From a virus: DNA of 64,000 nt. The notes beneath the pieces were generated by a model, which had not been told where the DNA came from, did no database searches, and was given only the letters and a program-made list of their open reading frames with translations. The stretch is from the IMG/VR virus record IMGVR_UViG_3300006802_000078, positions 27,626-91,625 of that record, one strand, 5' to 3'. This document shows, piece by piece, positions 1-64,000 of the stretch. Every line of letters begins with the position of its first letter. Position 1 is the first letter of the stretch. The position numbers and the translations under genes are program-made.

Positions 1-544
1 GCAGCTTCTCGTAGCGAACGCCCATCGAGGTCTCGCCCTTCCCGGTCAAGGCCAGGACGGAGTCGCTCAAGTTGCGGCAGGCGCGCGTGATGCAGTTCGC
101 TTGTGCAGCCACGCTGTCTGCGGCTTCGGCGGCCACGATGGCGCAGCCGGCCTCAGCTGCGGCCGCGGCCTCGCCTGCCTGCAAAGCGCCGCGGAAGCCA
201 CGGAGCTCGCCGTCCAGGCTGAGCTCTCCGGCTGCGAAGACCGGCGTGTCGGGGAGCTGCACCTGACCACTCGCCGCGAGCACCCCCAGAGCGATGGGCA
301 GGTCGTAGTGGGTGCCGTCGTGACGCATGCCGGCGGGCGGCAGGTTGATGACGACGCGCTGTCGTGGCCACTCGAAGCCGGATGCCGTGACAGCGGAGCG
401 CACCCGCTCGGAGGTCTCCCGGACGGCGCTGGCCGGCAGGCCGACGATGACGGTGGCGGGCAGGCGGCGCAGCAGGTCGACCTCGACGGTGACCAGGTGG
501 CTGTCGACGCCGATGAGGGTGAAGGTGTAGACGGTGGTGGTCAT
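1..544 (-). CDS. comM: ComM/YifB family Mg-chelatase-like ATPase, N-terminal domain (runs off window end)
   Basis: Manual translation from ATG at 544: MTTTVYTFTLIGVDSHLVTVEVDLLRRLPATVIVGLPASAVRETSERVRSAV..RVVINLPPAGMRHDGTHYDLPIALGVLAASGQ..GELSLDGELR, which carries the ComM/YifB N-terminal signature motifs. A GAGGA RBS overlaps the upstream stop. Absent from the ORF track because there is no stop inside the window. Confidence 0.9.
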   Translation of the reverse strand, partial: MTTTVYTFTLIGVDSHLVTVEVDLLRRLPATVIVGLPASAVRETSERVRSAVTASGFEWPRQRVVINLPPAGMRHDGTHYDLPIALGVLAASGQVQLPDTPVFAAGELSLDGELRGFRGALQAGEAAAAAEAGCAIVAAEAADSVAAQANCITRACRNLSDSVLALTGKGETSMGVRYEKL

Positions 545-549
545 GGTAA

Positions 550-951
550 TCAGTCCTCGTTGCTGCGGTAGTAGCCGGCGTGCTCGATGAGGTATGCCTC
601 GGCCATCTCCCGAGTGTACGGATGTAGCGCCGGCTGCGTGTACATGGCAGGCCAGCGGAAGACACTGCGATCCGTGCTGTCATCTGTTGGTGAGGTGTAG
701 TTGACGGTCACACCAACGCCGGTCTCGGCCTCGTAGGCCGCTTCGTAGACATTCTCCACGTCGAAGTCGCTGAGCAACGCCAGGTCGCGCGACTCCTCGT
801 CTTCATCGGGCACCAGGCCCTCGTCGACGAGGTGCTCGGCGAAGCCCTCCAGGGTCGACACATCGAAGTAGTTGTAGAGCGCCAGCCGCAGCTTCTCGGC
901 GGTGATCTCCTCGATGAGCTCGATGAAGTGGTCCTTGTCTCGCAGCTTCAT
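550..951 (-). CDS. acidic hypothetical phage protein (133 aa)
   Basis: Start MKLRDKDHF with AAGGAG RBS and ATGA overlap with the upstream gene. Confidence 0.75.
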   Translation of the reverse strand: MKLRDKDHFIELIEEITAEKLRLALYNYFDVSTLEGFAEHLVDEGLVPDEDEESRDLALLSDFDVENVYEAAYEAETGVGVTVNYTSPTDDSTDRSVFRWPAMYTQPALHPYTREMAEAYLIEHAGYYRSNED

Positions 952-1238
952 GACTCGCTCCTTCCCATGCGGGTGACCTTCACCTCGACGGTGACCTCGA
1001 CCTCGGCGCGGCTGCCGTCGTCGTCGAAGACGAACATGCCGCCGTTCTCGTCGACGAAGACGGTCTGACCGGCATCGGTAGTCGTGTCCCAGACACCGTC
1101 CCAGTCGACGTCGAAGCCGTTCGACAGCCCGTCGAGGTTGCCCTCCCGCTCGGCTTCGAGCACGGTGGCGTCGGCACCATCCGTGATGTCGACGAGGATG
1201 GGCGCGACTTGGTACATGCCCCGGATGCCTGGCTTCAT
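948..1238 (-). CDS. very acidic hypothetical protein (96 aa)
   Basis: ATGA-coupled at both ends; D/E rich. Confidence 0.75.
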   Translation of the reverse strand: MKPGIRGMYQVAPILVDITDGADATVLEAEREGNLDGLSNGFDVDWDGVWDTTTDAGQTVFVDENGGMFVFDDDGSRAEVEVTVEVKVTRMGRSES

Positions 1239-1504
1239 GACTCATCTCCTTCGGATTCAAGTTCACACACAGTCTCGTGGACCTCATCGAGGCTCATCAG
1301 CGTCAGTTCACCCTCGCTGTCGTAGTAGGCCACGTCGACGTCGCCGCAGTCAGCGACTCGGATGGCTGCCAGCGCGTAGCGCAGCGCCACCGACAGCTGC
1401 GGGGTGACCAGCCCGAGGTCATCCCCCCACTGCACACGGTAGCCCCCGTTGTGGGTGGCGGCGATGAGCACGCACTGCGTGCTGTCGCTCTCGTGGTAGC
1501 TCAT
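1235..1504 (-). CDS. hypothetical protein (89 aa)
   Basis: ATGA coupling; GAGGAGG RBS. Confidence 0.75.
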   Translation of the reverse strand: MSYHESDSTQCVLIAATHNGGYRVQWGDDLGLVTPQLSVALRYALAAIRVADCGDVDVAYYDSEGELTLMSLDEVHETVCELESEGDES

Positions 1505-2205
1505 GGCGAAGCCTCCTCTGAGTCGAGCACGGGCTCGACGGTGAAGCGCAGGCCGTCGCTCATCATCGACTCGACGAAGAACTGCACCTGCTTGGGGTCA
1601 GCGGTGATCTCGCACTCGACGCCGTTCGCGTCGAGCAGGCGCCACTGCGGGCACCTCGCGCCTGCGAGCACGGCGCGCACGCCGCCGATGGCAGCCTCGG
1701 CCGCCTTCTCAGCGGCGCAGCGGGCCGGCATGAGCAGCTCGCTGATGTCGCCGAAGACGATGTCGGTGAGGCTGCCGCTGTCGCTGACGCGGGCCTGCAC
1801 GTAGGTGATGTGGCCATCCCACCAGAGGTGGAGGCTCCACCACCCCGGAGCCGGCGCCAACGGACGCACGCCCATCGCGCGGAAGCTCGCTGTCGGGTCA
1901 GGGTCTGGCAGCGGGTCGGGCCAGGTCTCGCTGGCGTTCATGTACCATGCCTCGCGCGCGTCGGTGAACGCAGCGTGAGGAGACTCGCCGTAGCCGAGGC
2001 AGACGTCGCTGCCGTTGCGCAGTGCGCACATGACGGCGGGCATGAACTCGACGGCGCTCTCGTCGATGAAGCTGTCACGTGCGACGCCGACGGCGTCTTC
2101 GAGGTCGGCGAGCGCGTCGGCTTCGGTCTCGCCCCAGCCGACCTCATCGGAGACCTCCGACGACATGGCGCGCCACGCCGGGTAGAAGGAACAGTCTCGG
2201 GTCAT
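1501..2205 (-). CDS. hypothetical protein with two HicB-like N-terminal motifs
   Basis: GWGETEADALADLEDA and GYGESPHAAFTDAREA resemble the HicB G-x-T/S-x-x-x-A motif. Confidence 0.55.
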   Translation of the reverse strand: MTRDCSFYPAWRAMSSEVSDEVGWGETEADALADLEDAVGVARDSFIDESAVEFMPAVMCALRNGSDVCLGYGESPHAAFTDAREAWYMNASETWPDPLPDPDPTASFRAMGVRPLAPAPGWWSLHLWWDGHITYVQARVSDSGSLTDIVFGDISELLMPARCAAEKAAEAAIGGVRAVLAGARCPQWRLLDANGVECEITADPKQVQFFVESMMSDGLRFTVEPVLDSEEASP

Positions 2206-2209
2206 GGTG

Positions 2210-2845
2210 TCACCTCACGATGGTCTTGACGGTGAAGTCCTCGTCGTTGTCGGCGCGTGCCTCGGCGAAGAGGCGCACCTCCTCCAGCGAGTCGACGGTG
2301 TCCCACAGGGAGCCGTCCCCGTTGAAGAGCTGCCACCGCCGATACGCCTTGGAGCAGGCGGCCACCCGGACCAGCTCCGGCACGAGGCCGAGCTCGGCGC
2401 AGATCTGCTGGAGCAGCCCCTCGTCACCACCGCGCAGCGCGTCGCCGATGGAGGCGAAGCCGGCGTCCGTCACGAGGTAGTACACCTTGACGATGTTCAC
2501 GGCCGGGACGTCGTCGGCGCACTCCGGCGCCAGCCAGTGCTGGTCCTGCGCCTCGGCCCACTCAAGGATCCGCCGCAGCTCGACGATCCCGTCGCCATCA
2601 TCGCTGGTGTCGTCAGGCTGCGGCTCGCTCGGCACACCCGGCACCCATGTGCTCACATCGTTCCAGTCCGTCTCCTCGTCGGCGGCCTCGACGTTCAGGT
2701 ACTCGAAGTCGATCATGCCGTTGGTGACGGCCTCGCTCATGTCGTTGATGAGCGCTGCTTTGGCCTCGTCCTCGAAGCCCACAGGCACGGTGACCTCCAT
2801 GCGGAAGCGCACCACGCAGAAGTCAGTTGGATCTCCGTACTTCAT
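2210..2845 (-). CDS. acidic hypothetical protein (211 aa)
   Basis: RBS, codon bias, packed in operon. Confidence 0.75.
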   Translation of the reverse strand: MKYGDPTDFCVVRFRMEVTVPVGFEDEAKAALINDMSEAVTNGMIDFEYLNVEAADEETDWNDVSTWVPGVPSEPQPDDTSDDGDGIVELRRILEWAEAQDQHWLAPECADDVPAVNIVKVYYLVTDAGFASIGDALRGGDEGLLQQICAELGLVPELVRVAACSKAYRRWQLFNGDGSLWDTVDSLEEVRLFAEARADNDEDFTVKTIVR

Positions 2846-2848
2846 GAC

Positions 2849-3121
2849 TCAGTCCTCCTCGCAGTTGCTCAGGTACTCGGCCGCCATCTCGTCGCTGTAG
2901 ACGCCGACGAGTTCGTTGCTAACGTCGTCCCAGGTGTGGCCCTCAGCGTCGACGTAGTAGCCGCTGGCCGCCTCGTAGCGCTCGCACAGCGTCGGTTCCT
3001 CCGCACCAGCATCAGCGCCGTCGTAGTACTCCAGCAGGTCGTCGACCTCGCGCCAGATGCCGTCCTTGAGGTAGACGTGGTGTGAGGTGGGCACCAGCGA
3101 GTAGCGAGACTCAGTCATCAT
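2849..3121 (-). CDS. acidic hypothetical protein (90 aa)
   Basis: Start MMTESRYSL overlapping the upstream stop; D/E/Y rich. Confidence 0.7.
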   Translation of the reverse strand: MMTESRYSLVPTSHHVYLKDGIWREVDDLLEYYDGADAGAEEPTLCERYEAASGYYVDAEGHTWDDVSNELVGVYSDEMAAEYLSNCEED

Positions 3122-3515
3122 CGCTCCGCTGCCCGTCGGCGATAGCCGCTGCTGCGAGTACGGCCCCCACAACCAGCTCGGGGTTCTCACCGACCTCTTC
3201 GCAAGTCCACATGACCTGCTCCTTCCCGCGAGCATCGTACACGTAGATGGCTGCACCAAACCTGTGAATGTTGCCGTCGGTGGCGATAAAGCCGCCGTTG
3301 GCGAGCTTGACCACCAGGTCGTGCCGGTAGACCTGGGCCAAGCCGGCGGACTTCGCATGTTCCAAGTCAGCGTTGAGCGATGACTCTTCCAACCAGGCGT
3401 CGCACGCCTCGCCGAGGTCGGCCGCTTCGTTGCCTTCGCCGTGCGCGTCGAACCATGCGGCGCACAGCGAGATGAGGCTTCGGGTTTCCTTTAGGGTAGT
3501 GCGATTTGCAGACAT
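3111..3515 (-). CDS. hypothetical protein (134 aa)
   Basis: Start MSANRTT after GAGGAGGACTGACACC. Confidence 0.7.
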   Translation of the reverse strand: MSANRTTLKETRSLISLCAAWFDAHGEGNEAADLGEACDAWLEESSLNADLEHAKSAGLAQVYRHDLVVKLANGGFIATDGNIHRFGAAIYVYDARGKEQVMWTCEEVGENPELVVGAVLAAAAIADGQRSDDD

Positions 3516-3519
3516 GGTG

Positions 3520-3834
3520 TCAGTCCTCCTCCTCGTCGTCGTTGAGGAGCGCCTCGACGAAGCGCTCCATGGCGTCCAGGCCGAAGTGCTCCACGAGCTC
3601 ATCGGAGAGGCCGCAGTTGTTGTTCACGAGCTTCTCCTTCACACGAGCGCAGCGCTCGTTGTCGTCGATCATCGGTTTGACGCCGAGCTCCTTGCACGCC
3701 TCCAGGTAGGCGTCGGCGAGGTCGGCCCACTCGGGGTCGCCCTTCGGCACCAGATGGCCCTCGTCGCTGATGAGGCCGCCCGTGGCCTCGATGGCGTCTC
3801 GCAGCATGTGCAGTGCTTCGCTCATGGCAGTCAC
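3520..3834 (-). CDS. acidic hypothetical protein (~104 aa)
   Basis: Coupled ORF ending EEED*. Confidence 0.7.
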   Translation of the reverse strand: MTAMSEALHMLRDAIEATGGLISDEGHLVPKGDPEWADLADAYLEACKELGVKPMIDDNERCARVKEKLVNNNCGLSDELVEHFGLDAMERFVEALLNDDEEED

Positions 3835-4121
3835 TCCTCGTTGTAGCAGAGCGCCGCTTCAGTGCAGCAGCGCTCGTAGTGGACGCCGGTCACCCGGTGC
3901 ACGCTCAAGCCGCGGTCGTCACTCCACAGCTCGTCGATCCACTCGAGCGCGGAGCAGATGGCGTCATCGCAGCAGTCGTCGAAGACGTAGACGTCGACGC
4001 AGGTGCCGTCCTGCGTCATTCCGTAGACACGCCAGAGCGGGCGCTCGCCCGGGAACCAGCGGGTGTTGATGAGGCTGACGGTCACGCCGCCGAGGATGAG
4101 AGTGGTCTCTCCGTAGATCAT
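3831..4121 (-). CDS. hypothetical protein (96 aa)
   Basis: Start MIYGETT, ATGA coupling. Confidence 0.7.
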   Translation of the reverse strand: MIYGETTLILGGVTVSLINTRWFPGERPLWRVYGMTQDGTCVDVYVFDDCCDDAICSALEWIDELWSDDRGLSVHRVTGVHYERCCTEAALCYNEE

Positions 4122-4423
4122 GGCGAAACCTCCTCGCTCAGGAAGATCTCTTCGTAGGCGGACCACACGAGGTAGTAGCAGCGGCGCCCCTTCCACTTCG
4201 AGCGGTAGTAGGCGACGTGCCAGTCGCTCTTGAGCCGGAGCCCGCCGCGCTGGTTGCCGATGTCGTAGCCGTGGTCGGCAGCCCAGGCGTCGAGCTCGTC
4301 TCCGCCCACAGCCTTGCGGAAGGTGGTGTAGGTCACGTCGACGGACTGCTCCGTCATGTCGTGCAGCGCTGGTACCTGGCTCTTCGTGAGCCCCGCGCAG
4401 TTGGTGTAGTACTGGTAGCCCAT
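4118..4423 (-). CDS. phage hypothetical protein (101 aa)
   Basis: Start MGYQYYTNC after GAGGAGGAG RBS; aromatic-rich C-terminus (DWHVAYYRS..CYYLVWS). Confidence 0.75.
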   Translation of the reverse strand: MGYQYYTNCAGLTKSQVPALHDMTEQSVDVTYTTFRKAVGGDELDAWAADHGYDIGNQRGGLRLKSDWHVAYYRSKWKGRRCYYLVWSAYEEIFLSEEVSP

Positions 4424-4427
4424 GAGG

Positions 4428-4802
4428 TCACTCCTCCTCGTTGGTGGCGCAGGTGTCGCAGAGGCCGGGCTCTTTGTAGGGGCGCACGGCGAAGCTCTCA
4501 GCGCCGCAGCCGGGGCAGTGCGCGCGATGCTCCACAATGCCGCACTCCGCCAGCAGGTCACGCAGCCGCGCCTCGGTGTCGCCCTCGAGCACGAAGGTGT
4601 CGGTCGCGAAGCCCGGCCCGCCTGCCCCCCCGGCGGCTCCGGGCCGCACAGCGCCGGCTTCCATCAGGTCGAGGACTCCACGCAAGTAGGAGTGGATGCG
4701 GCCTTCAGGGTCGGCGGGCAGCGTGCCCTCGCGAGGACTGCCGCTGATCCGCACAAGCAGTACTGGAGTGATGGTGAATCGCACGTCGTCGATGTTGCTC
4801 AT
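4428..4802 (-). CDS. protein with C-terminal Zn ribbon (124 aa)
   Basis: CPGC..CDTC; start MSNIDD. Confidence 0.65.
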   Translation of the reverse strand: MSNIDDVRFTITPVLLVRISGSPREGTLPADPEGRIHSYLRGVLDLMEAGAVRPGAAGGAGGPGFATDTFVLEGDTEARLRDLLAECGIVEHRAHCPGCGAESFAVRPYKEPGLCDTCATNEEE

Positions 4803-4851
4803 GGCGAAGCCTTCCTTCGGGGTGGGCGGCAGCCGGAGTAGTTGGCTGCCA

Positions 4852-5394
4852 TCAGGTGATCTTCGAAGCTCCAGCCGATGGCCGCAGCCAGGCAGGCCCG
4901 CTGTCTCGGTGGAACAGAGGGATGGTGAACGTGTCCTCCGCGTCACCGTGCAGGGGCCGCACGACGATCGCCACCGCATCGGGCTCGACGCGGAGCACGA
5001 CACGGTCGGTGCAGAACCCGTAGTCACCGCATGTCTCGAGCGCATCGAGATCCTCTCGCGTGGCCTCGATGGTGCGCCACTCGCCGTCCGGGATCTGGTC
5101 CGTGTCCTCCGCGTCACCGTGCAGTCGGATGGCCAAGCGGAGGAGGTCCATCCGGCCCACCGAGGAGGTGGGGATGTCACGCGCGAGGTACTCGACCTCG
5201 TACATGTTGAGGCACCAGTAGTCGGCGGCGTCGGGCTTGATCTCCATGGCCGCGAGGGTCGGCATGGCCGTGGCCACCATCGAGTCGAAGTCGGACAGGA
5301 GGCCCGACGCGGGGAGATCATCGGCGACGACGAGAAGCAGGGTGTCCCCGTTCTCGTTGGTGTGGGCGATGAAGTGCATCTTGCCCTCAGGCAT
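4852..5394 (-). CDS. hypothetical protein (180 aa) with duplicated LHGDAEDT motif
   Basis: Start MPEGK after AGGAG; internal 24-nt direct repeat. Confidence 0.7.
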   Translation of the reverse strand: MPEGKMHFIAHTNENGDTLLLVVADDLPASGLLSDFDSMVATAMPTLAAMEIKPDAADYWCLNMYEVEYLARDIPTSSVGRMDLLRLAIRLHGDAEDTDQIPDGEWRTIEATREDLDALETCGDYGFCTDRVVLRVEPDAVAIVVRPLHGDAEDTFTIPLFHRDSGPAWLRPSAGASKIT

Positions 5395-5764
5395 GGCGTG
5401 ACTCCTGTTGCATTGGCCTCGAGGGCCGGTAGTTCTCGAACGGCTCGAACAGTGCCCTGACTGGCCAGCCGATGGCGGCCGCCAGCGCGTCTGCACGCTG
5501 ACGCAGCCAGGCCTCCTCGAAGCCGGCGTCGTTCTCGACGGCTTGGCTCAGGGGCCAGACGGCGCTGCCGGTGAGACGCAACGTGCCCTTCACCTCGGCG
5601 TCGTCCGGGTCGAGACCGACGACGGTGACGAAGGTCTCGGTGCCGTAGCCGCGCACCCGACGGCGGATGGTGCGCGCGGCGAGCAAGGTGCCTCGGGGGC
5701 AATAGCTGCCGGTGCCAAGGTAGCACCGACCGATGGTGACGTAGCCTCGGGCGAAGTCGGTCAT
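5387..5764 (-). CDS. hypothetical protein (125 aa), probable paralog of 5761-6261
   Basis: Shared C-terminal RA..A..GWP..AL motif. Confidence 0.7.
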   Translation of the reverse strand: MTDFARGYVTIGRCYLGTGSYCPRGTLLAARTIRRRVRGYGTETFVTVVGLDPDDAEVKGTLRLTGSAVWPLSQAVENDAGFEEAWLRQRADALAAAIGWPVRALFEPFENYRPSRPMQQESRHA

Positions 5765-6261
5765 CGCATGCTCCCGTGTGGGTAGGTGACGGTCACGTCG
5801 CAGAAGCGACGCACGAGCAGCGCCTCGAACGGCCAGCCCATGATCTCGGCGACTCGCTTCGCGCGCTCCTCGACGCCGCCAGCTCCTGCCCACCAGAGGC
5901 CGCCGACGCCGTCCTCGGCGCGGTCACGCACCGATGTCAGCGGCACGCCGGCGAGGTCTTCCCCGCGCACCCAGCCCTCCGCCGTCGTGCCGTCCGGTCC
6001 CTTGCCGTAGATCTTGAGTCGCGTCTTCGGCCCCACGAAGCGCTCGTGCTGGCGGCTGATGCTCTCAACCACGATGATGGACCCGGCCGGCGCCCAGTGG
6101 CCGTAGTGCCTGTCGTGCACCCACGCGGCCTCGACGAGGTAGTAGCAGCGGGCGTACTCCTTCTCGGGGTCCGGGTAGGTCGGGGTCGCGAAGGCCGCCT
6201 CGATGGCCGCCTTGGCCTTCGCTTCGGCGCGCTCCTCTGCACGGCGTTGACGCGGCGTCAT
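5761..6261 (-). CDS. hypothetical protein (166 aa)
   Basis: ATGA coupling, GGAGG RBS. Confidence 0.75.
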   Translation of the reverse strand: MTPRQRRAEERAEAKAKAAIEAAFATPTYPDPEKEYARCYYLVEAAWVHDRHYGHWAPAGSIIVVESISRQHERFVGPKTRLKIYGKGPDGTTAEGWVRGEDLAGVPLTSVRDRAEDGVGGLWWAGAGGVEERAKRVAEIMGWPFEALLVRRFCDVTVTYPHGSMR

Positions 6262-6653
6262 GATGCCTCCGCCTGCATCATCTCGATGCCTCGCTGCTGG
6301 GTCGCCCGCGTCGACTCGACGAGGGCCTCGAAGGTCGCGCGCCGGGTGATCCCGCGGTTCTGCCCCATGAAGCGGGAGCGGCGGGGGCCGCGCTCGTACT
6401 CCTCCCGGTAGACGCCGTACTCGGAGCCGATGCCGGCCTCGAACCAGAGCTTGAGCCCAGGCGCGTCGAGGTAGACCTCACCTGACACTGCGACGCCACC
6501 GGCGTTGAAGCGCACCTTGACCGGGCCCTGCAGCTCCTTGCCGAGAGCACGGGCGACGCGCAGCCCCTCCTTCTTCCACGCCTCCTTGGCGTGCGCGTCG
6601 TAGCCAGAGCGCGCCTTGTCCATCAGGTCGAAGAGCTTGTCAAGATCGTACAT
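6258..6653 (-). CDS. hypothetical protein (131 aa)
   Basis: RBS and coupling. Confidence 0.75.
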   Translation of the reverse strand: MYDLDKLFDLMDKARSGYDAHAKEAWKKEGLRVARALGKELQGPVKVRFNAGGVAVSGEVYLDAPGLKLWFEAGIGSEYGVYREEYERGPRRSRFMGQNRGITRRATFEALVESTRATQQRGIEMMQAEAS

Positions 6654-6657
6654 GGTG

Positions 6658-7014
6658 TCAGTCCTTCAGGTTGGGGTGGCGGTAGTACACGTCGCGGCCG
6701 CCGTGGCGGTTCTTTCGCGCCTCGTCGACAAGCAGGATGCAGTCGTCGAGCAGGCCCTGCCCGCCGTAGCTGCGGCTGTTGTGGACCACGAGCGGGATCT
6801 TCACCCGCCCTGTGCTCCGACCGACGTAGCCGACTACGACGTCGCCCCAGAGCTGGCCCGTCTTCGGATCGCCGTAGTGGAAGCGCATGCGCTCCCCGAC
6901 GCATCCCACGCTCTTGCGGTGACGCTGCCAGAGGCGCAGCAGCAGTGCCCGCAGACGCGGCGGCGTGTCCTTGCAGAACCACATCTCGTTCTCGTAGGCT
7001 TCGCGCTCGATCAT
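6658..7014 (-). CDS. phage hypothetical protein (118 aa)
   Basis: Start MIERE after GGAGG; motif-like YGDPKTG..GRSTG..KIPL..GG..LDDCI..YRHP. Confidence 0.75.
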   Translation of the reverse strand: MIEREAYENEMWFCKDTPPRLRALLLRLWQRHRKSVGCVGERMRFHYGDPKTGQLWGDVVVGYVGRSTGRVKIPLVVHNSRSYGGQGLLDDCILLVDEARKNRHGGRDVYYRHPNLKD

Positions 7015-7015
7015 G

Positions 7016-7690
7016 TCAGTCCTCCAGGCCGAGCAGGAAGCGCGCCTGCGCCTCCATCCCGGCGTTGTTGATGTCGGCAGCCTCGGCCGCCTTGGCGTCG
7101 TGGACGCGCTCGTCGAGGATCTCCTGCATCTCCTCGTCGTTGCTGTAGTCGTCGAGCGAGCCGCGCAGGTCGGCGAGGTAGGTGCCGATGCGCTCCTCAT
7201 CGGAGGGCTCCGACGGCGGCTGCCGAAGCGAGGCGCGGCGCTCCATCAACCACGAGCTGGTCGAACACCACTCGATGTCGTCCTTGGTGATGAAGCAGGC
7301 GCAGCCACCGAACTCGCCCTGTCGCATCTTCGAGCAGGTGACCGCCGCTTCGACCTCGATGAAGGTTGTCTCCAGGAAAGGCAGCCACTGCCGGAGCACC
7401 TCGGCATGCTCGCAGCCGAAGCCGTTCTCGAAGTAGGCGTAGTCCTCGCCGTCGCCTTCGAGGCAGTAGGTGATGTCGGAGAATGCCTGCTCGTAGTCGT
7501 CGTACAGGCAGGCGTCGCCGTCGTTGTAGTCGACCCAGTCGGCGAGGATGAGCCCGAGATCCTGCGCCTCGCGCAGCACCTCGATGTCGTGGTACGCTCC
7601 TCGACAGAGCTTGGCAGCCACCTGGCGGTGCGCCTCGCTGGTCCACTTCAGGTACGGGCTCACGGTTGCTTGCGAATAGTTGTCGGCCAT
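7016..7690 (-). CDS. conserved-looking mobile-element hypothetical protein (224 aa)
   Basis: MADNYSQATV..EVEAAVTCSKMRQGEFGG motif; GAGGAG RBS. Confidence 0.75.
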   Translation of the reverse strand: MADNYSQATVSPYLKWTSEAHRQVAAKLCRGAYHDIEVLREAQDLGLILADWVDYNDGDACLYDDYEQAFSDITYCLEGDGEDYAYFENGFGCEHAEVLRQWLPFLETTFIEVEAAVTCSKMRQGEFGGCACFITKDDIEWCSTSSWLMERRASLRQPPSEPSDEERIGTYLADLRGSLDDYSNDEEMQEILDERVHDAKAAEAADINNAGMEAQARFLLGLED

Positions 7691-7693
7691 CGT

Positions 7694-8011
7694 CTACTCC
7701 TCAGTTGGGTTGGTGGTTGGTGCATCAGGCGCAGCGCTCGGCCAGCGAAGCGCCCGGAGCTGCATGTTGCAGCCAGTCGCGATGCGCAGCGGCACCTTGG
7801 CGACGAAGTAGCCAGGCGCCATCGACGGCATCGCCACGCTGCCGATGCTGCCGTCGTAGATCGTGTTCACGCCGTCCTCGCTGACGTGCTCGAGGTAGTC
7901 GTCGAAGTTCGTCGTGAGGTAGACTCGACAGTCGACGTGCAGCGTCGCAGGCTTCGCGCCGGCTGACGGCCCGTAGACGTCGAGGGTTGCGGTCATGCTG
8001 TGCCAGGGCAT
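7694..8011 (-). CDS. hypothetical protein (105 aa)
   Basis: TGATG coupling. Confidence 0.65.
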   Translation of the reverse strand: MPWHSMTATLDVYGPSAGAKPATLHVDCRVYLTTNFDDYLEHVSEDGVNTIYDGSIGSVAMPSMAPGYFVAKVPLRIATGCNMQLRALRWPSAAPDAPTTNPTEE

Positions 8012-8487
8012 CAGTGCCAGCCTCCCGTTGCTTCGATCTCGGCCGTCTCGTCCCAGAAGCGCAGCGACTCATCGTCTGGCTCGTCGACCGAGGCCTTGCC
8101 GGTGACCCGACCGATGATCGGCACCAGCGGCTCACCAAGGCCAGCCTGGCGCTCACGCACCAGCCAGCTCCCGAAGACCTCGCCGTAGTCGACGCCATCC
8201 GCGTCACCAGCATCGAACTTGCAGATGTCCTCGCGCAGACGTTCGAGCCACTCGGGCTCCTCGTCGGGCGCGCAGCCGTCGAGCCAGAGCTCGTAGAAGG
8301 CGAGGCTCGTCAGGCGCTGGGCGCTGCACCAGGTGAAGGCGCGATCCGGCGAGCAGGCGAAGGCGGCACGCAGCTGCGGCCAGAGCTCGGGGGGCACCGC
8401 GTGCTGTCGGAGCCAGCTCTCATTGTCCTTGCGCTGCCCCCAGTAGGGGAAGTCGAGCAGGTCGAACTCGATGCGGTAGAAGATCAT
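8011..8487 (-). CDS. hypothetical protein (158 aa)
   Basis: ATGA coupling. Confidence 0.7.
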   Translation of the reverse strand: MIFYRIEFDLLDFPYWGQRKDNESWLRQHAVPPELWPQLRAAFACSPDRAFTWCSAQRLTSLAFYELWLDGCAPDEEPEWLERLREDICKFDAGDADGVDYGEVFGSWLVRERQAGLGEPLVPIIGRVTGKASVDEPDDESLRFWDETAEIEATGGWH

Positions 8488-8798
8488 GACACACCTCGGA
8501 TGCGGCGCGCGGCCGCCTTGAGCACACAGACTCGCTCAGCCAGGGTCGTGCCGTTCCAGCCCGTGGCTTGACAGACCAAGCGGGCGGCGTTGCTGTTGAT
8601 CAGCGTGTCGGCCAGACGATCCCACTCGCGCAGCGGGATGTCGTTGAAGTGCGGGTCGGCACTGGCCTTGACGCGCTCGGCGCCGATGCGACGTGACACC
8701 ATATCAACCACGACAGCGTTCACGAACTGGTCGTAGTAGTCGTCGTGCGAGACGAGGCGGTTCATGTAGTCGGCGCGGGTGAAGCGAAGCTCAGACAT
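8484..8798 (-). CDS. hypothetical protein (104 aa)
   Basis: Packed ORF. Confidence 0.7.
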   Translation of the reverse strand: MSELRFTRADYMNRLVSHDDYYDQFVNAVVVDMVSRRIGAERVKASADPHFNDIPLREWDRLADTLINSNAARLVCQATGWNGTTLAERVCVLKAAARRIRGVS

Positions 8799-8799
8799 G

Positions 8800-9153
8800 T
8801 CAGTACCCCATCGCTTCGGCGGAGTAGTCGCGCTGCCCGCTGCTCTGCTTCACCCAGCGGGGCACGAGGAAGGGCAGCAGCTCGCCGCCGAAGCCCAGTG
8901 CCTCCACTGAGGCGAGCTGCTCGACAGCGCAGACGTCGACATGGTGCGTCTGCATGCGGCCGTCGCAGTCGCGGCCGTCGGTGTGGGTCTCCCGCACCAC
9001 GGTGCCTTCGTCGGCGTCCCAGGTGTAGGTGCAGTCGTAGCTCGACCAGCCCTCGTCGGTGTCCTCGGAGTGGCTGAAGCTCGCGACCGGCTCGTCGGGG
9101 GTGAGCTGGATGAAGATCCAGAATCCACTCTCGTGGGCGTAGAAGTTGGGCAT
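8800..9153 (-). CDS. phage hypothetical protein (117 aa)
   Basis: Start MPNFY; TDEG..GRDCDGR..QRDYSAEAMGY. Confidence 0.75.
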   Translation of the reverse strand: MPNFYAHESGFWIFIQLTPDEPVASFSHSEDTDEGWSSYDCTYTWDADEGTVVRETHTDGRDCDGRMQTHHVDVCAVEQLASVEALGFGGELLPFLVPRWVKQSSGQRDYSAEAMGY

Positions 9154-9155
9154 GG

Positions 9156-9668
9156 TCAGTTCCCCGTGAAAGATGGGTGGCGGGCATTCGTCGGGATGTG
9201 GCCCAGCGCAGCCAAGCTCTGGAACCCGCCGCCATCGACGACGACCAGGTGGTCGAGCAGCGTGATGCCGATGACCTCGGCAGCCCTGCACAAACGGCGG
9301 GTCACCTCGATGTCCTCAGCCGAGGGCTTCGTGTCCCTGGATGGGTGGTTGTGCGCGATGATGAAGCACACCGCACGGTCGTAGGCCATGACTCGCCGGA
9401 GCACGACAGCCGGGTCAACGATGGTGCACTTCCCGTTGCCGACGCTGACCACCTCGACACCGAGCGGGCGGTTGTTTCGCAGCATCGGCACGACAACGAG
9501 CCGCTCCTCGCCGCTGCCGTCGAAGTAGGGCAGCACCAGCGCAGCAGCATCAGCAGGCGACAGCAGCGGCGCCTTCGGCACAGCCGGTGGAGCCAGCACA
9601 GCCACCGCCCGGCGCTGCTGGTCAGGCGTCGCCGCTTGCCAGAGATCCCAAAGCTCGCGCATCTTCAT
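9156..9668 (-). CDS. RadC-like JAB domain protein
   Basis: EERLVV..VSVG..IVDP..IIAHNHPS..PSAEDIEVT..GITLLDHLVV is the RadC/JAB motif set. Confidence 0.92.
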   Translation of the reverse strand: MKMRELWDLWQAATPDQQRRAVAVLAPPAVPKAPLLSPADAAALVLPYFDGSGEERLVVVPMLRNNRPLGVEVVSVGNGKCTIVDPAVVLRRVMAYDRAVCFIIAHNHPSRDTKPSAEDIEVTRRLCRAAEVIGITLLDHLVVVDGGGFQSLAALGHIPTNARHPSFTGN

Positions 9669-10012
9669 GTTTCAGCCTCCTCGCCGACCAAGTCGGCAAG
9701 CTCTGGTGCGACGAACTCGAAGCTCGTCCAGGGCCACGCCGCCGTGGTCCCATCAGCACCTATGACCATGGCGTAGACGACGCCGTCAACCTTGGCGAAG
9801 TCGACACAGCGGCCTCGCATCTGCACCGGCTGCGACGGCGCTGGCGCAGCCACGCCCGAGTTGCTCAGCCACATGCCAGCGACGTCTTGGCGCCAGTGGG
9901 CGAGTCGTCGCTCGTAGAAATCATCTGCTTCGACGACGCGCAGGCCGACCAGATCGGACAGCTCAGTGACGGCCTCGCCAAAGAAGATGGCGCTCCACTC
10001 GGTCTCGGTCAC
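9665..10012 (-). CDS. hypothetical protein (115 aa)
   Basis: GTG start overlapping upstream TGA, GGAGG RBS. Confidence 0.6.
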   Translation of the reverse strand: MTETEWSAIFFGEAVTELSDLVGLRVVEADDFYERRLAHWRQDVAGMWLSNSGVAAPAPSQPVQMRGRCVDFAKVDGVVYAMVIGADGTTAAWPWTSFEFVAPELADLVGEEAET

Positions 10013-10302
10013 GATGCCTCCAGGTCTGCGAGCTGGTCTCGCACCTCGCGCGCCAGGTCGAGGCTGTTGCTGCGGCGGTCCAGGGTCACGACGGCCCAGT
10101 GCCGGTAGCCGTAGGCGCCACCGGTGAAGGAGTTGTCGCCGGTCTGCCAGCCGAAGCATGGGCTGCCGGGATCCCAGCCGACGGTCACGGTCATGGACGG
10201 GAAGGAATCGTCCTCGCAGCCTTCGGCGCGGTACTCGTCACCGATGTGGGCCTTGAGGTCGATGAAGAGCTGGCGCAGGGCGCGCAGCGACGGGAGCTTC
10301 AT
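10009..10302 (-). CDS. phage hypothetical protein (97 aa)
   Basis: WQTGDNSFTGGAYG motif; AGGAG RBS. Confidence 0.75.
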   Translation of the reverse strand: MKLPSLRALRQLFIDLKAHIGDEYRAEGCEDDSFPSMTVTVGWDPGSPCFGWQTGDNSFTGGAYGYRHWAVVTLDRRSNSLDLAREVRDQLADLEAS

Positions 10303-10303
10303 G

Positions 10304-10612
10304 TCAGTCTCCTGCGATGGTGATGTTGGACCAGTCCTCGGGCGTCATCTCAGCGCCGTCGTGGCGGAAGACGGCCCGCGCCCGGTGTCTCGCCGGGTCC
10401 GCCCCGTAGAGCACGGCTTCCCAGTAGGTGTCGCCGAGCGACCGCAGGTCGATCTGCAGGAACCCGGCGCGCTTCACGTGCGGGCCGAGGTCGGCGAGCC
10501 GCGGGAACAGCGGGGGCTGCAGGGCTTCGACACCGCAGCCGGGGCACGGCAGGGTGCTGCCGTCGGACTGTTGACGATGGGCCACACGGCCGCAAGCGAT
10601 ACAGACGATCAT
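10304..10612 (-). CDS. Zn-ribbon protein (102 aa)
   Basis: CIAC..CPGC at the N-terminus. Confidence 0.65.
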   Translation of the reverse strand: MIVCIACGRVAHRQQSDGSTLPCPGCGVEALQPPLFPRLADLGPHVKRAGFLQIDLRSLGDTYWEAVLYGADPARHRARAVFRHDGAEMTPEDWSNITIAGD

Positions 10613-10615
10613 TCG

Positions 10616-10744
10616 CTACTCCAAGTCAGTCATGCGGGTGGCGTACACTGCGCCGGGGTAGGCGCTGTTGGTGTCGCCCTCCCACACCAGGCCGGCGGCC
10701 TCGGGGGCGACACCGGCCGCGATGTCGTCGATGGTGAGCATCAT
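10616..10744 (-). CDS. micro-ORF (42 aa)
   Basis: MMLTIDDIAAG..DLE*; AGGAG RBS; fills operon gap. Confidence 0.5.
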   Translation of the reverse strand: MMLTIDDIAAGVAPEAAGLVWEGDTNSAYPGAVYATRMTDLE

Positions 10745-10755
10745 GAGGGGTGCTC

Positions 10756-10818
10756 CTACCAGTCGTGGACGACAGAGCCGTCCTCGTTGCGCTCGGCGTC
10801 GAAGTCAGCCTCGGCCAT
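10756..10818 (-). CDS. micro-ORF (20 aa, MAEADFDAERNEDGSVVHDW)
   Basis: GAGGGAG RBS; fills operon gap. Confidence 0.4.
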   Translation of the reverse strand: MAEADFDAERNEDGSVVHDW

Positions 10819-11755
10819 CGTCGTCTCCCTCGATTTCGAGCTCCCGCGCCAGCCGCTCAAGCTCCGCCAGCCGGAACTCGTGGCAGCCGACGATGAGGGT
10901 ACCGTCAGCCCGCGCCGTGTTCACAGAGAAGCCATCAAGGCTGACGCCTGTGATGTCCCGCGCTTGACCCTGACGCTGCGCGCGTCTCACCAGGCCGAGC
11001 AGGAGCGACCCCCGTGACTTCACCTCGGAGGCGGACACCCGCAGGTTCTGGCTGGTGTGCACGTAGCCCGCCTCGAGACGCAAGAGGTCGCCGTGCTGCT
11101 CCCGGCACTGGACCATGAGCCGGTAGCCCAAGGTCTTGCCCGTCGTACGCCACTCGGCGATGGCAGTAGGCAGATCTCGGCGGCTATCGGCCATGGCCTG
11201 CTCTTGCCGGGCCCACCTCGCAGCGCCCCGCGCACGGCGCTGGGCGTCGAGCTCCGCCTCGTAGCCCCGGTGCTCCGCATAGAGCTCCTCCGAGACGCCG
11301 CCCGACTCGTCGCCCGACTCGTCGATACCGGCGAGCTCAGCTGCTGAGGCAGCATCATCGACAGCACCCATCAGCTCACGCAGGAGCTTCCGCCTGGAGG
11401 GCTTGCGGGTCACGGTCGCCAGCTCGGCGAGCTTCGCGTCGCGGATCGTGAGCCATGCCTGCATCACCTCGGCGGCGGTCGTGCTGCGCGTCAGGCGCAT
11501 CGACGGCGGCAGACTCACGACGCGTCGGCCGCGCACCGCACCCATTGCCAGCCCGATGTGGGTCGAGGTGGTCACGCCGTGGTAGTCGCGGCTCTCCAGC
11601 AGCACACCGCCGTCGACGTGCATGCCGATCAGCGTCGAGTAGCTGAAGAGATACGGACCGTCGAAGCGGATGTTTCCGCTGTAGCCGGACTCCTGGGTCT
11701 TACCCGCCCAGTAGTGGGCGACCTCGTCGTTGTTTCGCAGAGACTGTCGTGTCAT
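10805..11755 (-). CDS. phage hypothetical protein (316 aa)
   Basis: Start MTRQSLRNNDEVAHYWA after GAGG; C-terminal DGTLIVGCH motif. Confidence 0.8.
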   Translation of the reverse strand: MTRQSLRNNDEVAHYWAGKTQESGYSGNIRFDGPYLFSYSTLIGMHVDGGVLLESRDYHGVTTSTHIGLAMGAVRGRRVVSLPPSMRLTRSTTAAEVMQAWLTIRDAKLAELATVTRKPSRRKLLRELMGAVDDAASAAELAGIDESGDESGGVSEELYAEHRGYEAELDAQRRARGAARWARQEQAMADSRRDLPTAIAEWRTTGKTLGYRLMVQCREQHGDLLRLEAGYVHTSQNLRVSASEVKSRGSLLLGLVRRAQRQGQARDITGVSLDGFSVNTARADGTLIVGCHEFRLAELERLARELEIEGDDDGRG

Positions 11756-11759
11756 GGGG

Positions 11760-12194
11760 TCACCTCGTGTAGCAGAGATCGAACGAGTGATATGGCTCGG
11801 TGTACCAGCCGTGCTCGGTGCTCCAGCAGTAGCGCTTCGGCACCACCGCGCCGCCGCCGAAGCTGTCGGTGATGCCCCACTGGTAGGGGCCAGACTCCCA
11901 GCACAGGCGCCAGCAGCCCGAGGGCTCCCCCTCGGTCTGCTCGGGCGGGGAGACGAGCACCTCACCGGCCCAGTGCTCGCCGTGCTCGCGCGCCGCACGC
12001 TTGAAGAGGCAGGCTGCGCCCCGCACGATGGCGTCCTCCATCGAGACAGGGGCGCCGTCGGTGTCGACGGTCTTCGCCCAAGCCAGGGCAGTAGCTCCAC
12101 GACGAACGGCAGCATCGCGCTTGGCCTCATTGCTGAGGGAGCGGCAGCGCAGGGAGTCGTCGAAGTAGCCCCGCAGAAAGTCAAGATCGGCCAT
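11760..12194 (-). CDS. hypothetical protein (144 aa)
   Basis: Start MADLDF directly after the upstream stop; WESGPYQWG..YTEPY. Confidence 0.7.
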   Translation of the reverse strand: MADLDFLRGYFDDSLRCRSLSNEAKRDAAVRRGATALAWAKTVDTDGAPVSMEDAIVRGAACLFKRAAREHGEHWAGEVLVSPPEQTEGEPSGCWRLCWESGPYQWGITDSFGGGAVVPKRYCWSTEHGWYTEPYHSFDLCYTR

Positions 12195-12196
12195 GG

Positions 12197-12910
12197 TCAA
12201 CACCCCATGCGGCGCTCGGCCGCAACCTCGGCGGCGTAGGCCGCACTGTCGTTGTCGTAGTTTCTGACCCACTTCAGCAGCACGCGCTGCTTGGCGTCGA
12301 GGTAGCGTTCGGCCACGCCGGGCACGACCCGGTCGCCCCTGCAGGTAGGGCAGGTGACGTCGTAGTCGCCTCGACGGTAGCGCGACTCGCCCGTCTCCTC
12401 GTCGATGTCGTCGCGCCAGAACTCGTCGTCGCCCCAGATGCCGCCGGCGTCGATGCTCGGGTTCGTCACCTTGCCCCCGCCGCCGCACATGTGGCAGACC
12501 TCGTAGGCTGCGGGCAGCTCGACGATGAAGCTGGTGCCCTCGGCAGCATGCCACTCCTGGTAGGTCACGTCGTGGGCAGGGACGGTGACGTAGCCGTGGC
12601 GGTGGTATCGCTCCTTGTCGAGGATGGCCTGCAGCTCCTCCTCGGCCACACCCTGCTTACGTAGTCGCTCGACCTGGTAGTCATAGGCGAAGACCTGCTT
12701 CGCTTCGACGTGGTGCACGTGCTCGGTCCAGGTGCCCTCGAACAGCTCGGAGAGCAGGTCTTCGTCCTCGACCTCGCTCAAGTCGCAGACGAGGGTGCGC
12801 CGCTGCGCATCGAACCTGGCGTGCCGCGCCAGCCAGCCGGGGCCGGCGAGGGCGGCGAGCACACGGCGGTCCCCCCAGTAGTTGTACTCTTCCATGCTAC
12901 GAGGCATCAT
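12197..12910 (-). CDS. DnaJ-type zinc-finger protein (237 aa)
   Basis: CHMCGGGG..YDVTCPTCRG (CxxCxGxG-like pair); GGAGG RBS. Confidence 0.75.
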   Translation of the reverse strand: MMPRSMEEYNYWGDRRVLAALAGPGWLARHARFDAQRRTLVCDLSEVEDEDLLSELFEGTWTEHVHHVEAKQVFAYDYQVERLRKQGVAEEELQAILDKERYHRHGYVTVPAHDVTYQEWHAAEGTSFIVELPAAYEVCHMCGGGGKVTNPSIDAGGIWGDDEFWRDDIDEETGESRYRRGDYDVTCPTCRGDRVVPGVAERYLDAKQRVLLKWVRNYDNDSAAYAAEVAAERRMGC

Positions 12911-13236
12911 CCACCTCCGAGGAGGCGCCGGGCCTCCTGCTCGTTGAGCATGCTGCGCACGACGCGTCGTCGGTTCTGGTACTTCTCGCCGGTGTGCTCG
13001 TAGCACACGCCGAGACCGTTCATGTGGGGCTTGCCGAGCTGGTGCCCCGTGATCTCCCACTCGACCCAGCGGGTGCCGGGCGCAGGCGGAGTCAGCCGCT
13101 TGCCCGAGAGGCTGTCCTCGATCCAGCAGAGCAGCCGACCCTGGTACTCGGGCACATTCTCGTGCTCGTGCTGCCACGTGCGGTGCACGGTGCCTCCGGG
13201 GAACATCACCGTGGTCTGAACACACCAGTCGCTCAT
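12907..13236 (-). CDS. hypothetical protein (109 aa)
   Basis: Start MSDWCV after AGGAGG. Confidence 0.65.
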   Translation of the reverse strand: MSDWCVQTTVMFPGGTVHRTWQHEHENVPEYQGRLLCWIEDSLSGKRLTPPAPGTRWVEWEITGHQLGKPHMNGLGVCYEHTGEKYQNRRRVVRSMLNEQEARRLLGGG

Positions 13237-13334
13237 CGCGTACCTCCTGCACAGATGTGGGGCCAGCGCACGGCGGAAGCGTCGCCGCCGAGCCACTCGG
13301 ACTGGGGATGGAACATGTGTCGAGTGTCAGACAT
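13233..13334 (-). CDS. micro-ORF (33 aa)
   Basis: MSDTRHMFHP..; AAGGAG RBS; ATGA-coupled to the next gene. Confidence 0.45.
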   Translation of the reverse strand: MSDTRHMFHPQSEWLGGDASAVRWPHICAGGTR

Positions 13335-13346
13335 CGGCGCTCTCCT

Positions 13347-13817
13347 TCAGTTGCGAACCACGATCCAGGGCCGCTTGCCCGTGACATCGCGCGGCCCGTC
13401 GATGTAGGCAGTGCCACTGTTGCTGTAGATGCAGACGTAGACCCGCCTCCAGCGATTGCTCCACAGCACCTTGCTGCCATGCGTGAGCCGACTGCCGTAG
13501 CCGCTGGCCGTCTGCTGCAGGCCCTTCTCCTGCCAGGGCAAGAGCTCGACACGCGCCGGCACGTAGCCAGCCTTGCCGACGTCGAGCATGTAGGGGGCGC
13601 CCTCTCCGCTGAAGCGCAGGGCCCAGCAGGCCTCGGCTCGGGTGGGCCACTCGCCGACGAGCAGGTGGGTCGGGGCCTCGACCCACTCACGATCCTGCAT
13701 GAGCCAGACACACGGGCCATCCTCGCCGCGACCCTTCCAGACACGCCAGACATCATCGACATGCTCGACGTGGTAGTGCCACTTCTCGCCGTCCTGCCAG
13801 TGAAGCTCCTCAGTCAT
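13347..13817 (-). CDS. phage hypothetical protein (156 aa)
   Basis: TASGYGSRL..RWRRVY..YSNSGTAYI motif. Confidence 0.75.
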   Translation of the reverse strand: MTEELHWQDGEKWHYHVEHVDDVWRVWKGRGEDGPCVWLMQDREWVEAPTHLLVGEWPTRAEACWALRFSGEGAPYMLDVGKAGYVPARVELLPWQEKGLQQTASGYGSRLTHGSKVLWSNRWRRVYVCIYSNSGTAYIDGPRDVTGKRPWIVVRN

Positions 13818-14268
13818 GGGTCACCTCGCGCATGTGGAGGATGCAGGCCACGAGGGCCTCGGTGGGATCGGTGACGTTGGCGAGGGCGGGGACGTGTCGA
13901 ATCCCCAGGTGGCCCTCGAAGGCGTAGAAGTAGGAGACGCCGCTCGCATGCCGGAGCGCCCACACTCCCGGCGCCACGCTGGACCACAGCGCCGTCCACG
14001 AGTCCTCCTCCGAGGCCCCGCAGAGCCGGGCGAGGTGGGCGCGGGCGTGGAAGACCCCAGTGGGGTCGGAGAGGTCGACGTCGGGCCAACGCCCATCGAG
14101 GTACGGGTGCGAGATGATGCCGTTCTTTACGCCGATGAAGGCAAGCCGGAGGCCGGCAGAGCTCAGCGGGTAGCTGCCCCCGAGGATGACGTCGCGGCCA
14201 TCCGGGAGGGTGGAGGGACACCCGCGCCGGGCGAGGTCCGGCACCATGGGCAGGCGAAGATCAGACAT
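13810..14268 (-). CDS. hypothetical protein (152 aa)
   Basis: AAGGAG RBS, overlap coupling. Confidence 0.7.
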   Translation of the reverse strand: MSDLRLPMVPDLARRGCPSTLPDGRDVILGGSYPLSSAGLRLAFIGVKNGIISHPYLDGRWPDVDLSDPTGVFHARAHLARLCGASEEDSWTALWSSVAPGVWALRHASGVSYFYAFEGHLGIRHVPALANVTDPTEALVACILHMREVTHD

Positions 14269-14764
14269 TATTGCTCTCCTTCGGGTAGGGCATCTCGACG
14301 AGGCCGAGCTCGTCGCAGATGTCGGCCGCCACTTCGGCGAGGTGGCCGCCGCCGGTGCCGTCGACCCACATCGACAGCTCGATGCGGAGGCGCAGTGCGA
14401 AGGCGTCGGGGGCGAGCCCCGTCACGGGCCAGCCATTGGCGGCGCGAAGGGCGCCGGCGTCGTGCCAGCGACCATCCCAGATGCCGACGCCGCAGCCGGC
14501 GAGGGTAGCGACGACGTCGGAGATCCATGCCGGGCCGACGGTGTCGCGCAGGTGCCAGACGTCGATGCCGCTCGACGCCAGGACGAAGCGGACGCGCATG
14601 GCGAACAGGTCGAGCGCACCGCTGAAGCGGAGCAGCTCGTCTCGGCAGCCGCTCAGGTCATGCTCGGCAGCATCAGAGCAGAGCAGGCCGAGGCACCACT
14701 CGGCGAGATCGAGAGGATCGTCGGGGTCGAAGACGCGCCCGGAGCGCTGGCATGGTGGGGTCAT
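14261..14764 (-). CDS. hypothetical protein (167 aa)
   Basis: ATGA coupling. Confidence 0.7.
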   Translation of the reverse strand: MTPPCQRSGRVFDPDDPLDLAEWCLGLLCSDAAEHDLSGCRDELLRFSGALDLFAMRVRFVLASSGIDVWHLRDTVGPAWISDVVATLAGCGVGIWDGRWHDAGALRAANGWPVTGLAPDAFALRLRIELSMWVDGTGGGHLAEVAADICDELGLVEMPYPKESNNV

Positions 14765-15012
14765 GGCGAAGCCTCCTCACGAAGTCGGCCCAAGTAGCGA
14801 GCCTGGGTCTGGTGCATCGCGACAGCCTCTGCTTTCGCCTGCTCCAGCGGCAGCGCCCGCTCGCCTCGGATGATCTGCCCGCGGACCTTGACCCAGGGCA
14901 GCCACAGGCCGGTGCCCTTGATGAGAAGCACCTCGACGGAATCCTCGGGCGGGAATCCGTAGGCACGAAGCGCGACGCCACCAGCATCGCTGCACTGTTC
15001 CCATTCTCGCAT
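14761..15012 (-). CDS. hypothetical protein (83 aa)
   Basis: Packed ORF ending EEASP*. Confidence 0.65.
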   Translation of the reverse strand: MREWEQCSDAGGVALRAYGFPPEDSVEVLLIKGTGLWLPWVKVRGQIIRGERALPLEQAKAEAVAMHQTQARYLGRLREEASP

Positions 15013-15021
15013 GATGTCACC

Positions 15022-15546
15022 TCATCGAATGAAGTCGGCCCAGCAGGCCACGTAGAAGCGCCCGGTGTGCTCGGAGTAGCACAGCGTGGCGGCGTAGCTG
15101 TCGCCGGTGTTGCAGTAGAGGATGCCCCCGTCCTGACCCGAGCTGCCGCCCCAGCATGCCTCCTCCGGCATGTAGGTGCGGCGGAGCTGCGGGCCGGAAC
15201 CGTCCGAAGCGAAGGGCTGGAGGTACTCGACCCCGTGCGTGTCGAGGATGGCGTCAGCCACGGCCATGAGCGCGGTGATGTAGCTCGGGAAGCCGTGGCT
15301 GCGGCGGATGTGGTGCGCGCCAGCGGGGAACACGGCGGGGTTGAGCTCGTACTTGATCAGGCCGCGCACGACCCTGGCGTCGGCGTCGCTGAGCCAGGGC
15401 AGACCTCGCCGCAGGGTGCGCAGGCTCGGAGCTTGGTCTGGGTAGCTCGCCAGACGCTTGCGTCGCGACTCGTAGCGAGACCAGTAGGGGGACTCGTAGT
15501 CCGGGTGGTCCAGCGGGGTAGCCGCAGGCGAAGTCTCAACAGGCAA
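15022..15546 (-). CDS. phage hypothetical protein (~174 aa)
   Basis: THGVEY..LYCNTGDSYAATL motif; start uncertain (TTG). Confidence 0.7.
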   Translation of the reverse strand: MPVETSPAATPLDHPDYESPYWSRYESRRKRLASYPDQAPSLRTLRRGLPWLSDADARVVRGLIKYELNPAVFPAGAHHIRRSHGFPSYITALMAVADAILDTHGVEYLQPFASDGSGPQLRRTYMPEEACWGGSSGQDGGILYCNTGDSYAATLCYSEHTGRFYVACWADFIR

Positions 15547-15549
15547 GGG

Positions 15550-15960
15550 TCACCTCTCCCAGCGAGCGCGCATGGCCGCGATCTTCTCGACGGGCACACC
15601 GTGCACGCAGCGCGCGGCCAGCTCCTCGTCGGACAGGCCGGCATCGAACAGGTCGATGGTCCGCACATTCGCGCCGAAGCAACGGGCCATCTCCCGGTAG
15701 AGGAGCATCTCCCACTGCTGGCTGAAGGTGTTGGCCACGGCCACGTTGAAGCCGAGAGCCAGCGCGTGCAGACATGCAGCTTGGCAGCGGGCGTGCGCCT
15801 CACCAAGCCGGGCGGGATCGAACGCGTAGTTGCCGCGCTCGTCGACCATGTAGTCGTCGGCCGACAGCGCGACACTCACGGCGCCGGTGGCCTCGAGCTC
15901 GTCCGCGAAGGTGGACTTGCCCGCACCGGGCAGGCCTCGGATCTCGAACAGGGTAGGCAT
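15550..15960 (-). CDS. P-loop kinase (AAA_33 / polynucleotide-kinase-like)
   Basis: IRGLPGAGKST Walker A, SADDY, VANT, RCVHGVP; AAGGAG RBS. Confidence 0.88.
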   Translation of the reverse strand: MPTLFEIRGLPGAGKSTFADELEATGAVSVALSADDYMVDERGNYAFDPARLGEAHARCQAACLHALALGFNVAVANTFSQQWEMLLYREMARCFGANVRTIDLFDAGLSDEELAARCVHGVPVEKIAAMRARWER

Positions 15961-16207
15961 CGTACTCCTTTAGTTCTGTCGTTACGTACTCGTCCCATCC
16001 GCCGCCGGGGTATCCCCGTGGGCGAACGTTCACGTTGAACCCGTGACGAGCAGCCAGCCGCCGTACGGTGCGGCAGGCCGAGTGCCCGTCCTGGTAGCCG
16101 CAGACGCGAGCGACCACGAGCCAGCTCCACCCTGCGTTGTAGAGGGCAGCTCCGTCTCGTGCGTCCTCGATGGCCTCCGCTGTCGTTACGCCTGGACGGC
16201 GGCCCAT
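15800..16207 (-). CDS. possible HTH protein
   Basis: LYNAGWSWLVVARVCGY..SACRTVRR looks HTH-like; 3' part overlaps the kinase gene, so boundaries are uncertain. Confidence 0.45.
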   Translation of the reverse strand: MGRRPGVTTAEAIEDARDGAALYNAGWSWLVVARVCGYQDGHSACRTVRRLAARHGFNVNVRPRGYPGGGWDEYVTTELKEYDAYPVRDPRPARCGQVHLRGRARGHRRRECRAVGRRLHGRRARQLRVRSRPAW

Positions 16208-16399
16208 TCAGCACACGTCCTCGAACAGACGGCACATGCCCCAGCTCCCCCCGGAGCGGAGGCCGACCTCGTAGCCGCTGCGGGTTCGCAGGGGGCCAAG
16301 CAGCCACGAGGCCGGAGCCGTGCGCTGCTCGCAGGTGACGGGTGCCCGCGTCAGGTCATCGACGAGAGCGAGAGCGAGGAGAGCGACGAGCACGGGCAT
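16208..16399 (-). CDS. small protein with hydrophobic N-terminus (63 aa)
   Basis: AGGAGG RBS; MPVLVALLALAL. Confidence 0.5.
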   Translation of the reverse strand: MPVLVALLALALVDDLTRAPVTCEQRTAPASWLLGPLRTRSGYEVGLRSGGSWGMCRLFEDVC

Positions 16400-16424
16400 G
16401 GCGAGGTACCTCCTGACTTCCAGG

Positions 16425-16619
16425 CTACCATCGCGCGGGCCACACGGTGGCGGTGACGACGGTGAGGGTGAATACCACCATCGCGCCGATGGCCCAGGCG
16501 GTGGGGCCGTAGCCCCACAGCATGAGCAGGGCAGCGTCAATCCCGCGGGCGATGCGCATGGGCATCACCACGTATGCTGCGGCGGCGGCACCGAGGAGGG
16601 CGAAGAGGATGAGGCGCAT
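16425..16619 (-). CDS. small membrane protein (64 aa)
   Basis: Two to three hydrophobic segments. Confidence 0.5.
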   Translation of the reverse strand: MRLILFALLGAAAAAYVVMPMRIARGIDAALLMLWGYGPTAWAIGAMVVFTLTVVTATVWPARW

Positions 16620-16627
16620 GGGAAAAC

Positions 16628-16735
16628 CTACGGGAAGGTGGTGGTGACGAAGAAGAGGAGGCCGCCGAGTGCGGTTCCGATGGGCAGGGCCAGCCCCAGG
16701 CTGAGCGCCGCCTCGATGAGGATGAGGCGCAGCAT
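16628..16735 (-). CDS. small membrane peptide (35 aa)
   Basis: TGATG coupling; fully hydrophobic. Confidence 0.5.
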   Translation of the reverse strand: MLRLILIEAALSLGLALPIGTALGGLLFFVTTTFP

Positions 16736-16980
16736 CACCGCATCTCGGCGGCGTCGCGCAGCAGGTCGAGGCGCAGGGCCTCGGCCTCGTGGGCGCTGCG
16801 ACGGAAGCCATCCGCCCGCTCGGGACAGCGCTCGGCGGCCTGGCGCAGCCCGGCGGCGAGCTTCTGCTGCTCGAAGGCCCGCTGCTGCAGGCGCTTCCGG
16901 CGCTGGGTACGCGCGCGGGCGGCCGCGCCGTCGGTGGCGAGGAACCCTGCGCTCTTCAGCGCGTCGTACATCTGGTTCAT
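16735..16980 (-). CDS. basic helical hypothetical protein (81 aa)
   Basis: GGGAG RBS, MNQMYDALK. Confidence 0.65.
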   Translation of the reverse strand: MNQMYDALKSAGFLATDGAAARARTQRRKRLQQRAFEQQKLAAGLRQAAERCPERADGFRRSAHEAEALRLDLLRDAAEMR

Positions 16981-17004
16981 TTGCATCTCCCGCATCTCTC
17001 GTGG

Positions 17005-17140
17005 TCAGTCGGCAGTCCACTTGGACCAACGTGTGTTGGTTGCAGGCCCACGCCATTGCCCCACGCGCGGCGTCATTGCCGCACGCTCGGCTTCGCACCT
17101 GCATTACCCGTGGCTTTAGCCTCAGTTGCCTGCGGTCGAG
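17005..17140 (-). ncRNA. putative structured RNA element downstream of the tRNA-like RNA
   Basis: Nested helices GGC/GCC, CCAC/GTGG, TGCAGGT/GCCTGCA, GCGTGCGGC/GCCGCGCGT, ACCAAC/GTTGGT, plus a CAG-GCAA-CTG GNRA hairpin; intergenic. Confidence 0.5.
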
Positions 17141-17153
17141 TTATGGCATCAAG

Positions 17154-17379
17154 TGGTGGAGGCGAGCGGCTTCGAACCGCCCGTCGAGTATCGCAACCTC
17201 GGATCTGGGGGGCCACGGCTGGGCTCAGGCGCTGGCGCGCTCAGCTCACGGTGTGCATGTGCACCTGCACACCGGCCAGACGCGCCGTGCCCCGCCCCGG
17301 GGCGTATGGGGTAGCCGCAGCAGGCGACCCCCAACAACGAGGATGCACTCGGCGCCGGCGCCACCTGCCGGCCGCCCCC
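17154..17379 (-). ncRNA. tRNA(Ala)/tmRNA-like RNA, 226 nt, with long rod replacing the anticodon/tag domain
   Basis: 5' GGGGGCG pairs with 3' CGCCTCC-A-CCA (G3:U70, A discriminator); T-arm GGCGG-TTCGAAG-CCGCT; long helical insert; lies in an intergenic gap. Confidence 0.75.
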
Positions 17380-17385
17380 GTATGG

Positions 17386-17625
17386 TCACTCGTCGTGGAA
17401 GGTCTTCGCCTCGGCGACTGCTGCTTCGAGGCTGTCGAAGATCATGACCTCCCCCGCGTCGCCCACGATGGGGCGCCACGAGGTGAAGCCGCTCATGGCG
17501 ATGAGCCGCCACTGCCCATGGGCGATGCGCTCGGCGCGCAGCTCCCCGAGCCCGGGGTAGACGTAGCCGGTGGGCTCACCGGGAACTTGGCCGCAGGGGC
17601 GACCGGGGACACGACGTGTGGTCAT
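17386..17625 (-). CDS. hypothetical protein (79 aa)
   Basis: MTTRRVPG, ATGA coupling. Confidence 0.6.
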   Translation of the reverse strand: MTTRRVPGRPCGQVPGEPTGYVYPGLGELRAERIAHGQWRLIAMSGFTSWRPIVGDAGEVMIFDSLEAAVAEAKTFHDE

Positions 17626-17912
17626 GGCTTCTCCAGGAGGTGGATGAGGGTCAGGTCGCCGAGCATCTCGGCGAGGATGTGGGCTTCGAACACGGCCAGG
17701 GTCTGGCCTTCGCCGAGCAGGCACGGGTCTTCGATGTTGCCGTGCGCCCCCGCGTAGAGATGCGTGCAGCCGTCGTCGTCGACCTCCCACCAGGAGGAGG
17801 CCTCGTCGATGCCGTCGGGGTCAGGCCGAGCCAGCCGCGCGAAAGCGGCTTCGGCGATGGCGAGGTACCCCTCGGGCCCCTCTGCGAATGGGATCATGCC
17901 AGGATACCACAT
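17622..17912 (-). CDS. acidic hypothetical protein (96 aa)
   Basis: Packed ORF with GAGG RBS. Confidence 0.7.
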   Translation of the reverse strand: MWYPGMIPFAEGPEGYLAIAEAAFARLARPDPDGIDEASSWWEVDDDGCTHLYAGAHGNIEDPCLLGEGQTLAVFEAHILAEMLGDLTLIHLLEKP

Positions 17913-17915
17913 GGC

Positions 17916-18731
17916 TCAGCCCTCGTTGTCCCACGCCACGCACTGGCTGTGCCAGCGCAGCTCCCGCTCGGAGAAGCGCCGAGGGCCAGACAGCGGGTCG
18001 CCGCTGCGCCCGTCGCTGATGTAGGCGGCGAGGTCGCCGGGGTCACGCCAGCTGACCGGGCCCTCGGCCTCGCGCCGAAGCTGCCGGGCCTCACGCCGGC
18101 GCGCCCCGCGCATCGTCTCGGCGTCGTCAGCAGCCTGCTCCCGCACCAGGCGGGCCAGCTCGTGTTCCCCCCGCGAGGCGCACGCGGCCTCGATGCGGGG
18201 CACGGCGGCCCGGAGCTGGACGAGCGCGGGCTCGACTCGCAGCTCGGAGCGGTCCCGGTTCATGCCGACAGCGACGCACGCCACCGGCTCGACAGCGCGT
18301 GGCCCCGCGGGCACCGTCACCGGGCCGTAGCCCAGGCGCACGCGCTCCTCCGCACGGGCGCGGACAGCTGCGGCACCGAGGGCCAGGCTCAGGGAGCCGA
18401 AGCCGGGGGCGGCGCCGATCACATCGAAAGGCCGCGTCGGGTACTGCGCGTCCTCCCATTCATCCCAGCGGCACTCCTCACGCAGCTCGGCCCACGTCAG
18501 GTTGACCTCGTCGAGCTGCGCCGGCGGGACCTCCCGGGGCCAGCGCGAGCGGCGCTTGCTGCGCCGGCCAGTGCCGGGCACAGGAGCACCGCGGGTAGGC
18601 TCGCAGTAGCTGGGCTCCGGCGCGGGCTCCGGGGTGGGCTCGGGGGCGGGCTCCTCGGCGCAGCGCCGCAGGAAGATGAAGCGGAGCGCAACGCGTGCGC
18701 GCAGAGACAGACCGGGCTCGAAGTACATCAT
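17916..18731 (-). CDS. hypothetical protein (271 aa) with PEPAPEP linker
   Basis: AGGAG RBS before MMYFEPG. Confidence 0.6.
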   Translation of the reverse strand: MMYFEPGLSLRARVALRFIFLRRCAEEPAPEPTPEPAPEPSYCEPTRGAPVPGTGRRSKRRSRWPREVPPAQLDEVNLTWAELREECRWDEWEDAQYPTRPFDVIGAAPGFGSLSLALGAAAVRARAEERVRLGYGPVTVPAGPRAVEPVACVAVGMNRDRSELRVEPALVQLRAAVPRIEAACASRGEHELARLVREQAADDAETMRGARRREARQLRREAEGPVSWRDPGDLAAYISDGRSGDPLSGPRRFSERELRWHSQCVAWDNEG

Positions 18732-19128
18732 CGGCTCCTGTTGTCGGCTCGCTGGGGCCGACGTGTGACCATCGCGCAGGGGCAGCGGACCATCCCGCTT
18801 CCCGCGCTCCCAGGCCACCCACCTGCGTTGCCAGTCGCAGGTGAGCGCTTCGGCACACGAGACATGCTGGCTGGCCTCGTGCTGCGCTCGTGCCTTGCAG
18901 TCACATGACTGCACCTCTCGGGGGAGGGGAAGCATTCTCGGAGACCTTGGCACCCCTGCGACAGCAGGCAGGCGGCAGCGCGTCCGCTCCCCCGATGGGC
19001 GGGCGGGCCCCCAAAGCCGGGTGTTCTTGGCGCGTGGCCGGCGTCACGCGGGAAGGTCAATCACACATGGCGCACCTCTTGGTGGTGGGGGTGTTCGCGT
19101 ACGGTCGTGCACTGCTGCGGGCACCTGG

Positions 19129-19169
19129 TACAGTGTTTCACGTGTTTCATTTTCGCGTGAGACACTGTA
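19129..19169. repeat. 16-bp imperfect inverted repeat
   Basis: TACAGTGTTTCACGTG..CGCGTGAGACACTGTA. Confidence 0.8.
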
Positions 19170-19325
19170 AGTGCTTGGAATCCTGTTCGCGGATCCGTTG
19201 TTTTATACCGAGTGCACACCAATGGAGGATTTTTGTGGCGAGCGGAAAAAAGAGGGGACCTCCTCGGGGGGTTTGTTCGCTTACGGCTCGCCGGATGGCT
19301 CCGAAGTGCAACCAGTATTTAGAAG

Positions 19326-19345
19326 TATAACTAAGTATAGTTATA
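19326..19345. repeat. AT-rich palindrome
   Basis: TATAACTA-AGTA-TAGTTATA within the most AT-rich tract of the window. Confidence 0.85.
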
Positions 19346-19568
19346 AGATTACTGATTGCTGCTGCTGCGGCGGTTGGCGCGGCCCTTCGTGGGCCGCGCT
19401 GCCGTGGTTGTAGCCCCCGGCGGGGTAAGCCGAAGCCGAGAGGGGGAGGTGGCGCAACACTGGGGCAGGGCTGCGCCGTAAGTAGCTGAATATGCGGGGG
19501 GTAAGGCAATATGCAATATAGTGCATATACGCTTACCGTGATGCACATTGTATGCGCGGGAGTAAGCG

Positions 19569-20123
19569 TTACCGGGACAGCTTGTGGCGGATCTCGCTGT
19601 AGTCCTGCCACGCGGCCTCACTACGGCCCGCCGCCAGAGCAGACCCCCAAGGTGACACACGCATGCGGACCTGGGGATCGACAGTCGCCCCCTCCCACGA
19701 AGACACGCGCGCTGGCGTCGTCGTAGAGGTTGCGCCGCTGCGGACTACGATGCGCTTCCGCTCGCACATGGTACGCAGAGCCGCATCCATGAGCGTACCG
19801 ACGTGCCCCTGCGGTAGCGCGATAGTCAGGGTCACTACGTCATCCCCCTTCGGCATGGCGCGGGCAACCCCCGCCCACGAGCGAAGCTCGCCCGCCGCCT
19901 CCCCTGCCAGGCGCGCGCGCTCCGCCCATGCCTCGTTGTCCTGCACGTCCTGCGCCGCCCGCGCCAAGTGCGGCGCGCGGTCCTTCCTCGCATGCGCCAA
20001 GCGCAGAGCGGCCCCTTCGGGATCCCTGACTTGGGCCCTACACTCCGCCGCCCCCTGCGCGAGCAGGTCACACGCAGAGAGCAGCACGGCGCGAAGCTGC
20101 GCCGGCGTCGCTTCGATTACCAT
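19569..20123 (-). CDS. hypothetical protein (184 aa)
   Basis: AGGAGG RBS before MVIEAT. Confidence 0.6.
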   Translation of the reverse strand: MVIEATPAQLRAVLLSACDLLAQGAAECRAQVRDPEGAALRLAHARKDRAPHLARAAQDVQDNEAWAERARLAGEAAGELRSWAGVARAMPKGDDVVTLTIALPQGHVGTLMDAALRTMCERKRIVVRSGATSTTTPARVSSWEGATVDPQVRMRVSPWGSALAAGRSEAAWQDYSEIRHKLSR

Positions 20124-20149
20124 TACGCACCCCTCCTGGTTGCACTTTC

Positions 20150-21285
20150 GCTCTATCTGTTGACCCTACGCGCGGGCACACCCCTTCGATGGGCTGGCGC
20201 GTAGTCGGAGCCGAAAGCAAAGACATAAGCATAGGGCCAGGGCAGCTTAGCTGCCCTGGCCCATTCGGGTTTGGCGAGCCCAGCAACGGCGCGAGGGCGC
20301 CGATACCAGCTTGACCGTGGGTTATCCCCGCGGCCCCTGTCATCGCCCGCTAGGGCTCTGGTTCGAAGCTGCAATATCGACCAATGGGCTCCCCGTATCG
20401 TTTCCGGATCATGGCCCATTGTTCCCTCGTGGGTGCGCCGTTGCGGGGCCCACCTACACTGTCGGCTTCGGGATAGCCGACGATAGCGACCGATCGCCGT
20501 TGTCAATGGCGACGCGCTATCTGTTTATGTGTGTGAATACCGTTCAAACGACCGCCGCCGGTATCCTACCCGGTACGCTACGCCGTTTCGTCGCTTCACC
20601 CTACTGTATGTGAGGCGGTATTGGCGTCTATCCGTCGAGACGCGCTACCCACCGCCGATCCTTTGCTACCCGCGCCACGATCCCGCTTCCTGCCCTCTGG
20701 TTCCTTTCACCGGGAGCGCCGGGGCCGCGGGCTACTGCCACCATGGGGGCCGCCTACGCTTGTGAAGGGGGCGCCCATGGCGCGGGGTAGCTGCTACCGC
20801 CGTCGCTGAGGGAGGGGGGGTCGTGGGGGGTGTCAAAGGGCGCAAGCCGACTACCTGTCGCCGACCCTCGGGGGCTACCTCCGGGGCGACGGATCCCGCT
20901 ATCGAGCGGCCGAGTGGACCCTTGGGTGATGCCATAGGGCGCGCACGTCGAGACCCGGATCCCCACTGGTGTCCCGGGCGACAGCTACAGAGGACGGAGG
21001 GAGGGCTTACCGGGTAGTCGCGCACGGGGCGGAAAGTGACGCGTCGTCGCTTGCCGTGGCGTTACTGCCTTCCTCCTCCCGTGCGCCGACATAGGGGCCG
21101 AAGCCCTTGCTGCGGGTGGGGGGCGGATCAGATCACCAGACAGGGGACACCGTCCGCTATGCCGCGGAGGAGGCGCCTGTCTGTACGGGTAGGGGCTGAA
21201 AAAGACCGAAGGGGGCCGAGCGGGGGTTAGCCGTCCGCCCTCTGAGGAGGACCAGGGAGTCCCCTGGTCCTGCACAGAGGGCAGC
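20150..21285 (-). ncRNA. candidate large structured RNA / leader (~1.1 kb)
   Basis: No credible ORF; more than a dozen consecutive stem-loops, including a perfect 13-bp hairpin at 20234-20262. Confidence 0.45.
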
Positions 21286-21288
21286 GGG

Positions 21289-21924
21289 CTACCAACCGCC
21301 GACCTTGCGGGAGGCCGCCTTGCGCCGCGCGCCCGGGACAGGGATCGAAGCGTTCCGACCGCGGAGGTGACTGTCCATCGCGGACAGCGCCTCCCCGTGG
21401 GAGCGGTTGCTGCCGTTGACGGCGACGGCGGCCGCGATCGCGTGGGTGATCGCCTCCTGAGCTTCCTGGTAGCTGGGCGCCGCGGTGATCAGGCGGAGGA
21501 TTGCGGCCTTGACGGCGGTACGCTCCGCGCCGACCGTGGAACCATCGAAGTAGGCGATCGCGCTCTTGCCTTCATCGGGGAGGTAGACCAGGAACGCAGG
21601 ATCGGCGGGGAGCGCGGAGCGGGCCTCGTCCTTCCCCAGCTTGGCGCCGACGCGGTAGCGGCCGATCATGCTGGCGACGGCGGGATCGGCGGGATCGGCG
21701 GAGGGGGCCACGGTGTCCAGGGTGGCCCGGAGGTTGGCGATCGTGTCGTCACGATCGGCGATCGTCGCCAGGAGGGCGGCGATCGTGGCGTCGCGGTCGG
21801 CGATCGTCGCCAGGAGGGAGACGGCGTCGGTGTTGGTGTCGGTGTCGGCAGGGGCCGGCGCCACGTCGACGACGACGGGGGCGGAGGGGGCGGAAGCGGC
21901 GGTGGTGCTGGTCTTGCGGGACAT
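21289..21924 (-). CDS. first gene of the early array; coiled-coil repeat protein (211 aa)
   Basis: AGGA RBS; 14-aa tandem repeat LLATIADRD(A/D)TIA. Confidence 0.75.
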   Translation of the reverse strand: MSRKTSTTAASAPSAPVVVDVAPAPADTDTNTDAVSLLATIADRDATIAALLATIADRDDTIANLRATLDTVAPSADPADPAVASMIGRYRVGAKLGKDEARSALPADPAFLVYLPDEGKSAIAYFDGSTVGAERTAVKAAILRLITAAPSYQEAQEAITHAIAAAVAVNGSNRSHGEALSAMDSHLRGRNASIPVPGARRKAASRKVGGW

Positions 21925-21975
21925 CGGGTCATCCTACGGGGTGCGGGGCCAGGGGAGATCCGTGGCCACGGCAGG

Positions 21976-22004
21976 AATGTACTACCGCGCTATGGCGCTG
22001 GCAA
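21976..22004 (-). promoter_or_regulatory. sigma70-type early promoter
   Basis: TTGCCA-N17-TACATT, ~50 nt upstream of the 21924 start. Confidence 0.7.
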
Positions 22005-22318
22005 GGCGGTACGCGCAACCCTACCCCGAAAGGAGAAGGAACGCGCGCGAGGCAGCCTGGCAGCCCGGCAGGGGGGCAGCTCGGCAGCTCGATCGCGGCG
22101 GGGGGTTCCGCCAGGCGGCCGACGGAGGGGGGGTCGGCCAGGATGCCGGTGCCGCCGTGGTCGTAGCTGAGGGGGAGGGGGCATTCCGCCCGCGCGGGAC
22201 GTGACCGCTACGCGTGGTGCCCCAAAAATCCGCAGCACCTCCCGCCCCTCCCACCATTTATTCGTTGCGCGCCACGCAACCAGCATGCTACTCCTCACCC
22301 ACACTCCAGGTGCCAGCC

Positions 22319-22912
22319 ATGGACCGCTACACTCTCCGCTCCCTCCGCCGCCTTCGGGGCCCCCTCGTGCGGGACCCTATCCTCTGTATGATCGTCCCGG
22401 CGCACTACACCCAGCAGCGCCTGGCCGAGGGGGGCGTGGTCGTTCGCCGCTTCCCCCTGCCACCGCCGCAGCGCATCGTCGAGATGGACATCGCGCAGGC
22501 GGCGCCGGCTCACGCTCCGGAGAACCCGCTCGAGTTCCGCGAGTTCGTGATCCGCCGCTGGCGCTACGCCGAGACCTTCCTCGTGCCGACCACGGATGTG
22601 CCGCGCATCACGGCCGGCGCCATGGAGCGCAAGATGGACTGCACCGTCGCCGACCAGAGGTTGCCCGGCGCCTCCCTTGGGGAGATGTCGCGGTTCCTCC
22701 GTCGTCTGGGCTACGCCCCCAAGCGGATGCGCGTCTCGGAGATCCACCGGCTGTACCGGCGCAGGGCGGCGAAGTCGCGCATCACGCTGGCGATGTGGTG
22801 CATCGGTGACTACGACCACGGCAACAAGCTCGTCATGACCTGCGGCGACGACACCTGGTGGCACCTGTGCTGCCCGCTCGCTCTGCCCAGCAACGCGGCG
22901 GAGTCCCCGTGA
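22319..22912 (+). CDS. hypothetical protein (197 aa)
   Basis: First rightward gene, MDRYTLRS. Confidence 0.65.
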   Translation: MDRYTLRSLRRLRGPLVRDPILCMIVPAHYTQQRLAEGGVVVRRFPLPPPQRIVEMDIAQAAPAHAPENPLEFREFVIRRWRYAETFLVPTTDVPRITAGAMERKMDCTVADQRLPGASLGEMSRFLRRLGYAPKRMRVSEIHRLYRRRAAKSRITLAMWCIGDYDHGNKLVMTCGDDTWWHLCCPLALPSNAAESP

Positions 22913-23166
22913 ACCGGCGCGACTTCCTGCACAACCTCGCGCTCGGAACCGCGGCTGCGTGCGCTGCTCGGCTGGTCGGCCCGCGACAGCTACCGGGCGG
23001 TGCACGCGATGGCGATGACGCTGCTGCGAACAAGACCTGCGCATTCACGCCGCTCCCCGTGTCGTTGCAGAGCCTCATGGACCTCGTCGAGGAGTACCAG
23101 CGGCGTGTGATCGCCGACTTCAACAACAGCATGCACGAGCTCTGGCTCACCGGGAGGCTGCCATGA
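22909..23166 (+). CDS. small protein with twin-arginine-like N-terminus (85 aa)
   Basis: GTG start, NRRDFLHNLALGTAAACAA; coupled at both ends. Confidence 0.55.
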   Translation: MNRRDFLHNLALGTAAACAARLVGPRQLPGGARDGDDAAANKTCAFTPLPVSLQSLMDLVEEYQRRVIADFNNSMHELWLTGRLP

Positions 23167-23840
23167 AGACCGATGAAGCGGCGCTGCAACCGTCGCTGCG
23201 CCCTGGGCCGCAGCTCCCGATGGTGCTGCCACACGCTGTCGTCTTCGCCAACGGCGACCACGCCTACATCGTTCGTCACCGCGACGCGATCGGCGACTTC
23301 TTCTGCCTGCGCACCCTGGCCGAGCTCGAGCAGTTCTACTCCGAGCTCGAGGGGCAGCCGCATCGTGCCGAGCTCGCCGCCGGAGGCTCTCGCTGGGCAG
23401 CTGCCGACGAAGCTGTCGCTGATGGCATCGTCGCGCAGCGGAGCGACTCGCACCCGCGGCTGGTGTGGGCGCAGAGCGTCGGCATCGAGCGGCCGTTGCC
23501 GGGTTGGCGCGATGGTCGTGGCTTCGCAGGCTGCAGCTCCTGCGAGAAGCACCAGCGCTACCGCGGCTACGAGCCGACCGCCATCACGGGCGACTGGCAG
23601 ACCGACCCGCCGCTCGCAACCGCTCGCCGGCTGCTGACCGACCCGGCACACGCGCCGATCGCGCTCGATGACGCCAACACCTCCACGCAGGCCGTGTTCA
23701 TGCTTGCCCGAGGCCCGCGGCAGCACGCCCACGGGATCACCATCTCGTGCCCGGTCCGGCGGCTGGCCTCCGGGCGCATCGCCCTCGAGGCCATGGCCCG
23801 TGAGCTGGCGAAGCAGATCCACGAGGCGCGCCTGGCTTGA
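23163..23840 (+). CDS. hypothetical protein (225 aa)
   Basis: GGAGG RBS, ATGA coupling. Confidence 0.65.
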   Translation: MKTDEAALQPSLRPGPQLPMVLPHAVVFANGDHAYIVRHRDAIGDFFCLRTLAELEQFYSELEGQPHRAELAAGGSRWAAADEAVADGIVAQRSDSHPRLVWAQSVGIERPLPGWRDGRGFAGCSSCEKHQRYRGYEPTAITGDWQTDPPLATARRLLTDPAHAPIALDDANTSTQAVFMLARGPRQHAHGITISCPVRRLASGRIALEAMARELAKQIHEARLA

Positions 23841-23866
23841 CTGCCTATGATGGCTCTCGCTATCAT
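23837..23866 (+). promoter_or_regulatory. sigma70-type promoter
   Basis: TTGACT-N18-TATCAT upstream of the RHH gene. Confidence 0.65.
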
Positions 23867-23893
23867 GAGCTGGCACATGGAGGCAGCACAGCA

Positions 23894-24313
23894 ATGGCCG
23901 CTGAAGTCCTGGAAATGATGTCGCTGCGTCTGACCGAGGAGTCGGACGTGGCTGCACTCGACGCGCTCGTCGGGCGCTTCGGCTCACCGTCTCGGGTCGA
24001 GGCCGTCCGTGAGGCCATCCGTCGGGTGGCTGCCGAGGCGCCGATGCCGGCCGACGTGATGCTCTGGTACAAGGGCAAGGATGGCGTCGCAGCGCGGCTG
24101 TTCGCCACCGAGATGCACCAGGGCCCGATGACGGCGCTGGCCGCGCTCGAGCGCGCGGTGGCCTTGGAGAAGCGCGGCTTCGCCGTGCGCGCAGAGCAGA
24201 TGCCCGAGCTGCCGGCGAGGCTGCGGCCGCATGCTGATGCCGAGGAGCTCTGCCAGGCCTGTGGCTGCGCTGCCGATGACCACGACGAGAGCTGCAAGCG
24301 CGGTGCACGATGA
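23894..24313 (+). CDS. ribbon-helix-helix (CopG-like) DNA-binding protein with C-terminal Cys/His cluster
   Basis: MSLRLTEESDVAALDALV..SRVEAVREAIRR; CQACG..H..C; GGAGG RBS. Confidence 0.7.
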   Translation: MAAEVLEMMSLRLTEESDVAALDALVGRFGSPSRVEAVREAIRRVAAEAPMPADVMLWYKGKDGVAARLFATEMHQGPMTALAALERAVALEKRGFAVRAEQMPELPARLRPHADAEELCQACGCAADDHDESCKRGAR

Positions 24314-24882
24314 GCTTCAAGTACGCGACCCCAGACCCCAAGAGCCTCGCGCGTATGGGCATGCTGATCATCAACCCGCCCAGGGGCGAAGACGGCGCTA
24401 TCGAGGTCTGCTGCGAGTGCGGCAACCGGATCCCCGCGCAGTGCATCCGCCGCTACGGCGAGCTCCGCTCCTTACAGCACCCCGAGGTGGCTGGCGTCGA
24501 CTGCTTCATCCTCGCGTCGGCCTCGTCGGTGGTGTCCGTGTCGACCTGCCAGCGGGGCTGCGGCCTGCCGATCGACAAGTTCACTGTGCTCGACCTTGGC
24601 GGCTACGCGCCGGTGCTCGGTCATGGCCTCACTGCGGATGGCACCGCCTGGAACTTCCACGCTCCTGACGGTGTCTGGTCGGTGCACGTCGGCTGCATCG
24701 ACGGCGCCGTCGGCTGCGTCAGCGACCGCAGCGCCGAGCTCATCGTCGAGGGCGACGACTGGCACATGTGGATGGGCTTGTATCGGCTGCGTGCGGACGT
24801 GCTGGCGCGGATCCGCTTCGCGCTGACCCCGTGGGGCAACGTCGTGTGCGGCCGCGTGACTGCTGAAGGAGGTGAGGCATGA
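24310..24882 (+). CDS. Cys-rich hypothetical protein (190 aa)
   Basis: ATGA coupling; CCECG and CQRGC. Confidence 0.65.
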   Translation: MSFKYATPDPKSLARMGMLIINPPRGEDGAIEVCCECGNRIPAQCIRRYGELRSLQHPEVAGVDCFILASASSVVSVSTCQRGCGLPIDKFTVLDLGGYAPVLGHGLTADGTAWNFHAPDGVWSVHVGCIDGAVGCVSDRSAELIVEGDDWHMWMGLYRLRADVLARIRFALTPWGNVVCGRVTAEGGEA

Positions 24883-25208
24883 GCGATCCTACCGGGTTCG
24901 ACGCAGCTCCGGCTCACTACGCCGGCGGCCGCGAGGTGATCGACATCATCCGGGACCGTCTCGGTGATGCCGGCTTCATCGCCTTCTGCGAGGGCAACGA
25001 GATCAAGTACCGCATGCGCGCTGGTCTCAAAGGTGACGCGTTCGAAGACCTGCGGAAGGCCCGTTGGTACCGAGAGATGGCGGATTGTACTCTTGGGCTT
25101 GGTCCTGACCCGCGGTCTGGCCGCCCAGGCTTCACCAGCTACCGTCGCGGCGAGCTTGGCGACAGCGACAAGGCCCAGCTCGAGAAGCTCGGCAAGGTGA
25201 AGCCATGA
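24879..25208 (+). CDS. DUF3310 (T7 gp1.7/SaV-like) protein
   Basis: PAHY..EVIDII..FCEGNEIKY..RAGLKG..EDLRKARWY. Confidence 0.88.
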   Translation: MSDPTGFDAAPAHYAGGREVIDIIRDRLGDAGFIAFCEGNEIKYRMRAGLKGDAFEDLRKARWYREMADCTLGLGPDPRSGRPGFTSYRRGELGDSDKAQLEKLGKVKP

Positions 25209-25316
25209 GGTTCATCATCGACAGCTGGCGCCTCATGTCGCAGCGGGACCAGCGCCTGCGCTTCTTCATCTGCTTCCCTGGCGCCCTGGTGCGCTACTAC
25301 TACGCGCGGGTATGCC

Positions 25317-25595
25317 ATGAGCCATGAGGCGCTGCTGGAGGAGCTGGCTGCGCTGGAGCACCGGCAGTGGGCCCACTGGACGAACTACATGCTGTGCGTC
25401 CTGGCACCGCTGCTGTGCTTGGCCGATGACGCTGATGTCCCGGAACCGGGTACGCCGGAGGCGAACGCGCTCGACGCCCTGGTTCGCTGGCGCCGGCAGA
25501 TCGCTACGCCGTACGCGGAGCTCAGCGAGTCCGAGCGCGAAAGCGACCGCGAGTGGGCTCGTGAAGTGCTCGCCATCGTGGGGGACGCGTCATGA
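25317..25595 (+). CDS. RyR-domain-like small phage protein
   Basis: LAALEHRQW..PYAELSESERESDR. Confidence 0.65.
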   Translation: MSHEALLEELAALEHRQWAHWTNYMLCVLAPLLCLADDADVPEPGTPEANALDALVRWRRQIATPYAELSESERESDREWAREVLAIVGDAS

Positions 25596-25993
25596 ACAGC
25601 GATGAGAAGGTCGCCACCCTGCAGCAGGTCGCCGACTACTGGTCTGGTCGGACCCGCCCGCCGCGGGACACCGACTCCGGCGAGTACAGCATCACGCACT
25701 GCTACGGCGACGACACCTACACGCTCTACGGCAGCTGCCTGCTCATCGCCAAGGACGCGAAGCGGCTGGCTGAGCGCCCAGACATCGTGGTCGAAGCCCG
25801 CCACGACCCGAACAGCGGGGCCTGGATCAAGGTGAAGGCCTCCGATGTCGGCTCGCTTGGCTTCAGCCGCCAGATGTCGGACGAGGCGCGCGAAGCGGCT
25901 GGCCGCCGGCTGCGCAAGGTGCGCGCTGCTGCGGCTGCGCCCGAGCCCCTGCCCGAGAGGGCGACCGAGTTCGCCTTCGACATCGACTTCTGA
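25592..25993 (+). CDS. hypothetical protein (133 aa)
   Basis: ATGA coupling. Confidence 0.7.
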   Translation: MNSDEKVATLQQVADYWSGRTRPPRDTDSGEYSITHCYGDDTYTLYGSCLLIAKDAKRLAERPDIVVEARHDPNSGAWIKVKASDVGSLGFSRQMSDEAREAAGRRLRKVRAAAAAPEPLPERATEFAFDIDF

Positions 25994-26013
25994 CCCTCGG
26001 CGGCCCCCCGCCG

Positions 26014-26042
26014 TTGCGTCTTGAGCAACACTGCGCTACCCT
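26014..26042 (+). promoter_or_regulatory. sigma70-type promoter
   Basis: TTGCGT-N17-TACCCT followed by AAGGAG RBS. Confidence 0.55.
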
Positions 26043-26066
26043 CTCCACGCAAGAAGGAGCTGCTCC

Positions 26067-26840
26067 GTGCCCACTCCGATCGTGACCAACCCCTCTGCCC
26101 CCGCGCCGCGCGGTGGGCCTCCCCCCCAGGCCGCCGCCTTTCTGATGGACCACCAGCAGGTCTACGCGGACCTTCTCACGAGCAGCCTGCCCCACCCGCT
26201 GCTCACCGTGGCGATCTACAGTCTGCTCGTCTCCAACAACGACATCGCGGCGGCGGGTCACGCCGCCGGCGACACCAACGTCGTCTCGAGCGCGCTGCAG
26301 GTGATGGAGGCCATTCTCACCAACGAGCCGTCGCTGGCCGACATCGCCAGCGACAGCCCCGAGATGTACATCGGCAGGGTGTGGCTCCTCATCGACCTCG
26401 AGGTCATGACGTCGCTGCTCCCCGCTTCGATGCTGACCCCCGAGCTGGTCACCACGATCATCGAGGTGGGGGAAGTGCTGCGCCAGCGCGATGCTCTGGA
26501 GAGCCGCATCGGAGCCGGCCAGGCGCCGACCGTGGTGCAGGCAGCCCCGAGCCACCCCAACCTCTCCCCTGCTGCAGCAGCGCTTCGCGCGAAGGCGCTG
26601 GGGGGAGCCGCTCCCCGCCAGGAGAGCGTGGGGGCGCCTCGCGGAGCTCCGCTGCAGGGCTTCGCCCGTCTGGCTGAGCCCGCGCCCGCAGACTCCTCCG
26701 AGCACGTGGATCTCGATGGCTCGGACCGCGTGAAGCGCGTCCTCGCCGCACTCGGCGAGGAGTTCGACGAAGCCGACCCCAATGCGCTGAGCGCTGCCCT
26801 GCGGAGGCGGATCCAGCACACCCACCCCCAGCAGCAGTAG
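26067..26840 (+). CDS. hypothetical protein (257 aa)
   Basis: AAGGAG RBS, GTG start. Confidence 0.7.
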   Translation: MPTPIVTNPSAPAPRGGPPPQAAAFLMDHQQVYADLLTSSLPHPLLTVAIYSLLVSNNDIAAAGHAAGDTNVVSSALQVMEAILTNEPSLADIASDSPEMYIGRVWLLIDLEVMTSLLPASMLTPELVTTIIEVGEVLRQRDALESRIGAGQAPTVVQAAPSHPNLSPAAAALRAKALGGAAPRQESVGAPRGAPLQGFARLAEPAPADSSEHVDLDGSDRVKRVLAALGEEFDEADPNALSAALRRRIQHTHPQQQ

Positions 26841-26847
26841 CCAGCCC

Positions 26848-27639
26848 ATGGGCCTGTTCCGCCGCTCTACAGCTTCGCAGGTAGCTCCGGCTGCGCCGGC
26901 TCCCGCAGCCGCAGCCGCAGCCGCAGCCGCAGTCGCAGTCGCAGTCGCAGCCGCAGCGCCCCCGCCTGCGCCTACAGAGCGCCGGGTCTCGCTGGTCCTG
27001 CCGGGTGATCTGGCGGACCGGGTGGAAGAGCTGCGACAGCGGCTCAACTCCAGTGCCTTCGCCCAGCGCACTCGCCGGGAGGTCACCTTCGAGGAGGCCG
27101 TCCTGTGGGCGCTGTACGATGGGGTCTCGCCGGCGGAGGCTGTCGCGGCGCCGCCGCCTGCCACTCCGGTGGGGTTCGAGCCAAGGCCTGCAGCTGCGCC
27201 TGCGGCTGCGCCTGCAGCTGCGCCTGCAGCTGCGCCTGCGGCGGCGTCGGCTGCGGGCTTGGTGATCTCCGAGCCCTCGGCGGCTGCTCCCACTCCCACG
27301 ACACCCCGGGCTCCGACTCGGATGTTCCTCCCCGACGGTGACCGCTGCATCGAGGCGGATGCGGCCGCGGTGGCCTCCTACGTCTACCGGGGCTGGCGTC
27401 GCTTCCTGCGAACGGACAAGAGCACTGGGATGGCCTTCCAGTGCTTCTGGTGGCCCCACGCCGACCGGGACCCTGGCCAGCTGGAGCCCAGGGCGGTGCG
27501 CCTGCCCTCCGACCATCGGTTCGACGGAGTGGTCGACGTGCTGCCCGCCTTCCCCCACGATGCTGCCAGCGTCAAGCCAGGCTTCGGCGCAGGAGGTGCG
27601 GGAGCGGCCCCGCAGCTGGTGCTTCATGTCCCGAACTGA
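26848..27639 (+). CDS. Ala/Pro-rich protein with possible RHH-like segment
   Basis: RRVSLVLPGDLADRVEELR; low-complexity linkers. Confidence 0.6.
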   Translation: MGLFRRSTASQVAPAAPAPAAAAAAAAAVAVAVAAAAPPPAPTERRVSLVLPGDLADRVEELRQRLNSSAFAQRTRREVTFEEAVLWALYDGVSPAEAVAAPPPATPVGFEPRPAAAPAAAPAAAPAAAPAAASAAGLVISEPSAAAPTPTTPRAPTRMFLPDGDRCIEADAAAVASYVYRGWRRFLRTDKSTGMAFQCFWWPHADRDPGQLEPRAVRLPSDHRFDGVVDVLPAFPHDAASVKPGFGAGGAGAAPQLVLHVPN

Positions 27640-28363
27640 CGATCTGTCGGAGTGGGGGGAGGACGCGTGGGGCGACGCTGCTGACGCAGCCAGCGCAGCC
27701 GGCGCAGCCAGCGCAGCCGAGGCGAAGCCGCGCCCCGTCAACGGCCCGCTGCGGGCGGAAGCGCTCGTGGTAGCCAGGGACAGCGAAGACGCCGACCCGA
27801 GAGTGGTCGCTCTCCAGCGCCGCAGCGAGCTGAGCGAGGCGCTCTATGACGTCATGCTGGCGCGGAGCTTCGCCATCTCGGTGGCCGACGCCGCTGCGAT
27901 CATGGGTATCGACGAGGAGCTCGCCTGGCAGCTCTACACCGAACACCCCCAGTGGCTGCAGATCGAGCGGAAGCTGGAGATGGTGTCTCGGGCGAAGACC
28001 CGGGCCAGGGCGGTTGCGGCCACGGAGAAGGTCGTGCCGATGCTCACGCGCATCATCGACATCGACCTGGACGAGTCCACTCGACTGGCGGCGGAGCTCG
28101 CCGCTGACGGCGACGACGACGGGAAGCGCCGACGTGGCAGGCCAGTCGTGGCACGGCCCCCGGTATCCGCCACCGAGCAGATCGCCGCGGCGGAGATGCT
28201 GCTGAAGCTCGGAACCCACGCGGAGTTCAACGAGGCGGCGATGGCTGCCGCTGCGGAAGCTGCGGGGGGCAGTGAGATCGAAGTCGCAGTCGGAGCGAAG
28301 GACGGGGAGATCCGCGCCGCGCTCCGCGCACGCATGCGCCGGCCGAGCGGCGAAGGGGGGTAG
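27626..28363 (+). CDS. terminase small subunit-like HTH protein
   Basis: SVADAAAIMGIDEELAWQL HTH; EKVVPMLTRII..EQIAAAEMLLKLG helical motif; sits near head genes. Confidence 0.5.
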   Translation: MSRTDDLSEWGEDAWGDAADAASAAGAASAAEAKPRPVNGPLRAEALVVARDSEDADPRVVALQRRSELSEALYDVMLARSFAISVADAAAIMGIDEELAWQLYTEHPQWLQIERKLEMVSRAKTRARAVAATEKVVPMLTRIIDIDLDESTRLAAELAADGDDDGKRRRGRPVVARPPVSATEQIAAAEMLLKLGTHAEFNEAAMAAAAEAAGGSEIEVAVGAKDGEIRAALRARMRRPSGEGG

Positions 28364-28365
28364 TG

Positions 28366-29031
28366 ATGGCGACGCTATGGGACGTCGGCTGCGGCAACGC
28401 CGCGTGCCCGACCAAGTTCGAGGTGGCGATCCCGGACGTGTGGAGCGACGAGATGGAGCAGACGTTGGAGAACTACGTCTGCGCGAACTGCGGGGGGGAG
28501 CTGCAGCAGCTCAGCGCGGATGGGCACTTCTCCATCTTCCGCCCCCTGGAGCTACCGGACGGCACGGTCGCGCACTCTCGCCGCGAGCTCGACTACGCGA
28601 CGAAGCTCCACGAGGAGGAGACCGGAGGCAAGAAGACCCTGGCCATCACGGAGATGTCGCGGGCAGAGTGGAACCAGCGGGGGGAGGAGGCAGAGCATCG
28701 GGGCTGGCTCCATCGCCAGAAGGCGGGGGTGACCCCCCGAGACATGGCGGAGCGCGACAGGCAGACGAAGCTGCAGGAGGCGCAGGCTCGGCAGGAAGCC
28801 GAGCGACGCAACGAAGACCCGGACTTGGCAGCGGAGGCGGCGAGAGCGGCTGTGCCTGCCTTCCGCGCCGCGCCTGATCCGAACACCCCAGGGCGTGCAG
28901 TGCGGGAGGGGAGGGCGCTGACGTCCACCCCAGGGATCGGAGTCGCCGCCGGCGCCGCGTCGGACCGCAGTGCGCTGCTCAAGCAGGCGGCGGCGTCTGC
29001 GAAGGCTGCGCCGTCGGAGAGGGCGGGGTAG
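28366..29031 (+). CDS. FmdB-like Zn-ribbon protein
   Basis: WDVGCGNAAC..FEV..CANCGG. Confidence 0.65.
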   Translation: MATLWDVGCGNAACPTKFEVAIPDVWSDEMEQTLENYVCANCGGELQQLSADGHFSIFRPLELPDGTVAHSRRELDYATKLHEEETGGKKTLAITEMSRAEWNQRGEEAEHRGWLHRQKAGVTPRDMAERDRQTKLQEAQARQEAERRNEDPDLAAEAARAAVPAFRAAPDPNTPGRAVREGRALTSTPGIGVAAGAASDRSALLKQAAASAKAAPSERAG

Positions 29032-29085
29032 TCTGAACGAGAAGACGCGCCGCGCTGCGCGTGAACCAGCAACACGAGGTGAGCG

Positions 29086-29613
29086 ATGGACATGAAGAAG
29101 GAGCTCGAGGACACCGAGGGCACCCCCTGGGAGAAGACCACCAAGAACGCGGCCAAGATCATGGACATGGCCTCGAGTCTCGACGCGGCGCTGGACAAGG
29201 CGGAGGAGGGGGGCGCCGAGGCGGAGGGCGAGCCCTCCGAGGAAGGTGGCGCTCCCGCTGGCAGCGACGACGACACGGCGAATCGCTTGGCGACCGACCT
29301 GGGCATGGACATCGAGGAGGCGAAGAAGCTCGTCGCCGCCGCCAAGGACTTCCCCGGCACGAAGGGGATGGAGGGGACCGCGCTGGTCTCCGCGCTCATG
29401 GACGACCCGGTTCTGCTGGCGGATCTCCGCGATGCCGCCAAGGGTGGGGGCAAGCCCGCGGGTGACTCCGAGGGGGAGGAGCCACCGCCTGCCGAGGAGC
29501 CACCTGCCGAGGAGCCGCCGATGGACGCCTTCGCCGCAGGTCCCCCGGGGATGGGGGCAGGGCCCGCTCGCACCGGCGCGGCCTTCGGTCCGGATGAGTG
29601 GGAGAAGGCATGA
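29086..29613 (+). CDS. acidic hypothetical head-module protein (175 aa)
   Basis: GAGGTG RBS; coupled to the scaffold-like gene. Confidence 0.7.
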   Translation: MDMKKELEDTEGTPWEKTTKNAAKIMDMASSLDAALDKAEEGGAEAEGEPSEEGGAPAGSDDDTANRLATDLGMDIEEAKKLVAAAKDFPGTKGMEGTALVSALMDDPVLLADLRDAAKGGGKPAGDSEGEEPPPAEEPPAEEPPMDAFAAGPPGMGAGPARTGAAFGPDEWEKA

Positions 29614-30548
29614 GCGACCGCGTCGGCATGCCGCTGGAGGGCTTCGCGCCCTCCGGCATCACTCCGGCCGCGCCGGCTGCGCCGGCCGCGCCGGCTGCGC
29701 CGGCTGCGCCGGTCGAGCCGGCCGAGCCCGTGGTCGAGCCGGCTGCGCCCGTGGTCGAGCCGGCTGCGCCGGTCGAGCCGGCCGAGCCCGAGCCTGTGGC
29801 CGAGCCCACGCCCGAGCCGGAGCCGCCGCCCGAGCCGTACCGCATCGCTGACGACGAGCGGGGCAGCTACGGGGAGCTGGGTGCCGCCGTGTGGTTCGAC
29901 TCCGCGGTGGCCGCCGTGCCGGAGGAGCATCGAGAGGCGATGCTCGCGACGATGCGGGAGTGGGGCGACATTGCCACGGCGCGGCAGGGGTTGGAGGAGC
30001 TCGGGGCCTCCATCGACGGCAGGATTGAGCGACTGGACGCCTTGCTGAACGCCGACGGCCATGAGACGAAGAAGGCGCTCATGGCCGAGGTCCGCGGCGT
30101 CATCGACACCGAGGTGGCGGCTCCTCTGCGAGAGGCCATCGAGTCGTTCGAGGCCCGCGCGGCGGCGGAGCTGCGTGAGTGGGTGGAGGAGGCGTCGCCC
30201 CAGGTGGTGAACGATCCGGAGCTTCGCGAGCTCTACGGCGACCTCTACGACACCATGAGGCAGCGCCACCCGGAGATGAAGGAGTACGCACTCCGCCGCC
30301 GGGTGCTGAACGCGGTGCTGCGAGGGGTCGAGCCGGCGGAGCCTGCGCCCGCAGCTGCTCCTGCTCCCGCCCCCGCAGCTGCGCCTGCGCCTGCGCCCGC
30401 CTCTGCTCCGAGGGCGAAGCCGAAGGGCCCTGGGGTGCTCGGGGACGTCACCCCTGCGAAGGTGGAGGGGGCGAGGCCCGGCTGGCGGGAGCGGGGGAGC
30501 GCCCTGGCGGGGCAGGTCGCTCCCAAGGAGTGGTTCTCCCGCGAGTAG
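29610..30548 (+). CDS. capsid scaffolding-like protein
   Basis: P/A/E-rich disordered N-terminus, helical acidic core, position near portal and capsid genes. Confidence 0.55.
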   Translation: MSDRVGMPLEGFAPSGITPAAPAAPAAPAAPAAPVEPAEPVVEPAAPVVEPAAPVEPAEPEPVAEPTPEPEPPPEPYRIADDERGSYGELGAAVWFDSAVAAVPEEHREAMLATMREWGDIATARQGLEELGASIDGRIERLDALLNADGHETKKALMAEVRGVIDTEVAAPLREAIESFEARAAAELREWVEEASPQVVNDPELRELYGDLYDTMRQRHPEMKEYALRRRVLNAVLRGVEPAEPAPAAAPAPAPAAAPAPAPASAPRAKPKGPGVLGDVTPAKVEGARPGWRERGSALAGQVAPKEWFSRE

Positions 30549-30562
30549 CCGCGCTGGTGCGG

Positions 30563-32377
30563 CTACTGCGTGACCGGGACCTTGGGCTCTCCGATGGGCC
30601 CAGGCCCCGGGGGCACCGCGCCGACGCTGGGGGGCGCACCCGCTGCGACGTTGCCAGGCGCCGCGGCGGCGCCCAGGTCGAGCCCAGGGGGAGGGGCGGC
30701 TTCGCCCTGCGCTCCGGCTTCCAGTCCTGCGGCCATGCCCGCTCCGGCCGCCCCACCTTGGGCTGCGGCCATGGCGTCGGCCTGGGCCTTCAGCTTCTCC
30801 TCGAACTCCTTCTTCGTGAGCAGGACGTTCGCGGGGGCGCCCATCATCCGCAGGATCCAGTCGACCATGCTATCCGCGTCGAACCGCGGGGTACCCTGCA
30901 GCAGGGGGGTCAGGGCGATCATGCGCTCCATCACCACCTGGGGATTGACCTGCTGCCGGGGGTAGACGTCGATCTTGTACCGCGCTGGTGCCTTGGCGAA
31001 GAGCGCCTTCGACGCGTAGCCCAGGCGCATGTCCTGGAGGAACGCGTCCCGTGGGAGCCGAGGGCGGGGTGAGCTGCGGATCATCCGATGGTGCTTCGCG
31101 GCCAGCTCGGCCACGGCGTTGTCGATGGGGCGACGCCGAGAGCTGATCCGGTCTCGGGCGTCGGCCTGCATGACCGCCAGCTCGGTCGCGGTGCGCGCCC
31201 CCGTGGACTGCCCCCGCTTGCTGTCCATGAGCGACGTCTCGAAGGAGCAGCTCTCCCGCATGAAGTTGATGAAGCCGGTGATGGCGGGGGCTTCGTCTGG
31301 CAGGGGCAAGGGCATGAAGGCGTTGGCCAGGTTCCAGTCCTTCGCCGCCCCCACATGACCTCCCTCGACGTTGGCTGGGACGAACGCTCCTACCGGAGCG
31401 CGCGCTGCCTTCAGCAGGGTCTCGAGCTTCACTCGCGAGGAGTCGTAGAGCATCTTCGGAACCAGGCGGTAGGCGATCTCCTGCTGCAGGGTGGTCAGGT
31501 CGTTGATGCTGTCCTGCTTGTCGAGCAGCAGGTGCACGTCGCTGTGCCCGAACATGTCGCGCCCGGTCTCGTCGAACGCCAGCCTCGTGAGGGGCAGCTC
31601 ATCGAACCCACCGCTGCGGAGCACCACGCCGCCTCCCAGCCCGCGCTGGTGGTAGTGGACCACGTCGCCCGTGTGGCAGTCCCAGAACTGCCAGATCCAC
31701 ACCCACCGGCGCGAGTTGAACAGGTCGCGGTTCTGGGACCAGGTGGTGGCATCGGTCAGCCAGTCGGGCCAGTAGATGTCCGAGCTGAACGCCCGCATCT
31801 GGTCTTCGGTCATGCGGTAGTAGCCGCTGCGGACGCGCTCCCAGAACAGCCCCTCCGGGATCGGGGTGAGGTAGAGGAAGTAGGCGCTCTCGTCGAAGTA
31901 GGTCGCAGTGGGGTCGAAGTGGACCGACCCTGGGCGCGCCGTGGTCGTCACCGGCAGCCCAAGCTCCATGTCCAGCTCGGTGACGAACCACGCCTGCTTG
32001 CAGATCTGCGAGTGTAGGATTGCGGTGTTGATGCGCTCGTCGAGGCGGCTGATGTCGAACGTCCAGTTGATCAGCGCGTCGAGCCCCGCCTGCTCGTCGC
32101 CATCGAGCGGGGAGAAGCGGCCGTTGAACGTGGCCGACACGGGGCCGGACAGGTTGGAGCGCGCGGAGTCGATGACGGCGTAGATCACGTTGACCGTGGT
32201 CAGCAGCCGCGCCCTACGCCTGCCCGCCTCCCCCGGGTTCCGCCGGAGGTAGTCCGCGCCGAAGTCGCCCATCCACGCAGCCTGCGCCCGGTTGATGTTG
32301 GGCAGGTCGACGTTGCGGTACCGCGCGACGTGGGCGTCGATGAGCCGGCTCAGGGCGGCCTTGCTGCTGCTGTTCAT
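30563..32377 (-). CDS. portal protein (podovirus/P22-like)
   Basis: 604 aa directly downstream of TerL; VHFDPTA, QDSIN, GARTATE, helical C-terminus. Confidence 0.85.
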   Translation of the reverse strand: MNSSSKAALSRLIDAHVARYRNVDLPNINRAQAAWMGDFGADYLRRNPGEAGRRRARLLTTVNVIYAVIDSARSNLSGPVSATFNGRFSPLDGDEQAGLDALINWTFDISRLDERINTAILHSQICKQAWFVTELDMELGLPVTTTARPGSVHFDPTATYFDESAYFLYLTPIPEGLFWERVRSGYYRMTEDQMRAFSSDIYWPDWLTDATTWSQNRDLFNSRRWVWIWQFWDCHTGDVVHYHQRGLGGGVVLRSGGFDELPLTRLAFDETGRDMFGHSDVHLLLDKQDSINDLTTLQQEIAYRLVPKMLYDSSRVKLETLLKAARAPVGAFVPANVEGGHVGAAKDWNLANAFMPLPLPDEAPAITGFINFMRESCSFETSLMDSKRGQSTGARTATELAVMQADARDRISSRRRPIDNAVAELAAKHHRMIRSSPRPRLPRDAFLQDMRLGYASKALFAKAPARYKIDVYPRQQVNPQVVMERMIALTPLLQGTPRFDADSMVDWILRMMGAPANVLLTKKEFEEKLKAQADAMAAAQGGAAGAGMAAGLEAGAQGEAAPPPGLDLGAAAAPGNVAAGAPPSVGAVPPGPGPIGEPKVPVTQ

Positions 32378-32388
32378 GTCCGTGGCTC

Positions 32389-34563
32389 CTATGCGTCGCC
32401 AGTGATGCCCCAGGCTATCGCGTCAGGATCGTACAAGCTGCGCACGCCTTCCGGCGTGGCTCCTACACGATTCGCTTCCTGCTGGGCGAGGGCCTCCAGC
32501 ATCTTCGCCGCAGTGATGCCTTGCGCCCCGCCGGCGAAGAGGGGGGCGAGCTCCTGGTCCATCTCAGCCGCAGCGCGACTGCGCAGGGCGCTGATGATGG
32601 CGGAGGCGCTGACGAGCTCCTGTCGCAGCGCCGCCTCCTCCTCCGTGTCCTTGCGGGGCAGGCGGAACACGGTGGTGACGAAGATGTCGGCGGCGATGAC
32701 GTAGCATCTCGCTTGGTCGAAGTGGTGGCGCGCGCCGGTGTTGTCCGCGCGCTTCTGTCGCGGCTTCCAGTCGCCGTTGTACTGCGCCAGCTCGAGCAAG
32801 CCGCTGCGGCTCCGCAGCTTGTGCCTCCGGCTGCGGAGGCCTTCCGCGAGTCGGGCGGTGCCCTGTTCGATGCTCGACTGCGTCGCCTTCCACCCCGGCA
32901 GCCCGTCGGTGTCGTACCAGATCGGGTGTACGTTGCGGTCGCGCAGGACGGAGATGGTGCCGCCGGCCCGCTCCAAGGCGATGGCGCAGGGGAACTCTGC
33001 GGAGGGGGAGTAGAGCTTCTGCACCGCGACGATGATGTCCGCCATCTGCTCCGGCAGCACCTGGCCGCGCCACGCTGCCACCTCGTGACCGTCCCGAGCG
33101 CGGAGCACCACCAGGGCGGAAGGGTCGCCGCTGCCCCGCTTTGAATAGCCGGCGGTGTCGGCGATGAGGACGTACATCTCGTCGACCGACGGCTCGTCGA
33201 AGATCTCCGCTCCGTAAGGGCCCTCCCGAAGCGCTGGGCGCTGGTCGGCCTCGGCGAGCATGTCGGCGATAGCGTCGGCCGGCATGAGGGTGTTCCCCCC
33301 ACCGAGCCACCCGTGGTAGGGGCTGGGGGGGTACTTGCTGTCGAACTTCGGGTAGCTGCCGCGGAAGGTCGACACCGTCTCCAGCCGGCGGAACATCAGG
33401 TGCCCGTCGCTGATCCTGCTGGCTTCCTCACTGAGTCCCGCGGACTGGGAGTAGCGGTAGATGATCTCTGCAAGCCGCTCCTCCTCCTCCGTCCGCTTGA
33501 AGTCGGGGGGGACGTCCGCCTGAAGAGGCTCCAGCCGCCACCAGGGGACGAAGATGGGGTGGAACCGCCCCTGGTTGTCGAGGGCAGCGAACCACTTCTG
33601 CTGGTGGTCGCTGCCGAAGGCCCCCCACGTGGACTCCAGGAATACCTGGGCGTTGCCACGCTGGTTGAATGCGGGGAAGACGTTGCCGGCCGCCCGGGTC
33701 TGATCGAGGATCTCCCCCCACTCACTCAGGATGATGCGGTCCACGGCGTGGCCGATACCTGCCGTCGGGCCCCCCAAGCTGATGACCTTGATGAAGCCCC
33801 CGTGGAGAAAGGTCATGCGGCGCTCGCTCCCCGACTTCTGCGACTGGTCGAGGGGCACGCGGAGGCACTTCGGCAGGTGGCGGTAGGCGAGGCGGATCCG
33901 TCGGAACAGCTCGGTGGCGACTGCGTCGCTGTTGGCGGCGATGACGCACTGCAGCCCGCGGAAGTACATCGCGTCGCGCAGGATGATGGCGAGCGACAGC
34001 ACAGTCGACATCATCGCTTGGCGGCACTTGCCCACGATGTGCCACTGGTCCAGCCGGGAGGGCTCGAGCCCGAGCTCCTCCACCGCAGCGAGGCGCTCTT
34101 CCGCGGGCAGCGCGCGGATGGCGTTGAGCGCGTGGGTGCGCATCACCACCGCTTCCTGCCAGGGCGTGGGGTCGGCCAGCCCGAGGTTCTCCGGGGCTTG
34201 GTCCCCCAGCGGGTCGCGCTTCTGCAGCTTGTTGATGGTGCTCAGGCGGAAGAAGGCGGTGGGGTGGTTGAGCGCGTCCAGGATCAGGGTGTAGTCGAGG
34301 TGGGCCGTCTGCTCTTCGTGGTCCGGGTCGTCTCTGTCCGGATCGAAGATGTAGACTTCAGCGTCCGGAGCGTACAGGCACGACAGGGGGTGGCGGGGCG
34401 GCATCTCAGGGCTGTCGAGGCCTACCACCAGGGGGCGAGAGTGCAGTTTGCCGAAGATCGGGTCCGCGGGATCCAGCGCGCGCCGGACCAGGACGTCGAG
34501 TGGGTGGATGTGACTACGATCGGCGACGACGCCTTCCGCGGAGATGCCGAGCTCGGCTTCCAT
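32389..34563 (-). CDS. terminase large subunit
   Basis: GKCRQAMMST (Walker A variant), IILSEW (Walker B), LEST coupling motif, FVPW, nuclease IADTAG..GDPSA..HFD. Confidence 0.9.
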   Translation of the reverse strand: MEAELGISAEGVVADRSHIHPLDVLVRRALDPADPIFGKLHSRPLVVGLDSPEMPPRHPLSCLYAPDAEVYIFDPDRDDPDHEEQTAHLDYTLILDALNHPTAFFRLSTINKLQKRDPLGDQAPENLGLADPTPWQEAVVMRTHALNAIRALPAEERLAAVEELGLEPSRLDQWHIVGKCRQAMMSTVLSLAIILRDAMYFRGLQCVIAANSDAVATELFRRIRLAYRHLPKCLRVPLDQSQKSGSERRMTFLHGGFIKVISLGGPTAGIGHAVDRIILSEWGEILDQTRAAGNVFPAFNQRGNAQVFLESTWGAFGSDHQQKWFAALDNQGRFHPIFVPWWRLEPLQADVPPDFKRTEEEERLAEIIYRYSQSAGLSEEASRISDGHLMFRRLETVSTFRGSYPKFDSKYPPSPYHGWLGGGNTLMPADAIADMLAEADQRPALREGPYGAEIFDEPSVDEMYVLIADTAGYSKRGSGDPSALVVLRARDGHEVAAWRGQVLPEQMADIIVAVQKLYSPSAEFPCAIALERAGGTISVLRDRNVHPIWYDTDGLPGWKATQSSIEQGTARLAEGLRSRRHKLRSRSGLLELAQYNGDWKPRQKRADNTGARHHFDQARCYVIAADIFVTTVFRLPRKDTEEEAALRQELVSASAIISALRSRAAAEMDQELAPLFAGGAQGITAAKMLEALAQQEANRVGATPEGVRSLYDPDAIAWGITGDA

Positions 34564-34601
34564 CGAGTCTCCCGTGGGGTGGTCGTTGCGGGGTGAGCAA
34601 C

Positions 34602-34667
34602 AGTGTAACCGAGATGTGATCTATTGCGAGCGCAACTCTTGCACCGGAAATCTACTCGGAGTAGCAT
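34602..34667. promoter_or_regulatory. divergent promoters for TerL and the capsid gene, with central inverted repeat
   Basis: Plus strand TTGCAC-N17-TAGCAT (34639-34667); minus strand CTCGCA-N17-TACACT; TTGCG-AG-CGCAA at 34624-34635. Confidence 0.6.
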
Positions 34668-34713
34668 CTCTGTGTGAACAGCCATGCCGCACGCTGCGGC
34701 CAGGAGCCCTGAG

Positions 34714-35781
34714 ATGCCCGAGCTCGCAACCGCAGACGCCCTGAACCTGGTCCAGGCCGACCGTCGCAAGGGTGTGGTCAGCACCATGGTCAACGACCTG
34801 GTGTTCTTCCAGCACGTCTTCGAGAAGGGCGGCATCACCACCAAGTACGGAGGTGGCAGCTCGATCGAGTTCATCCAGCACGGCCAGGCTCCCGCCACCG
34901 GTATCGGCCTCTACGCCGGCACCGAGGCCGCGCCGATCGGTCGCACCCAGATCCTGCGGAAGGGGCAGACCGAGCTGCACCACATGATGGTCGTGATCGC
35001 CATCCCCAACCAGGACCTGATCACGAACAGCGGCCCCTCCCGCGTCGAGGAGATGTGGAAGGTCTACACCGAGGCGACGGTCACCGGTACGCACCGGGAC
35101 ATCGAGACCTTCTGGCACACCGGCGTGTCCGAGGGCAACGTCTTCTCGACCGCGGCCCTGTCCGGACTGCTCAGCGGGAACGGGCAGTTCACCGGCGGCC
35201 TCCGCATCGGCGTCGAGAACGGGATGCTTGAGTACCGCACCCCGGCGCTCCAGTCCGCCGGCGCCGCCTCCTTCATGGGGATCACCCGGAGCACCACCTA
35301 CAACTGGTACAACAACTTCGGCTTGGTCACCACGATCGACACCGACTTCCACGAGGTCTTCGGCAAGACCATCCGCGAGGCCTCCCGCTTCGCTGGCAAG
35401 GCCAACGCGCCGTACATCGCCTTCGCGGACCCCACCAGCTTCGGCAAGCTCCACGCGTGGCGCTACCAGCCGGTGCGGGTGACCAGCATCGACCAGGCCA
35501 CCGAGCGGGACAACTTCCACTCGGTGAAGATCGGCAGCTGCACCTTCTACGAGGCCCGCGACATCGACATCACCCTGTTCTCCGGGGATGCGGCCAACGG
35601 GGTGGTCAACGGCTACAACCTGAGCGACATCGAGATCACCTTCGCGGAGATGCCCAAGCTCAGCAACTACGAGAAGGTGGTCATCAACCAGGACGTCCTG
35701 GCCTGCAGCTACATGATGCGGCTCCAGTTCCTGGTCAAGAACCTGCCGTCCCACTGGGCGCTGGCCGGCACCGCCCGCTGA
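34714..35781 (+). CDS. major capsid protein
   Basis: ~355 aa; AGGAG RBS; very strong codon bias; GGGSSIEF segment; followed by a GC hairpin and a decoration-like gene. Confidence 0.8.
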   Translation: MPELATADALNLVQADRRKGVVSTMVNDLVFFQHVFEKGGITTKYGGGSSIEFIQHGQAPATGIGLYAGTEAAPIGRTQILRKGQTELHHMMVVIAIPNQDLITNSGPSRVEEMWKVYTEATVTGTHRDIETFWHTGVSEGNVFSTAALSGLLSGNGQFTGGLRIGVENGMLEYRTPALQSAGAASFMGITRSTTYNWYNNFGLVTTIDTDFHEVFGKTIREASRFAGKANAPYIAFADPTSFGKLHAWRYQPVRVTSIDQATERDNFHSVKIGSCTFYEARDIDITLFSGDAANGVVNGYNLSDIEITFAEMPKLSNYEKVVINQDVLACSYMMRLQFLVKNLPSHWALAGTAR

Positions 35782-35784
35782 TGA

Positions 35785-35802
35785 AGGGGGCCTTCGGCCC
35801 CC
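35785..35802 (+). terminator. hairpin after the capsid gene
   Basis: GGGGGC-CTTCG-GCCCCC directly after the stop; no U-tract. Confidence 0.45.
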
Positions 35803-35860
35803 CATCCCCCCGGACTCCGTTCACCCCCTTCTGGTCCTTCTCCCTCGCGGAGCTACTCCG

Positions 35861-36394
35861 ATGCCCTTCAACGCCATCCCCGTCCTCGACGGCGCCATCA
35901 CCGACACCTTCTCCCAGGCGGGGCAGGCCGCTCGCCTCGGCGAGCTCCGCTGGGTCCCGAAGGAGAAGCTCACCAAGGAGCTGTCCTCCTACGCATCTGG
36001 CTTCGAGGGGACCGGTGTCATTGTCCGCTTCGTCAAGGCCACCGCGGCCGCTGGCCTCACCATCGGCCAGCTGGCGCGGAGCACCATGTCGAGCGGCGCC
36101 GGCCTCTACAACGTCAAGTCCTGCGACGCCGCCGGTGTCGCCAGCCCCCGGGAGATCCAGGGGGTCGCCGTCGGCACCGTCGCCCAGAACTACTACGGCT
36201 GGGTCATCTGCTGGGGTCCCTGTCGGCCGCTCAGCGCCGACGGTGGCATCGTCGCTCTGGAAGCGCTGTCGAGCCACACCAGCGGGCAGGTCGACACCAA
36301 CCCGGCCGACGGGACCGAGGGGCGGATCGGCATGGCGCTCGAGGATGACGGTGCCACCGGCGAGGCCTTCTGGGCGTTCCTCGACGTCCTGTAG
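35861..36394 (+). CDS. capsid decoration/cement-like protein
   Basis: 177 aa after the capsid gene; GVAVGTVAQNYYGWV..G motif. Confidence 0.65.
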   Translation: MPFNAIPVLDGAITDTFSQAGQAARLGELRWVPKEKLTKELSSYASGFEGTGVIVRFVKATAAAGLTIGQLARSTMSSGAGLYNVKSCDAAGVASPREIQGVAVGTVAQNYYGWVICWGPCRPLSADGGIVALEALSSHTSGQVDTNPADGTEGRIGMALEDDGATGEAFWAFLDVL

Positions 36395-36505
36395 TCCGCC
36401 TTCGGTGAGAGGGCAGGGAGCCTCCCGGTGTAGCAGCCGGGGGGCTTCTTCTATTTCTGGTAGACCCGCTGCGCGCGGTGATAGGCTGGGCCATCGGAGG
36501 CAGAG

Positions 36506-38026
36506 ATGCTCATCAGCCCCTCGCTCGGATCCCTGCGGGAAACCGCGAACACGCTGAGGGCGCGGCGCTCTACCGGACCCGTGTCCAATGAGAAGTTCCG
36601 CACCGCGGCCATGGCCGCGCTGGCGGAGATGATCACGGATCTGCCGCAGCACTTCATCTCGTCCGTCGTCCACCTCAACACCATCCCGGACGTCAGCAGC
36701 AGCGCCAGCGACGTTGGCGCCCTGATCGAGCCGACGGACGACCTGTGGGTGATGCGGCTGACCACCTCGGCGGGGGCTGCACTGAGCACGTCGACGCTGT
36801 CGTGGCGCCCGACCACGGACGGCACCTGGGAAGGGGTCATGTGGATCGAGGTCAAGCGCGCGAACGGCGCGTGGGCCCGGGTCCAGACGCGAGAGTGGTG
36901 GTTCGACGACGGCGAGTACTACGTGAGCCTATGGTCCCCCTGGCCCTGGCCGGGCGACGCGGGGGCGGGGTTCACCATCTACCAGGATCGCCTCTGGCTG
37001 CCCGGCCGTCTGGTCGAGGCCAGGGCCCCGCTGCGGCTCTACCGCCCTGGAGCCGCCTTCGAGGTGGTGCACCGCGCGAACGAGGAGGCGGCTCGGCGGA
37101 GCGGCGCAGGCGATCTGCACCAGGGCAGCGGTCTGCCCTCTGCGTTCTGGAAGAGCGGGAGCTTCGCGCTGGACCCGCCCACGCGGGCGCCTGTCATCAC
37201 GCAGCTCAGCGCTGGCGGGGGCTACACCTGGCCGGGCCCGGTGCAGGAAGGGAAGTGGAAGTTCTACTTCACCTACGCCATGGGCTACAGGGACGTCTAC
37301 TGGAACAACAGCGTCCGCGGCGTGCGGGATCCAGTGTGGGAGTCGCTGCCGTCCCCGGCCAGTGCCGTGTTCGACCAAGCGTCGTCCCACGGGAGCATCG
37401 CCATCCGCTGCGTCAACATCGACTACGAGGTCAACTTCGACTTACCCGCCGCGAAGCGGTACGGGCACAGCGGCTTTCGGATCCGGGTCTACGCCCAGCG
37501 CGTCGCCATCAGTGAGGGGGCCACCCCGGCTGCGGTCGATGAGGCGTCGCAGACCCACCGCCCTCTGCTGCTGGCGGAGATCCAGCCGTATCTGGCCAAC
37601 GTCCGCGGGGTCGACGCGGAGTACATCTGGAACGGCAGCGTCATCCCGGACCCGTCCCGCCCCATGCCGCGCATCGCACAGTACGACGGGATCCAGCTCA
37701 ACCTGCGCCCGGACCAGCGGTACGAGTTCGACATGGAGGCGGCGCTGCTGGCGCACGAGCTGGTGGATGACGCCGACGCCGTTCCGCTCCACGCTGACGC
37801 CATGCCGGCGCTGTTCCACCTCACGATGGCTTGGTACGCGCTGGCGGACGGCCTCGACTGGGACACGGAGCGGCTGCACCGGCTCCGCTACGAGGAGCAG
37901 AAGCGCAAGTTCCGGGCGTTGCGAGAGGGTGACGTCGACTACATCGACTTGATGCGGTATGATGCACAGGGTGCAACCCTGGGAGCGATGTCCCACGGGG
38001 TCATCGCACCGTTCACCGAGCAATGA
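36506..38026 (+). CDS. head-tail adaptor-like virion protein
   Basis: Position; C-terminal DDADAVPL..ALFH..Y..F helical pattern. Confidence 0.5.
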   Translation: MLISPSLGSLRETANTLRARRSTGPVSNEKFRTAAMAALAEMITDLPQHFISSVVHLNTIPDVSSSASDVGALIEPTDDLWVMRLTTSAGAALSTSTLSWRPTTDGTWEGVMWIEVKRANGAWARVQTREWWFDDGEYYVSLWSPWPWPGDAGAGFTIYQDRLWLPGRLVEARAPLRLYRPGAAFEVVHRANEEAARRSGAGDLHQGSGLPSAFWKSGSFALDPPTRAPVITQLSAGGGYTWPGPVQEGKWKFYFTYAMGYRDVYWNNSVRGVRDPVWESLPSPASAVFDQASSHGSIAIRCVNIDYEVNFDLPAAKRYGHSGFRIRVYAQRVAISEGATPAAVDEASQTHRPLLLAEIQPYLANVRGVDAEYIWNGSVIPDPSRPMPRIAQYDGIQLNLRPDQRYEFDMEAALLAHELVDDADAVPLHADAMPALFHLTMAWYALADGLDWDTERLHRLRYEEQKRKFRALREGDVDYIDLMRYDAQGATLGAMSHGVIAPFTEQ

Positions 38027-38037
38027 GGAAGCATCCG

Positions 38038-38535
38038 ATGCCCATCCACATCCCCCGTCCCAACCTGGGCGACGTCCTGGTCCGCGAGCGCGAGCTCACC
38101 CGCATGCCCAAGGCGCAGCCGCAGATCGAGGAGGCCACGGTCATCTCCCGCGTCTACCCCAAGGGGTCCGACCCCGACGGCTACATGTGGCAGGTGTCGC
38201 TCCACTCCTTGCTGGAGGGGGGCATCGTCCCGTTCGATGGGGGGTCGGTCAAGTCGCAGCCCCGCACGGCCGGTGACTGGCGCCCCGCCGACTGGATCTT
38301 CTACGACAACGGCCTCCCTGTGTTCGACACCAAGGGCAAGCTGATGAAGAAGAGCGGCAACATCCAGTTCGATGGCGTGCCGTGCTGGGGTCCCCCCTAC
38401 TGGTGCGACGGCAAGCCCTACCGCGGCCCCGTGGACGACGAGACCGTGAAGGAGAAGCAGATCATCGTCGCGCGCTTCACCGAGCCGCCCCCGACGCCGG
38501 CGCCGTCGCGCACCCAGCTCTCCGTCGGGGCCTGA
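38038..38535 (+). CDS. hypothetical protein (165 aa)
   Basis: GAGGA RBS; packed in the late operon. Confidence 0.7.
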   Translation: MPIHIPRPNLGDVLVRERELTRMPKAQPQIEEATVISRVYPKGSDPDGYMWQVSLHSLLEGGIVPFDGGSVKSQPRTAGDWRPADWIFYDNGLPVFDTKGKLMKKSGNIQFDGVPCWGPPYWCDGKPYRGPVDDETVKEKQIIVARFTEPPPTPAPSRTQLSVGA

Positions 38536-38538
38536 CGG

Positions 38539-40686
38539 ATGGCGCGACGTGGCATCGCTGGCGACCTGGTCGTCGGAGCCAATGCCTTCGGGCAGGGGTT
38601 CGTCCGCGTCGACGTCAACGAGCTCTCGCAGGACGGGGGGGCCCGTGCCCGCAGGATCCGCAACCTCACCCCCACGACCGAGGGGGACCTGCGCAGCGCG
38701 CGCGGCCCCACGCCGCTCGAGATGGATCGGGGCGAGGGCTACTTCTCCTTCGGCAGGATCCATGGCATCTTCCACTGCAACCACCTGGGTGGCAAGGTGG
38801 GCCACACCTACGTGCGAGCCGGCACGAAGCTGTACCGGCACGCGGGCTGGGCGCGGAGTTGGGAGGAGATCTACTCGGGGCTGAGCGACGATCACACCCC
38901 TCGGGCGCCGGACCAGTGGGCCATCATCAACGACATGGTCATCTGGTCCAACGGCATCGACCAGCCGCTGCGGATCCACCGGAACGGTAAGGTGCAGCCC
39001 CTGGGCTTCGGCACGGTGCCTTCTGCCCCCCGCGCAGAGGGGCCGCGGTCGCCGTCGACGGGCAACACCGCGCAGATCTACACCGGCGGGCGCGGCAGCT
39101 ACCACGAGAACAGCCTGGCCTACTCCTGGCGCGGGGTGGTGGGCACCATCGGGGAGTACCTGGACGCCCGTGACGCCGTGCTGCGGGAGGGCCTGTGGGT
39201 GTGGGCGGCGCAGTTCGAGGACGACTACGGTGACTTGAGCGCGATGAGCCTGCTGTCCAACCCGGTCACGTTGACGACGCAAGCGACGAAGCTGGCGGTG
39301 TGGACCGGCGGGAAGACGGAGTACTGCGAGGCGGATCAGATCGAGGATCTGACTCGGCAGTTCGCCGTCTTCGCCACGGGCAGGCCTCCGAGCCACGGCA
39401 GGTACGTCAGGCTCTACCGCAGCGTGGATCGGAAGAACAACGGTGACCTGCAGCTTCGCCTCGTGGCGCGGATCCCGGGGCGGCGCTTCTTCGTCTACCC
39501 GGACAACGTCCCGGACGCGGAGCTGGGGGGCGCCGCTACCTCCGTCATCCCTGTCCCCACCTTCCACGCCATGTGCACCTACGGGGGGCGGCTGGTCGTG
39601 GCCGATGGCCCTCGGGTGCTCATCTCCCAGCCCGGCTTCCCCGGCACCTTCGTGGTCCAGGTCTACCCGGATGCGGGGGGTGCTGCCATCACCGCGGTGG
39701 CCGACCACGCGGGGCGGTTGCTGGCCTTCACCGAGTTCGCCGTCTACGACATCACCCAGCTCGACCAGCCCCCCGTTCCTCTGGCGCAGGGCATCGGCTG
39801 CGTGGCGATGGACTCGCTGCGGGCGCTGCCGAGTGGCAACCTCGTCTGGCTCAGCTACAGCGGCTTCTACGCGCTCGGCGTCGAGGGGCCTCCCCGCCCC
39901 ATCTCGAACGAGATCTCGGGGCTCATTGAGACCCGGCTGCCGAAGAGCGCGCTGTGCCAAGCGTCCGCGACCGTCGCGCCGGAGGTGGGGGAGTACCGCT
40001 GCGCTGTGACCCCAGCGGGCAGCCACGACAACGCCATGATCCTGGCGTTGAACGACAAGGGGTGGCGCGAGTACGTCTTCGGGGTCTCCTTCATCGCGCT
40101 CACGACCACGAAGGACCCGAGGCTGTACTGCGTGGCTGGGGTCTACGAGCCGAGTGAGGCCCGCTACAACGTCATGGTGATGGACCGGGAGGACACCAGC
40201 TACGACCCGCCGCTGCGGGACTCGGTCTACGCCGGCCCCCGCATCCGCTTCGACGAGATAGGCGTCCGTGAGGCGACGGTCGAGCAGGTGGTCTTCATCT
40301 TCGTCGACGAGCGCAGTGGGCCGGGCACTGCGGCGGATCTCGACGATGACGCGGGCATCGTCGCGCGGTTCTACATCAACGGTGACTACGACAACGCCAT
40401 CGGCGACGCTGTGACTCTGCGCGGTGTCGGCAGGGACGACGGCAGCGGGGTCGGAGACGACTTGCTCGGCAAGCTCACCGTGGGGGAGGGCAAGGTCCAC
40501 GCGGCCCGCACCTACGCGCGCGCCGTGTTCACCTCGCTGTTCCTGCAGAACGTCCGGGACTGGAGCTTCACCCTCACCTGCACCGAGCCATCCCGCATGC
40601 GGCTGGTCGCTTTCGCCTTCCTCCCAACCACGCCGGCGGGGGATCGGGCAGCGCTCACCCACGTGGCGGGGCCGACGGACTTCTGA
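38539..40686 (+). CDS. tail nozzle / packaged-DNA stabilization protein (P22 gp10-like)
   Basis: 715 aa, beta-rich; WSNGIDQP and GIGCVAMDSL motifs. Confidence 0.65.
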   Translation: MARRGIAGDLVVGANAFGQGFVRVDVNELSQDGGARARRIRNLTPTTEGDLRSARGPTPLEMDRGEGYFSFGRIHGIFHCNHLGGKVGHTYVRAGTKLYRHAGWARSWEEIYSGLSDDHTPRAPDQWAIINDMVIWSNGIDQPLRIHRNGKVQPLGFGTVPSAPRAEGPRSPSTGNTAQIYTGGRGSYHENSLAYSWRGVVGTIGEYLDARDAVLREGLWVWAAQFEDDYGDLSAMSLLSNPVTLTTQATKLAVWTGGKTEYCEADQIEDLTRQFAVFATGRPPSHGRYVRLYRSVDRKNNGDLQLRLVARIPGRRFFVYPDNVPDAELGGAATSVIPVPTFHAMCTYGGRLVVADGPRVLISQPGFPGTFVVQVYPDAGGAAITAVADHAGRLLAFTEFAVYDITQLDQPPVPLAQGIGCVAMDSLRALPSGNLVWLSYSGFYALGVEGPPRPISNEISGLIETRLPKSALCQASATVAPEVGEYRCAVTPAGSHDNAMILALNDKGWREYVFGVSFIALTTTKDPRLYCVAGVYEPSEARYNVMVMDREDTSYDPPLRDSVYAGPRIRFDEIGVREATVEQVVFIFVDERSGPGTAADLDDDAGIVARFYINGDYDNAIGDAVTLRGVGRDDGSGVGDDLLGKLTVGEGKVHAARTYARAVFTSLFLQNVRDWSFTLTCTEPSRMRLVAFAFLPTTPAGDRAALTHVAGPTDF

Positions 40687-42212
40687 TGCCCTCTGGCTAC
40701 CTCAAGCAGCGCCGTCGCTACGACAACGGAGACACCTCCGACGTCGACAGCCTCAACCTGGATCTGCAGGATGTGGCTGCGCGCCTCGGTGGCAGGCTCG
40801 ACCAGCACAACTTCATGCAGAATGACCTCGGTGAGAGCGACATCGAGAACAGCGCGTACCAGGAGTGGTACCTGGTCTCTGTCCCGGTGGACCACGCGGC
40901 CGCCCACAACACCCAGGGGCCGCAGTCGGCTGCGACCGACGCGATGGACGTGCCCCTGGATGGGGACTGGCACGTGGTCAGCTCCTGTCAGCTCGAGCTC
41001 GTGACGGGGGAGTGCGTCGTAGTGGTCCGCGCTTCTGCGGTGTGGGCCTCCTTCCCCCACGAGATCAGCTGGAACCCAACGACGGGGGAGGACGAGTACG
41101 ACCGCCCCCGCCCGGTGTTCGGGCTGCGCATCGGGGGGGCGGTGCACATGCCTGCGATCACGGGGCTGATGCACACCTCGGACGTGCCACCTGTGCCGGT
41201 CCGGCTGAGCAACCCGAAGGCGTTGACTACGCTGCTGGGCACGGGGCACCTGAAGGCGATCCAGGCGTACTCGGAGGGCAGCCCCTTCTGCCACGTGCGG
41301 CTCAAGTGGAGCATCCCGCTGCCGGCGGGGGTTCACGGAGCCGAGTTCGTCGTGCGCGCAGCGCAGAACATGGCGCCACTGCGGGAGGCGCTGGCGATCG
41401 ACGCCGCGCTGAAGGTCTACACCCGGAAGATGCTCACGCGGGTCATCCCCCGCCAGGCTCCTTCGGGGGGCAGTAGCGCGAACGTGGCCGTACCTGCGTG
41501 GGAGAGCGGTGACACCTTCAGTCGGAGTAGCTACCGCGACGACCGGCTGCAGCCTCTGGTCGGCGCCAGCAACGCCATCACCAGCGGGATGGTTGCGCGG
41601 GCTGCGTTCAACCACGCACATCTTCCGTCATCGCTGAAGCGGGTCGACGTGGTGCCGTTCGTCATGGCGGCGGCGGAGTACTGCGAGGCGCAGTACCCCG
41701 GCTGGGGCAGCTCGACTCCCGCTGGCGCTCGGACAGGCGCCACCGGGTGGTGGCAGATCGACGACGCAGGTGTCAAGCTCGAAACGAGCGGCGCTGCTTG
41801 GGCCACGACCAGCGACGGCAGTGGGCTCATCCACGTGCTGGCCGATGTCGGGCTGACCGACATCCGCCGGGGCACGGGGGTGGGCCTCGGGATCGACGAG
41901 AACGAGTCCGCGCTGTTCGCGCTCGGCTACCACGATGGCACCAACTGGGTGATACTGGAGGGCACCATCTCACCAGTGGCAGCCGGCCCGAAGATCGTCG
42001 GTGCCGGCCCGGCTCTCCTCGAGCAGCTCGTGGTCGAGCGCAATGTGGCGCTGGAGGGGTGGATCGACATGCGGGGGGTGGGCGAGGGCCTTGGCCTCGA
42101 CATCACCAAGTTCGGCGTATTCGTCAGCTCGATGTGCTACACGTCGGCGACGGTGCCCCGGGTGAAGTGGCGGAACGCCACGCTCACCGTGATGCACTTC
42201 GGCATGTACTGA
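40686..42212 (+). CDS. virion structural protein (508 aa)
   Basis: TGATG coupling; beta-rich. Confidence 0.6.
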   Translation: MPSGYLKQRRRYDNGDTSDVDSLNLDLQDVAARLGGRLDQHNFMQNDLGESDIENSAYQEWYLVSVPVDHAAAHNTQGPQSAATDAMDVPLDGDWHVVSSCQLELVTGECVVVVRASAVWASFPHEISWNPTTGEDEYDRPRPVFGLRIGGAVHMPAITGLMHTSDVPPVPVRLSNPKALTTLLGTGHLKAIQAYSEGSPFCHVRLKWSIPLPAGVHGAEFVVRAAQNMAPLREALAIDAALKVYTRKMLTRVIPRQAPSGGSSANVAVPAWESGDTFSRSSYRDDRLQPLVGASNAITSGMVARAAFNHAHLPSSLKRVDVVPFVMAAAEYCEAQYPGWGSSTPAGARTGATGWWQIDDAGVKLETSGAAWATTSDGSGLIHVLADVGLTDIRRGTGVGLGIDENESALFALGYHDGTNWVILEGTISPVAAGPKIVGAGPALLEQLVVERNVALEGWIDMRGVGEGLGLDITKFGVFVSSMCYTSATVPRVKWRNATLTVMHFGMY

Positions 42213-42227
42213 GGGAGGTGCTGCGCG

Positions 42228-43025
42228 ATGGCCACGATCTCCACCCCCTACGGGAGCGGCATTACGGACGGGCCCACGCTGGACGTGGCAGGGCTGAACG
42301 CGGACTTGACGGCGGACGCCCTGCTGCCGACCCGCCGCGGCGTGCTGAGCGAGCCCAACGGTGGCATCGAGGCGGCCAACCTGGACGCTTCCTTCCTGGT
42401 GACTCAGGAGATGATCCAGCCTGGAGAGGTCGCGGACAGCTACTCCTACGGGTACCACCGCCGCCTCGACTACTTCTCCGATCTGGCCCCCGACCTGAGC
42501 GTGGAGCGGTACATCCCGCTGGCGTTTGGGGCTGCCACCGTCGAGCTGCCGTACGACTGCAGCCTGCTCCTGTTCGATCTGCACGTCTTCCACTCTCAGT
42601 GGCGGCTGTGGCGGCGGTACGACCAGGAGCAGGGGGGCAGCTTCATGTCGGCGGAGATCATCACGCGGATCCGCGTGAACGGCATGGTCAAGCAGGAGAC
42701 CCGGCGGCCGCACGCGCCGACGGTCTACATCAGCGCCGCTCAGAGCTTGGCGGGCGCGGGGCACTACGACCGCTTCGAGCACTACGCTGCCGGCACCCTG
42801 TCGCAGCACTACGCGATGAAGAGCCCAAGCGCTGGGGTCTACGACATCAGCATCGAGGTCTTCCTCGGGATCCCCACTGCATCGGCCGGCGACCAGCTCA
42901 AGTGGCCGTTCGCCTACAGCACCACGCACAAGGGGGACACGACGAGCACAACCAGCGGCGACTGCTATGTCTTCTCCCGCTTCTCGACGGGAGCAGTGGG
43001 CATCAGCTACGACTACTGGAAGTAG
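42228..43025 (+). CDS. virion structural protein (265 aa)
   Basis: GGAGG RBS; beta-rich. Confidence 0.6.
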   Translation: MATISTPYGSGITDGPTLDVAGLNADLTADALLPTRRGVLSEPNGGIEAANLDASFLVTQEMIQPGEVADSYSYGYHRRLDYFSDLAPDLSVERYIPLAFGAATVELPYDCSLLLFDLHVFHSQWRLWRRYDQEQGGSFMSAEIITRIRVNGMVKQETRRPHAPTVYISAAQSLAGAGHYDRFEHYAAGTLSQHYAMKSPSAGVYDISIEVFLGIPTASAGDQLKWPFAYSTTHKGDTTSTTSGDCYVFSRFSTGAVGISYDYWK

Positions 43026-43078
43026 GCACGCGCGTGCGAGCGCAAGCCGCTGCACCTCCTGCGTGGTAGCTTTTCCCC

Positions 43079-43690
43079 ATGCCTAACAACCTCGACACCA
43101 AGCTCGTCTCGGGCATGCAGAACGCCGGCCAGGCCATGGGGGACAACCCCGACCTGACGGGGCAGATCACCGGGCTCACCACCAAGGCGATCTACTCGGC
43201 GCTCGACCCGAACGCGAGGTCTGCCCGCGCCGCCCGGCGCAGCATGCGCCTGCGGCTCGACCGCGGTGCGGGCGCGCTTGGGCTCGATCGGGGACAGCGC
43301 ATGGCCATGAGCGAGGACGCCATCCGCGCGGCCCAAGCGGCCCAGGCGCCGACCGTGGACGAGATCCAGCGGGCGGGGGCGGCCAAGGGGGGCGGGCTCG
43401 GTTCGGGGGCGGCGCAGCAGGCGGTGAACACTGCGACGCTTCAGGCGGCGGCTCAGGGCGGGGAAGCCGCGAGCCAAGCCAACGTCGAGAGCCAACGGCT
43501 CGCCGAGGCGAACTACAACCGCTACTACGACATCATCAACAACCAGGCCATCCGCGGCGCCGACCAGGCGCAGGAGGCGGGCTACGTGACAGGCAAGGCC
43601 GTGAGCACCGTCATCCGCAGCTACGCTGGGGGTGGCCTCGATCCTGCCAGCGCCCAGCAGCTGATGGGCGTCGCCGGCGGCGTAGCCTGA
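43079..43690 (+). CDS. putative ejection/pilot protein
   Basis: A/Q/G-rich helical 203 aa, first of a small-large-giant series. Confidence 0.5.
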   Translation: MPNNLDTKLVSGMQNAGQAMGDNPDLTGQITGLTTKAIYSALDPNARSARAARRSMRLRLDRGAGALGLDRGQRMAMSEDAIRAAQAAQAPTVDEIQRAGAAKGGGLGSGAAQQAVNTATLQAAAQGGEAASQANVESQRLAEANYNRYYDIINNQAIRGADQAQEAGYVTGKAVSTVIRSYAGGGLDPASAQQLMGVAGGVA

Positions 43691-43713
43691 GCCTGAGCGA
43701 AGGGGGAGCGACG

Positions 43714-46700
43714 ATGGCAACCGGAAGCGGAAGCAGCAGCAGCCGAGGGTCTCGGGCAATGACGGCGTACGACAAGCGGGAGGCGGCGTACTCGCCCTCC
43801 TACCTGCCTGGGTACGACCAGCTCATGACCCCGCTGGACCCAGCCAAGCCGTACGGCACCTACGCCCAGCGCATGCTCGGGCTGGGCACGATGGTGCGCG
43901 CGTCGGCCCCCCCGGGGCAGGAGGACGAGGCCGCCAAGATCGAGGCCGCGCTGCTCCGTACCTACCGCGAGCTCTACCACGAGCAGCGGGTGTGGGACAC
44001 GGAGATGGCGAAGCGCTTCAGCGCCGAGCGCATCAACATCCTGAGCTCGCAGACCCAGATGCTGGGGAACTACCTGCAGCTCGAGAGCACCATCATCAGC
44101 GAGGGGGCGCAGAACAGCCGGAACGCGCTTCAGGTCTACGGCAGCCTGCAGGAGAACCTCGCGAACAACATGCGCGAGCTGGCGCAGATGTCGACCATGT
44201 ACGCGTCCGACATCGTCGCGCAGGTGGCAGAGGCCGCGCGCCAGGCCAGCGACGACGGGGGCATGAGGCGCCTCGCCGCCTTCAACGAGTTCACCCGGCT
44301 CATGACCGAGACGCGGGAGGGCAACGTCCGAGGCCTGCCGCTGTGGAACACCTGGAACCAGCTCAACGACGAGTACCGCTTCGATGAGATCATCGACGGT
44401 ACCGACGCGTCGGTGCAGCTGGAGCCGTCCCAGCGTGATGCCATGCGGAACATCCGCACCATGGCGAAGTCGGCGAAGTCCTCGGTGGACGCTGCCACGG
44501 TCGATGTCGACGAGCAGATGTCCCGGCTGAAGCTGATCGCGCAGCAGATGGCGGGCGGCGCCGTGTCCCCCGAATACGAGCAGGCGGTCCACGACACCAT
44601 CAAGCAGATCCAGGATCTCGCCGTCGCCACGACCGGGGTGGAGCCCTCGGTCGCTTCGATGGAGGTCGGGGAGTACCTGCGCCAGAACGCGGGTTGGCGC
44701 CGCACCGAGGACATGCTGGGCTACCTGGCCGACCGGGTCAAGGGGGGCGGGAGCGGCGCGGCCGGGGTCGGCAAGGCGGACAAGGTGCAGCCGGAGCTGC
44801 AGCTCATGGCCGCGGCGATGGCGTCCCCCCAGTTCCAGGAGTGGGCCGCCGACCAGGGCTACAAGCGGCTGGGACGCGCGTGGCGGGACGAGGAGGGCCA
44901 GCTCCACTACATCCCGGCCAAGCAGGACCGCATCGCCGTGCTCGACTTCGTGCGCGAGCAGTGGCGGCATGGAGCCGACGGCTACCGCGTGGTCCCGCGT
45001 GGGACCGGCGAGATCATCACCCTGACGGTGAACGAGCCCCCGACCCCCGAGGCGGTCGAGGCGGTGCGCCAGCTCGATGGGCGCTTCGCGATGGTGAACG
45101 GGTCCTACATGACCCCGGACGCGGTGAAGGAGGCCCGAGAGGGACTGCGGCGCGAGGCCATGCGGCAGCTCGACACGATGGAGAGCAAGACCGGTGGTAC
45201 GCGGCTGTTCTTCGCCAGCTCCGCGGGGCAGCAGCTCGCGTGGTACGACGGCAAGATCTACCGCATGGATCAGATCGAGGGGGGGTTCCACCTGGTGCCG
45301 CTGGCGGACGGCAAGGGGGAGGCAGCTCCGATGCCCCAAGGGCTCCGGTGGGTCCCCATCAAGCAGAAGAACGGCCGTCCGGTGGCCAGCGGAGATCTGC
45401 CCACGCTCGAGATCGGCTACGGCACTGTGGCGCCCGGCACCGAGGCGGTGTCTCTCGACGACATCCGCGCCATCGACGCGGCCAAGCTCAAGCTGAGCCG
45501 CGGGGTGGGCGACGAAGACCTGGCCGCGCTGGGGATCAGCTTCACCGACCGGCCGCCGAAGGGGCGGAGCTACCAGGTCACGGGGGAGCGCCTGATGAAG
45601 GAGGCGTCCGACCCCGCCGGCTCCGTTCGGATCCGGGGTGAGGGCGCGAGCGGTGTCATGATCGACGAGAACGGCGTCGAGCACAACTACGGCCCGGGGG
45701 TGATGCGCTTCGAGGCGGGTCGCTACGAGGTGTCCGACGTGCACCGGGCGCGGGCCGATCGGGGCTTCGCCTCGGCGTACTACCAGCGGGCGAGTGCCCG
45801 CGCGACCCAGACCGGGCGCGACATCGTCAACCGCGACGCGCGGGACTCGGCGGAGTACGCCGCGCAGATGTCGGCGGAGGCCGCTGCGGTCGAGCCCGGT
45901 GAGACCCTGGAGGAGGCAGCCGACCGCGAGCTGGCGATCCAGTCGGCGAAGTTCAAGCGGGGCCAGCTCCAGGCCGACATCGAGCGGCTGACGCAGGAGG
46001 AGGAGCGGCTGGCGAGCATGGAGGGGGTCGAGTCGCAGGAACAGGCGGACGCCAACGCGGTGGCGGCGCAGCGTGCGCGAGATCGACGCACGGCGCTGGA
46101 GCAGGAGCTCATCGACACTGGCGCCTTGGTGGCGAAGGCCGAGGTGCAGCAGGACCCCAACGTCGTTCGGGTCAACGCGGAAGCGCGCGACATCAAGAAG
46201 CGAGCGATGGACGCCGAGATCCTGGCTCAGGATGCGGAGTCCGCTGCGAGCGAGGCGGAGGCTCGTGCAGCGCAGCTGCGGGAGGGCCTCACACAGCCGG
46301 AGGCGGGGGCTGCGCCGGGCCGAGGGGGGCGAGAGGGGAGTGACCCCGCGTCCCGCGCTGCGGGCGAGGCGTCTGCCAGGGCGGCCGCGCTGCGCGAGGC
46401 GGCGACGGCGGCGCGGGCGACGGCGGACCGCACGAAGCGGGAGTACGTCGCCAAGCGCGATGCCGCCGCCGCCTTCGAGCGGGTGAAGCTCAGCCAGAAG
46501 GGCTACGGCGCGCTCCGCGAGGAGGACATCCAGTTCGCCCAGCAGGAGGCCCAGATCGCCAAGGAGGGGGAGGGTGCGCCCCCGGAGCCCGAGCGCGGTC
46601 CGGCCGCGGCGGCGGGGTACGCCGCTGGTCGCGCGGCCGCTGGGCGGGAGGGGCGTGGCCCCGAGGGAGCGAAGGAGGACGTCGTTGGCCGCACCGGCCC

Positions 46701-47133
46701 GGAGGACAAGCGGGAGCCCGGCAAGGCCGCGGCGGCCGCTTCGAGCGAGGCCGCCGACTACGAAGCCGACATGAAGCGGCAGGAGAAGCAGAAGGAGGAG
46801 ACCCGCGGGGATGTGAAGCCGCGGCAGTACGCTCACCCTGGCGAGGTGATGGCACCGGCGGTTGCGGCTGCGCCGGCGGCTGCGGCTGCGCCAGCAGCAC
46901 CGAGGGCAGCGATCGGTCCGAAGAACCGCCGGGCCATCCTCGATGAGCGCCAGCGGGTCGTCACCGAGCAGGCGATGCGCAGCGGGCGGGGTGCGGCGGC
47001 GATGCGCGGCGCCGGAGGCAGGGCCGACCGGGGCAGCCTGCTCCGGGGCGAGCCTGAGCTGGCCCCCTCCGTCCCCAAGATCCCCGTACTGGCGGAGCTC
47101 GACGACAACAAGTTGGTCGATCTACCCGACTGA
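43714..47133 (+). CDS. putative internal virion (ejection) protein, 1139 aa
   Basis: Long helical/coiled-coil ORF upstream of the giant protein. Confidence 0.6.
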   Translation: MATGSGSSSSRGSRAMTAYDKREAAYSPSYLPGYDQLMTPLDPAKPYGTYAQRMLGLGTMVRASAPPGQEDEAAKIEAALLRTYRELYHEQRVWDTEMAKRFSAERINILSSQTQMLGNYLQLESTIISEGAQNSRNALQVYGSLQENLANNMRELAQMSTMYASDIVAQVAEAARQASDDGGMRRLAAFNEFTRLMTETREGNVRGLPLWNTWNQLNDEYRFDEIIDGTDASVQLEPSQRDAMRNIRTMAKSAKSSVDAATVDVDEQMSRLKLIAQQMAGGAVSPEYEQAVHDTIKQIQDLAVATTGVEPSVASMEVGEYLRQNAGWRRTEDMLGYLADRVKGGGSGAAGVGKADKVQPELQLMAAAMASPQFQEWAADQGYKRLGRAWRDEEGQLHYIPAKQDRIAVLDFVREQWRHGADGYRVVPRGTGEIITLTVNEPPTPEAVEAVRQLDGRFAMVNGSYMTPDAVKEAREGLRREAMRQLDTMESKTGGTRLFFASSAGQQLAWYDGKIYRMDQIEGGFHLVPLADGKGEAAPMPQGLRWVPIKQKNGRPVASGDLPTLEIGYGTVAPGTEAVSLDDIRAIDAAKLKLSRGVGDEDLAALGISFTDRPPKGRSYQVTGERLMKEASDPAGSVRIRGEGASGVMIDENGVEHNYGPGVMRFEAGRYEVSDVHRARADRGFASAYYQRASARATQTGRDIVNRDARDSAEYAAQMSAEAAAVEPGETLEEAADRELAIQSAKFKRGQLQADIERLTQEEERLASMEGVESQEQADANAVAAQRARDRRTALEQELIDTGALVAKAEVQQDPNVVRVNAEARDIKKRAMDAEILAQDAESAASEAEARAAQLREGLTQPEAGAAPGRGGREGSDPASRAAGEASARAAALREAATAARATADRTKREYVAKRDAAAAFERVKLSQKGYGALREEDIQFAQQEAQIAKEGEGAPPEPERGPAAAAGYAAGRAAAGREGRGPEGAKEDVVGRTGPEDKREPGKAAAAASSEAADYEADMKRQEKQKEETRGDVKPRQYAHPGEVMAPAVAAAPAAAAAPAAPRAAIGPKNRRAILDERQRVVTEQAMRSGRGAAAMRGAGGRADRGSLLRGEPELAPSVPKIPVLAELDDNKLVDLPD

Positions 47134-47152
47134 TGCCGTGAAGGAGGAAGCG

Positions 47153-47617
47153 ATGGCAATCATCCGAGAAGACGGCAGCCAAGGCCGCTATGTGCAGCGT
47201 GCGGTTCCCCGTACTGCGGCGGAGGCGCCTACGCCCGTCGAGGAAGGCGAAGCCGGAGGGGGATCGGGCAGCGAGCCCGCTGTGAAGTCGGCCAGCGAGG
47301 CGGCCCAGACTACCTCCGAAGCTGCACAGGCGAAGGCGGCCGCGGCCGCGGCGGCTGCGAAGAAGAAGCAGACGACGGGGGGGCGCGCCGCGGCGCCGTG
47401 GGACGACGAGGCCATCGCGGCCGCGCGGCGGCGGATCGCCTACGAGAACTCCATGACGGGGAACCGCCGAGGGGGCACGATTCATGTTCGCAGGGGGTGG
47501 CGCGCTGCGAGGAAGGGGCTGTCCGCGGACCACACCTACAACACCCTGGGCCCCAAGGGCAACGTGATGCCAGAGCTGGGCCCTACTGAGAAGAGGAAAG
47601 AGGAGCGCGAGGAGTAG
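47153..47617 (+). CDS. hypothetical protein (154 aa)
   Basis: AAGGAGG RBS. Confidence 0.65.
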   Translation: MAIIREDGSQGRYVQRAVPRTAAEAPTPVEEGEAGGGSGSEPAVKSASEAAQTTSEAAQAKAAAAAAAAKKKQTTGGRAAAPWDDEAIAAARRRIAYENSMTGNRRGGTIHVRRGWRAARKGLSADHTYNTLGPKGNVMPELGPTEKRKEEREE

Positions 47618-47653
47618 GTCGTTGCGCGGGCAGCCTCGTGCTACGCTTGAGCG

Positions 47654-50600
47654 ATGCCGACCCCCACTCCCACGCCCGACAAGCTGACCGAAGAAGACCT
47701 GGCTCCGTTCGGGGATCTCTTCGGTCCACCCCCCGCTGCCCCTCCGGGCACGAAGAAGCTGCCGGCCACGAGCGCCGGCGGGCCAGTGATGGTGGACGAC
47801 GCCCACCTCAAGGACGTCAACCCGAAGGTACCGGAGCCGAAGGCGAAGGAGCCGAAGGCGAAGGCCGCGGAGCCGGCGCCGAAGGCGAAGGCCGCGGAGC
47901 CGGCGCCGAAGGCGAAGGCCGCGGAGCCGGCGCCGAAGGCCCCGGAGCCGAAGCCCGCGGAGCCCGCGCCGAAGCCCGCGGAGCCCCCGAAGGCGAAGGC
48001 CGCGGAGCAGCTGGAGTCGGCCGAGGAGACGCTGCCCCCCACCTCCCGCCCGCTGCCCCCCACCGACGAGGTGGCGGCTGCGCGCGCCGCGCTGGAGCCG
48101 CTGAAGCAGAAGGCCACCGAGGAGCGCGTCGCCGCCACTGCTGCGGACCAGCGCAGCCAGGCCGACGCGTTGGAGCTGCGCCGCTTGCTGGACGGTGCGG
48201 TCATGCTCTACGCCCCGTACAGGAGCGCGGTGGAGCGGGAGCAGGCGGCCGCCACTCCAGAGATGGGGATGCCTATGCCCTCCCTGCTGTCCGGCGGGGC
48301 GGCGCTCCGGTCGGCAATGGCGCTGGGCTTCGCCGCCGCCGCGCGCACGGGAGACCCGAAGGTCTACAAGGGCTTCGAGGCCGCCGCCGTGCTGAAGCAC
48401 ATCGGTCGGATGAAGCGCGAGGCCGAGGCGGGCGGTGGCAGCGCGCCCTACATGAGCCCGAGCGAGTACTGGGCAGCGGCCCGCGCGTCCGGTGTTCCGC
48501 TGGAGCAGATGCTCCGCGAGATCGTGATCGACAACAAGCGCGTCGACGACGTCATCGACGACGCTGTCTCTCGCAGCCAGGACCCTCGCGTCAAGGCGAT
48601 CCTGCTGCGGGCGAAGGCGCAAGGCGCCGGGCAGCAGCAGCAGCGCAGCGCGATCGACAAGGTCGTCGACGTCGCCAAGGCCCCGCTGGGCGTGCTCGCT
48701 CCAGGACCGTCTGAGGCGAGCAAGGCGGAGGCCGCAGCGAAGAGCCAGGCAGTGCGGGCCGAGGCTGCGGCGAAGGCAGGGCAGCTGGAGCGGGCCGCTG
48801 CCATCGAGGCGACGGGGAGCGTGCGCCAGCGGGCCAAGATCGCCGACGCTGGGATCCGCGAGATGTACGCCGCGATGAGCGGGGACGCCGATGAGCTCGC
48901 CGACGCCAGCCGGGAACGCGAGGAGGCGGAAGCCAAGTACCGGCGGCTCCACGGGGGCCGCATGGCGGCGTCCCTGCGCGAGACGACGCTGCGGGATTGG
49001 ACCGGCACCCAGGCCACCTCTGGCGTCATGGGCGTCTCGGAGCGGGATCCGGACGTCGACTTCGACAGCGCCCAGGCTCAGGCGACGGCCATCACGCTGC
49101 TGCGGGAGATGATGCCTCCCGAGGCGCGAGACCTGAGCGACGACGAGCTGGTGATGGCTGCGCCTCAGAAGTCCCCGCTGGTGCAGAGCTTCGTCCAGGC
49201 CACGCGCTTCGCCGGGGGTCACCGTGGGTGGATCGAGCAGCGCGCCGACGCGATCCAGCGCGCCAAGTCTCAGGCGCTGACGCGAGAGGGGAAGAACCCC
49301 GCCGAGGCATACGGGCCCGGGATGCGGGCGGATGCCGTCGCAGAGGCTGTGAGGGAGGCGACGGTCTTCCGCGTCGTGGGGCTGTGGGGGGGCCCGCTGA
49401 TCATCAACCTGGCCCAGCTCACCGGAGAGCAGGCGCAGCGTGGAGAGGAGATCTCCCTGGCTGACGCCATGAAGGCGCAGGTCGAAATCGTCGGGCTCGA
49501 CCGCAACGGCGTGGTCATCTACCGCCAGGAGTCGGTGCCGTCCTGGCTGTTCGGGCTGGCCGACATGCCGATCCAGGCGGCCATGGCCTACTACGAGGTG
49601 GCGAAGGAGAACGTCACGGGCGAGCGAGACAACGCCGACGCGGAGCGGAACTGGTACGACATCGGCCAGAAGTTCCGCAGCAACGTCGCTCGCCGGCACG
49701 GCTTGCTCGATCTCGCCATCGAGACGGGGGTGTTCACCGACGAGAACACGGCAGTGATCCCGGTCGACCAGGACAGCCCGTGGCATCCGTACGCCAAGGC
49801 CACGGAGCAGCTCGCCCTGGGCGGGGCTGCGGTCGTCGCGACGATGCTGGCTCCCGACATGTTCATGGTCGCGGGGGGCGTCGGGGGGTCTGTGCGCGGG
49901 GCGATGGCGACCCGCCGCGCGGCCAAGGTCGCGGAGGGGCTGAAGTCCGCGTCGACGCTGCTGCGCGAGGCCCACGCTCTGGGCGAGGCGGGCAAGATCG
50001 ACGAGGCGGTGGCTGCGCTGCGCAAGGCCGAGGCCATCGAAGTGGCGCTGCGGAAGTCCAACCCGGAGATCATGCGTGCGGTCGACCGCGCTGACGTGGC
50101 GGCCTACGAGAAGGCCACCGCCGACGGCGGCGCGGTGGCGGATCTCCGCACCCGGAAGGAAGCGGGCGGTGTCCTGCCTGGTGCGCTGGGCAAGGAGGCC
50201 CAGACCCTGCACCCCGGCATGCGGGTCGACGCGCTGAAGCAGGGGGAGGCGGTGGATGACGCCGCCGACTTCCCTCACCTGTTCAACTACGCCAACCCCC
50301 TGCAGGACGCGGCCAAGCTCAGCCCCGAAGACCTCGCCCAGGCAGGGCGTCGCCACGCGGCGGCGAAGGTGGTGGGCGAGGAGGGCAACAAGCTCCGAGC
50401 CAGCGCTGCCAAGATCAAGGACCCTGCGGGCCGGGAGGAAGTGCGGCTCTTCATCGAGGAGCAGCTCGCCATCATCCAGGACAAGGCGGCGCACGGGATC
50501 GACAAGACGACGATGCAGAAGGAGCTGCGTGACGCCGTCGCGGCCCGGTTCGTCGGCGACGACAACAAGCCGCTGCGGGAGGGGCTCTACAAGAAGCTCA

Positions 50601-53600
50601 CCGGCTTGGGGGGGCGCGCGGTCGAGGCGGCTGAGAAGGCCGACCCGCTGGACCCTGTGCGGGCCATCCTGGGCAACATCGCGTCGCGCGCCGAGGGGCA
50701 CGAGGTCATGGCGAACGCCTCGAAGAAGGCGCTGGGCATGACCACGAACCTGCTGAAGGAGGGCAAGTACGCGTCGGAGGCCAGCATCCTGCGTGCCATC
50801 GCCCAGGACGCCGCCGACGCAGCAGGCATCGAGGATGCCACCGCGCGTGCAGTCTTCATCGAGAAGCGGATCAAGCAGTGGCAGAAGGCGCTGTCGACGG
50901 GCAAGCCGATCGATGTTGTCGGGCGGCGGATCACCATCGACGACGTGGTGCGGGAAGACACCCTGGTGCGCCAGCGGGTGCGCGACGGGCTCACCCCACA
51001 GCAGGCCATGGACGAGTGGCGCGCGAAGGTGCCCGGCAAGGTCGAGGCCGCGGCTGCGCCGAAGGGGCCGGAAGGGTCGAAGGGGCCGGAAGGGTCGAAG
51101 GAAAGCGGAGAGGACTACGCCGAGCGCCCGACCGTGGTGGAGAAGAAGCCCGCTGCCGCTCCCGACCCCGATGTGGAACGCCCGACCGAAGTGGACCGGG
51201 ACACCGTGGTGGTGCCTGCGGCGGACTCAACCCAGGGCCGCGCCCGCGCTGCTGCCACGCCGGAGTGGACTCCGGAGCGGACCCAAGCGGTCGCTCCCGA
51301 CGACGACAGCACCGCGGCTCGCATCGCCGGGCTGAAGCCGAAGGAGCCGACGGACGCCGCCTTGCCTCGGTGGCAGCGGGTCTCGCCTGCTCGAGGGCGG
51401 GGCGAAGCTGCGATGAAGGGGGATGGCCCCCAGGCGTGGGCTCCGGGCAAGGAGCCGGCGGAGCCGGCGCCTGCTGCGCCAGCGGCTGCGGCTGCGCCAG
51501 CAGCGCCGAAGGCGGCGCCGAAGGCGGCACCCCCCGCCGAGCCCCCGCCCGCGGCAGCGGCAGCGGCGGCAGCTGCGCCTGCCTCCACTCCGGCGCCGAA
51601 GGCCGCGCCCGCGGCAGTGGCGCCCGCGCCGAAGCGCGAGCGACCCCCCACGCGGAAGGAGAAGATCCAGGCATCGGCGAAGAAGCTGATGGACGCTTCG
51701 GTGGCGTCGCCCACGAACGAGGGCATCGCGTCCGCGGACGACTTCAACGAGGCCATGGCCATGGTCCTCAAGGATCTCGGCTACGACGACGACGTCATCC
51801 AGGCGGTCGCCCACGGCAAGACCGATGTCGTCGTCTCCGGTAAGATCAAGAGCCCCCGCGCGCTGCGGAACCAGGTGCGGGACCTGCTGGATGAGGCATA
51901 CGCTGCCGCTGGCATCGAGCGGCCCCCCCGGCTGGTGCAGACCGCGCAGGGCGACTGGCTGGAGTACGCCGACGGCACCCGCCTGAACTGGCTGCCGAAG
52001 GAGGAGCGAGCTGCCGCTCTGGCGGGGCTGAGCGAGGATGCCGAGGAAGTCGCCGACGTGGCGGACGTGGCCGAGGAAGTCGCGGACGTGGCCGAGGAAG
52101 TCGCGGACGTGGCCGAGGATGCGCCCAAGGTGGCGGCCGCCCCCGAGCCCGCTGCGGCGCCGGAGCCGCTGCCGGAGCCGCTGCCGAAGGCGGAGGCGGC
52201 GCCTGCTGCGCCTGCTGCGCCTGCGCCTGCCGCGCCTGCTGCGCCTGCTCCCCCCCGGGAGAAGATGACGGTGCCGGAAGAGTGGGCCGCGGAGCAGCTG
52301 GGCTTGGAGCACATCGACGACTTCGACGCGAAGAGCGCCACTCCGGAGGACTTGTCGGGTCTGGGCGGAGCCTACAACCAAGCGAAGGAGATCGGCGACG
52401 CCGAGACCGCGCTCTACCTCGAAGGGCTGATCATCGAGGCGGTGGACAAGATCGCCGACATGGCCGACCCGGGTGACATGGGCGGTCTGCTCCTGAAGGT
52501 CGACAGCGACAAGCTCGTGCGCAGCCTGCGCTTCTACGCTGACCACAGCGTGACCGACCCCAAGAAGCTGCAGAACGTAGCCGATGCCATCGAGGGGTAT
52601 CGAGGGTTCAAGCACCAGTCCTCCCCCGAGGTCGCCGCGGCCATGGCCGACGCCCGTCGCGCGTCGAAGGCGGCTGCGGCTGCGCCCCAGCAGGTCGGCC
52701 TCCCCCTCCCTGCGCCTGCGGCTGCGCCGGCAGCGGCAGCAGCGTCGCGCCCCCACATCGCCCAGGTCGGTGCGGCCGAGGCGAAGAAGATCATCAACAG
52801 CGCCTCCCTCGACCAGCTCGATGAGCTGTTCCACGAGGAGGCGTCGCGCGGCACCAAGGCTCGCAAGGGGGTGGTGTCGGCCATCGACCAGCGCCGGGCG
52901 GCGCTGCAGGCCGAGGCCGGGCTGCCTGTGACGGAGTCCCCCGTGCTCGAAGCCCCGAAGCCGGTGAAGGAGCCGAAGCGGGCGGCGCCGCCGAAGCCGG
53001 TGTTCACCGAGCAGCAGCAGAACTTCCTCGACAAGGTGCGGCAGGGTCGGGCCACGTCGCGGGCGATGGAGGAAGAAAGACTCAAGGCGAAGAACGCGGG
53101 CGACGTCGCGTACCTCAAGGCAATGATCGAGGCGGAGGCCAACGTGCCGGGGAGGGCCTCGGTCAAGCGGAAGCTCGACAACGACCTCGACGTGGTGCAG
53201 ACCCGCAAGGCGCTGAAGTTCGACGCTGCGCTGCTCTCCGAGGCGCCGGACGCCGTGAGCCCCCGCCGGGCCCAGGCCTCGGCGGCGCGGGAGCTCGACG
53301 ACCTGCTCGACCAGGCGAGCGACGCCGCGGCCCAGGTGCTGACCCCTGAGGCCAACCGCGGGCGGACCGGCAACGTGATGCGGAGCGCGCTGGAGTCCAC
53401 GCTGGCCACCCGCGGCACGGGCGGGGTCGACGCGGTCGAGCTGGCCAGCCGGGTCGCGCCCGAGGTCCAGGCGGTGGCGACGGCAGAGGAGGAGGCCATC
53501 CGCGCCCGGCGGCTGCGCTTCGACGCGTCCGCCATGCGGGGGCGGCTGGTCCCCGGCTCGAAGAAGCGGGTGGTCGCGGCCCAGCGGGCGCTCGAGGATG

Positions 53601-56600
53601 CCGAGGCTGCGCTGCGCCAGGCCCACGCGCGGCTGGAGGTCGCGCTCGCCACGGGAGTGCGGGAGCAGCTCGGCGCCGAGTGGCGGGCGCTGCCGATCCG
53701 GCCGGAGGCGACGACCCGGGGCCTGGAGGCGCTGGCTCGGCGGATCCTGATGGCGGAGGGCGAGGGTGAGGGTGCCTTCCCCCTGCTCCACCTGGTGACC
53801 CAGCTCGCGATGGACGCGGGCCAGGGGGGCGACATCGACTTCCTCCGGCTGCGCATGGGCGGGACCGCTGATGCAGCTGCGGGCGACTACAAGCCGATCC
53901 GCAAGGTCATCGCCATCGGGGACGAGGCGATTGCCCGCCTGCGGGCAGGTGACAGCATGGGCCTGCGCGTGGCGGCGCATGAGATCGGCCACGCTGTGGC
54001 GGCGCTGCTCGACGAGGAGCAGGTGGGCAAGCTCGCGGAGCAGTACGCCCGGGACGTGCGGCGGGCCGCCCAGGGGGGAGGCGGCCGCACCGGCCGCGCC
54101 ATGGCCATGGACCTGATGGCTGGCGGGGACAAGGCGCCGCTGGCGCGGTACCGCTACCTCTCCTTCGACGAGTGGGTGGCAGAGAAGTACGCCGACTACG
54201 CCATGCGGCAGGTGAGCTTCAACCGCCTGTCCCCGTTCTGGCGGGGCATGGTGATGAGCGTCGATCGGATCACCACCCGGATCGGCCACACCCTGGGCTG
54301 GGACTCGGTCGAGATCTTCATCCAGCAGGCCCTGCGTGATCCACTCCGCACTGCGACATCGGCCACGCTCGAAGAGCGGATGCAGGCGAAGGCGGTCATC
54401 GAGGGTGGGCGGAACATCGCCAGCGAAGCCCGGCTGCAGGTGCTCTCGGAGTACGGCGCGATGGCGGAGGAGGAGGCGACGGCGTCCGCGCGCCTCGATG
54501 CGGCCGCGCGCCTGGTGGACGAAGCCGCCAGCGAAGCTGAGCCCTCGCTCAAGATGTTCCTGGGCGAGCGTGGGGCGGAGACGCTGGACGAAGCCGACGC
54601 GAGCCGCTGGGGCAGACACGCGGACGACCCGATGATGATCGAGCTGGAGCGCGCGCGGCAGATGCTGGATGACGGTACCAGCGCCGAGGAGGTGTGGAAG
54701 AACACCGGCTGGCGGCGGGGCCCCGACAACGCATGGCGCTTCGAGATCGACGATAGCGGCGCCTACCTGAAGCGCGACGCGTTCCAGCGGGCGAAGACGG
54801 AGAAGGCGAGCCCGGGGAGCAAGGCCGGGGTCAAGACGCGGCTGGGCGACCTGATACGCCACCCCCGCCTGTTCGAGGCGTACCCCGAGCTCAAGGACGT
54901 CGTCGTCGTCATGGGCGAGACCGACAACCCGGCGCTGCTGGGGCAGTTCGTCACCGACGCGTTCGGTGGCGTGGGCGCCATCCACGTCTTCAACCCGAAG
55001 CGGCAGACCCACGAGCAGATCCTGAAGACCATCCTGCACGAGGTGCAGCACAACATCCAGGAGATCGAGGGCTTCGCCGAGGGCGGCGGCTGGGAGATCA
55101 GCCCGGAGGGTGAGGCGCTGGTCCAGCGGATCTTCGACAAGGCGCAGGCGCTGCGCGACCGCCGCCAGGAGTGGCACATCACGGACGAGCTCCTGATGGC
55201 CCAGGCGAAGGACAAGGTGTACCGGCGGACCTACGGAGAGGTCGAGGCCCGCAACGTCGAGTCCCGCATGGGGCTGGATGAGCGCGGTCGCGCGGCGAAG
55301 TTCCCGACCAAGACGCAGGACGTGGCCGACAGCAACGCCATCATCGTGTGGAACGGTGAGGTGATGGGGTCGCCGAAGGCGTCGCGGGCGCCGGTGGCGG
55401 CGACTGCGGAAGCTGCGGGCGCTCAGGTGCTCAGCAACGCCGGCGCGACTCCGGAGCGCGAGGTCGCGCGCATCGCCGAGGAGCTCCGGCGGGAGCAGCC
55501 ATCGATCGCTGAGGTGGTCGACCGGGCGGCTGTTCGCGGTGCTTCGACTGACTCCGACACGCGCTACAAGGTCGGTTTGCAGCGTCCCGTCGAGGGTCTT
55601 CGCGGGTTCGAAAGCGGTGGCAAGTTCCATCGTTTTGTCGCTGAGCACGGGGAAGAAGGCGCGCTTCAACTGGTGCGCGCCAGCGCGGTGGAGGCAGTGG
55701 CTGACGGCGCCGCTCCAGAGCTGGTCGCAGCCCTGGTTGAGCTCCGCACCCGCGCGATCCGCGACCCGAGCTACGTGGAAGTCGTTCCGCCGGGGCGGAC
55801 CTACCCACGGTGGAACTCTGGCGGATCGGCGCTGCCGACGTGTGAGCACCGCCTGCGCGATCTTGAGCGAGATCTGGCGCAGCTGGCTTCGAGCCTGAAC
55901 GATGGCGTGTCTCAGTGGGGTACGCTGAACGCCGAGCAGGCGCGCGAAGCACTGGCAGCTATTGCAGGCGCCACGCTGGACGATCTGGTCGCTGGCCGTG
56001 TGTCACCGCGGTTCGCGAGTGTGTCTAGTGTGGAGTGGCGCATCGTGGCGATCGAGAGGTCAGCACAGCGTCTCCAGGAGAGCGTGCGCGAAGCATCGGA
56101 GCTTCTTGGGTTCGACGTACCGATGCCGCACCCGACGGGGCACGCGTACTTTGGCAAAGAAGCGTTCTACGGGAGGCTGGCGGATGGCGCAAGCCAGGGT
56201 AGCTACGAGGCCGCTGCGAACTGGATCAAGCGGAAGACGCCTCCGCCCAAGCAGAGAGCCGGCTTCGACACCTTCGGCACCCACGCCGACGTCGACACAT
56301 CCAGGGCCGCCGTGGTGCCTGAGAGCCTGGACCCGCAGCGGAAGATCGGGAGCGAGATTCTCGGTGACTTCGAGCGGAAGCCGGAGGCGCCAGAGGGTAC
56401 GGGCACGCCTCGCGACATCGACACCAAGCGGCTGCCCCCGGAGAAGGAGCGGCAGGCGGCTCGTGGGCGCAGCGACATGCGGCGGCGCATCTACGACGAG
56501 CAGGAGAAGCTCTGGAAGGCGTGGACCAAGGACAGCCGTGTCGCGACCATCACCGACGCGGACTACGCCACGGTGAAGGCGTTCCTGGCCATGGTCGGCA

Positions 56601-59600
56601 GCGAGCGTCTGAAGAGCGTCGGGCTACTCATCGTCCCTGAGATCCCCTCCTGGCGAGGCACCATCCTGGGGCAGTACAACTTCGCGAGTGACGTGGTCAC
56701 GATCTCGCATGCGGCGACTTCGTCGGGGCGGTTCACGGACACGACCATCCATGAGCTCTGGCATGCGCTGAGCCGCTACATCGGCAACGACCGCGTCGAT
56801 GGGCTCTACAAGGAGTTCATTCGGGAGCGTGAGGCCTACAAGGCGGCGCACCCGGCGGAGTTCGACCTGCGGGGCAACCTGAAGGAGATCCACCACACGC
56901 CGACCCACTCTGGGTACCGCTACTCGTCCATCGACGAGTGGGTCGTCGAGAAGATGAAGGACTTGAGCATCTCGGACGCGACCCGCAAGGCGCAGGCCGA
57001 TCTGGTGCGGCGTGGCATGCTCCGCACGACTGAGGGCGGGCAGCCCCCTCCGCCGGTGGTCGAGACCCTGCGCGGCCTGCGCGACCTTGTCACGAGCCAC
57101 GTCGGCCACATGGTCTCCCGCTGGTCGAACGACCAGGTGTTCAAGACCTACGACGAGTTCATGACGGGAACCATCACCGAGATGGCCCGACGGGACACGC
57201 TGGGCCACGAGGTGGAGCGTCTCGGCCTCGCCACGCAGGAGGTGCAGCAGACGCTGCGCGACCGTGCTCGTGCCTTCGTCGAGAGCCTCATGGACCGGCT
57301 GCGGGGAACGACCAAGCCGGACATGCAGCTCGATCAGGAGGCGGCAAGCTACGTTGGCGACGTCATCAAGACCTCGCCATCGCGGCAGGCGCTTGAAGAG
57401 CGCGCCGGGCTGGAGCAGCTGCGGCGGGTGCTGGAGCAGCAGGTAGCAGTCGATGAAGGCGGGAGGGCGACCGAGCAGTCGCTCCGCCTGCCCTCCGCCA
57501 CCCTCGCCGGCGTGCCCCCGACTTCGGGCGAGCCGGGGGTCACGCGCGTCCCGTACGGCCGCAGCCGGACCCTCGGAACCACGTCGACGTCCGAGCTGCT
57601 GGCCACCTCGGACGACGCCGAGTCCGGCATGCTGAGCCACGCGCTCCGGCGCGTCGTGCTCATGCTGGGGGACAACGAGCGCAGGGCCATGCAGCTCTTC
57701 CCACCCCACCTGCAGCAGGTGCTGCTGGCGGGCAACCGCAAGGTCAGCGCCGCGGTCAACGACATGCAGGTCATCCTGTCCGAGGCCGACTTCGGCAAGG
57801 TGGTCGACTACATCGACGGCAAGCAGGTGGAGCTGCGGGGCGCCGGGGTGGCGCCGTCCAGCGGCAGGCGCGCCGTCCGTGTCGGGCTTCGGCCGGGGGA
57901 GGCGGCCAGCTCCTCGCCCATCGAAGACCTGCGCTTCGCCATCAACACCTGGATTGAGACCCAGCCGCCCGCGGTCCAGGCCGGGCTGCGCGCCTTCGCC
58001 GAAGGGGAGTCCATCAACAGCCCCCAGGTGGGCAACGCGCTCGTCGACGCCCTGAGCCGCCGGTCGAACCGCGCGCCGGACGTCATCACCGCGTTGGTCT
58101 ACTCGACGCTGCCCCCCGGGGACAACGTGCCCGCGTTCGAGCGGGCCGCCGCGGGCCACCTGGTCGTGGAGGATCTCCACCGCTACCCATCGGTGTGGGC
58201 TCCGATGCGCGCCATCCTGCGCGACTCGCTGACGCCGCCGGCGGACGGATCGTCCCGCCAGCTGCTGCACGACCTCGCGAACCTGGAAGCGAAGGGCAAG
58301 CACGCTCGCCCCTCCCGTCGGAGCATCCGCGTCGGTCGCGCGGCCACGGTCATCGCCGGCTACTCCGGCGCGGCCCACGCGTTCGACCTGTGGCGGGACA
58401 TGGGCATCGGCATCGATCCTGCCCTGGCCCTGGCTGCCACCACCCTCGCTCGGGGGGGCAGCCTCAACACGCTGCCGCCGGATGTGCTGAAGCGCGTCGC
58501 CGCGCTGGCTGTGGAGGCAGGAGCTCCAGACGCGCGCGCGCTCGCCGAGCGGGTGCTGCAGCGCACCGGGACGGCCAAGGGTGCGGCTCACTGGAAGTCT
58601 CCAGTCGGCGTTGACCCGGCCTCGGTCGAGTACGCCCCCCACGTCAAGAAGGCGCGGGCCGAGGCTGAGGCTGCCGCAGAGGCGCTGACCGGCGTGGCGC
58701 GGCGGGAGGCCATCCAGGCCAGCGTGGCGGCGGCGTCTGAGGGGGAGACCTTCTTCCCCGAAGCCGCGGTCCGCATGATCGACGCTGCGCTTGACCGCGC
58801 CATCGACGAGGCCGGGATCCTGAAGGAGCACGGCAAGCTCGGGAAGGGCGAGATCGCTGCGGACATGGCTCTTGATGGCCTGCGCGCGCTGAAGGCAGCC
58901 GTGACCAAGGGCGTGTTCTTCCCCCGCAACGCCATGATCACCATGGATCAGTTCGACGCGGCGCGACAGACGGCCATCGGGTACGGCTACCGCCAGGCGG
59001 CGCGGAACGCGGTGCGGCAGTCGCTGCCCTCGCTGGTGGCGCTGGCGCCGGGCGGCGGCATCGCGCTCCGCACCAGTGCGGGGCAGCGGGTGCTGGCTGC
59101 GGCGCAGAACGTGGGCGATGCCTCCGCCAAGGGGATTGGATACCTGCTCGGCATCGACAATGGCGAGGTCGTGGTGCTGCGCGCTCCGACCAAGGAGGGG
59201 GCGACGAAGCTGCAGGTGGCGGCGTCCGCTGCGCGCGACTTCCTCGGGGTCGAAGACATCATCAACGGCACCGACGCGGTGTTCGCCATCGGCGACAGCG
59301 TGGCCCGAGGCTCGGACCTGCAGCAGATCGCGGTGGAGACCGGTGTCATCCAGAAGTTCGCTTCGATGGGAACCGAGCGGACCTTCTCTGGAGGGCGCCG
59401 GCTCAAGGGGCTGGAGCTGTCGCCGAGGGAGGCCCACCTGCTGGGTGACGACGTCGCGCGGCAGTGGGATGACTTCGTGGAGGATCTGCATGCGGTCGTC
59501 GAGCAGCCCGCAGGCTGGGCCAGCGACAAGGTCAAGGGCTGGGTGGCGGGCACCCAGGGCATCGTGGAGGACATGAGCGTCCGCAGCCGCGTCGGGCTCT

Positions 59601-60997
59601 GGCTCGGGCTCATCGAGGAGGGGTACGACCCTCGCATCGCGGGGCAGATCGTCAACAAGATCCTCTTCGACTACGCCACCAGCGTGACCGCGGCTGAGAG
59701 GAACAACCTCTTCCTCGGGATCCTGTTCCCCTTCTGGGCCTACCAGAAGAACATGAACCGCTTCGCCCTGGACATGGCGGCGCTGCCCGAGACGGCCTAT
59801 CGCTGGCACGCGCTGCGCACCCTGGAGCAGGACGGCGGGCAGCTGCTGACCGAGGTCATCTACGACATGACCCACGACGCGTACGGCGTCGATGAGAGCA
59901 GGCTCGATGAGCGCGACCGCGCTGCCTACGCCGTGCTCCGCTCCCGCCTCGAGCTCGGCTGGGGTCCGATCGCCGAGCTCGCACCCGACACCCGCCAAGC
60001 GTTGGAGACGATACTGGGGGGCCACGGGCCGATCGAGGAGTGGCCCCCCGAGCTGCGCTACGCGATTGAGAACGGGTACGGCTCACCCTCGCGGATGCCC
60101 AACGACCTGCGCCAGGCGGTCGGGCTGCTGTTCCGCGGCCCCGATGGGAGGCTCACCTCGCGAGACGGTGATCAGCTGATCCTGTCTGGGATGGCTCAGG
60201 TCCATGTGCGGAGGCCGCCCGCGATGACGGGCGAGGCGGTCGACGAGTACCCCGTGCGGGGAGGGAGGAAGAGCTTCTACCGGGACCGCCCCGGCGTCGA
60301 TGTGCTGTCCGCAGTGAAGGCAGACACCAGGGCGTACCTGAGCCAGATGTCGGCGGCGGACCGCTACCTGTTCATGCTGCCGCCGAACGGGGTCGACGAC
60401 GCGGTGAAGATGATGGCGCTGGTACCGATGGCCCTCGCGCTCATCCCGCTCACCCTCCAGGAGGCGCTCGTCGACGAGGACGGCAGCTTCTCCGACATGA
60501 ACGTCGAGACGAAGCGGTCGCTGCTGCTCCGCGCCGTGTCTGAGAGCATCTCCCCCTCCCGCGCGCTGGGATGGAGCGACGTCGGCCACATCATCACGGG
60601 CTCGGAGGACATCGGGTCCTGGCGCAGTGTCTCGCCTCTGACGGGCATGGTCATGGAGAAGCTGGGGCTGCCCGTCAGCATCTCGATGGAGGAGCGCGAC
60701 TCCGAGGGGAACCTGAAGAAGGAGCGGAAGTACTCGCTGCCCCCTGGTGCGATGTCGCTCGTCTACCAGGGGATCGGAGGAACCAGCCTCGTGTCCTCGG
60801 CCGACGCGCTCTACGCCGCAACAAAGTGGGCGCTCGACGAGCCGAGCGGAACGGCGATGGAGCAGGCCGAAGGCGCAGACGTGGCGTTCTTCATCGCCAT
60901 CGCGAAGATGCTCGGCGTGTCCGTCGACGAGTACTCCCCGGAGCAGACCGCGGGAAGACTGGCGCGAGACACCAAGCCACCTCCGGCGGGGCGGTAG
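47654..60997 (+). CDS. giant polyvalent internal virion protein (4447 aa) with three zincin metallopeptidase motifs and an LPD23-like domain
   Basis: HEIGH (53978), HEVQH (55037), HELWH (56750); WKNTGWRRGPDNAWRFEIDD..HPRLFEAYPEL; C-terminal FDY..FPFW. Confidence 0.85.
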   Translation: MPTPTPTPDKLTEEDLAPFGDLFGPPPAAPPGTKKLPATSAGGPVMVDDAHLKDVNPKVPEPKAKEPKAKAAEPAPKAKAAEPAPKAKAAEPAPKAPEPKPAEPAPKPAEPPKAKAAEQLESAEETLPPTSRPLPPTDEVAAARAALEPLKQKATEERVAATAADQRSQADALELRRLLDGAVMLYAPYRSAVEREQAAATPEMGMPMPSLLSGGAALRSAMALGFAAAARTGDPKVYKGFEAAAVLKHIGRMKREAEAGGGSAPYMSPSEYWAAARASGVPLEQMLREIVIDNKRVDDVIDDAVSRSQDPRVKAILLRAKAQGAGQQQQRSAIDKVVDVAKAPLGVLAPGPSEASKAEAAAKSQAVRAEAAAKAGQLERAAAIEATGSVRQRAKIADAGIREMYAAMSGDADELADASREREEAEAKYRRLHGGRMAASLRETTLRDWTGTQATSGVMGVSERDPDVDFDSAQAQATAITLLREMMPPEARDLSDDELVMAAPQKSPLVQSFVQATRFAGGHRGWIEQRADAIQRAKSQALTREGKNPAEAYGPGMRADAVAEAVREATVFRVVGLWGGPLIINLAQLTGEQAQRGEEISLADAMKAQVEIVGLDRNGVVIYRQESVPSWLFGLADMPIQAAMAYYEVAKENVTGERDNADAERNWYDIGQKFRSNVARRHGLLDLAIETGVFTDENTAVIPVDQDSPWHPYAKATEQLALGGAAVVATMLAPDMFMVAGGVGGSVRGAMATRRAAKVAEGLKSASTLLREAHALGEAGKIDEAVAALRKAEAIEVALRKSNPEIMRAVDRADVAAYEKATADGGAVADLRTRKEAGGVLPGALGKEAQTLHPGMRVDALKQGEAVDDAADFPHLFNYANPLQDAAKLSPEDLAQAGRRHAAAKVVGEEGNKLRASAAKIKDPAGREEVRLFIEEQLAIIQDKAAHGIDKTTMQKELRDAVAARFVGDDNKPLREGLYKKLTGLGGRAVEAAEKADPLDPVRAILGNIASRAEGHEVMANASKKALGMTTNLLKEGKYASEASILRAIAQDAADAAGIEDATARAVFIEKRIKQWQKALSTGKPIDVVGRRITIDDVVREDTLVRQRVRDGLTPQQAMDEWRAKVPGKVEAAAAPKGPEGSKGPEGSKESGEDYAERPTVVEKKPAAAPDPDVERPTEVDRDTVVVPAADSTQGRARAAATPEWTPERTQAVAPDDDSTAARIAGLKPKEPTDAALPRWQRVSPARGRGEAAMKGDGPQAWAPGKEPAEPAPAAPAAAAAPAAPKAAPKAAPPAEPPPAAAAAAAAAPASTPAPKAAPAAVAPAPKRERPPTRKEKIQASAKKLMDASVASPTNEGIASADDFNEAMAMVLKDLGYDDDVIQAVAHGKTDVVVSGKIKSPRALRNQVRDLLDEAYAAAGIERPPRLVQTAQGDWLEYADGTRLNWLPKEERAAALAGLSEDAEEVADVADVAEEVADVAEEVADVAEDAPKVAAAPEPAAAPEPLPEPLPKAEAAPAAPAAPAPAAPAAPAPPREKMTVPEEWAAEQLGLEHIDDFDAKSATPEDLSGLGGAYNQAKEIGDAETALYLEGLIIEAVDKIADMADPGDMGGLLLKVDSDKLVRSLRFYADHSVTDPKKLQNVADAIEGYRGFKHQSSPEVAAAMADARRASKAAAAAPQQVGLPLPAPAAAPAAAAASRPHIAQVGAAEAKKIINSASLDQLDELFHEEASRGTKARKGVVSAIDQRRAALQAEAGLPVTESPVLEAPKPVKEPKRAAPPKPVFTEQQQNFLDKVRQGRATSRAMEEERLKAKNAGDVAYLKAMIEAEANVPGRASVKRKLDNDLDVVQTRKALKFDAALLSEAPDAVSPRRAQASAARELDDLLDQASDAAAQVLTPEANRGRTGNVMRSALESTLATRGTGGVDAVELASRVAPEVQAVATAEEEAIRARRLRFDASAMRGRLVPGSKKRVVAAQRALEDAEAALRQAHARLEVALATGVREQLGAEWRALPIRPEATTRGLEALARRILMAEGEGEGAFPLLHLVTQLAMDAGQGGDIDFLRLRMGGTADAAAGDYKPIRKVIAIGDEAIARLRAGDSMGLRVAAHEIGHAVAALLDEEQVGKLAEQYARDVRRAAQGGGGRTGRAMAMDLMAGGDKAPLARYRYLSFDEWVAEKYADYAMRQVSFNRLSPFWRGMVMSVDRITTRIGHTLGWDSVEIFIQQALRDPLRTATSATLEERMQAKAVIEGGRNIASEARLQVLSEYGAMAEEEATASARLDAAARLVDEAASEAEPSLKMFLGERGAETLDEADASRWGRHADDPMMIELERARQMLDDGTSAEEVWKNTGWRRGPDNAWRFEIDDSGAYLKRDAFQRAKTEKASPGSKAGVKTRLGDLIRHPRLFEAYPELKDVVVVMGETDNPALLGQFVTDAFGGVGAIHVFNPKRQTHEQILKTILHEVQHNIQEIEGFAEGGGWEISPEGEALVQRIFDKAQALRDRRQEWHITDELLMAQAKDKVYRRTYGEVEARNVESRMGLDERGRAAKFPTKTQDVADSNAIIVWNGEVMGSPKASRAPVAATAEAAGAQVLSNAGATPEREVARIAEELRREQPSIAEVVDRAAVRGASTDSDTRYKVGLQRPVEGLRGFESGGKFHRFVAEHGEEGALQLVRASAVEAVADGAAPELVAALVELRTRAIRDPSYVEVVPPGRTYPRWNSGGSALPTCEHRLRDLERDLAQLASSLNDGVSQWGTLNAEQAREALAAIAGATLDDLVAGRVSPRFASVSSVEWRIVAIERSAQRLQESVREASELLGFDVPMPHPTGHAYFGKEAFYGRLADGASQGSYEAAANWIKRKTPPPKQRAGFDTFGTHADVDTSRAAVVPESLDPQRKIGSEILGDFERKPEAPEGTGTPRDIDTKRLPPEKERQAARGRSDMRRRIYDEQEKLWKAWTKDSRVATITDADYATVKAFLAMVGSERLKSVGLLIVPEIPSWRGTILGQYNFASDVVTISHAATSSGRFTDTTIHELWHALSRYIGNDRVDGLYKEFIREREAYKAAHPAEFDLRGNLKEIHHTPTHSGYRYSSIDEWVVEKMKDLSISDATRKAQADLVRRGMLRTTEGGQPPPPVVETLRGLRDLVTSHVGHMVSRWSNDQVFKTYDEFMTGTITEMARRDTLGHEVERLGLATQEVQQTLRDRARAFVESLMDRLRGTTKPDMQLDQEAASYVGDVIKTSPSRQALEERAGLEQLRRVLEQQVAVDEGGRATEQSLRLPSATLAGVPPTSGEPGVTRVPYGRSRTLGTTSTSELLATSDDAESGMLSHALRRVVLMLGDNERRAMQLFPPHLQQVLLAGNRKVSAAVNDMQVILSEADFGKVVDYIDGKQVELRGAGVAPSSGRRAVRVGLRPGEAASSSPIEDLRFAINTWIETQPPAVQAGLRAFAEGESINSPQVGNALVDALSRRSNRAPDVITALVYSTLPPGDNVPAFERAAAGHLVVEDLHRYPSVWAPMRAILRDSLTPPADGSSRQLLHDLANLEAKGKHARPSRRSIRVGRAATVIAGYSGAAHAFDLWRDMGIGIDPALALAATTLARGGSLNTLPPDVLKRVAALAVEAGAPDARALAERVLQRTGTAKGAAHWKSPVGVDPASVEYAPHVKKARAEAEAAAEALTGVARREAIQASVAAASEGETFFPEAAVRMIDAALDRAIDEAGILKEHGKLGKGEIAADMALDGLRALKAAVTKGVFFPRNAMITMDQFDAARQTAIGYGYRQAARNAVRQSLPSLVALAPGGGIALRTSAGQRVLAAAQNVGDASAKGIGYLLGIDNGEVVVLRAPTKEGATKLQVAASAARDFLGVEDIINGTDAVFAIGDSVARGSDLQQIAVETGVIQKFASMGTERTFSGGRRLKGLELSPREAHLLGDDVARQWDDFVEDLHAVVEQPAGWASDKVKGWVAGTQGIVEDMSVRSRVGLWLGLIEEGYDPRIAGQIVNKILFDYATSVTAAERNNLFLGILFPFWAYQKNMNRFALDMAALPETAYRWHALRTLEQDGGQLLTEVIYDMTHDAYGVDESRLDERDRAAYAVLRSRLELGWGPIAELAPDTRQALETILGGHGPIEEWPPELRYAIENGYGSPSRMPNDLRQAVGLLFRGPDGRLTSRDGDQLILSGMAQVHVRRPPAMTGEAVDEYPVRGGRKSFYRDRPGVDVLSAVKADTRAYLSQMSAADRYLFMLPPNGVDDAVKMMALVPMALALIPLTLQEALVDEDGSFSDMNVETKRSLLLRAVSESISPSRALGWSDVGHIITGSEDIGSWRSVSPLTGMVMEKLGLPVSISMEERDSEGNLKKERKYSLPPGAMSLVYQGIGGTSLVSSADALYAATKWALDEPSGTAMEQAEGADVAFFIAIAKMLGVSVDEYSPEQTAGRLARDTKPPPAGR
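47830..48005 (+). repeat. coding tandem repeat (27-nt KAKAAEPAP units)
   Basis: GAAGGCGAAGGCCGCGGAGCCGGCGCC repeated three times plus degenerate copies. Confidence 0.85.
52040..52120 (+). repeat. coding tandem repeat (21-nt AEEVADV units)
   Basis: GCCGAGGAAGTCGCGGACGTG repeats. Confidence 0.85.
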
Positions 60998-61052
60998 CTC
61001 GCGGCGCACGACGTGCTACGCTGAGCCGTAGCACCTACTTGGAGCCGATCCC

Positions 61053-61544
61053 ATGTTCATCCATGCCACCCAGGGAGTCGTCACGGTGGTCCCCGACGGA
61101 GGCCTGGCGTGCACGGGGGGGACCTCCGCCTACCAGGAGTTGGGGAGCACCACCGAGTCCGACACCGCGCCGCTGCACAGCCACAAGCTGCGGGAGATCG
61201 AAGTCGTCTTCTCGACGGTGGTCAGCGGCGCCCCCGGCACGGTGCGAGTCGGGCTGTGGCGTGACGCTGCCAAGGACTACTGCTTCCTCGAGCTGCGGCC
61301 CGCTGTGAACATCGTGCCCGGCACCACGGACGACACGGTGGGGGTTGCGCGCTTCCGTAGCCTGGACACCTACCACTACTTCGACGCCGACCACAGCGTG
61401 AAGGCCAGTGGCTACGCCAACGACCCTGGCCCGAGCAAGTACGCGAAGTCCGGGGGAGACGCGAACCGGACGGCGCTGGTGGTGGAGCTGCTGACCAGCG
61501 CGAACGTGACCGTCGAGAAGATCCGCTACATCTACGAAGCGTAG
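61053..61544 (+). CDS. hypothetical virion-region protein (163 aa)
   Basis: GGAG RBS; upstream TGCTACGCT extended -10. Confidence 0.7.
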   Translation: MFIHATQGVVTVVPDGGLACTGGTSAYQELGSTTESDTAPLHSHKLREIEVVFSTVVSGAPGTVRVGLWRDAAKDYCFLELRPAVNIVPGTTDDTVGVARFRSLDTYHYFDADHSVKASGYANDPGPSKYAKSGGDANRTALVVELLTSANVTVEKIRYIYEA

Positions 61545-61572
61545 CCCCGCAGCTGCCCGCAGCTACTCACGG

Positions 61573-61601
61573 TTGCAGCGACGCTCGACGGATGGTAGCT
61601 T
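61573..61601 (+). promoter_or_regulatory. sigma70-type promoter
   Basis: TTGCAG-N17-TAGCTT with TG extension. Confidence 0.6.
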
Positions 61602-61634
61602 CGTCGCAGACTGCTCTCCTACCTGGAGCCCCCC

Positions 61635-62456
61635 ATGGGAACCCCCGCTGGCCAGATCGACCCCGCTCGCGCCTCCACCGCCGAGTCCGGGGACACCGCC
61701 AACCGCGCTGCCTCGCTCCGCTTCCTCGCCGGCACCGCGCTGGTCAAGAACCGGATCGTGTGCGTCACCGGGCGGGGGGGCGGGGGCAACTACCTCGCCG
61801 TCGTGGGCTACGCCGGCAGCGCCGACGTGCTGCAGCCGAACGGCGACCTCTGGATCGTCGACCACGCCGCCGCCGCGGCCAACGACGAGGTCCGCTGCGT
61901 TCGGGAGAAGGTCTACGACGACGCCACCCTGACGGCGTCGAGCTACCCCGCGCTGCTCTACCTCACCACCAGCGGGCAGGTCAGCACCACGCCCGGCACC
62001 CAGCTCCGCCCCGTCGGGGCGCTGACCGCCGAGGGGAAGGTGTGGCTCGCGCCGAGCCAGTTCCGCGCCCACACGGTCTCCTCCTTCTCCCGCCAGGGAG
62101 CGCCGTCGGCCAAGACGACCGCCGCGGTCCTCACCGCTGCGGAGATCCTGACCCGCATCATCACCGTGACCCACGCGGCGGGTGCCGACCAGGCGTACCA
62201 GCTCCCGACGGGAACGCTCATGAGCGCCATGGCCTCGTTGGTCGACGGCGACGCCATCGAGTGGTCCCTCATCAACCTGAGCGCCGCCGCCGCCGACACC
62301 GCCACGATCACGGCGAACACCGACCACACCATCGTGGGGGTCCCCACGGTGCAGTCGGCCCACGCGTCGACGGGCACGCTCTACGGCAACGCGGTGCGAT
62401 TCCTCTCCCGCAAGAGCTCCGGGAACACCTGGATCACCTACCGGATCGGGGGCTGA
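61635..62456 (+). CDS. capsid fibre/decoration-like protein (273 aa)
   Basis: LYLTTSGQVSTT..VG and TAAVLTAAEIL..LPTGT..GDAIEWSLIN; T/A/G rich. Confidence 0.55.
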   Translation: MGTPAGQIDPARASTAESGDTANRAASLRFLAGTALVKNRIVCVTGRGGGGNYLAVVGYAGSADVLQPNGDLWIVDHAAAAANDEVRCVREKVYDDATLTASSYPALLYLTTSGQVSTTPGTQLRPVGALTAEGKVWLAPSQFRAHTVSSFSRQGAPSAKTTAAVLTAAEILTRIITVTHAAGADQAYQLPTGTLMSAMASLVDGDAIEWSLINLSAAAADTATITANTDHTIVGVPTVQSAHASTGTLYGNAVRFLSRKSSGNTWITYRIGG

Positions 62457-62461
62457 CCCCT

Positions 62462-62902
62462 ATGCCGGGCAAGACCAAGGCTGCATCCGCTGCCCCCGCC
62501 ACGCCGGTGGCGCCTGTCGCGCTGGCCCGCCCCATGCTCGACCCCGAGCGCGACTTCACCTACCACCCCCCCACCTCCGAGACTGGGCCGAAGTTCACCG
62601 CGCTCCGTGAGGCGGAGGTACAGGCATCGGACCGGGTGCACAACGGGACCACCAGCGGGGACTTCGAAGCCATCTCCCTCGCGACCATGGCGTTCGCCAA
62701 GGTGATCCTGGAGGTCGCCCCCGCCGGCCCGCGCCAGACCCTGGCCTACCGCAAGGTGGAGGCGGCCCGCATGCTGGCCAACGAGGCTGTGGTGCTCTAC
62801 CTCGAGCGCCGCATCGCGCCCGGGGCCAAGCTCCTCGACAAGGCGCTCACGGCATTGGTCGAGGCTCGCCACTGCGCGTCCGCCGCCGTCGCGCTGGCCT
62901 GA
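62462..62902 (+). CDS. Acb2/Tad1-like hairpin-domain protein
   Basis: DFTYHPP..KFTALR..FAKVILEVAP.GPRQTLAYRKVEAARMLANEAV. Confidence 0.6.
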   Translation: MPGKTKAASAAPATPVAPVALARPMLDPERDFTYHPPTSETGPKFTALREAEVQASDRVHNGTTSGDFEAISLATMAFAKVILEVAPAGPRQTLAYRKVEAARMLANEAVVLYLERRIAPGAKLLDKALTALVEARHCASAAVALA

Positions 62903-62909
62903 GCCACAC

Positions 62910-63257
62910 ATGGCCATCGACCTCTCCAGCGTGGCCCGCCCCTCCAGCACGGGGGGCTACGCCACCAAGCGCGGGGCGCTGCACGCCGACGCCAACAAGG
63001 TGGTCAAGCTGACCACGCCAGGTTGGGCCAGCTACGCCCTCGTCTACGCGACGCAGAGCGACGACCTCACGCTGGACAGCTGGTCGGTCGACACGTCCAC
63101 CCTGAGCGAGGGTGACGCGAAGACGACGAACGCCTTCACGTGGCCCTCCACGTCTCCGGCGGGGCTGCCCTTCCAGCTGGGTGGCGCGGTCCTCAACATC
63201 GCTGGCACCTCTGGGGGCGGCTATCTCCACGTGATGCTCTTCGAGGAGAAGCCGTAG
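62910..63257 (+). CDS. hypothetical protein (115 aa)
   Basis: Packed ORF. Confidence 0.65.
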   Translation: MAIDLSSVARPSSTGGYATKRGALHADANKVVKLTTPGWASYALVYATQSDDLTLDSWSVDTSTLSEGDAKTTNAFTWPSTSPAGLPFQLGGAVLNIAGTSGGGYLHVMLFEEKP

Positions 63258-63724
63258 TGATCGCGCTGTGGCGAGGTCCGGGGCTGGTCTTCGCTGGGGA
63301 AGCATCCGGCTCCTCCCCCTCCGTGGCGGTCGCCCCGACCGTGGCCATCGACGCCGTCACGAACAAGAACGGTCTCGACCCGATCGCGCTCTCGGCCGAT
63401 GTGACCGGCGGAGTTGCCCCCTACTCCTATGCGTGGACCGCCACCGGCCCGGACAGCGCCACCGGTAGCTTCGACGATGCCACCTCCGCCACGCCCACTT
63501 TCACGCCCGACGTCAACGGGTACTGGGTGATCGAGCTGACCGTGACGGATGCGAACCTCCTGACGGGCTCCGACACTGAGGACTACCGAGCCGGCTACCC
63601 GCCCCCGCCTGTGGAGTTGGTGCCGGCGCCGGTCGTATCCGACCCAGATGCGGCCTACAAGGTGCGGCTCTTTGAGGTCGGCACGAACATGGACAACACC
63701 CTCATCGTGGAGTCGTGGTCATGA
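63257..63724 (+). CDS. PKD/Ig-like domain protein
   Basis: VTGGVAPYSYAW..ATPTFTPDVNG..LTVTD; GTG start overlapping the upstream TAG. Confidence 0.7.
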   Translation: MIALWRGPGLVFAGEASGSSPSVAVAPTVAIDAVTNKNGLDPIALSADVTGGVAPYSYAWTATGPDSATGSFDDATSATPTFTPDVNGYWVIELTVTDANLLTGSDTEDYRAGYPPPPVELVPAPVVSDPDAAYKVRLFEVGTNMDNTLIVESWS

Positions 63725-64000
63725 GCCTCACAACCCAAGAGTGGCGCTATGTCGGCTCTGCGACCGTCGGCGCCGCCACCGTCCACGCCTGCCTGGAGGC
63801 GCTCTACAGCCTCGGGACCTCGGCCACCTACTACGACGCGACCTCCCGCACCGAGGGGGCTGGGTCCGCCTGGACATGGACCGGGCGCCGCTTCCAGGAC
63901 GGCGGAGCCACGGAGTGCCTCTACCCGATCCCACCCACCGATCCGACCGGGCAGTGTGTCCTCTTCGCGGGCTCCGCTACCTCCAAGACGCCGACGATGG
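63721..64000 (+). CDS. hypothetical virion-region protein (truncated by window)
   Basis: ATGA-coupled start MSLTTQEWRYVG, open to the window end. Confidence 0.65.
   Translation, partial: MSLTTQEWRYVGSATVGAATVHACLEALYSLGTSATYYDATSRTEGAGSAWTWTGRRFQDGGATECLYPIPPTDPTGQCVLFAGSATSKTPTM

Follow-up and report, generated by a model that had tools for sequence, protein, structure and literature searches.

A tRNA-Ala-shaped RNA gene with a 148-nt rod in its anticodon-like loop in an uncultured freshwater phage

The tRNA genes of phages are commonly explained as aids to codon usage, or as substitutes for tRNAs that host defences have destroyed. An RNA gene of an uncultured phage raises the question of what a tRNA-like molecule might be for when the part that would read codons has given way to a long base-paired rod. 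The window analysed here, 64,000 nt in length, comprises bases 27626–91625 of the 91,625-bp IMG/VR virus record IMGVR_UViG_3300006802_000078, which is rated complete, has a GC content of approximately 69% and derives from freshwater metagenomes. Window positions are used throughout unless another locus is named. The gene occupies positions 17154–17379 on the minus strand (226 nt) and is delimited by its sequence, its fold and its lack of codon periodicity; index 1 of the RNA is window position 17379.

The tRNA body, the rod and their genomic setting

At its two ends the RNA has the shape of tRNA-Ala. The 5′ acceptor strand GGGGGCG (index 1–7, 17373–17379), which carries G3, pairs at 7/7 positions with the 3′ strand CGCCUCC (index 216–222, 17158–17164), which carries U70, giving a 7-bp stem that includes G3:U70 and is followed by discriminator A73 and an encoded CCA (3′ strand, A73 and CCA together at 17154–17164). 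A D-arm hairpin, GCCGGC/AGGUGGC/GCCGGC (index 8–26, 17354–17372), has a canonical 4-bp stem starting two bases after the acceptor strand and extendable to 6 bp, and its 7-nt loop, AGGUGGC, contains A14 and G18G19. The T arm, GGCGG-UUCGAAG-CCGCU (index 199–215, 17165–17181), is preceded by GAC-G and shows the complete signature (G53, T54, T55, C56, R57, A58 and C61). When compared with a metagenomic tRNA-Ala(UGC) (locus L043), 7/7 positions of the acceptor stem and 16/17 positions of the T arm were identical. A sequence-only reading of this DNA had already proposed these acceptor, T-arm and D-arm elements, all of which are in place on the minus strand, and had put the start of the RNA 6 nt after an upstream stop codon, which is likewise correct: the start lies 6 nt (CCAUAC) past the TGA at 17386–17388.

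Departures from tRNA structure are concentrated between these arms. Four extra bases after position 26 (CGCC), able to pair with the variable-region GACG, precede the 5′ stem strand GAGUG and C32 (together 17345–17353); on the other side, an anticodon-like U-UGC-G-A is followed by the 3′ stem strand UACUC (17186–17196). The anticodon-type stem GAGUG/UACUC lacks the closing 7-nt loop and runs on into the rod instead. Thus the acceptor with G3:U70, A73 and CCA, and the signatures of the T and D loops, are those of tRNA-Ala, whereas the 5-bp anticodon stem with 7-nt loop and the overall length of 73–93 nt expected of a tRNA are replaced by an insertion of 148 nt and a total of 226 nt. The core is also unlike that of canonical tRNA-Ala, with G rather than U at position 8, CGCC after position 26 rather than a single nucleotide 26, and G37 rather than A37.

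The insert (index 36–183, 17197–17344, minus strand) is a self-closing rod of ~55 base pairs located between positions 32 and 33 of the anticodon-like loop, and closure of the rod falls exactly on the insertion boundaries. Folded alone it reached −84.1 kcal/mol (z −3.04), with its ends, CCUCG and CGAGG, paired; the whole RNA folded to −131 kcal/mol (z −2.65), and to −123.5 kcal/mol when constrained to a cloverleaf. The stack of rod helices listed in the sequence-only reading was reproduced by ViennaRNA, except for GCUGCGGCU/AGCCGUGGC, which pairs in a different register from that of the minimum-energy fold. The rod bears a side hairpin (17295–17311, minus strand) and ends in an apical 9-bp hairpin (17249–17274, minus strand) with an 8-nt loop, GGUGCACA. 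No second copy of the insert was found in the phage genome. The apical loop includes the self-complementary palindrome GUGCAC, which resembles a kissing-loop dimerisation site and could support loop-loop dimers; as a 6-nt palindrome is expected in an 8-nt loop by chance in ~5% of cases, and chance may be at work here, it is noted only in passing.

How far might such a likeness arise by accident? Counting both strands, the 91.6-kb genome has only two T-arm-like motifs, and only that at 17165–17181 has an acceptor strand and ACCA after it. With the 3′ half held fixed and the upstream 333 nt dinucleotide-shuffled (n = 5000), a bare 7/7 acceptor partner appeared in 1647/5000 shuffles, but a 7/7 partner together with a D stem (canonical spacing, A14, GG in the loop) in only 16/5000. 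GC content by codon position within the RNA was 0.71/0.76/0.76, with no codon periodicity, in contrast to the strong periodicity of the two flanking genes (GC3 0.86 and 0.92). We accept the RNA gene as genuine, bearing in mind that high-GC sequence folds readily and that the z-scores are moderate.

The gene lies on the same strand as the leftward operon that surrounds it, a minus-strand gene block running from approximately window position 1 to 22000, and neither a sigma-70-like promoter nor an intrinsic terminator was found near it. The TGA mentioned above ends a 79-aa gene (17386–17625, minus strand, GC3 0.86) whose product has no Pfam or PHROG family. Downstream of the CCA end, a non-coding spacer of 158 nt (16996–17153, minus strand, GC 0.62, no periodicity) leads to the next gene (16735–16995, minus strand). 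This spacer had no Rfam match, and its candidacy as a second structured RNA was dropped on the grounds that its folding was no better than that of shuffles (z −1.73, not significant).

Among the neighbouring proteins, searches of Pfam, PHROG and PDB gave no matches except for a stand-alone 136-aa P-loop kinase of AAA_33/T4 polynucleotide-kinase type (15550–15960, minus strand), encoded in the same operon 1.2 kb downstream of the RNA (Pfam AAA_33, E 7e-13; PHROG 2071, E 2e-25; PHROG 505 ‘polynucleotide kinase’, E 5e-7). It has the motifs GLPGAGKST and SADDY and is without a phosphatase domain; no recognisable RNA ligase or RtcB was found in the phage. The kinase hints at a context of RNA damage and repair, a weak link because AAA_33 is a broad family.

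Judged by comparison of its TerL, the phage is an orphan: GenBank phage relatives were distant only (~23% identity) and none was found in IMG/VR. The proteins flanking the RNA likewise had no IMG/VR relatives, and a 96-aa neighbour matched only itself among 5.8 billion proteins. Elsewhere in the window, three further features were observed. Approximately 1.1 kb of the same leftward operon (20165–21285) is without a GC3-supported ORF and matched no Rfam family at gathering thresholds; the early operon also encodes a RadC-like JAB domain protein (9156–9668, minus strand, Pfam E 2e-27); and a single open reading frame of 4447 aa (47654–60997, plus strand) probably encodes a polyvalent virion or injected protein.

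Known RNA classes and the search for relatives

Standard annotation gave no account of the RNA. ARAGORN made no call on the window in default mode, did not detect the RNA when the full genome was run with -i under default settings, and made no call on the RNA itself in tmRNA mode (-m, 85% threshold); Rfam at gathering thresholds had no match in the window. This upholds the earlier verdict that the RNA conforms to no standard tRNA or tmRNA, as does the outcome of a permissive Rfam scan (E up to 10), in which the tmRNA model aligned to the two ends at 5.2 bits (E 8.6), compared with a gathering score of 47 bits for that model (RF00023). Besides this low score, a paired D hairpin and a continuous rod led to rejection of tmRNA as the class of the RNA. 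No tmRNA pseudoknot PK1, resume codon consensus or tag frame was found in it. The sequence-only reading had seen no frame giving a canonical tag, and indeed the frames that end in a stop codon give only ...HMHTVS* or AERASA*, non-canonical peptides encoded inside helices.

Other classes fared no better. No intron, ribozyme, YrlA or 6S RNA family matched the RNA in Rfam at E up to 10. A YrlA or Y RNA was rejected for want of an RF02553 match and of an adjacent Ro60 (TROVE) gene, none being found in the 91.6-kb genome. A group I intron was rejected on the absence of an RF00028 match at E up to 10 and on the C before the insert, the terminal G being the only group I hallmark present in the insert. 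Archaeal-type introns are marked at the exon–intron borders by a bulge-helix-bulge, in which a 4-bp helix lies between two 3-nt bulges, one on each strand; here there is one 3-nt bulge (or a 3×6 internal loop) with no opposing bulge, and this candidate was likewise rejected. An attP site carrying a tRNA 3′ half was rejected too: no tyrosine or serine integrase was found in this genome, rated complete, and no GTDB genome has the T arm plus acceptor of the RNA. The lack of any standard-detector match therefore sets the RNA apart from tmRNA, YrlA, group I introns and attP remnants, and the absence of Ro60, RtcB and integrase genes removes the Y-RNA, RtcB-linked and attP readings.

Relatives were sought widely. 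In blastn searches of GenBank phages, the locus and each of its ‘exons’ gave, apart from chance matches, only a T-arm/acceptor hit on another RNA family, described below. Exact and degenerate pattern scans yielded no homolog in IMG/VR, in JGI metagenome contigs or in GTDB genomes, nor did blastn against 401 alphaproteobacterial genomes and three MAGs, and a translated-frame search of the RNA region against protein databases found nothing. The RNA is thus a single sequence, a singleton, in the collections searched, and the gathering of homologs from related phage contigs that the sequence-only reading had proposed came back empty in those databases. A search of sequencing runs found no RNA run containing the locus, while in four public DNA runs the same strain was present as short contigs of low depth that showed neither variants nor joints. 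A search of the literature brought up no account of an RNA of this kind. One further stretch, on the minus strand of IMG/VR contig 3300017963_000011 (L060), may be another long tRNA-like RNA, on the strength of its sequence: it is 106 nt long and ends 425 nt into the reverse complement, a canonical T arm precedes its 3′-terminal CCCCUCC-ACCA, with which the 5′ end forms 7/7 pairs, and no tRNA solution of shorter length emerged.

The other family is a conserved group of alanine-acceptor RNAs of 213–221 nt (GGGGGCG...CGCCUCCACCA; alignment A1) with the motifs GGUAAAxCC, UUCUAAACC and GGGUAAUGC, observed in the tRNA arrays of phiCbK-like jumbo phages and in huge IMG/VR contigs, and also in MAGs of Hyphomicrobiaceae and other Alphaproteobacteria. 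One member lies in an unannotated gap between two tRNA-Ser genes of Brevundimonas phage vB_BpoS-Kabachok (ON529852.1; L121 1316–1533, plus strand); others are at L002 9668–9882 and L015 3022–3240 (both minus strand), in L039, L042, L045, L047 and L050, and in the MAG loci L122, L125 and L126. Pair-preserving compensatory change on both sides was seen in 23/44 of the predicted pairs. The family is unannotated, draws no ARAGORN call and scores 32 bits on the Rfam tmRNA model, below the gathering score, and it may represent a reduced, one-piece tmRNA-like RNA.

The rod-bearing RNA has in common with this family an identical acceptor (GGGGGCG/CGCCUCC-ACCA), a G:U-closed T stem, a similar length, a phage-borne location and the fact of being missed by standard annotation, but the family differs in its branched interior, its conserved motifs and its strong covariation. 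Membership of the family (A1/R1) was rejected, there being no full-length covariance-model match: the family model scored 17.5 bits on the RNA, covering the 3′ T arm and acceptor only, with the wrong 5′ partner and the interior skipped.

By analogy, the RNA appears most like a class of tRNA mimics that takes in T4 species 1 and 2, an engineered tRNA scaffold, the TLD-only tmRNA of phage DS6A and YrlA. Species 1 and 2 of phage T4 (rnaC and rnaD) are stable RNAs of 119–139 nt within a tRNA cluster; like the present RNA they are phage-encoded, tRNA-associated and non-decoding, although the RNA described here is the sole tRNA-like gene of its phage and the likeness is one of description. In the ‘tRNA scaffold’ that Ponchon and Dardel reportedly engineered in 2007, a structured RNA replaces the anticodon stem-loop, giving a chimera with the processing and stability of a tRNA, which is the same design, except that the scaffold is a laboratory construct whereas this would be a natural design with a putative payload. 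Group I introns also interrupt tRNA anticodon loops, as in cyanobacterial tRNA-Leu(UAA) and Azoarcus tRNA-Ile; they are ~200 nt or longer, have a P3–P9 core, follow a U and end in G. An interruption within the anticodon loop and an insert ending in G are points of similarity, but the insert is a 148-nt rod placed after C32 and has no Rfam intron match.

Mycobacterium phage DS6A encodes a TLD-only tmRNA with little beyond the tRNA-like domain, for which a block of host trans-translation has been proposed (Hudson, Lau & Williams 2014, PMC4131195); according to Mao et al. 2009, as cited in that paper, tmRNA is inhibited by a TLD-only molecule. Both the DS6A RNA and the present one are phage-encoded alanine-acceptor tRNA-like RNAs without a usable message, and either could soak up tRNA- or tmRNA-binding factors; the latter differs in its paired D arm, its 148-nt rod, its anticodon relic and its score of 5 bits on the tmRNA model. 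YrlA and other bacterial and phage Y RNAs (RF02553) join a tRNA-like module to a long stem and do not decode, and some of these RNAs are cut by RNase P and have CCA added (Chen et al. 2014, PMC4201824). The union of a tRNA-like module (T arm and D arm) with a long stem is shared, but YrlA has its ends in a Ro60-binding stem, carries a GNCGAA motif and is encoded beside Ro60, whereas the present RNA ends in an acceptor stem, matches no YrlA model and has no TROVE/Ro60 gene in its genome.

A proposed non-decoding mimic and its rivals

What best explains these features is an RNA derived from tRNA-Ala, excised by RNase P and chargeable with alanine, which does not decode and would serve as a scaffold or decoy; we hold this explanation tentatively, at a little short of even confidence. 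The gene would descend from a bacterial-type tRNA-Ala(UGC), the best argument for which is the agreement of the anticodon UGC with the alanine acceptor, and would be transcribed within the long leftward operon, without a promoter or terminator of its own, to give an RNA in which the 148-nt rod in the anticodon loop stacks on the anticodon stem. An acceptor/T-arm minihelix with a 3′ CCA is a sufficient, minimal substrate for RNase P, and AlaRS needs no more than an acceptor stem bearing G3:U70 and A73; hence the RNA should be excised by RNase P to leave a stable RNA of ~226 nt, and could be charged by the host AlaRS. Codon reading would be impossible with a rod of ~55 base pairs in place of the 7-nt anticodon loop, and because no decoding is possible the RNA would most likely be a mimic, scaffold or decoy; G8, the 4-nt insertion after position 26 and G37 argue against decoding even with the rod removed. 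The tRNA body would confer processing, stability and recognition by tRNA-binding proteins, and the payload would be the rod or the whole mimic, for example by acting as a sponge or decoy that occupies a host factor directed at tRNA. Cleavage by RNase P would also part the upstream from the downstream messages. A decoy for tRNA-cleaving defence nucleases and an RNase P punctuation signal were among the functions suggested in the sequence-only reading, and either may apply.

In favour of a non-decoding mimic are a tRNA body beyond chance (16/5000 shuffles, and one of two genomic T-arm motifs), the near-identity of its acceptor and T arm to those of the metagenomic tRNA-Ala(UGC), its non-coding character between two strongly periodic neighbours, an autonomous and unusually stable rod, a strand shared with the operon with no adjoining promoter or terminator, the silence of tRNA and tmRNA detectors, and a polynucleotide-kinase-type enzyme encoded 1.2 kb away. 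Weighing against it, the RNA is one sequence with no homolog found, and hence offers no covariation or conservation that would show selection on its structure; a high GC content favours stable folding in any case; processing, charging and stability are predictions; the kinase belongs to a broad family; and UGC at the anticodon position would be expected also of an interrupted or decayed tRNA gene. A bolder form of this explanation, which we consider rather unlikely, is that an alanine-charged, anticodon-less mimic made early by RNase P serves the phage in counter-defence or in taking over the host, for instance as a sponge or decoy for a host nuclease that targets tRNA or for some other factor that binds tRNA, its functional arm being the rod, perhaps dimerised through GUGCAC.

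A decaying tRNA-Ala gene, expanded at a hairpin or invaded by a palindromic element and retaining only an incidental RNase P site as a pseudogene, seems unlikely: it would fit a singleton with no conserved relatives found, a core that departs from the tRNA consensus and an insert that is a self-contained imperfect palindrome, but the acceptor, the signature bases of the T and D loops and the CCA are all intact, there is no target-site duplication, an active repeat element is at odds with the single genomic copy of the insert, and dead sequence is rarely retained in phage genomes. An interrupted but functional tRNA-Ala(UGC), from which the rod would be removed as an intron by an unknown self-splicing or protein-dependent route to leave a 78-nt product decoding GCN, strikes us as quite unlikely. 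Once index 36–183 is removed, a 5-bp stem is indeed left capped by the 7-nt loop C-U-UGC-G-A; U33 is in place, position 37 is a purine, the anticodon agrees with the alanine identity of the acceptor, the insert has a terminal G, and ARAGORN calls the rod-deleted construct as tRNA-Ala(tgc) at default settings. That call is marginal, however, being lost at a 110% threshold where a canonical tRNA-Ala holds to 120%, and a default call is obtained from 10/60 shuffles of the upstream sequence as well when the 3′ half is fixed; in intron mode at an 80% threshold, ARAGORN calls a tRNA in 397/400 shuffles, and the relaxed-threshold intron call was rejected as evidence after these controls. Moreover, none of the known splicing routes fits: no intron or ribozyme family matched, the insert, at 148 nt, is well short of known group I introns and too rod-like for one, the last base of the 5′ exon is C rather than U, and bulge-helix-bulge geometry and RtcB are both lacking. 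G8, CGCC after 26 and G37 are atypical for tRNA-Ala. Of the interrupted tRNA-Ala suggested by the sequence-only reading, the ancestry stands, with U-UGC-G-A correctly spaced from the 5-bp stem, while a working spliced tRNA is weakly supported.

That the fold merely directs an RNase P cut of an early polycistronic transcript, uncoupling the stabilities of its messages and leaving the released RNA without a job, is also improbable; a start 6 nt after a stop codon, the absence of an own promoter or terminator and the presence of a minimal RNase P substrate are what it would predict, but a minihelix would suffice, leaving a D arm with G18G19, an alanine identity pair and a 148-nt rod superfluous. 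It is very unlikely that there is no RNA gene here, only a DNA palindrome (a protein-binding site or replication element) with chance tRNA likeness, or a piece of a host tRNA gene carried at attP. Taken by themselves, the last 43 nt would pass for the tRNA 3′ half of attP in integrative phages, and a 7/7 acceptor partner on its own arises in a third of shuffles, but the combined features of the 5′ half are rare, no integrase was found in the genome, which is rated complete, and no GTDB bacterial genome has the T arm plus acceptor. Most doubtful of all, by analogy with DS6A, is a tag-less mimic of tmRNA type that would titrate SmpB, EF-Tu or AlaRS and so block host trans-translation. The alanine acceptor, the GAC ahead of the T stem and the inhibition of tmRNA by a TLD-only molecule cited above speak for it; against it stand the Rfam score far below gathering, the empty ARAGORN tmRNA mode, a D region that is a paired hairpin, a helix filling the space that SmpB occupies on tmRNA, and non-canonical peptides with no pseudoknot-plus-resume-codon layout or tag signal, and the tmRNA mimic put forward in the sequence-only reading is accordingly disfavoured.

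A proposed further form of phage tRNA mimicry

As a singleton from an uncultured phage, the case is of limited value on its own. RNA genes of such a type are missed by standard annotation with ARAGORN and Rfam, and the object is a further form of phage tRNA mimicry, derived from tRNA-Ala, with a putative function. Should it prove functional, it would parallel in nature the tRNA scaffold devised in the laboratory, and could give access to a host factor by which the shape of tRNA is recognised. A tRNA body fit for processing and alanine charging, yet non-decoding, would point to another use that phages make of tRNA mimicry.

Follow-up and report, generated by a model that had tools for sequence, protein, structure and literature searches.

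The put RNAs of phage HK022 are ∼70 nt long, fold into two stem-loops directly downstream of the early promoters, and act in cis to bring about processive antitermination. Phages with a T7-type portal commonly carry direct terminal repeats that adjoin a non-coding early region. The large, ornate RNAs of the GOLLD and ROOL families (Rfam; cryo-EM study PMC12286853) occur in phages or prophages and are long ORF-free segments, two properties shared by the locus analysed here.

This locus, in a 91,625-bp virus genome of IMG/VR, had been described in an initial annotation as an ORF-poor stretch near the head of a leftward operon, tiled with stem-loops over ∼1.1 kb and a candidate for a large structured RNA or a processive antitermination element. 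The stretch is real as a non-coding region, and its placement was correct, as it lies just inside the leftward unit. The claim of a large RNA was not supported, because stems of 7–9 bp read by hand in DNA of 66–68% GC occur at chance level. The main value of the present analysis is corrective, and it narrows the region of interest to a candidate of ∼260 nt and two hairpins. The features discussed are listed below; coordinates are those of the window, the 64-kb stretch of DNA that was analysed, which comprises bases 27626–91625 of the source record.

19569–20123, minus strand: gene 2, orphan protein of 184 aa (strong AGGAGG ribosome-binding site, spacing 8; GC3 0.80)
20124–21288: first non-coding stretch (NC1), the exact gap between gene 1 and gene 2
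20124–20233, minus strand: 5′ untranslated region of gene 2, with a CUACGCG/CGCGUAG helix and the AGGAGG ribosome-binding site at 20132–20137
20234–20262, minus strand: hairpin 2, a perfect GC-rich stem of 13 bp with a 3-nt loop
20268–20458, minus strand: predicted multibranch RNA domain of 191 nt, directly upstream of hairpin 2
20480–20506, minus strand: promoter-like site TTGACA-15-TATCGT (10/12, consensus match only)
20510–21226, minus strand: non-coding spacer of ∼715 nt, where local structure does not exceed chance
21227–21291 (core 21233–21285), minus strand: hairpin 1, with an outer stem of 8 bp and an inner stem of 10 bp
21289–21924, minus strand: gene 1, orphan protein of 211 aa (GC3 0.90)
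21976–22004, minus strand: sigma-70-like promoter candidate of gene 1, TTGCCA-17-TACATT (9/12, consensus match only)
18729–19568, minus strand: second non-coding stretch (NC2), with more inverted repeats than NC1
30563–32377: T7-type portal (PF12236, family match)
32389–34563: large terminase (family match)
34684–35781: major head protein (weak match)

The locus resembles put in that a candidate structured RNA heads a long phage operon, upstream of terminator-like hairpins, and by analogy a read-through function would account for the expression of gene 2 and later genes past hairpin 2. However, the candidate seen here is a 191-nt multibranch fold, and the 1.1-kb stretch lies behind a gene. Since gene 1 intervenes, the stretch as a whole does not occupy a put-like position directly downstream of the promoter at 21976–22004. 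The left end of T7-like phages (terminal repeat, early promoters, RNase III site) provides a second parallel, with ∼1 kb of non-coding DNA heading the early region of a phage that has a T7-type portal, and strong hairpins of irregular shape on which RNase III could act. Unlike in those phages, the genes here are divergent, a gene lies upstream of the stretch, and no phage RNA polymerase was detected among the proteins scanned.

The phage and its non-coding stretches

The GC content of the window is ∼68%. Genes lie on the minus strand to the left of ∼21.9 kb and mostly on the plus strand to the right of ∼22.2 kb. Few of the phage proteins match any family. At its far end, the leftward operon encodes a DUF927 primase-helicase, an SF1 helicase and a family-A polymerase fused to a UDG domain. 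The absence of a detected phage RNA polymerase is consistent with host-type promoters and terminators. An ORF of 4447 aa carries LPD23 as its sole domain. Its comparison with solved structures gave two weak matches only (E ≥ 0.018), both to succinyltransferase chains, and the motif Rx3Kx(5-9)[YF]G was absent in a crude motif test. N4-type hairpin promoters and a virion RNA polymerase were unsupported, as no polymerase domain was detected in the 4447-aa ORF.

Near-identical copies of the phage sequence were present in freshwater metagenomes from five studies. Parts of 20124–21288 were contained in seven DNA runs, and no RNA run was among those listed as containing the stretch. Contigs from four other runs were 100% identical to the stretch, base for base, and therefore offered no microdiversity that could be used for comparison. 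A blastn search of 19500–22100 against 50,697 phage records gave no match. When 5.8 billion proteins were queried with gene 1, gene 2 and the portal, each matched only itself, and peptide-pattern scans of IMG/VR for the same three proteins gave no match. A complete HMMER search of 1.84 billion representative proteins for the gene next after gene 2 likewise returned only the query, and IMG/VR viral contigs scanned with hairpin patterns gave 0 matches. A 20-mer scan of JGI metagenomes produced one 37-nt match, in a lipoprotein-like coding ORF of an unrelated contig, which was judged to be due to chance. Comparison of genome contigs with a phage Mg-chelatase-like protein found just a conserved-motif match in a Bacteroidota MAG, which is uninformative on the host. 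The phage represents a lineage without relatives in any collection searched. The homologues envisaged in the initial annotation were absent from all of these searches, and consequently no base pair has covariation support.

GC content by codon position was flat from ∼21300 to 20150, with a difference between maximum and minimum of 0.00–0.14, compared to 0.3–0.48 in the flanking genes; genuine genes of this genome have a GC3 of 0.85–0.95. A genome-wide scan for non-periodic stretches of at least ∼1 kb detected two only, at 18786–19895 and 20046–21395 of the window. Inside the stretch, no start codon had both a Shine-Dalgarno motif and high GC3. Ten stop-to-stop ORFs, taken from all six frames, gave no match in PHROGs at E ≤ 1, and a single, sub-threshold match to a Tau/MAP tubulin-binding repeat in Pfam at E ≤ 1 (E 0.031; 14.6 bits vs a 27-bit cut-off). 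No paralogue was found in the phage's own genome by tblastn of all six frames, and neither a tRNA nor a tmRNA was present. The lack of a family match, of a paralogue and of any ORF with a ribosome-binding site ruled out hidden coding. NC1 is non-coding, and the flat periodicity, together with the absence of an ORF with a ribosome-binding site and of any Pfam or PHROGs family, confirmed the earlier description of it as ORF-poor.

Gene 1 contains a 42-nt tandem repeat encoding a repeated ATIAALLATIADRD-like motif and has weak matches in PHROGs; its promoter candidate sits in a divergent intergenic region of 289 bp. Gene 2 probably encodes a real folded protein, judging from its Atlas model (pTM 0.66). 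No usable relatives of either gene emerged from Atlas look-ups. The gene after gene 2 starts at 18728, not at 18953, which leaves a second gap, NC2, beyond the lone orphan gene 2. Apart from NC1 and NC2, the 91.6-kb phage has no long non-coding stretches.

Helix content and folding of NC1

All the stems named in the initial annotation are present in the sequence, and each could be located. Their number did not bear out the description of the stretch as tiled with helices. With perfect stems of at least 7 bp and loops of up to 80 nt, 11 were observed in NC1, compared to 8.0±2.9 in dinucleotide shuffles (40 of 200 shuffles reached 11) and 11.0±4.0 in other 1165-nt tiles of the genome. Local folding of the interior was also at background. 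Minus-strand windows of 150 nt starting at 20250–21100 had a mean z of ∼−0.4, against a genome-wide sense-strand background of −0.25±1.10, in which 1.3% of windows fall below −3. Across 20500–21150 z was near zero on both strands, and the two folds that had been emphasised gave values of −0.67 (20415–20560) and −0.88 (20655–20800). Sliding-window z-scores, proposed earlier as a check, thus went against structure throughout the interior, but three elements did exceed chance.

Folding of the whole region (1171 nt) gave a z of −7.7 on the minus strand and −5.1 on the plus strand, with seven control stretches ranging from −2.4 to +1.2. Taken alone, this would favour one large RNA, as would the global-shuffle z of −3.4 for the interior (20270–21225, minus strand; −2.0 on the plus strand), which is somewhat beyond the seven controls. 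However, the value of −7.7 arises largely from hairpin 1, hairpin 2 and the 191-nt domain. Moreover, composition-preserving block shuffles of the same interior gave −3.1 on the minus and −3.5 on the plus strand, indicating that it is without strand preference.

We then ranked the local structures of the whole genome on both strands (RNALfold, span 260; 21,378 structures) by their energy residuals after regression on length and GC. Four of the six top distinct loci lay inside NC1 or NC2, which make up 2.2% of the genome. The only outliers in NC1 were 21227–21291, which is hairpin 1, and 20213–20469, which comprises the domain and hairpin 2. The ∼715 nt of interior between them (20510–21226) is no more stably folded than random or coding sequence. 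On the transcribed strand this spacer has a C-rich 5′ half, with C/G of up to 2.6 at 20761–20840.

A search of the 64-kb window with Rfam 15 at gathering score gave 0 matches. Three sub-searches at E ≤ 10 found hairpin look-alikes only, all sub-threshold, namely miRNA models (28 bits vs a gathering score of 62) and Rubella_3 (14 vs 35 bits). The Rfam comparison proposed earlier therefore yielded no family even at this permissive threshold, which excludes GOLLD and ROOL as families. Unlike those RNAs, NC1 matches neither covariance model at E ≤ 10 and mostly has no above-chance structure. A generic large structured ncRNA was also unsupported, as stability beyond random is lacking along most of the length and helix counts are at chance. 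With ∼715 nt at background and no Rfam model, the reading of NC1 as a single structured RNA of ∼1.1 kb was not supported. What survives of the structured-RNA claim is narrower: three elements are exceptional and the domain is specific to the transcribed strand, so that a smaller structured RNA, or a regulatory element acting as RNA, such as a terminator or a leader, is plausible.

The two hairpins and the 191-nt domain

Hairpin 1 ranked first among the 21,378 local structures. Its stems are all Watson-Crick, and flanking pairs extend the core and take in the stop codon of gene 1. The predicted energy is −65.1 kcal/mol and the z of −5.16 is equal on both strands. There is no U-tract directly after the stem, with 2 T in the 15 nt of the tail; ∼20 nt downstream lies a weak 4-bp hairpin followed by U5. 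Hairpin 1 is a candidate tail-less terminator, 3′-end stabiliser or RNase III-type site.

Hairpin 2 exceeds every other perfect hairpin of the 91.6-kb genome in length and has a folding z of −4.8. Its minus-strand tail (20219–20233) contains 9 T in 15 nt where 16% T is expected (P = 1.4e-4), and its plus-strand tail contains 5 T in 15. This T-rich tail, found on the minus strand only, makes hairpin 2 terminator-like for leftward transcription, as judged from its sequence. The tail is interrupted, and the hairpin fails the stricter U-tract rule (5 T in 8) of the terminator scan. As no promoter can be seen in the interval from hairpin 2 to gene 2, complete termination at this hairpin would leave gene 2 unexpressed.

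Both hairpins can be compared to intrinsic terminators, including the tail-less ‘I-shaped’ terminators of high-GC bacteria. Both have GC-rich perfect stems; hairpin 1 lies right after a stop codon, and hairpin 2 lies before the next gene, with a tail enriched in T on the transcribed strand only. Their stems are, however, unusually long for terminators (8 + 10 bp and 13 bp, respectively), hairpin 1 is without a U-tract, and the interrupted tail of hairpin 2 departs from the standard rule. As both are perfect Watson-Crick palindromes, a role at the level of DNA fits equally well.

The domain is closed by a bipartite helix of 19 bp, GGUGGGCCC.GCAACGGCGC / GCGCCGUUGC.GGGCUCGCC, and its junction bears a CAAUGGGC/GCCCAUUG arm and a long branched arm. 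On the minus strand its folding energy was −103.7 kcal/mol, compared to −76.1±4.3 for shuffled sequences (z −6.42), and the minimum free energy structure was identical to the centroid and accounted for 21% of the ensemble. The complementary plus strand gave a z of −2.0 and a minimum free energy structure at 0.2% of the ensemble, and was 18.6 kcal/mol less stable than the domain. The fold was retained in both the minimum free energy and the centroid structure of the full 1171 nt, and was unchanged when hairpin 2 was removed or blocked. Windows of 150 nt cut the closing helix, which explains why they did not detect the domain. In the RNALfold ranking, 20213–20469 was recovered on the minus strand only, at rank 5, or fourth among distinct loci when the two strand rows of hairpin 1 are counted as one.

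Structures from coding regions in the same ranking reached z-scores of −4.5 to −8.5 and minimum free energy frequencies of 0.15–0.29 with similar strand asymmetry, and the numbers for the domain are therefore suggestive, not decisive. The case for it is made by four points taken jointly, namely these values, its position in non-coding DNA, its sense orientation, and the neighbouring promoter-like and terminator-like sites, which face the same way.

The promoter-like site at 20480–20506 has a perfect −35 hexamer, a short spacer of 15 nt and a weak −10 hexamer, and the predicted start is near 20473. It is one of only 11 sites of this quality on the minus strand of the 64 kb. Together with the site, the domain resembles a phage sRNA or structured 5′ leader, with a promoter-like site, the 191-nt fold, a hairpin with a U-rich tail, and a ribosome-binding site and gene following one another on one strand. 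It differs from described examples in that it matches no family and has no alternative antiterminator pairing. The 5′ arm of hairpin 2 had no strong alternative partner, and blocking the hairpin cost 25.4 kcal/mol. In the absence of a competing antiterminator pairing, the domain and hairpin 2 are unlike a classic riboswitch or attenuator. A riboswitch or transcription attenuator leader was rejected, given that no mutually exclusive pairings exist and the fold of the domain is identical without hairpin 2.

Explanations for NC1

The explanation that we prefer, with confidence and doubt about evenly balanced, is that NC1 is a mosaic transcriptional control region made of separate parts, and not one large RNA. 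The non-coding status of the stretch and the exceptional stability of its three elements are observed, as is the strand bias of the domain and of the U-rich tail. Transcription of NC1, its 5′ and 3′ ends and every function proposed below are inferred. Hairpin 1, placed on the stop codon of gene 1, would most likely end or stabilise the gene 1 transcript. The ∼715-nt spacer would be untranslated and, if transcribed, its C-rich 5′ half may be open to Rho-dependent termination. Such termination would insulate gene 1 from the genes downstream, though the spacer may equally be filler. The last ∼350 nt may act as one unit consisting of the promoter-like site, the 191-nt domain, and hairpin 2 with its U-rich tail. 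A stop of transcription at hairpin 2 would yield a small RNA of ∼245 nt, and read-through would give gene 2 a structured leader of ∼350 nt.

A more specific proposal, which we regard as doubtful, is that the domain and hairpin 2 (20213–20473, minus strand) constitute a phage-encoded regulatory RNA without a known family. Acting in cis, such an RNA could, for example, carry the host RNA polymerase past hairpin 2 and the terminators beyond it, into the early operon of ∼20 kb; acting in trans, it could be a small RNA aimed at the host. In a stronger form of this reading, an RNA of ∼1 kb would span the whole stretch and have 20213–20473 as its 3′ domain. Should the 191-nt domain prove real, an orphan structured RNA would sit where early transcription is controlled in a lineage without database relatives, and would possibly be a new means for a phage that uses the host RNA polymerase to time its early genes.

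The stretch could instead be decayed or never-functional filler, a remnant of lost early genes in which the hairpins are ordinary gene-end terminators and the domain is a chance extreme. We consider this unlikely. It would account well for an interior that matches shuffled and coding sequence in local folding and helix count, and for the gene-internal structures which, selected likewise, show similar z-scores and ensemble frequencies; the orphan status of both flanking genes also fits a fast-evolving early region. Against it, traces of codon periodicity are lacking in NC1, none of its frames shows homology, and it has no paralogue. Apart from these two long gaps the genome is densely packed, and the concentration of four of its six most extreme local structures in them is at odds with filler, as is the adjacent and co-oriented arrangement of the domain, the T-tailed terminator-like hairpin and the promoter-like site.

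A DNA-level element, which could be a terminal repeat, a concatemer-processing site, a packaging site or a replication origin, also appears unlikely. In one version, the palindromes, ∼970 bp apart, would bound a direct terminal repeat that was collapsed in assembly, or would be cruciform-extruding sites, and the long non-coding zone would hold the virion DNA ends. The two hairpins are the longest perfect palindromes of the genome, consist of Watson-Crick pairs throughout and are equally stable on either strand, and the interior between them shows no strand bias in block shuffles. Terminal repeats would also suit a phage with a portal of the PF12236 type, in keeping with what is generally known of such phages, and an ORF that continues through the joined ends of the contig indicates that the record may be a circularised assembly with its true ends elsewhere. 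The strand specificity of the domain and of the T-rich tail of hairpin 2 is, however, not needed by a DNA element. Iterons or repeated motifs beyond chance were absent from 18800–21400; GGTAGC was only mildly enriched. The GC content of 20124–21288 is 66%, with a minimum of ∼52%, and it contains no AT-rich unwinding segment; the AT-rich part lies in 18729–19568. An iteron-type replication origin was rejected on the lack of clustered direct repeats and on this GC content. Cumulative GC skew made no sharp turn at the stretch and gave no origin signal, and there was no two-fold step in contig depths, though these are too coarse to count.

A single structured ncRNA of ∼1.05 kb running from hairpin 1 to hairpin 2, whether GOLLD/ROOL-like or a long processive-antitermination element, is very improbable: the stretch is bounded by the genome's two strongest hairpins, the second of them terminator-like, and long-range pairing is conceivable between its 5′ half, rich in C, and its G-rich 3′ half, but the excess stability is mostly local, the interior is at background without strand preference, neither an Rfam match nor a homologue that could reveal covariation was found, and gene 1 separates the stretch from the sole canonical promoter-like site upstream.

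The reading that we favour also takes in NC2, beyond gene 2, in which the following elements were seen.

19129–19169: inverted repeat of 14 nt
19246–19265: terminator-like stem GAGGAGG-UCC-CCUCUUU with a T6 run
19307–19359: AT-rich hairpin
19377–19399: hairpin of 9 bp
near 19508–19527: palindrome ATATGCA-N6-TGCATAT

With its U-tract terminator-like site and AT-rich palindromes, NC2 is the probable site of the promoters and operators that serve the long leftward operon. Its folding z-scores were −5.9 to −6.2 on the minus strand and −3.6 to −3.9 on the plus strand, and it contains nine stems of at least 7 bp, compared to 3.9±1.8 in shuffled sequence.

The second non-coding stretch of the leftward operon

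Inverted repeats were more strongly enriched in NC2, the non-coding gap at window positions 18729-19568 just downstream of gene 2, than in the reported stretch NC1, the gap between genes 1 and 2 (20124-21288). The following elements were located within NC2.

18729-19568, elements in NC2 (window positions)
19129-19169, 14-nt inverted repeat
19246-19265, U6 terminator-like site
19307-19359, AT-rich hairpin (28% GC)
about 19508-19527, palindrome ATATGCA-N6-TGCATAT

Judged from its sequence, NC2 looks like a candidate cluster of operator and promoter elements serving the long leftward operon.

The orphan genes flanking the reported stretch

The product of gene 2, an orphan ORF on the minus strand (19569-20123), gave a confident Atlas model (pTM 0.66), and the fold closest to this model was an ADP-ribosyltransferase cluster, with a TM of 0.45. 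Since this value lies under the usual same-fold level, an ADP-ribosyltransferase-like fold is taken only as a lead from the predicted structure. Gene 1, the orphan ORF on the other side of NC1 (minus strand, 21289-21924), contains a 42-nt tandem repeat at 21722-21805 with 83% identity, which codes for a recurring ATIAALLATIADRD-like heptad-rich motif. The antisense (plus) strand of this gene was a strong local-structure outlier at 21315-21497, with a z of -6.3.

The giant ORF and the contig ends

47654-60997, plus strand, single alanine-rich ORF of 4447 aa (window positions)

The only Pfam match in this ORF was to the LPD23 domain, which is linked to large polyvalent proteins. Comparison with solved structures gave no meaningful match, and a T7-like RNA polymerase motif B was sought in the ORF and not found. 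The ORF probably encodes a giant protein that is either part of the virion or ejected. A plus-strand ORF with a GC3 of 0.81 runs uninterrupted over the contig-end join (window 63648-64000 plus genome positions 1-125), and because it remains open there, the 'linear' record may represent a complete assembly, either circular or terminally redundant, that was cut within a gene.

Features elsewhere in the record

Outside the window, a 255-nt segment extends across the intergenic gap that separates two genes of the replication module. Its folding z was about -8 on both strands, and when local structures were ranked across the whole genome it came second of the distinct loci. Whole-record coordinates (L003) are used below.

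L003:6982-10059, minus strand, family-A DNA polymerase, a single 1025-aa ORF whose N-terminal domain belongs to the uracil-DNA-glycosylase superfamily
L003:10484-10738, the 255-nt structured segment
L003:10638-10665, 10-bp perfect hairpin inside this segment
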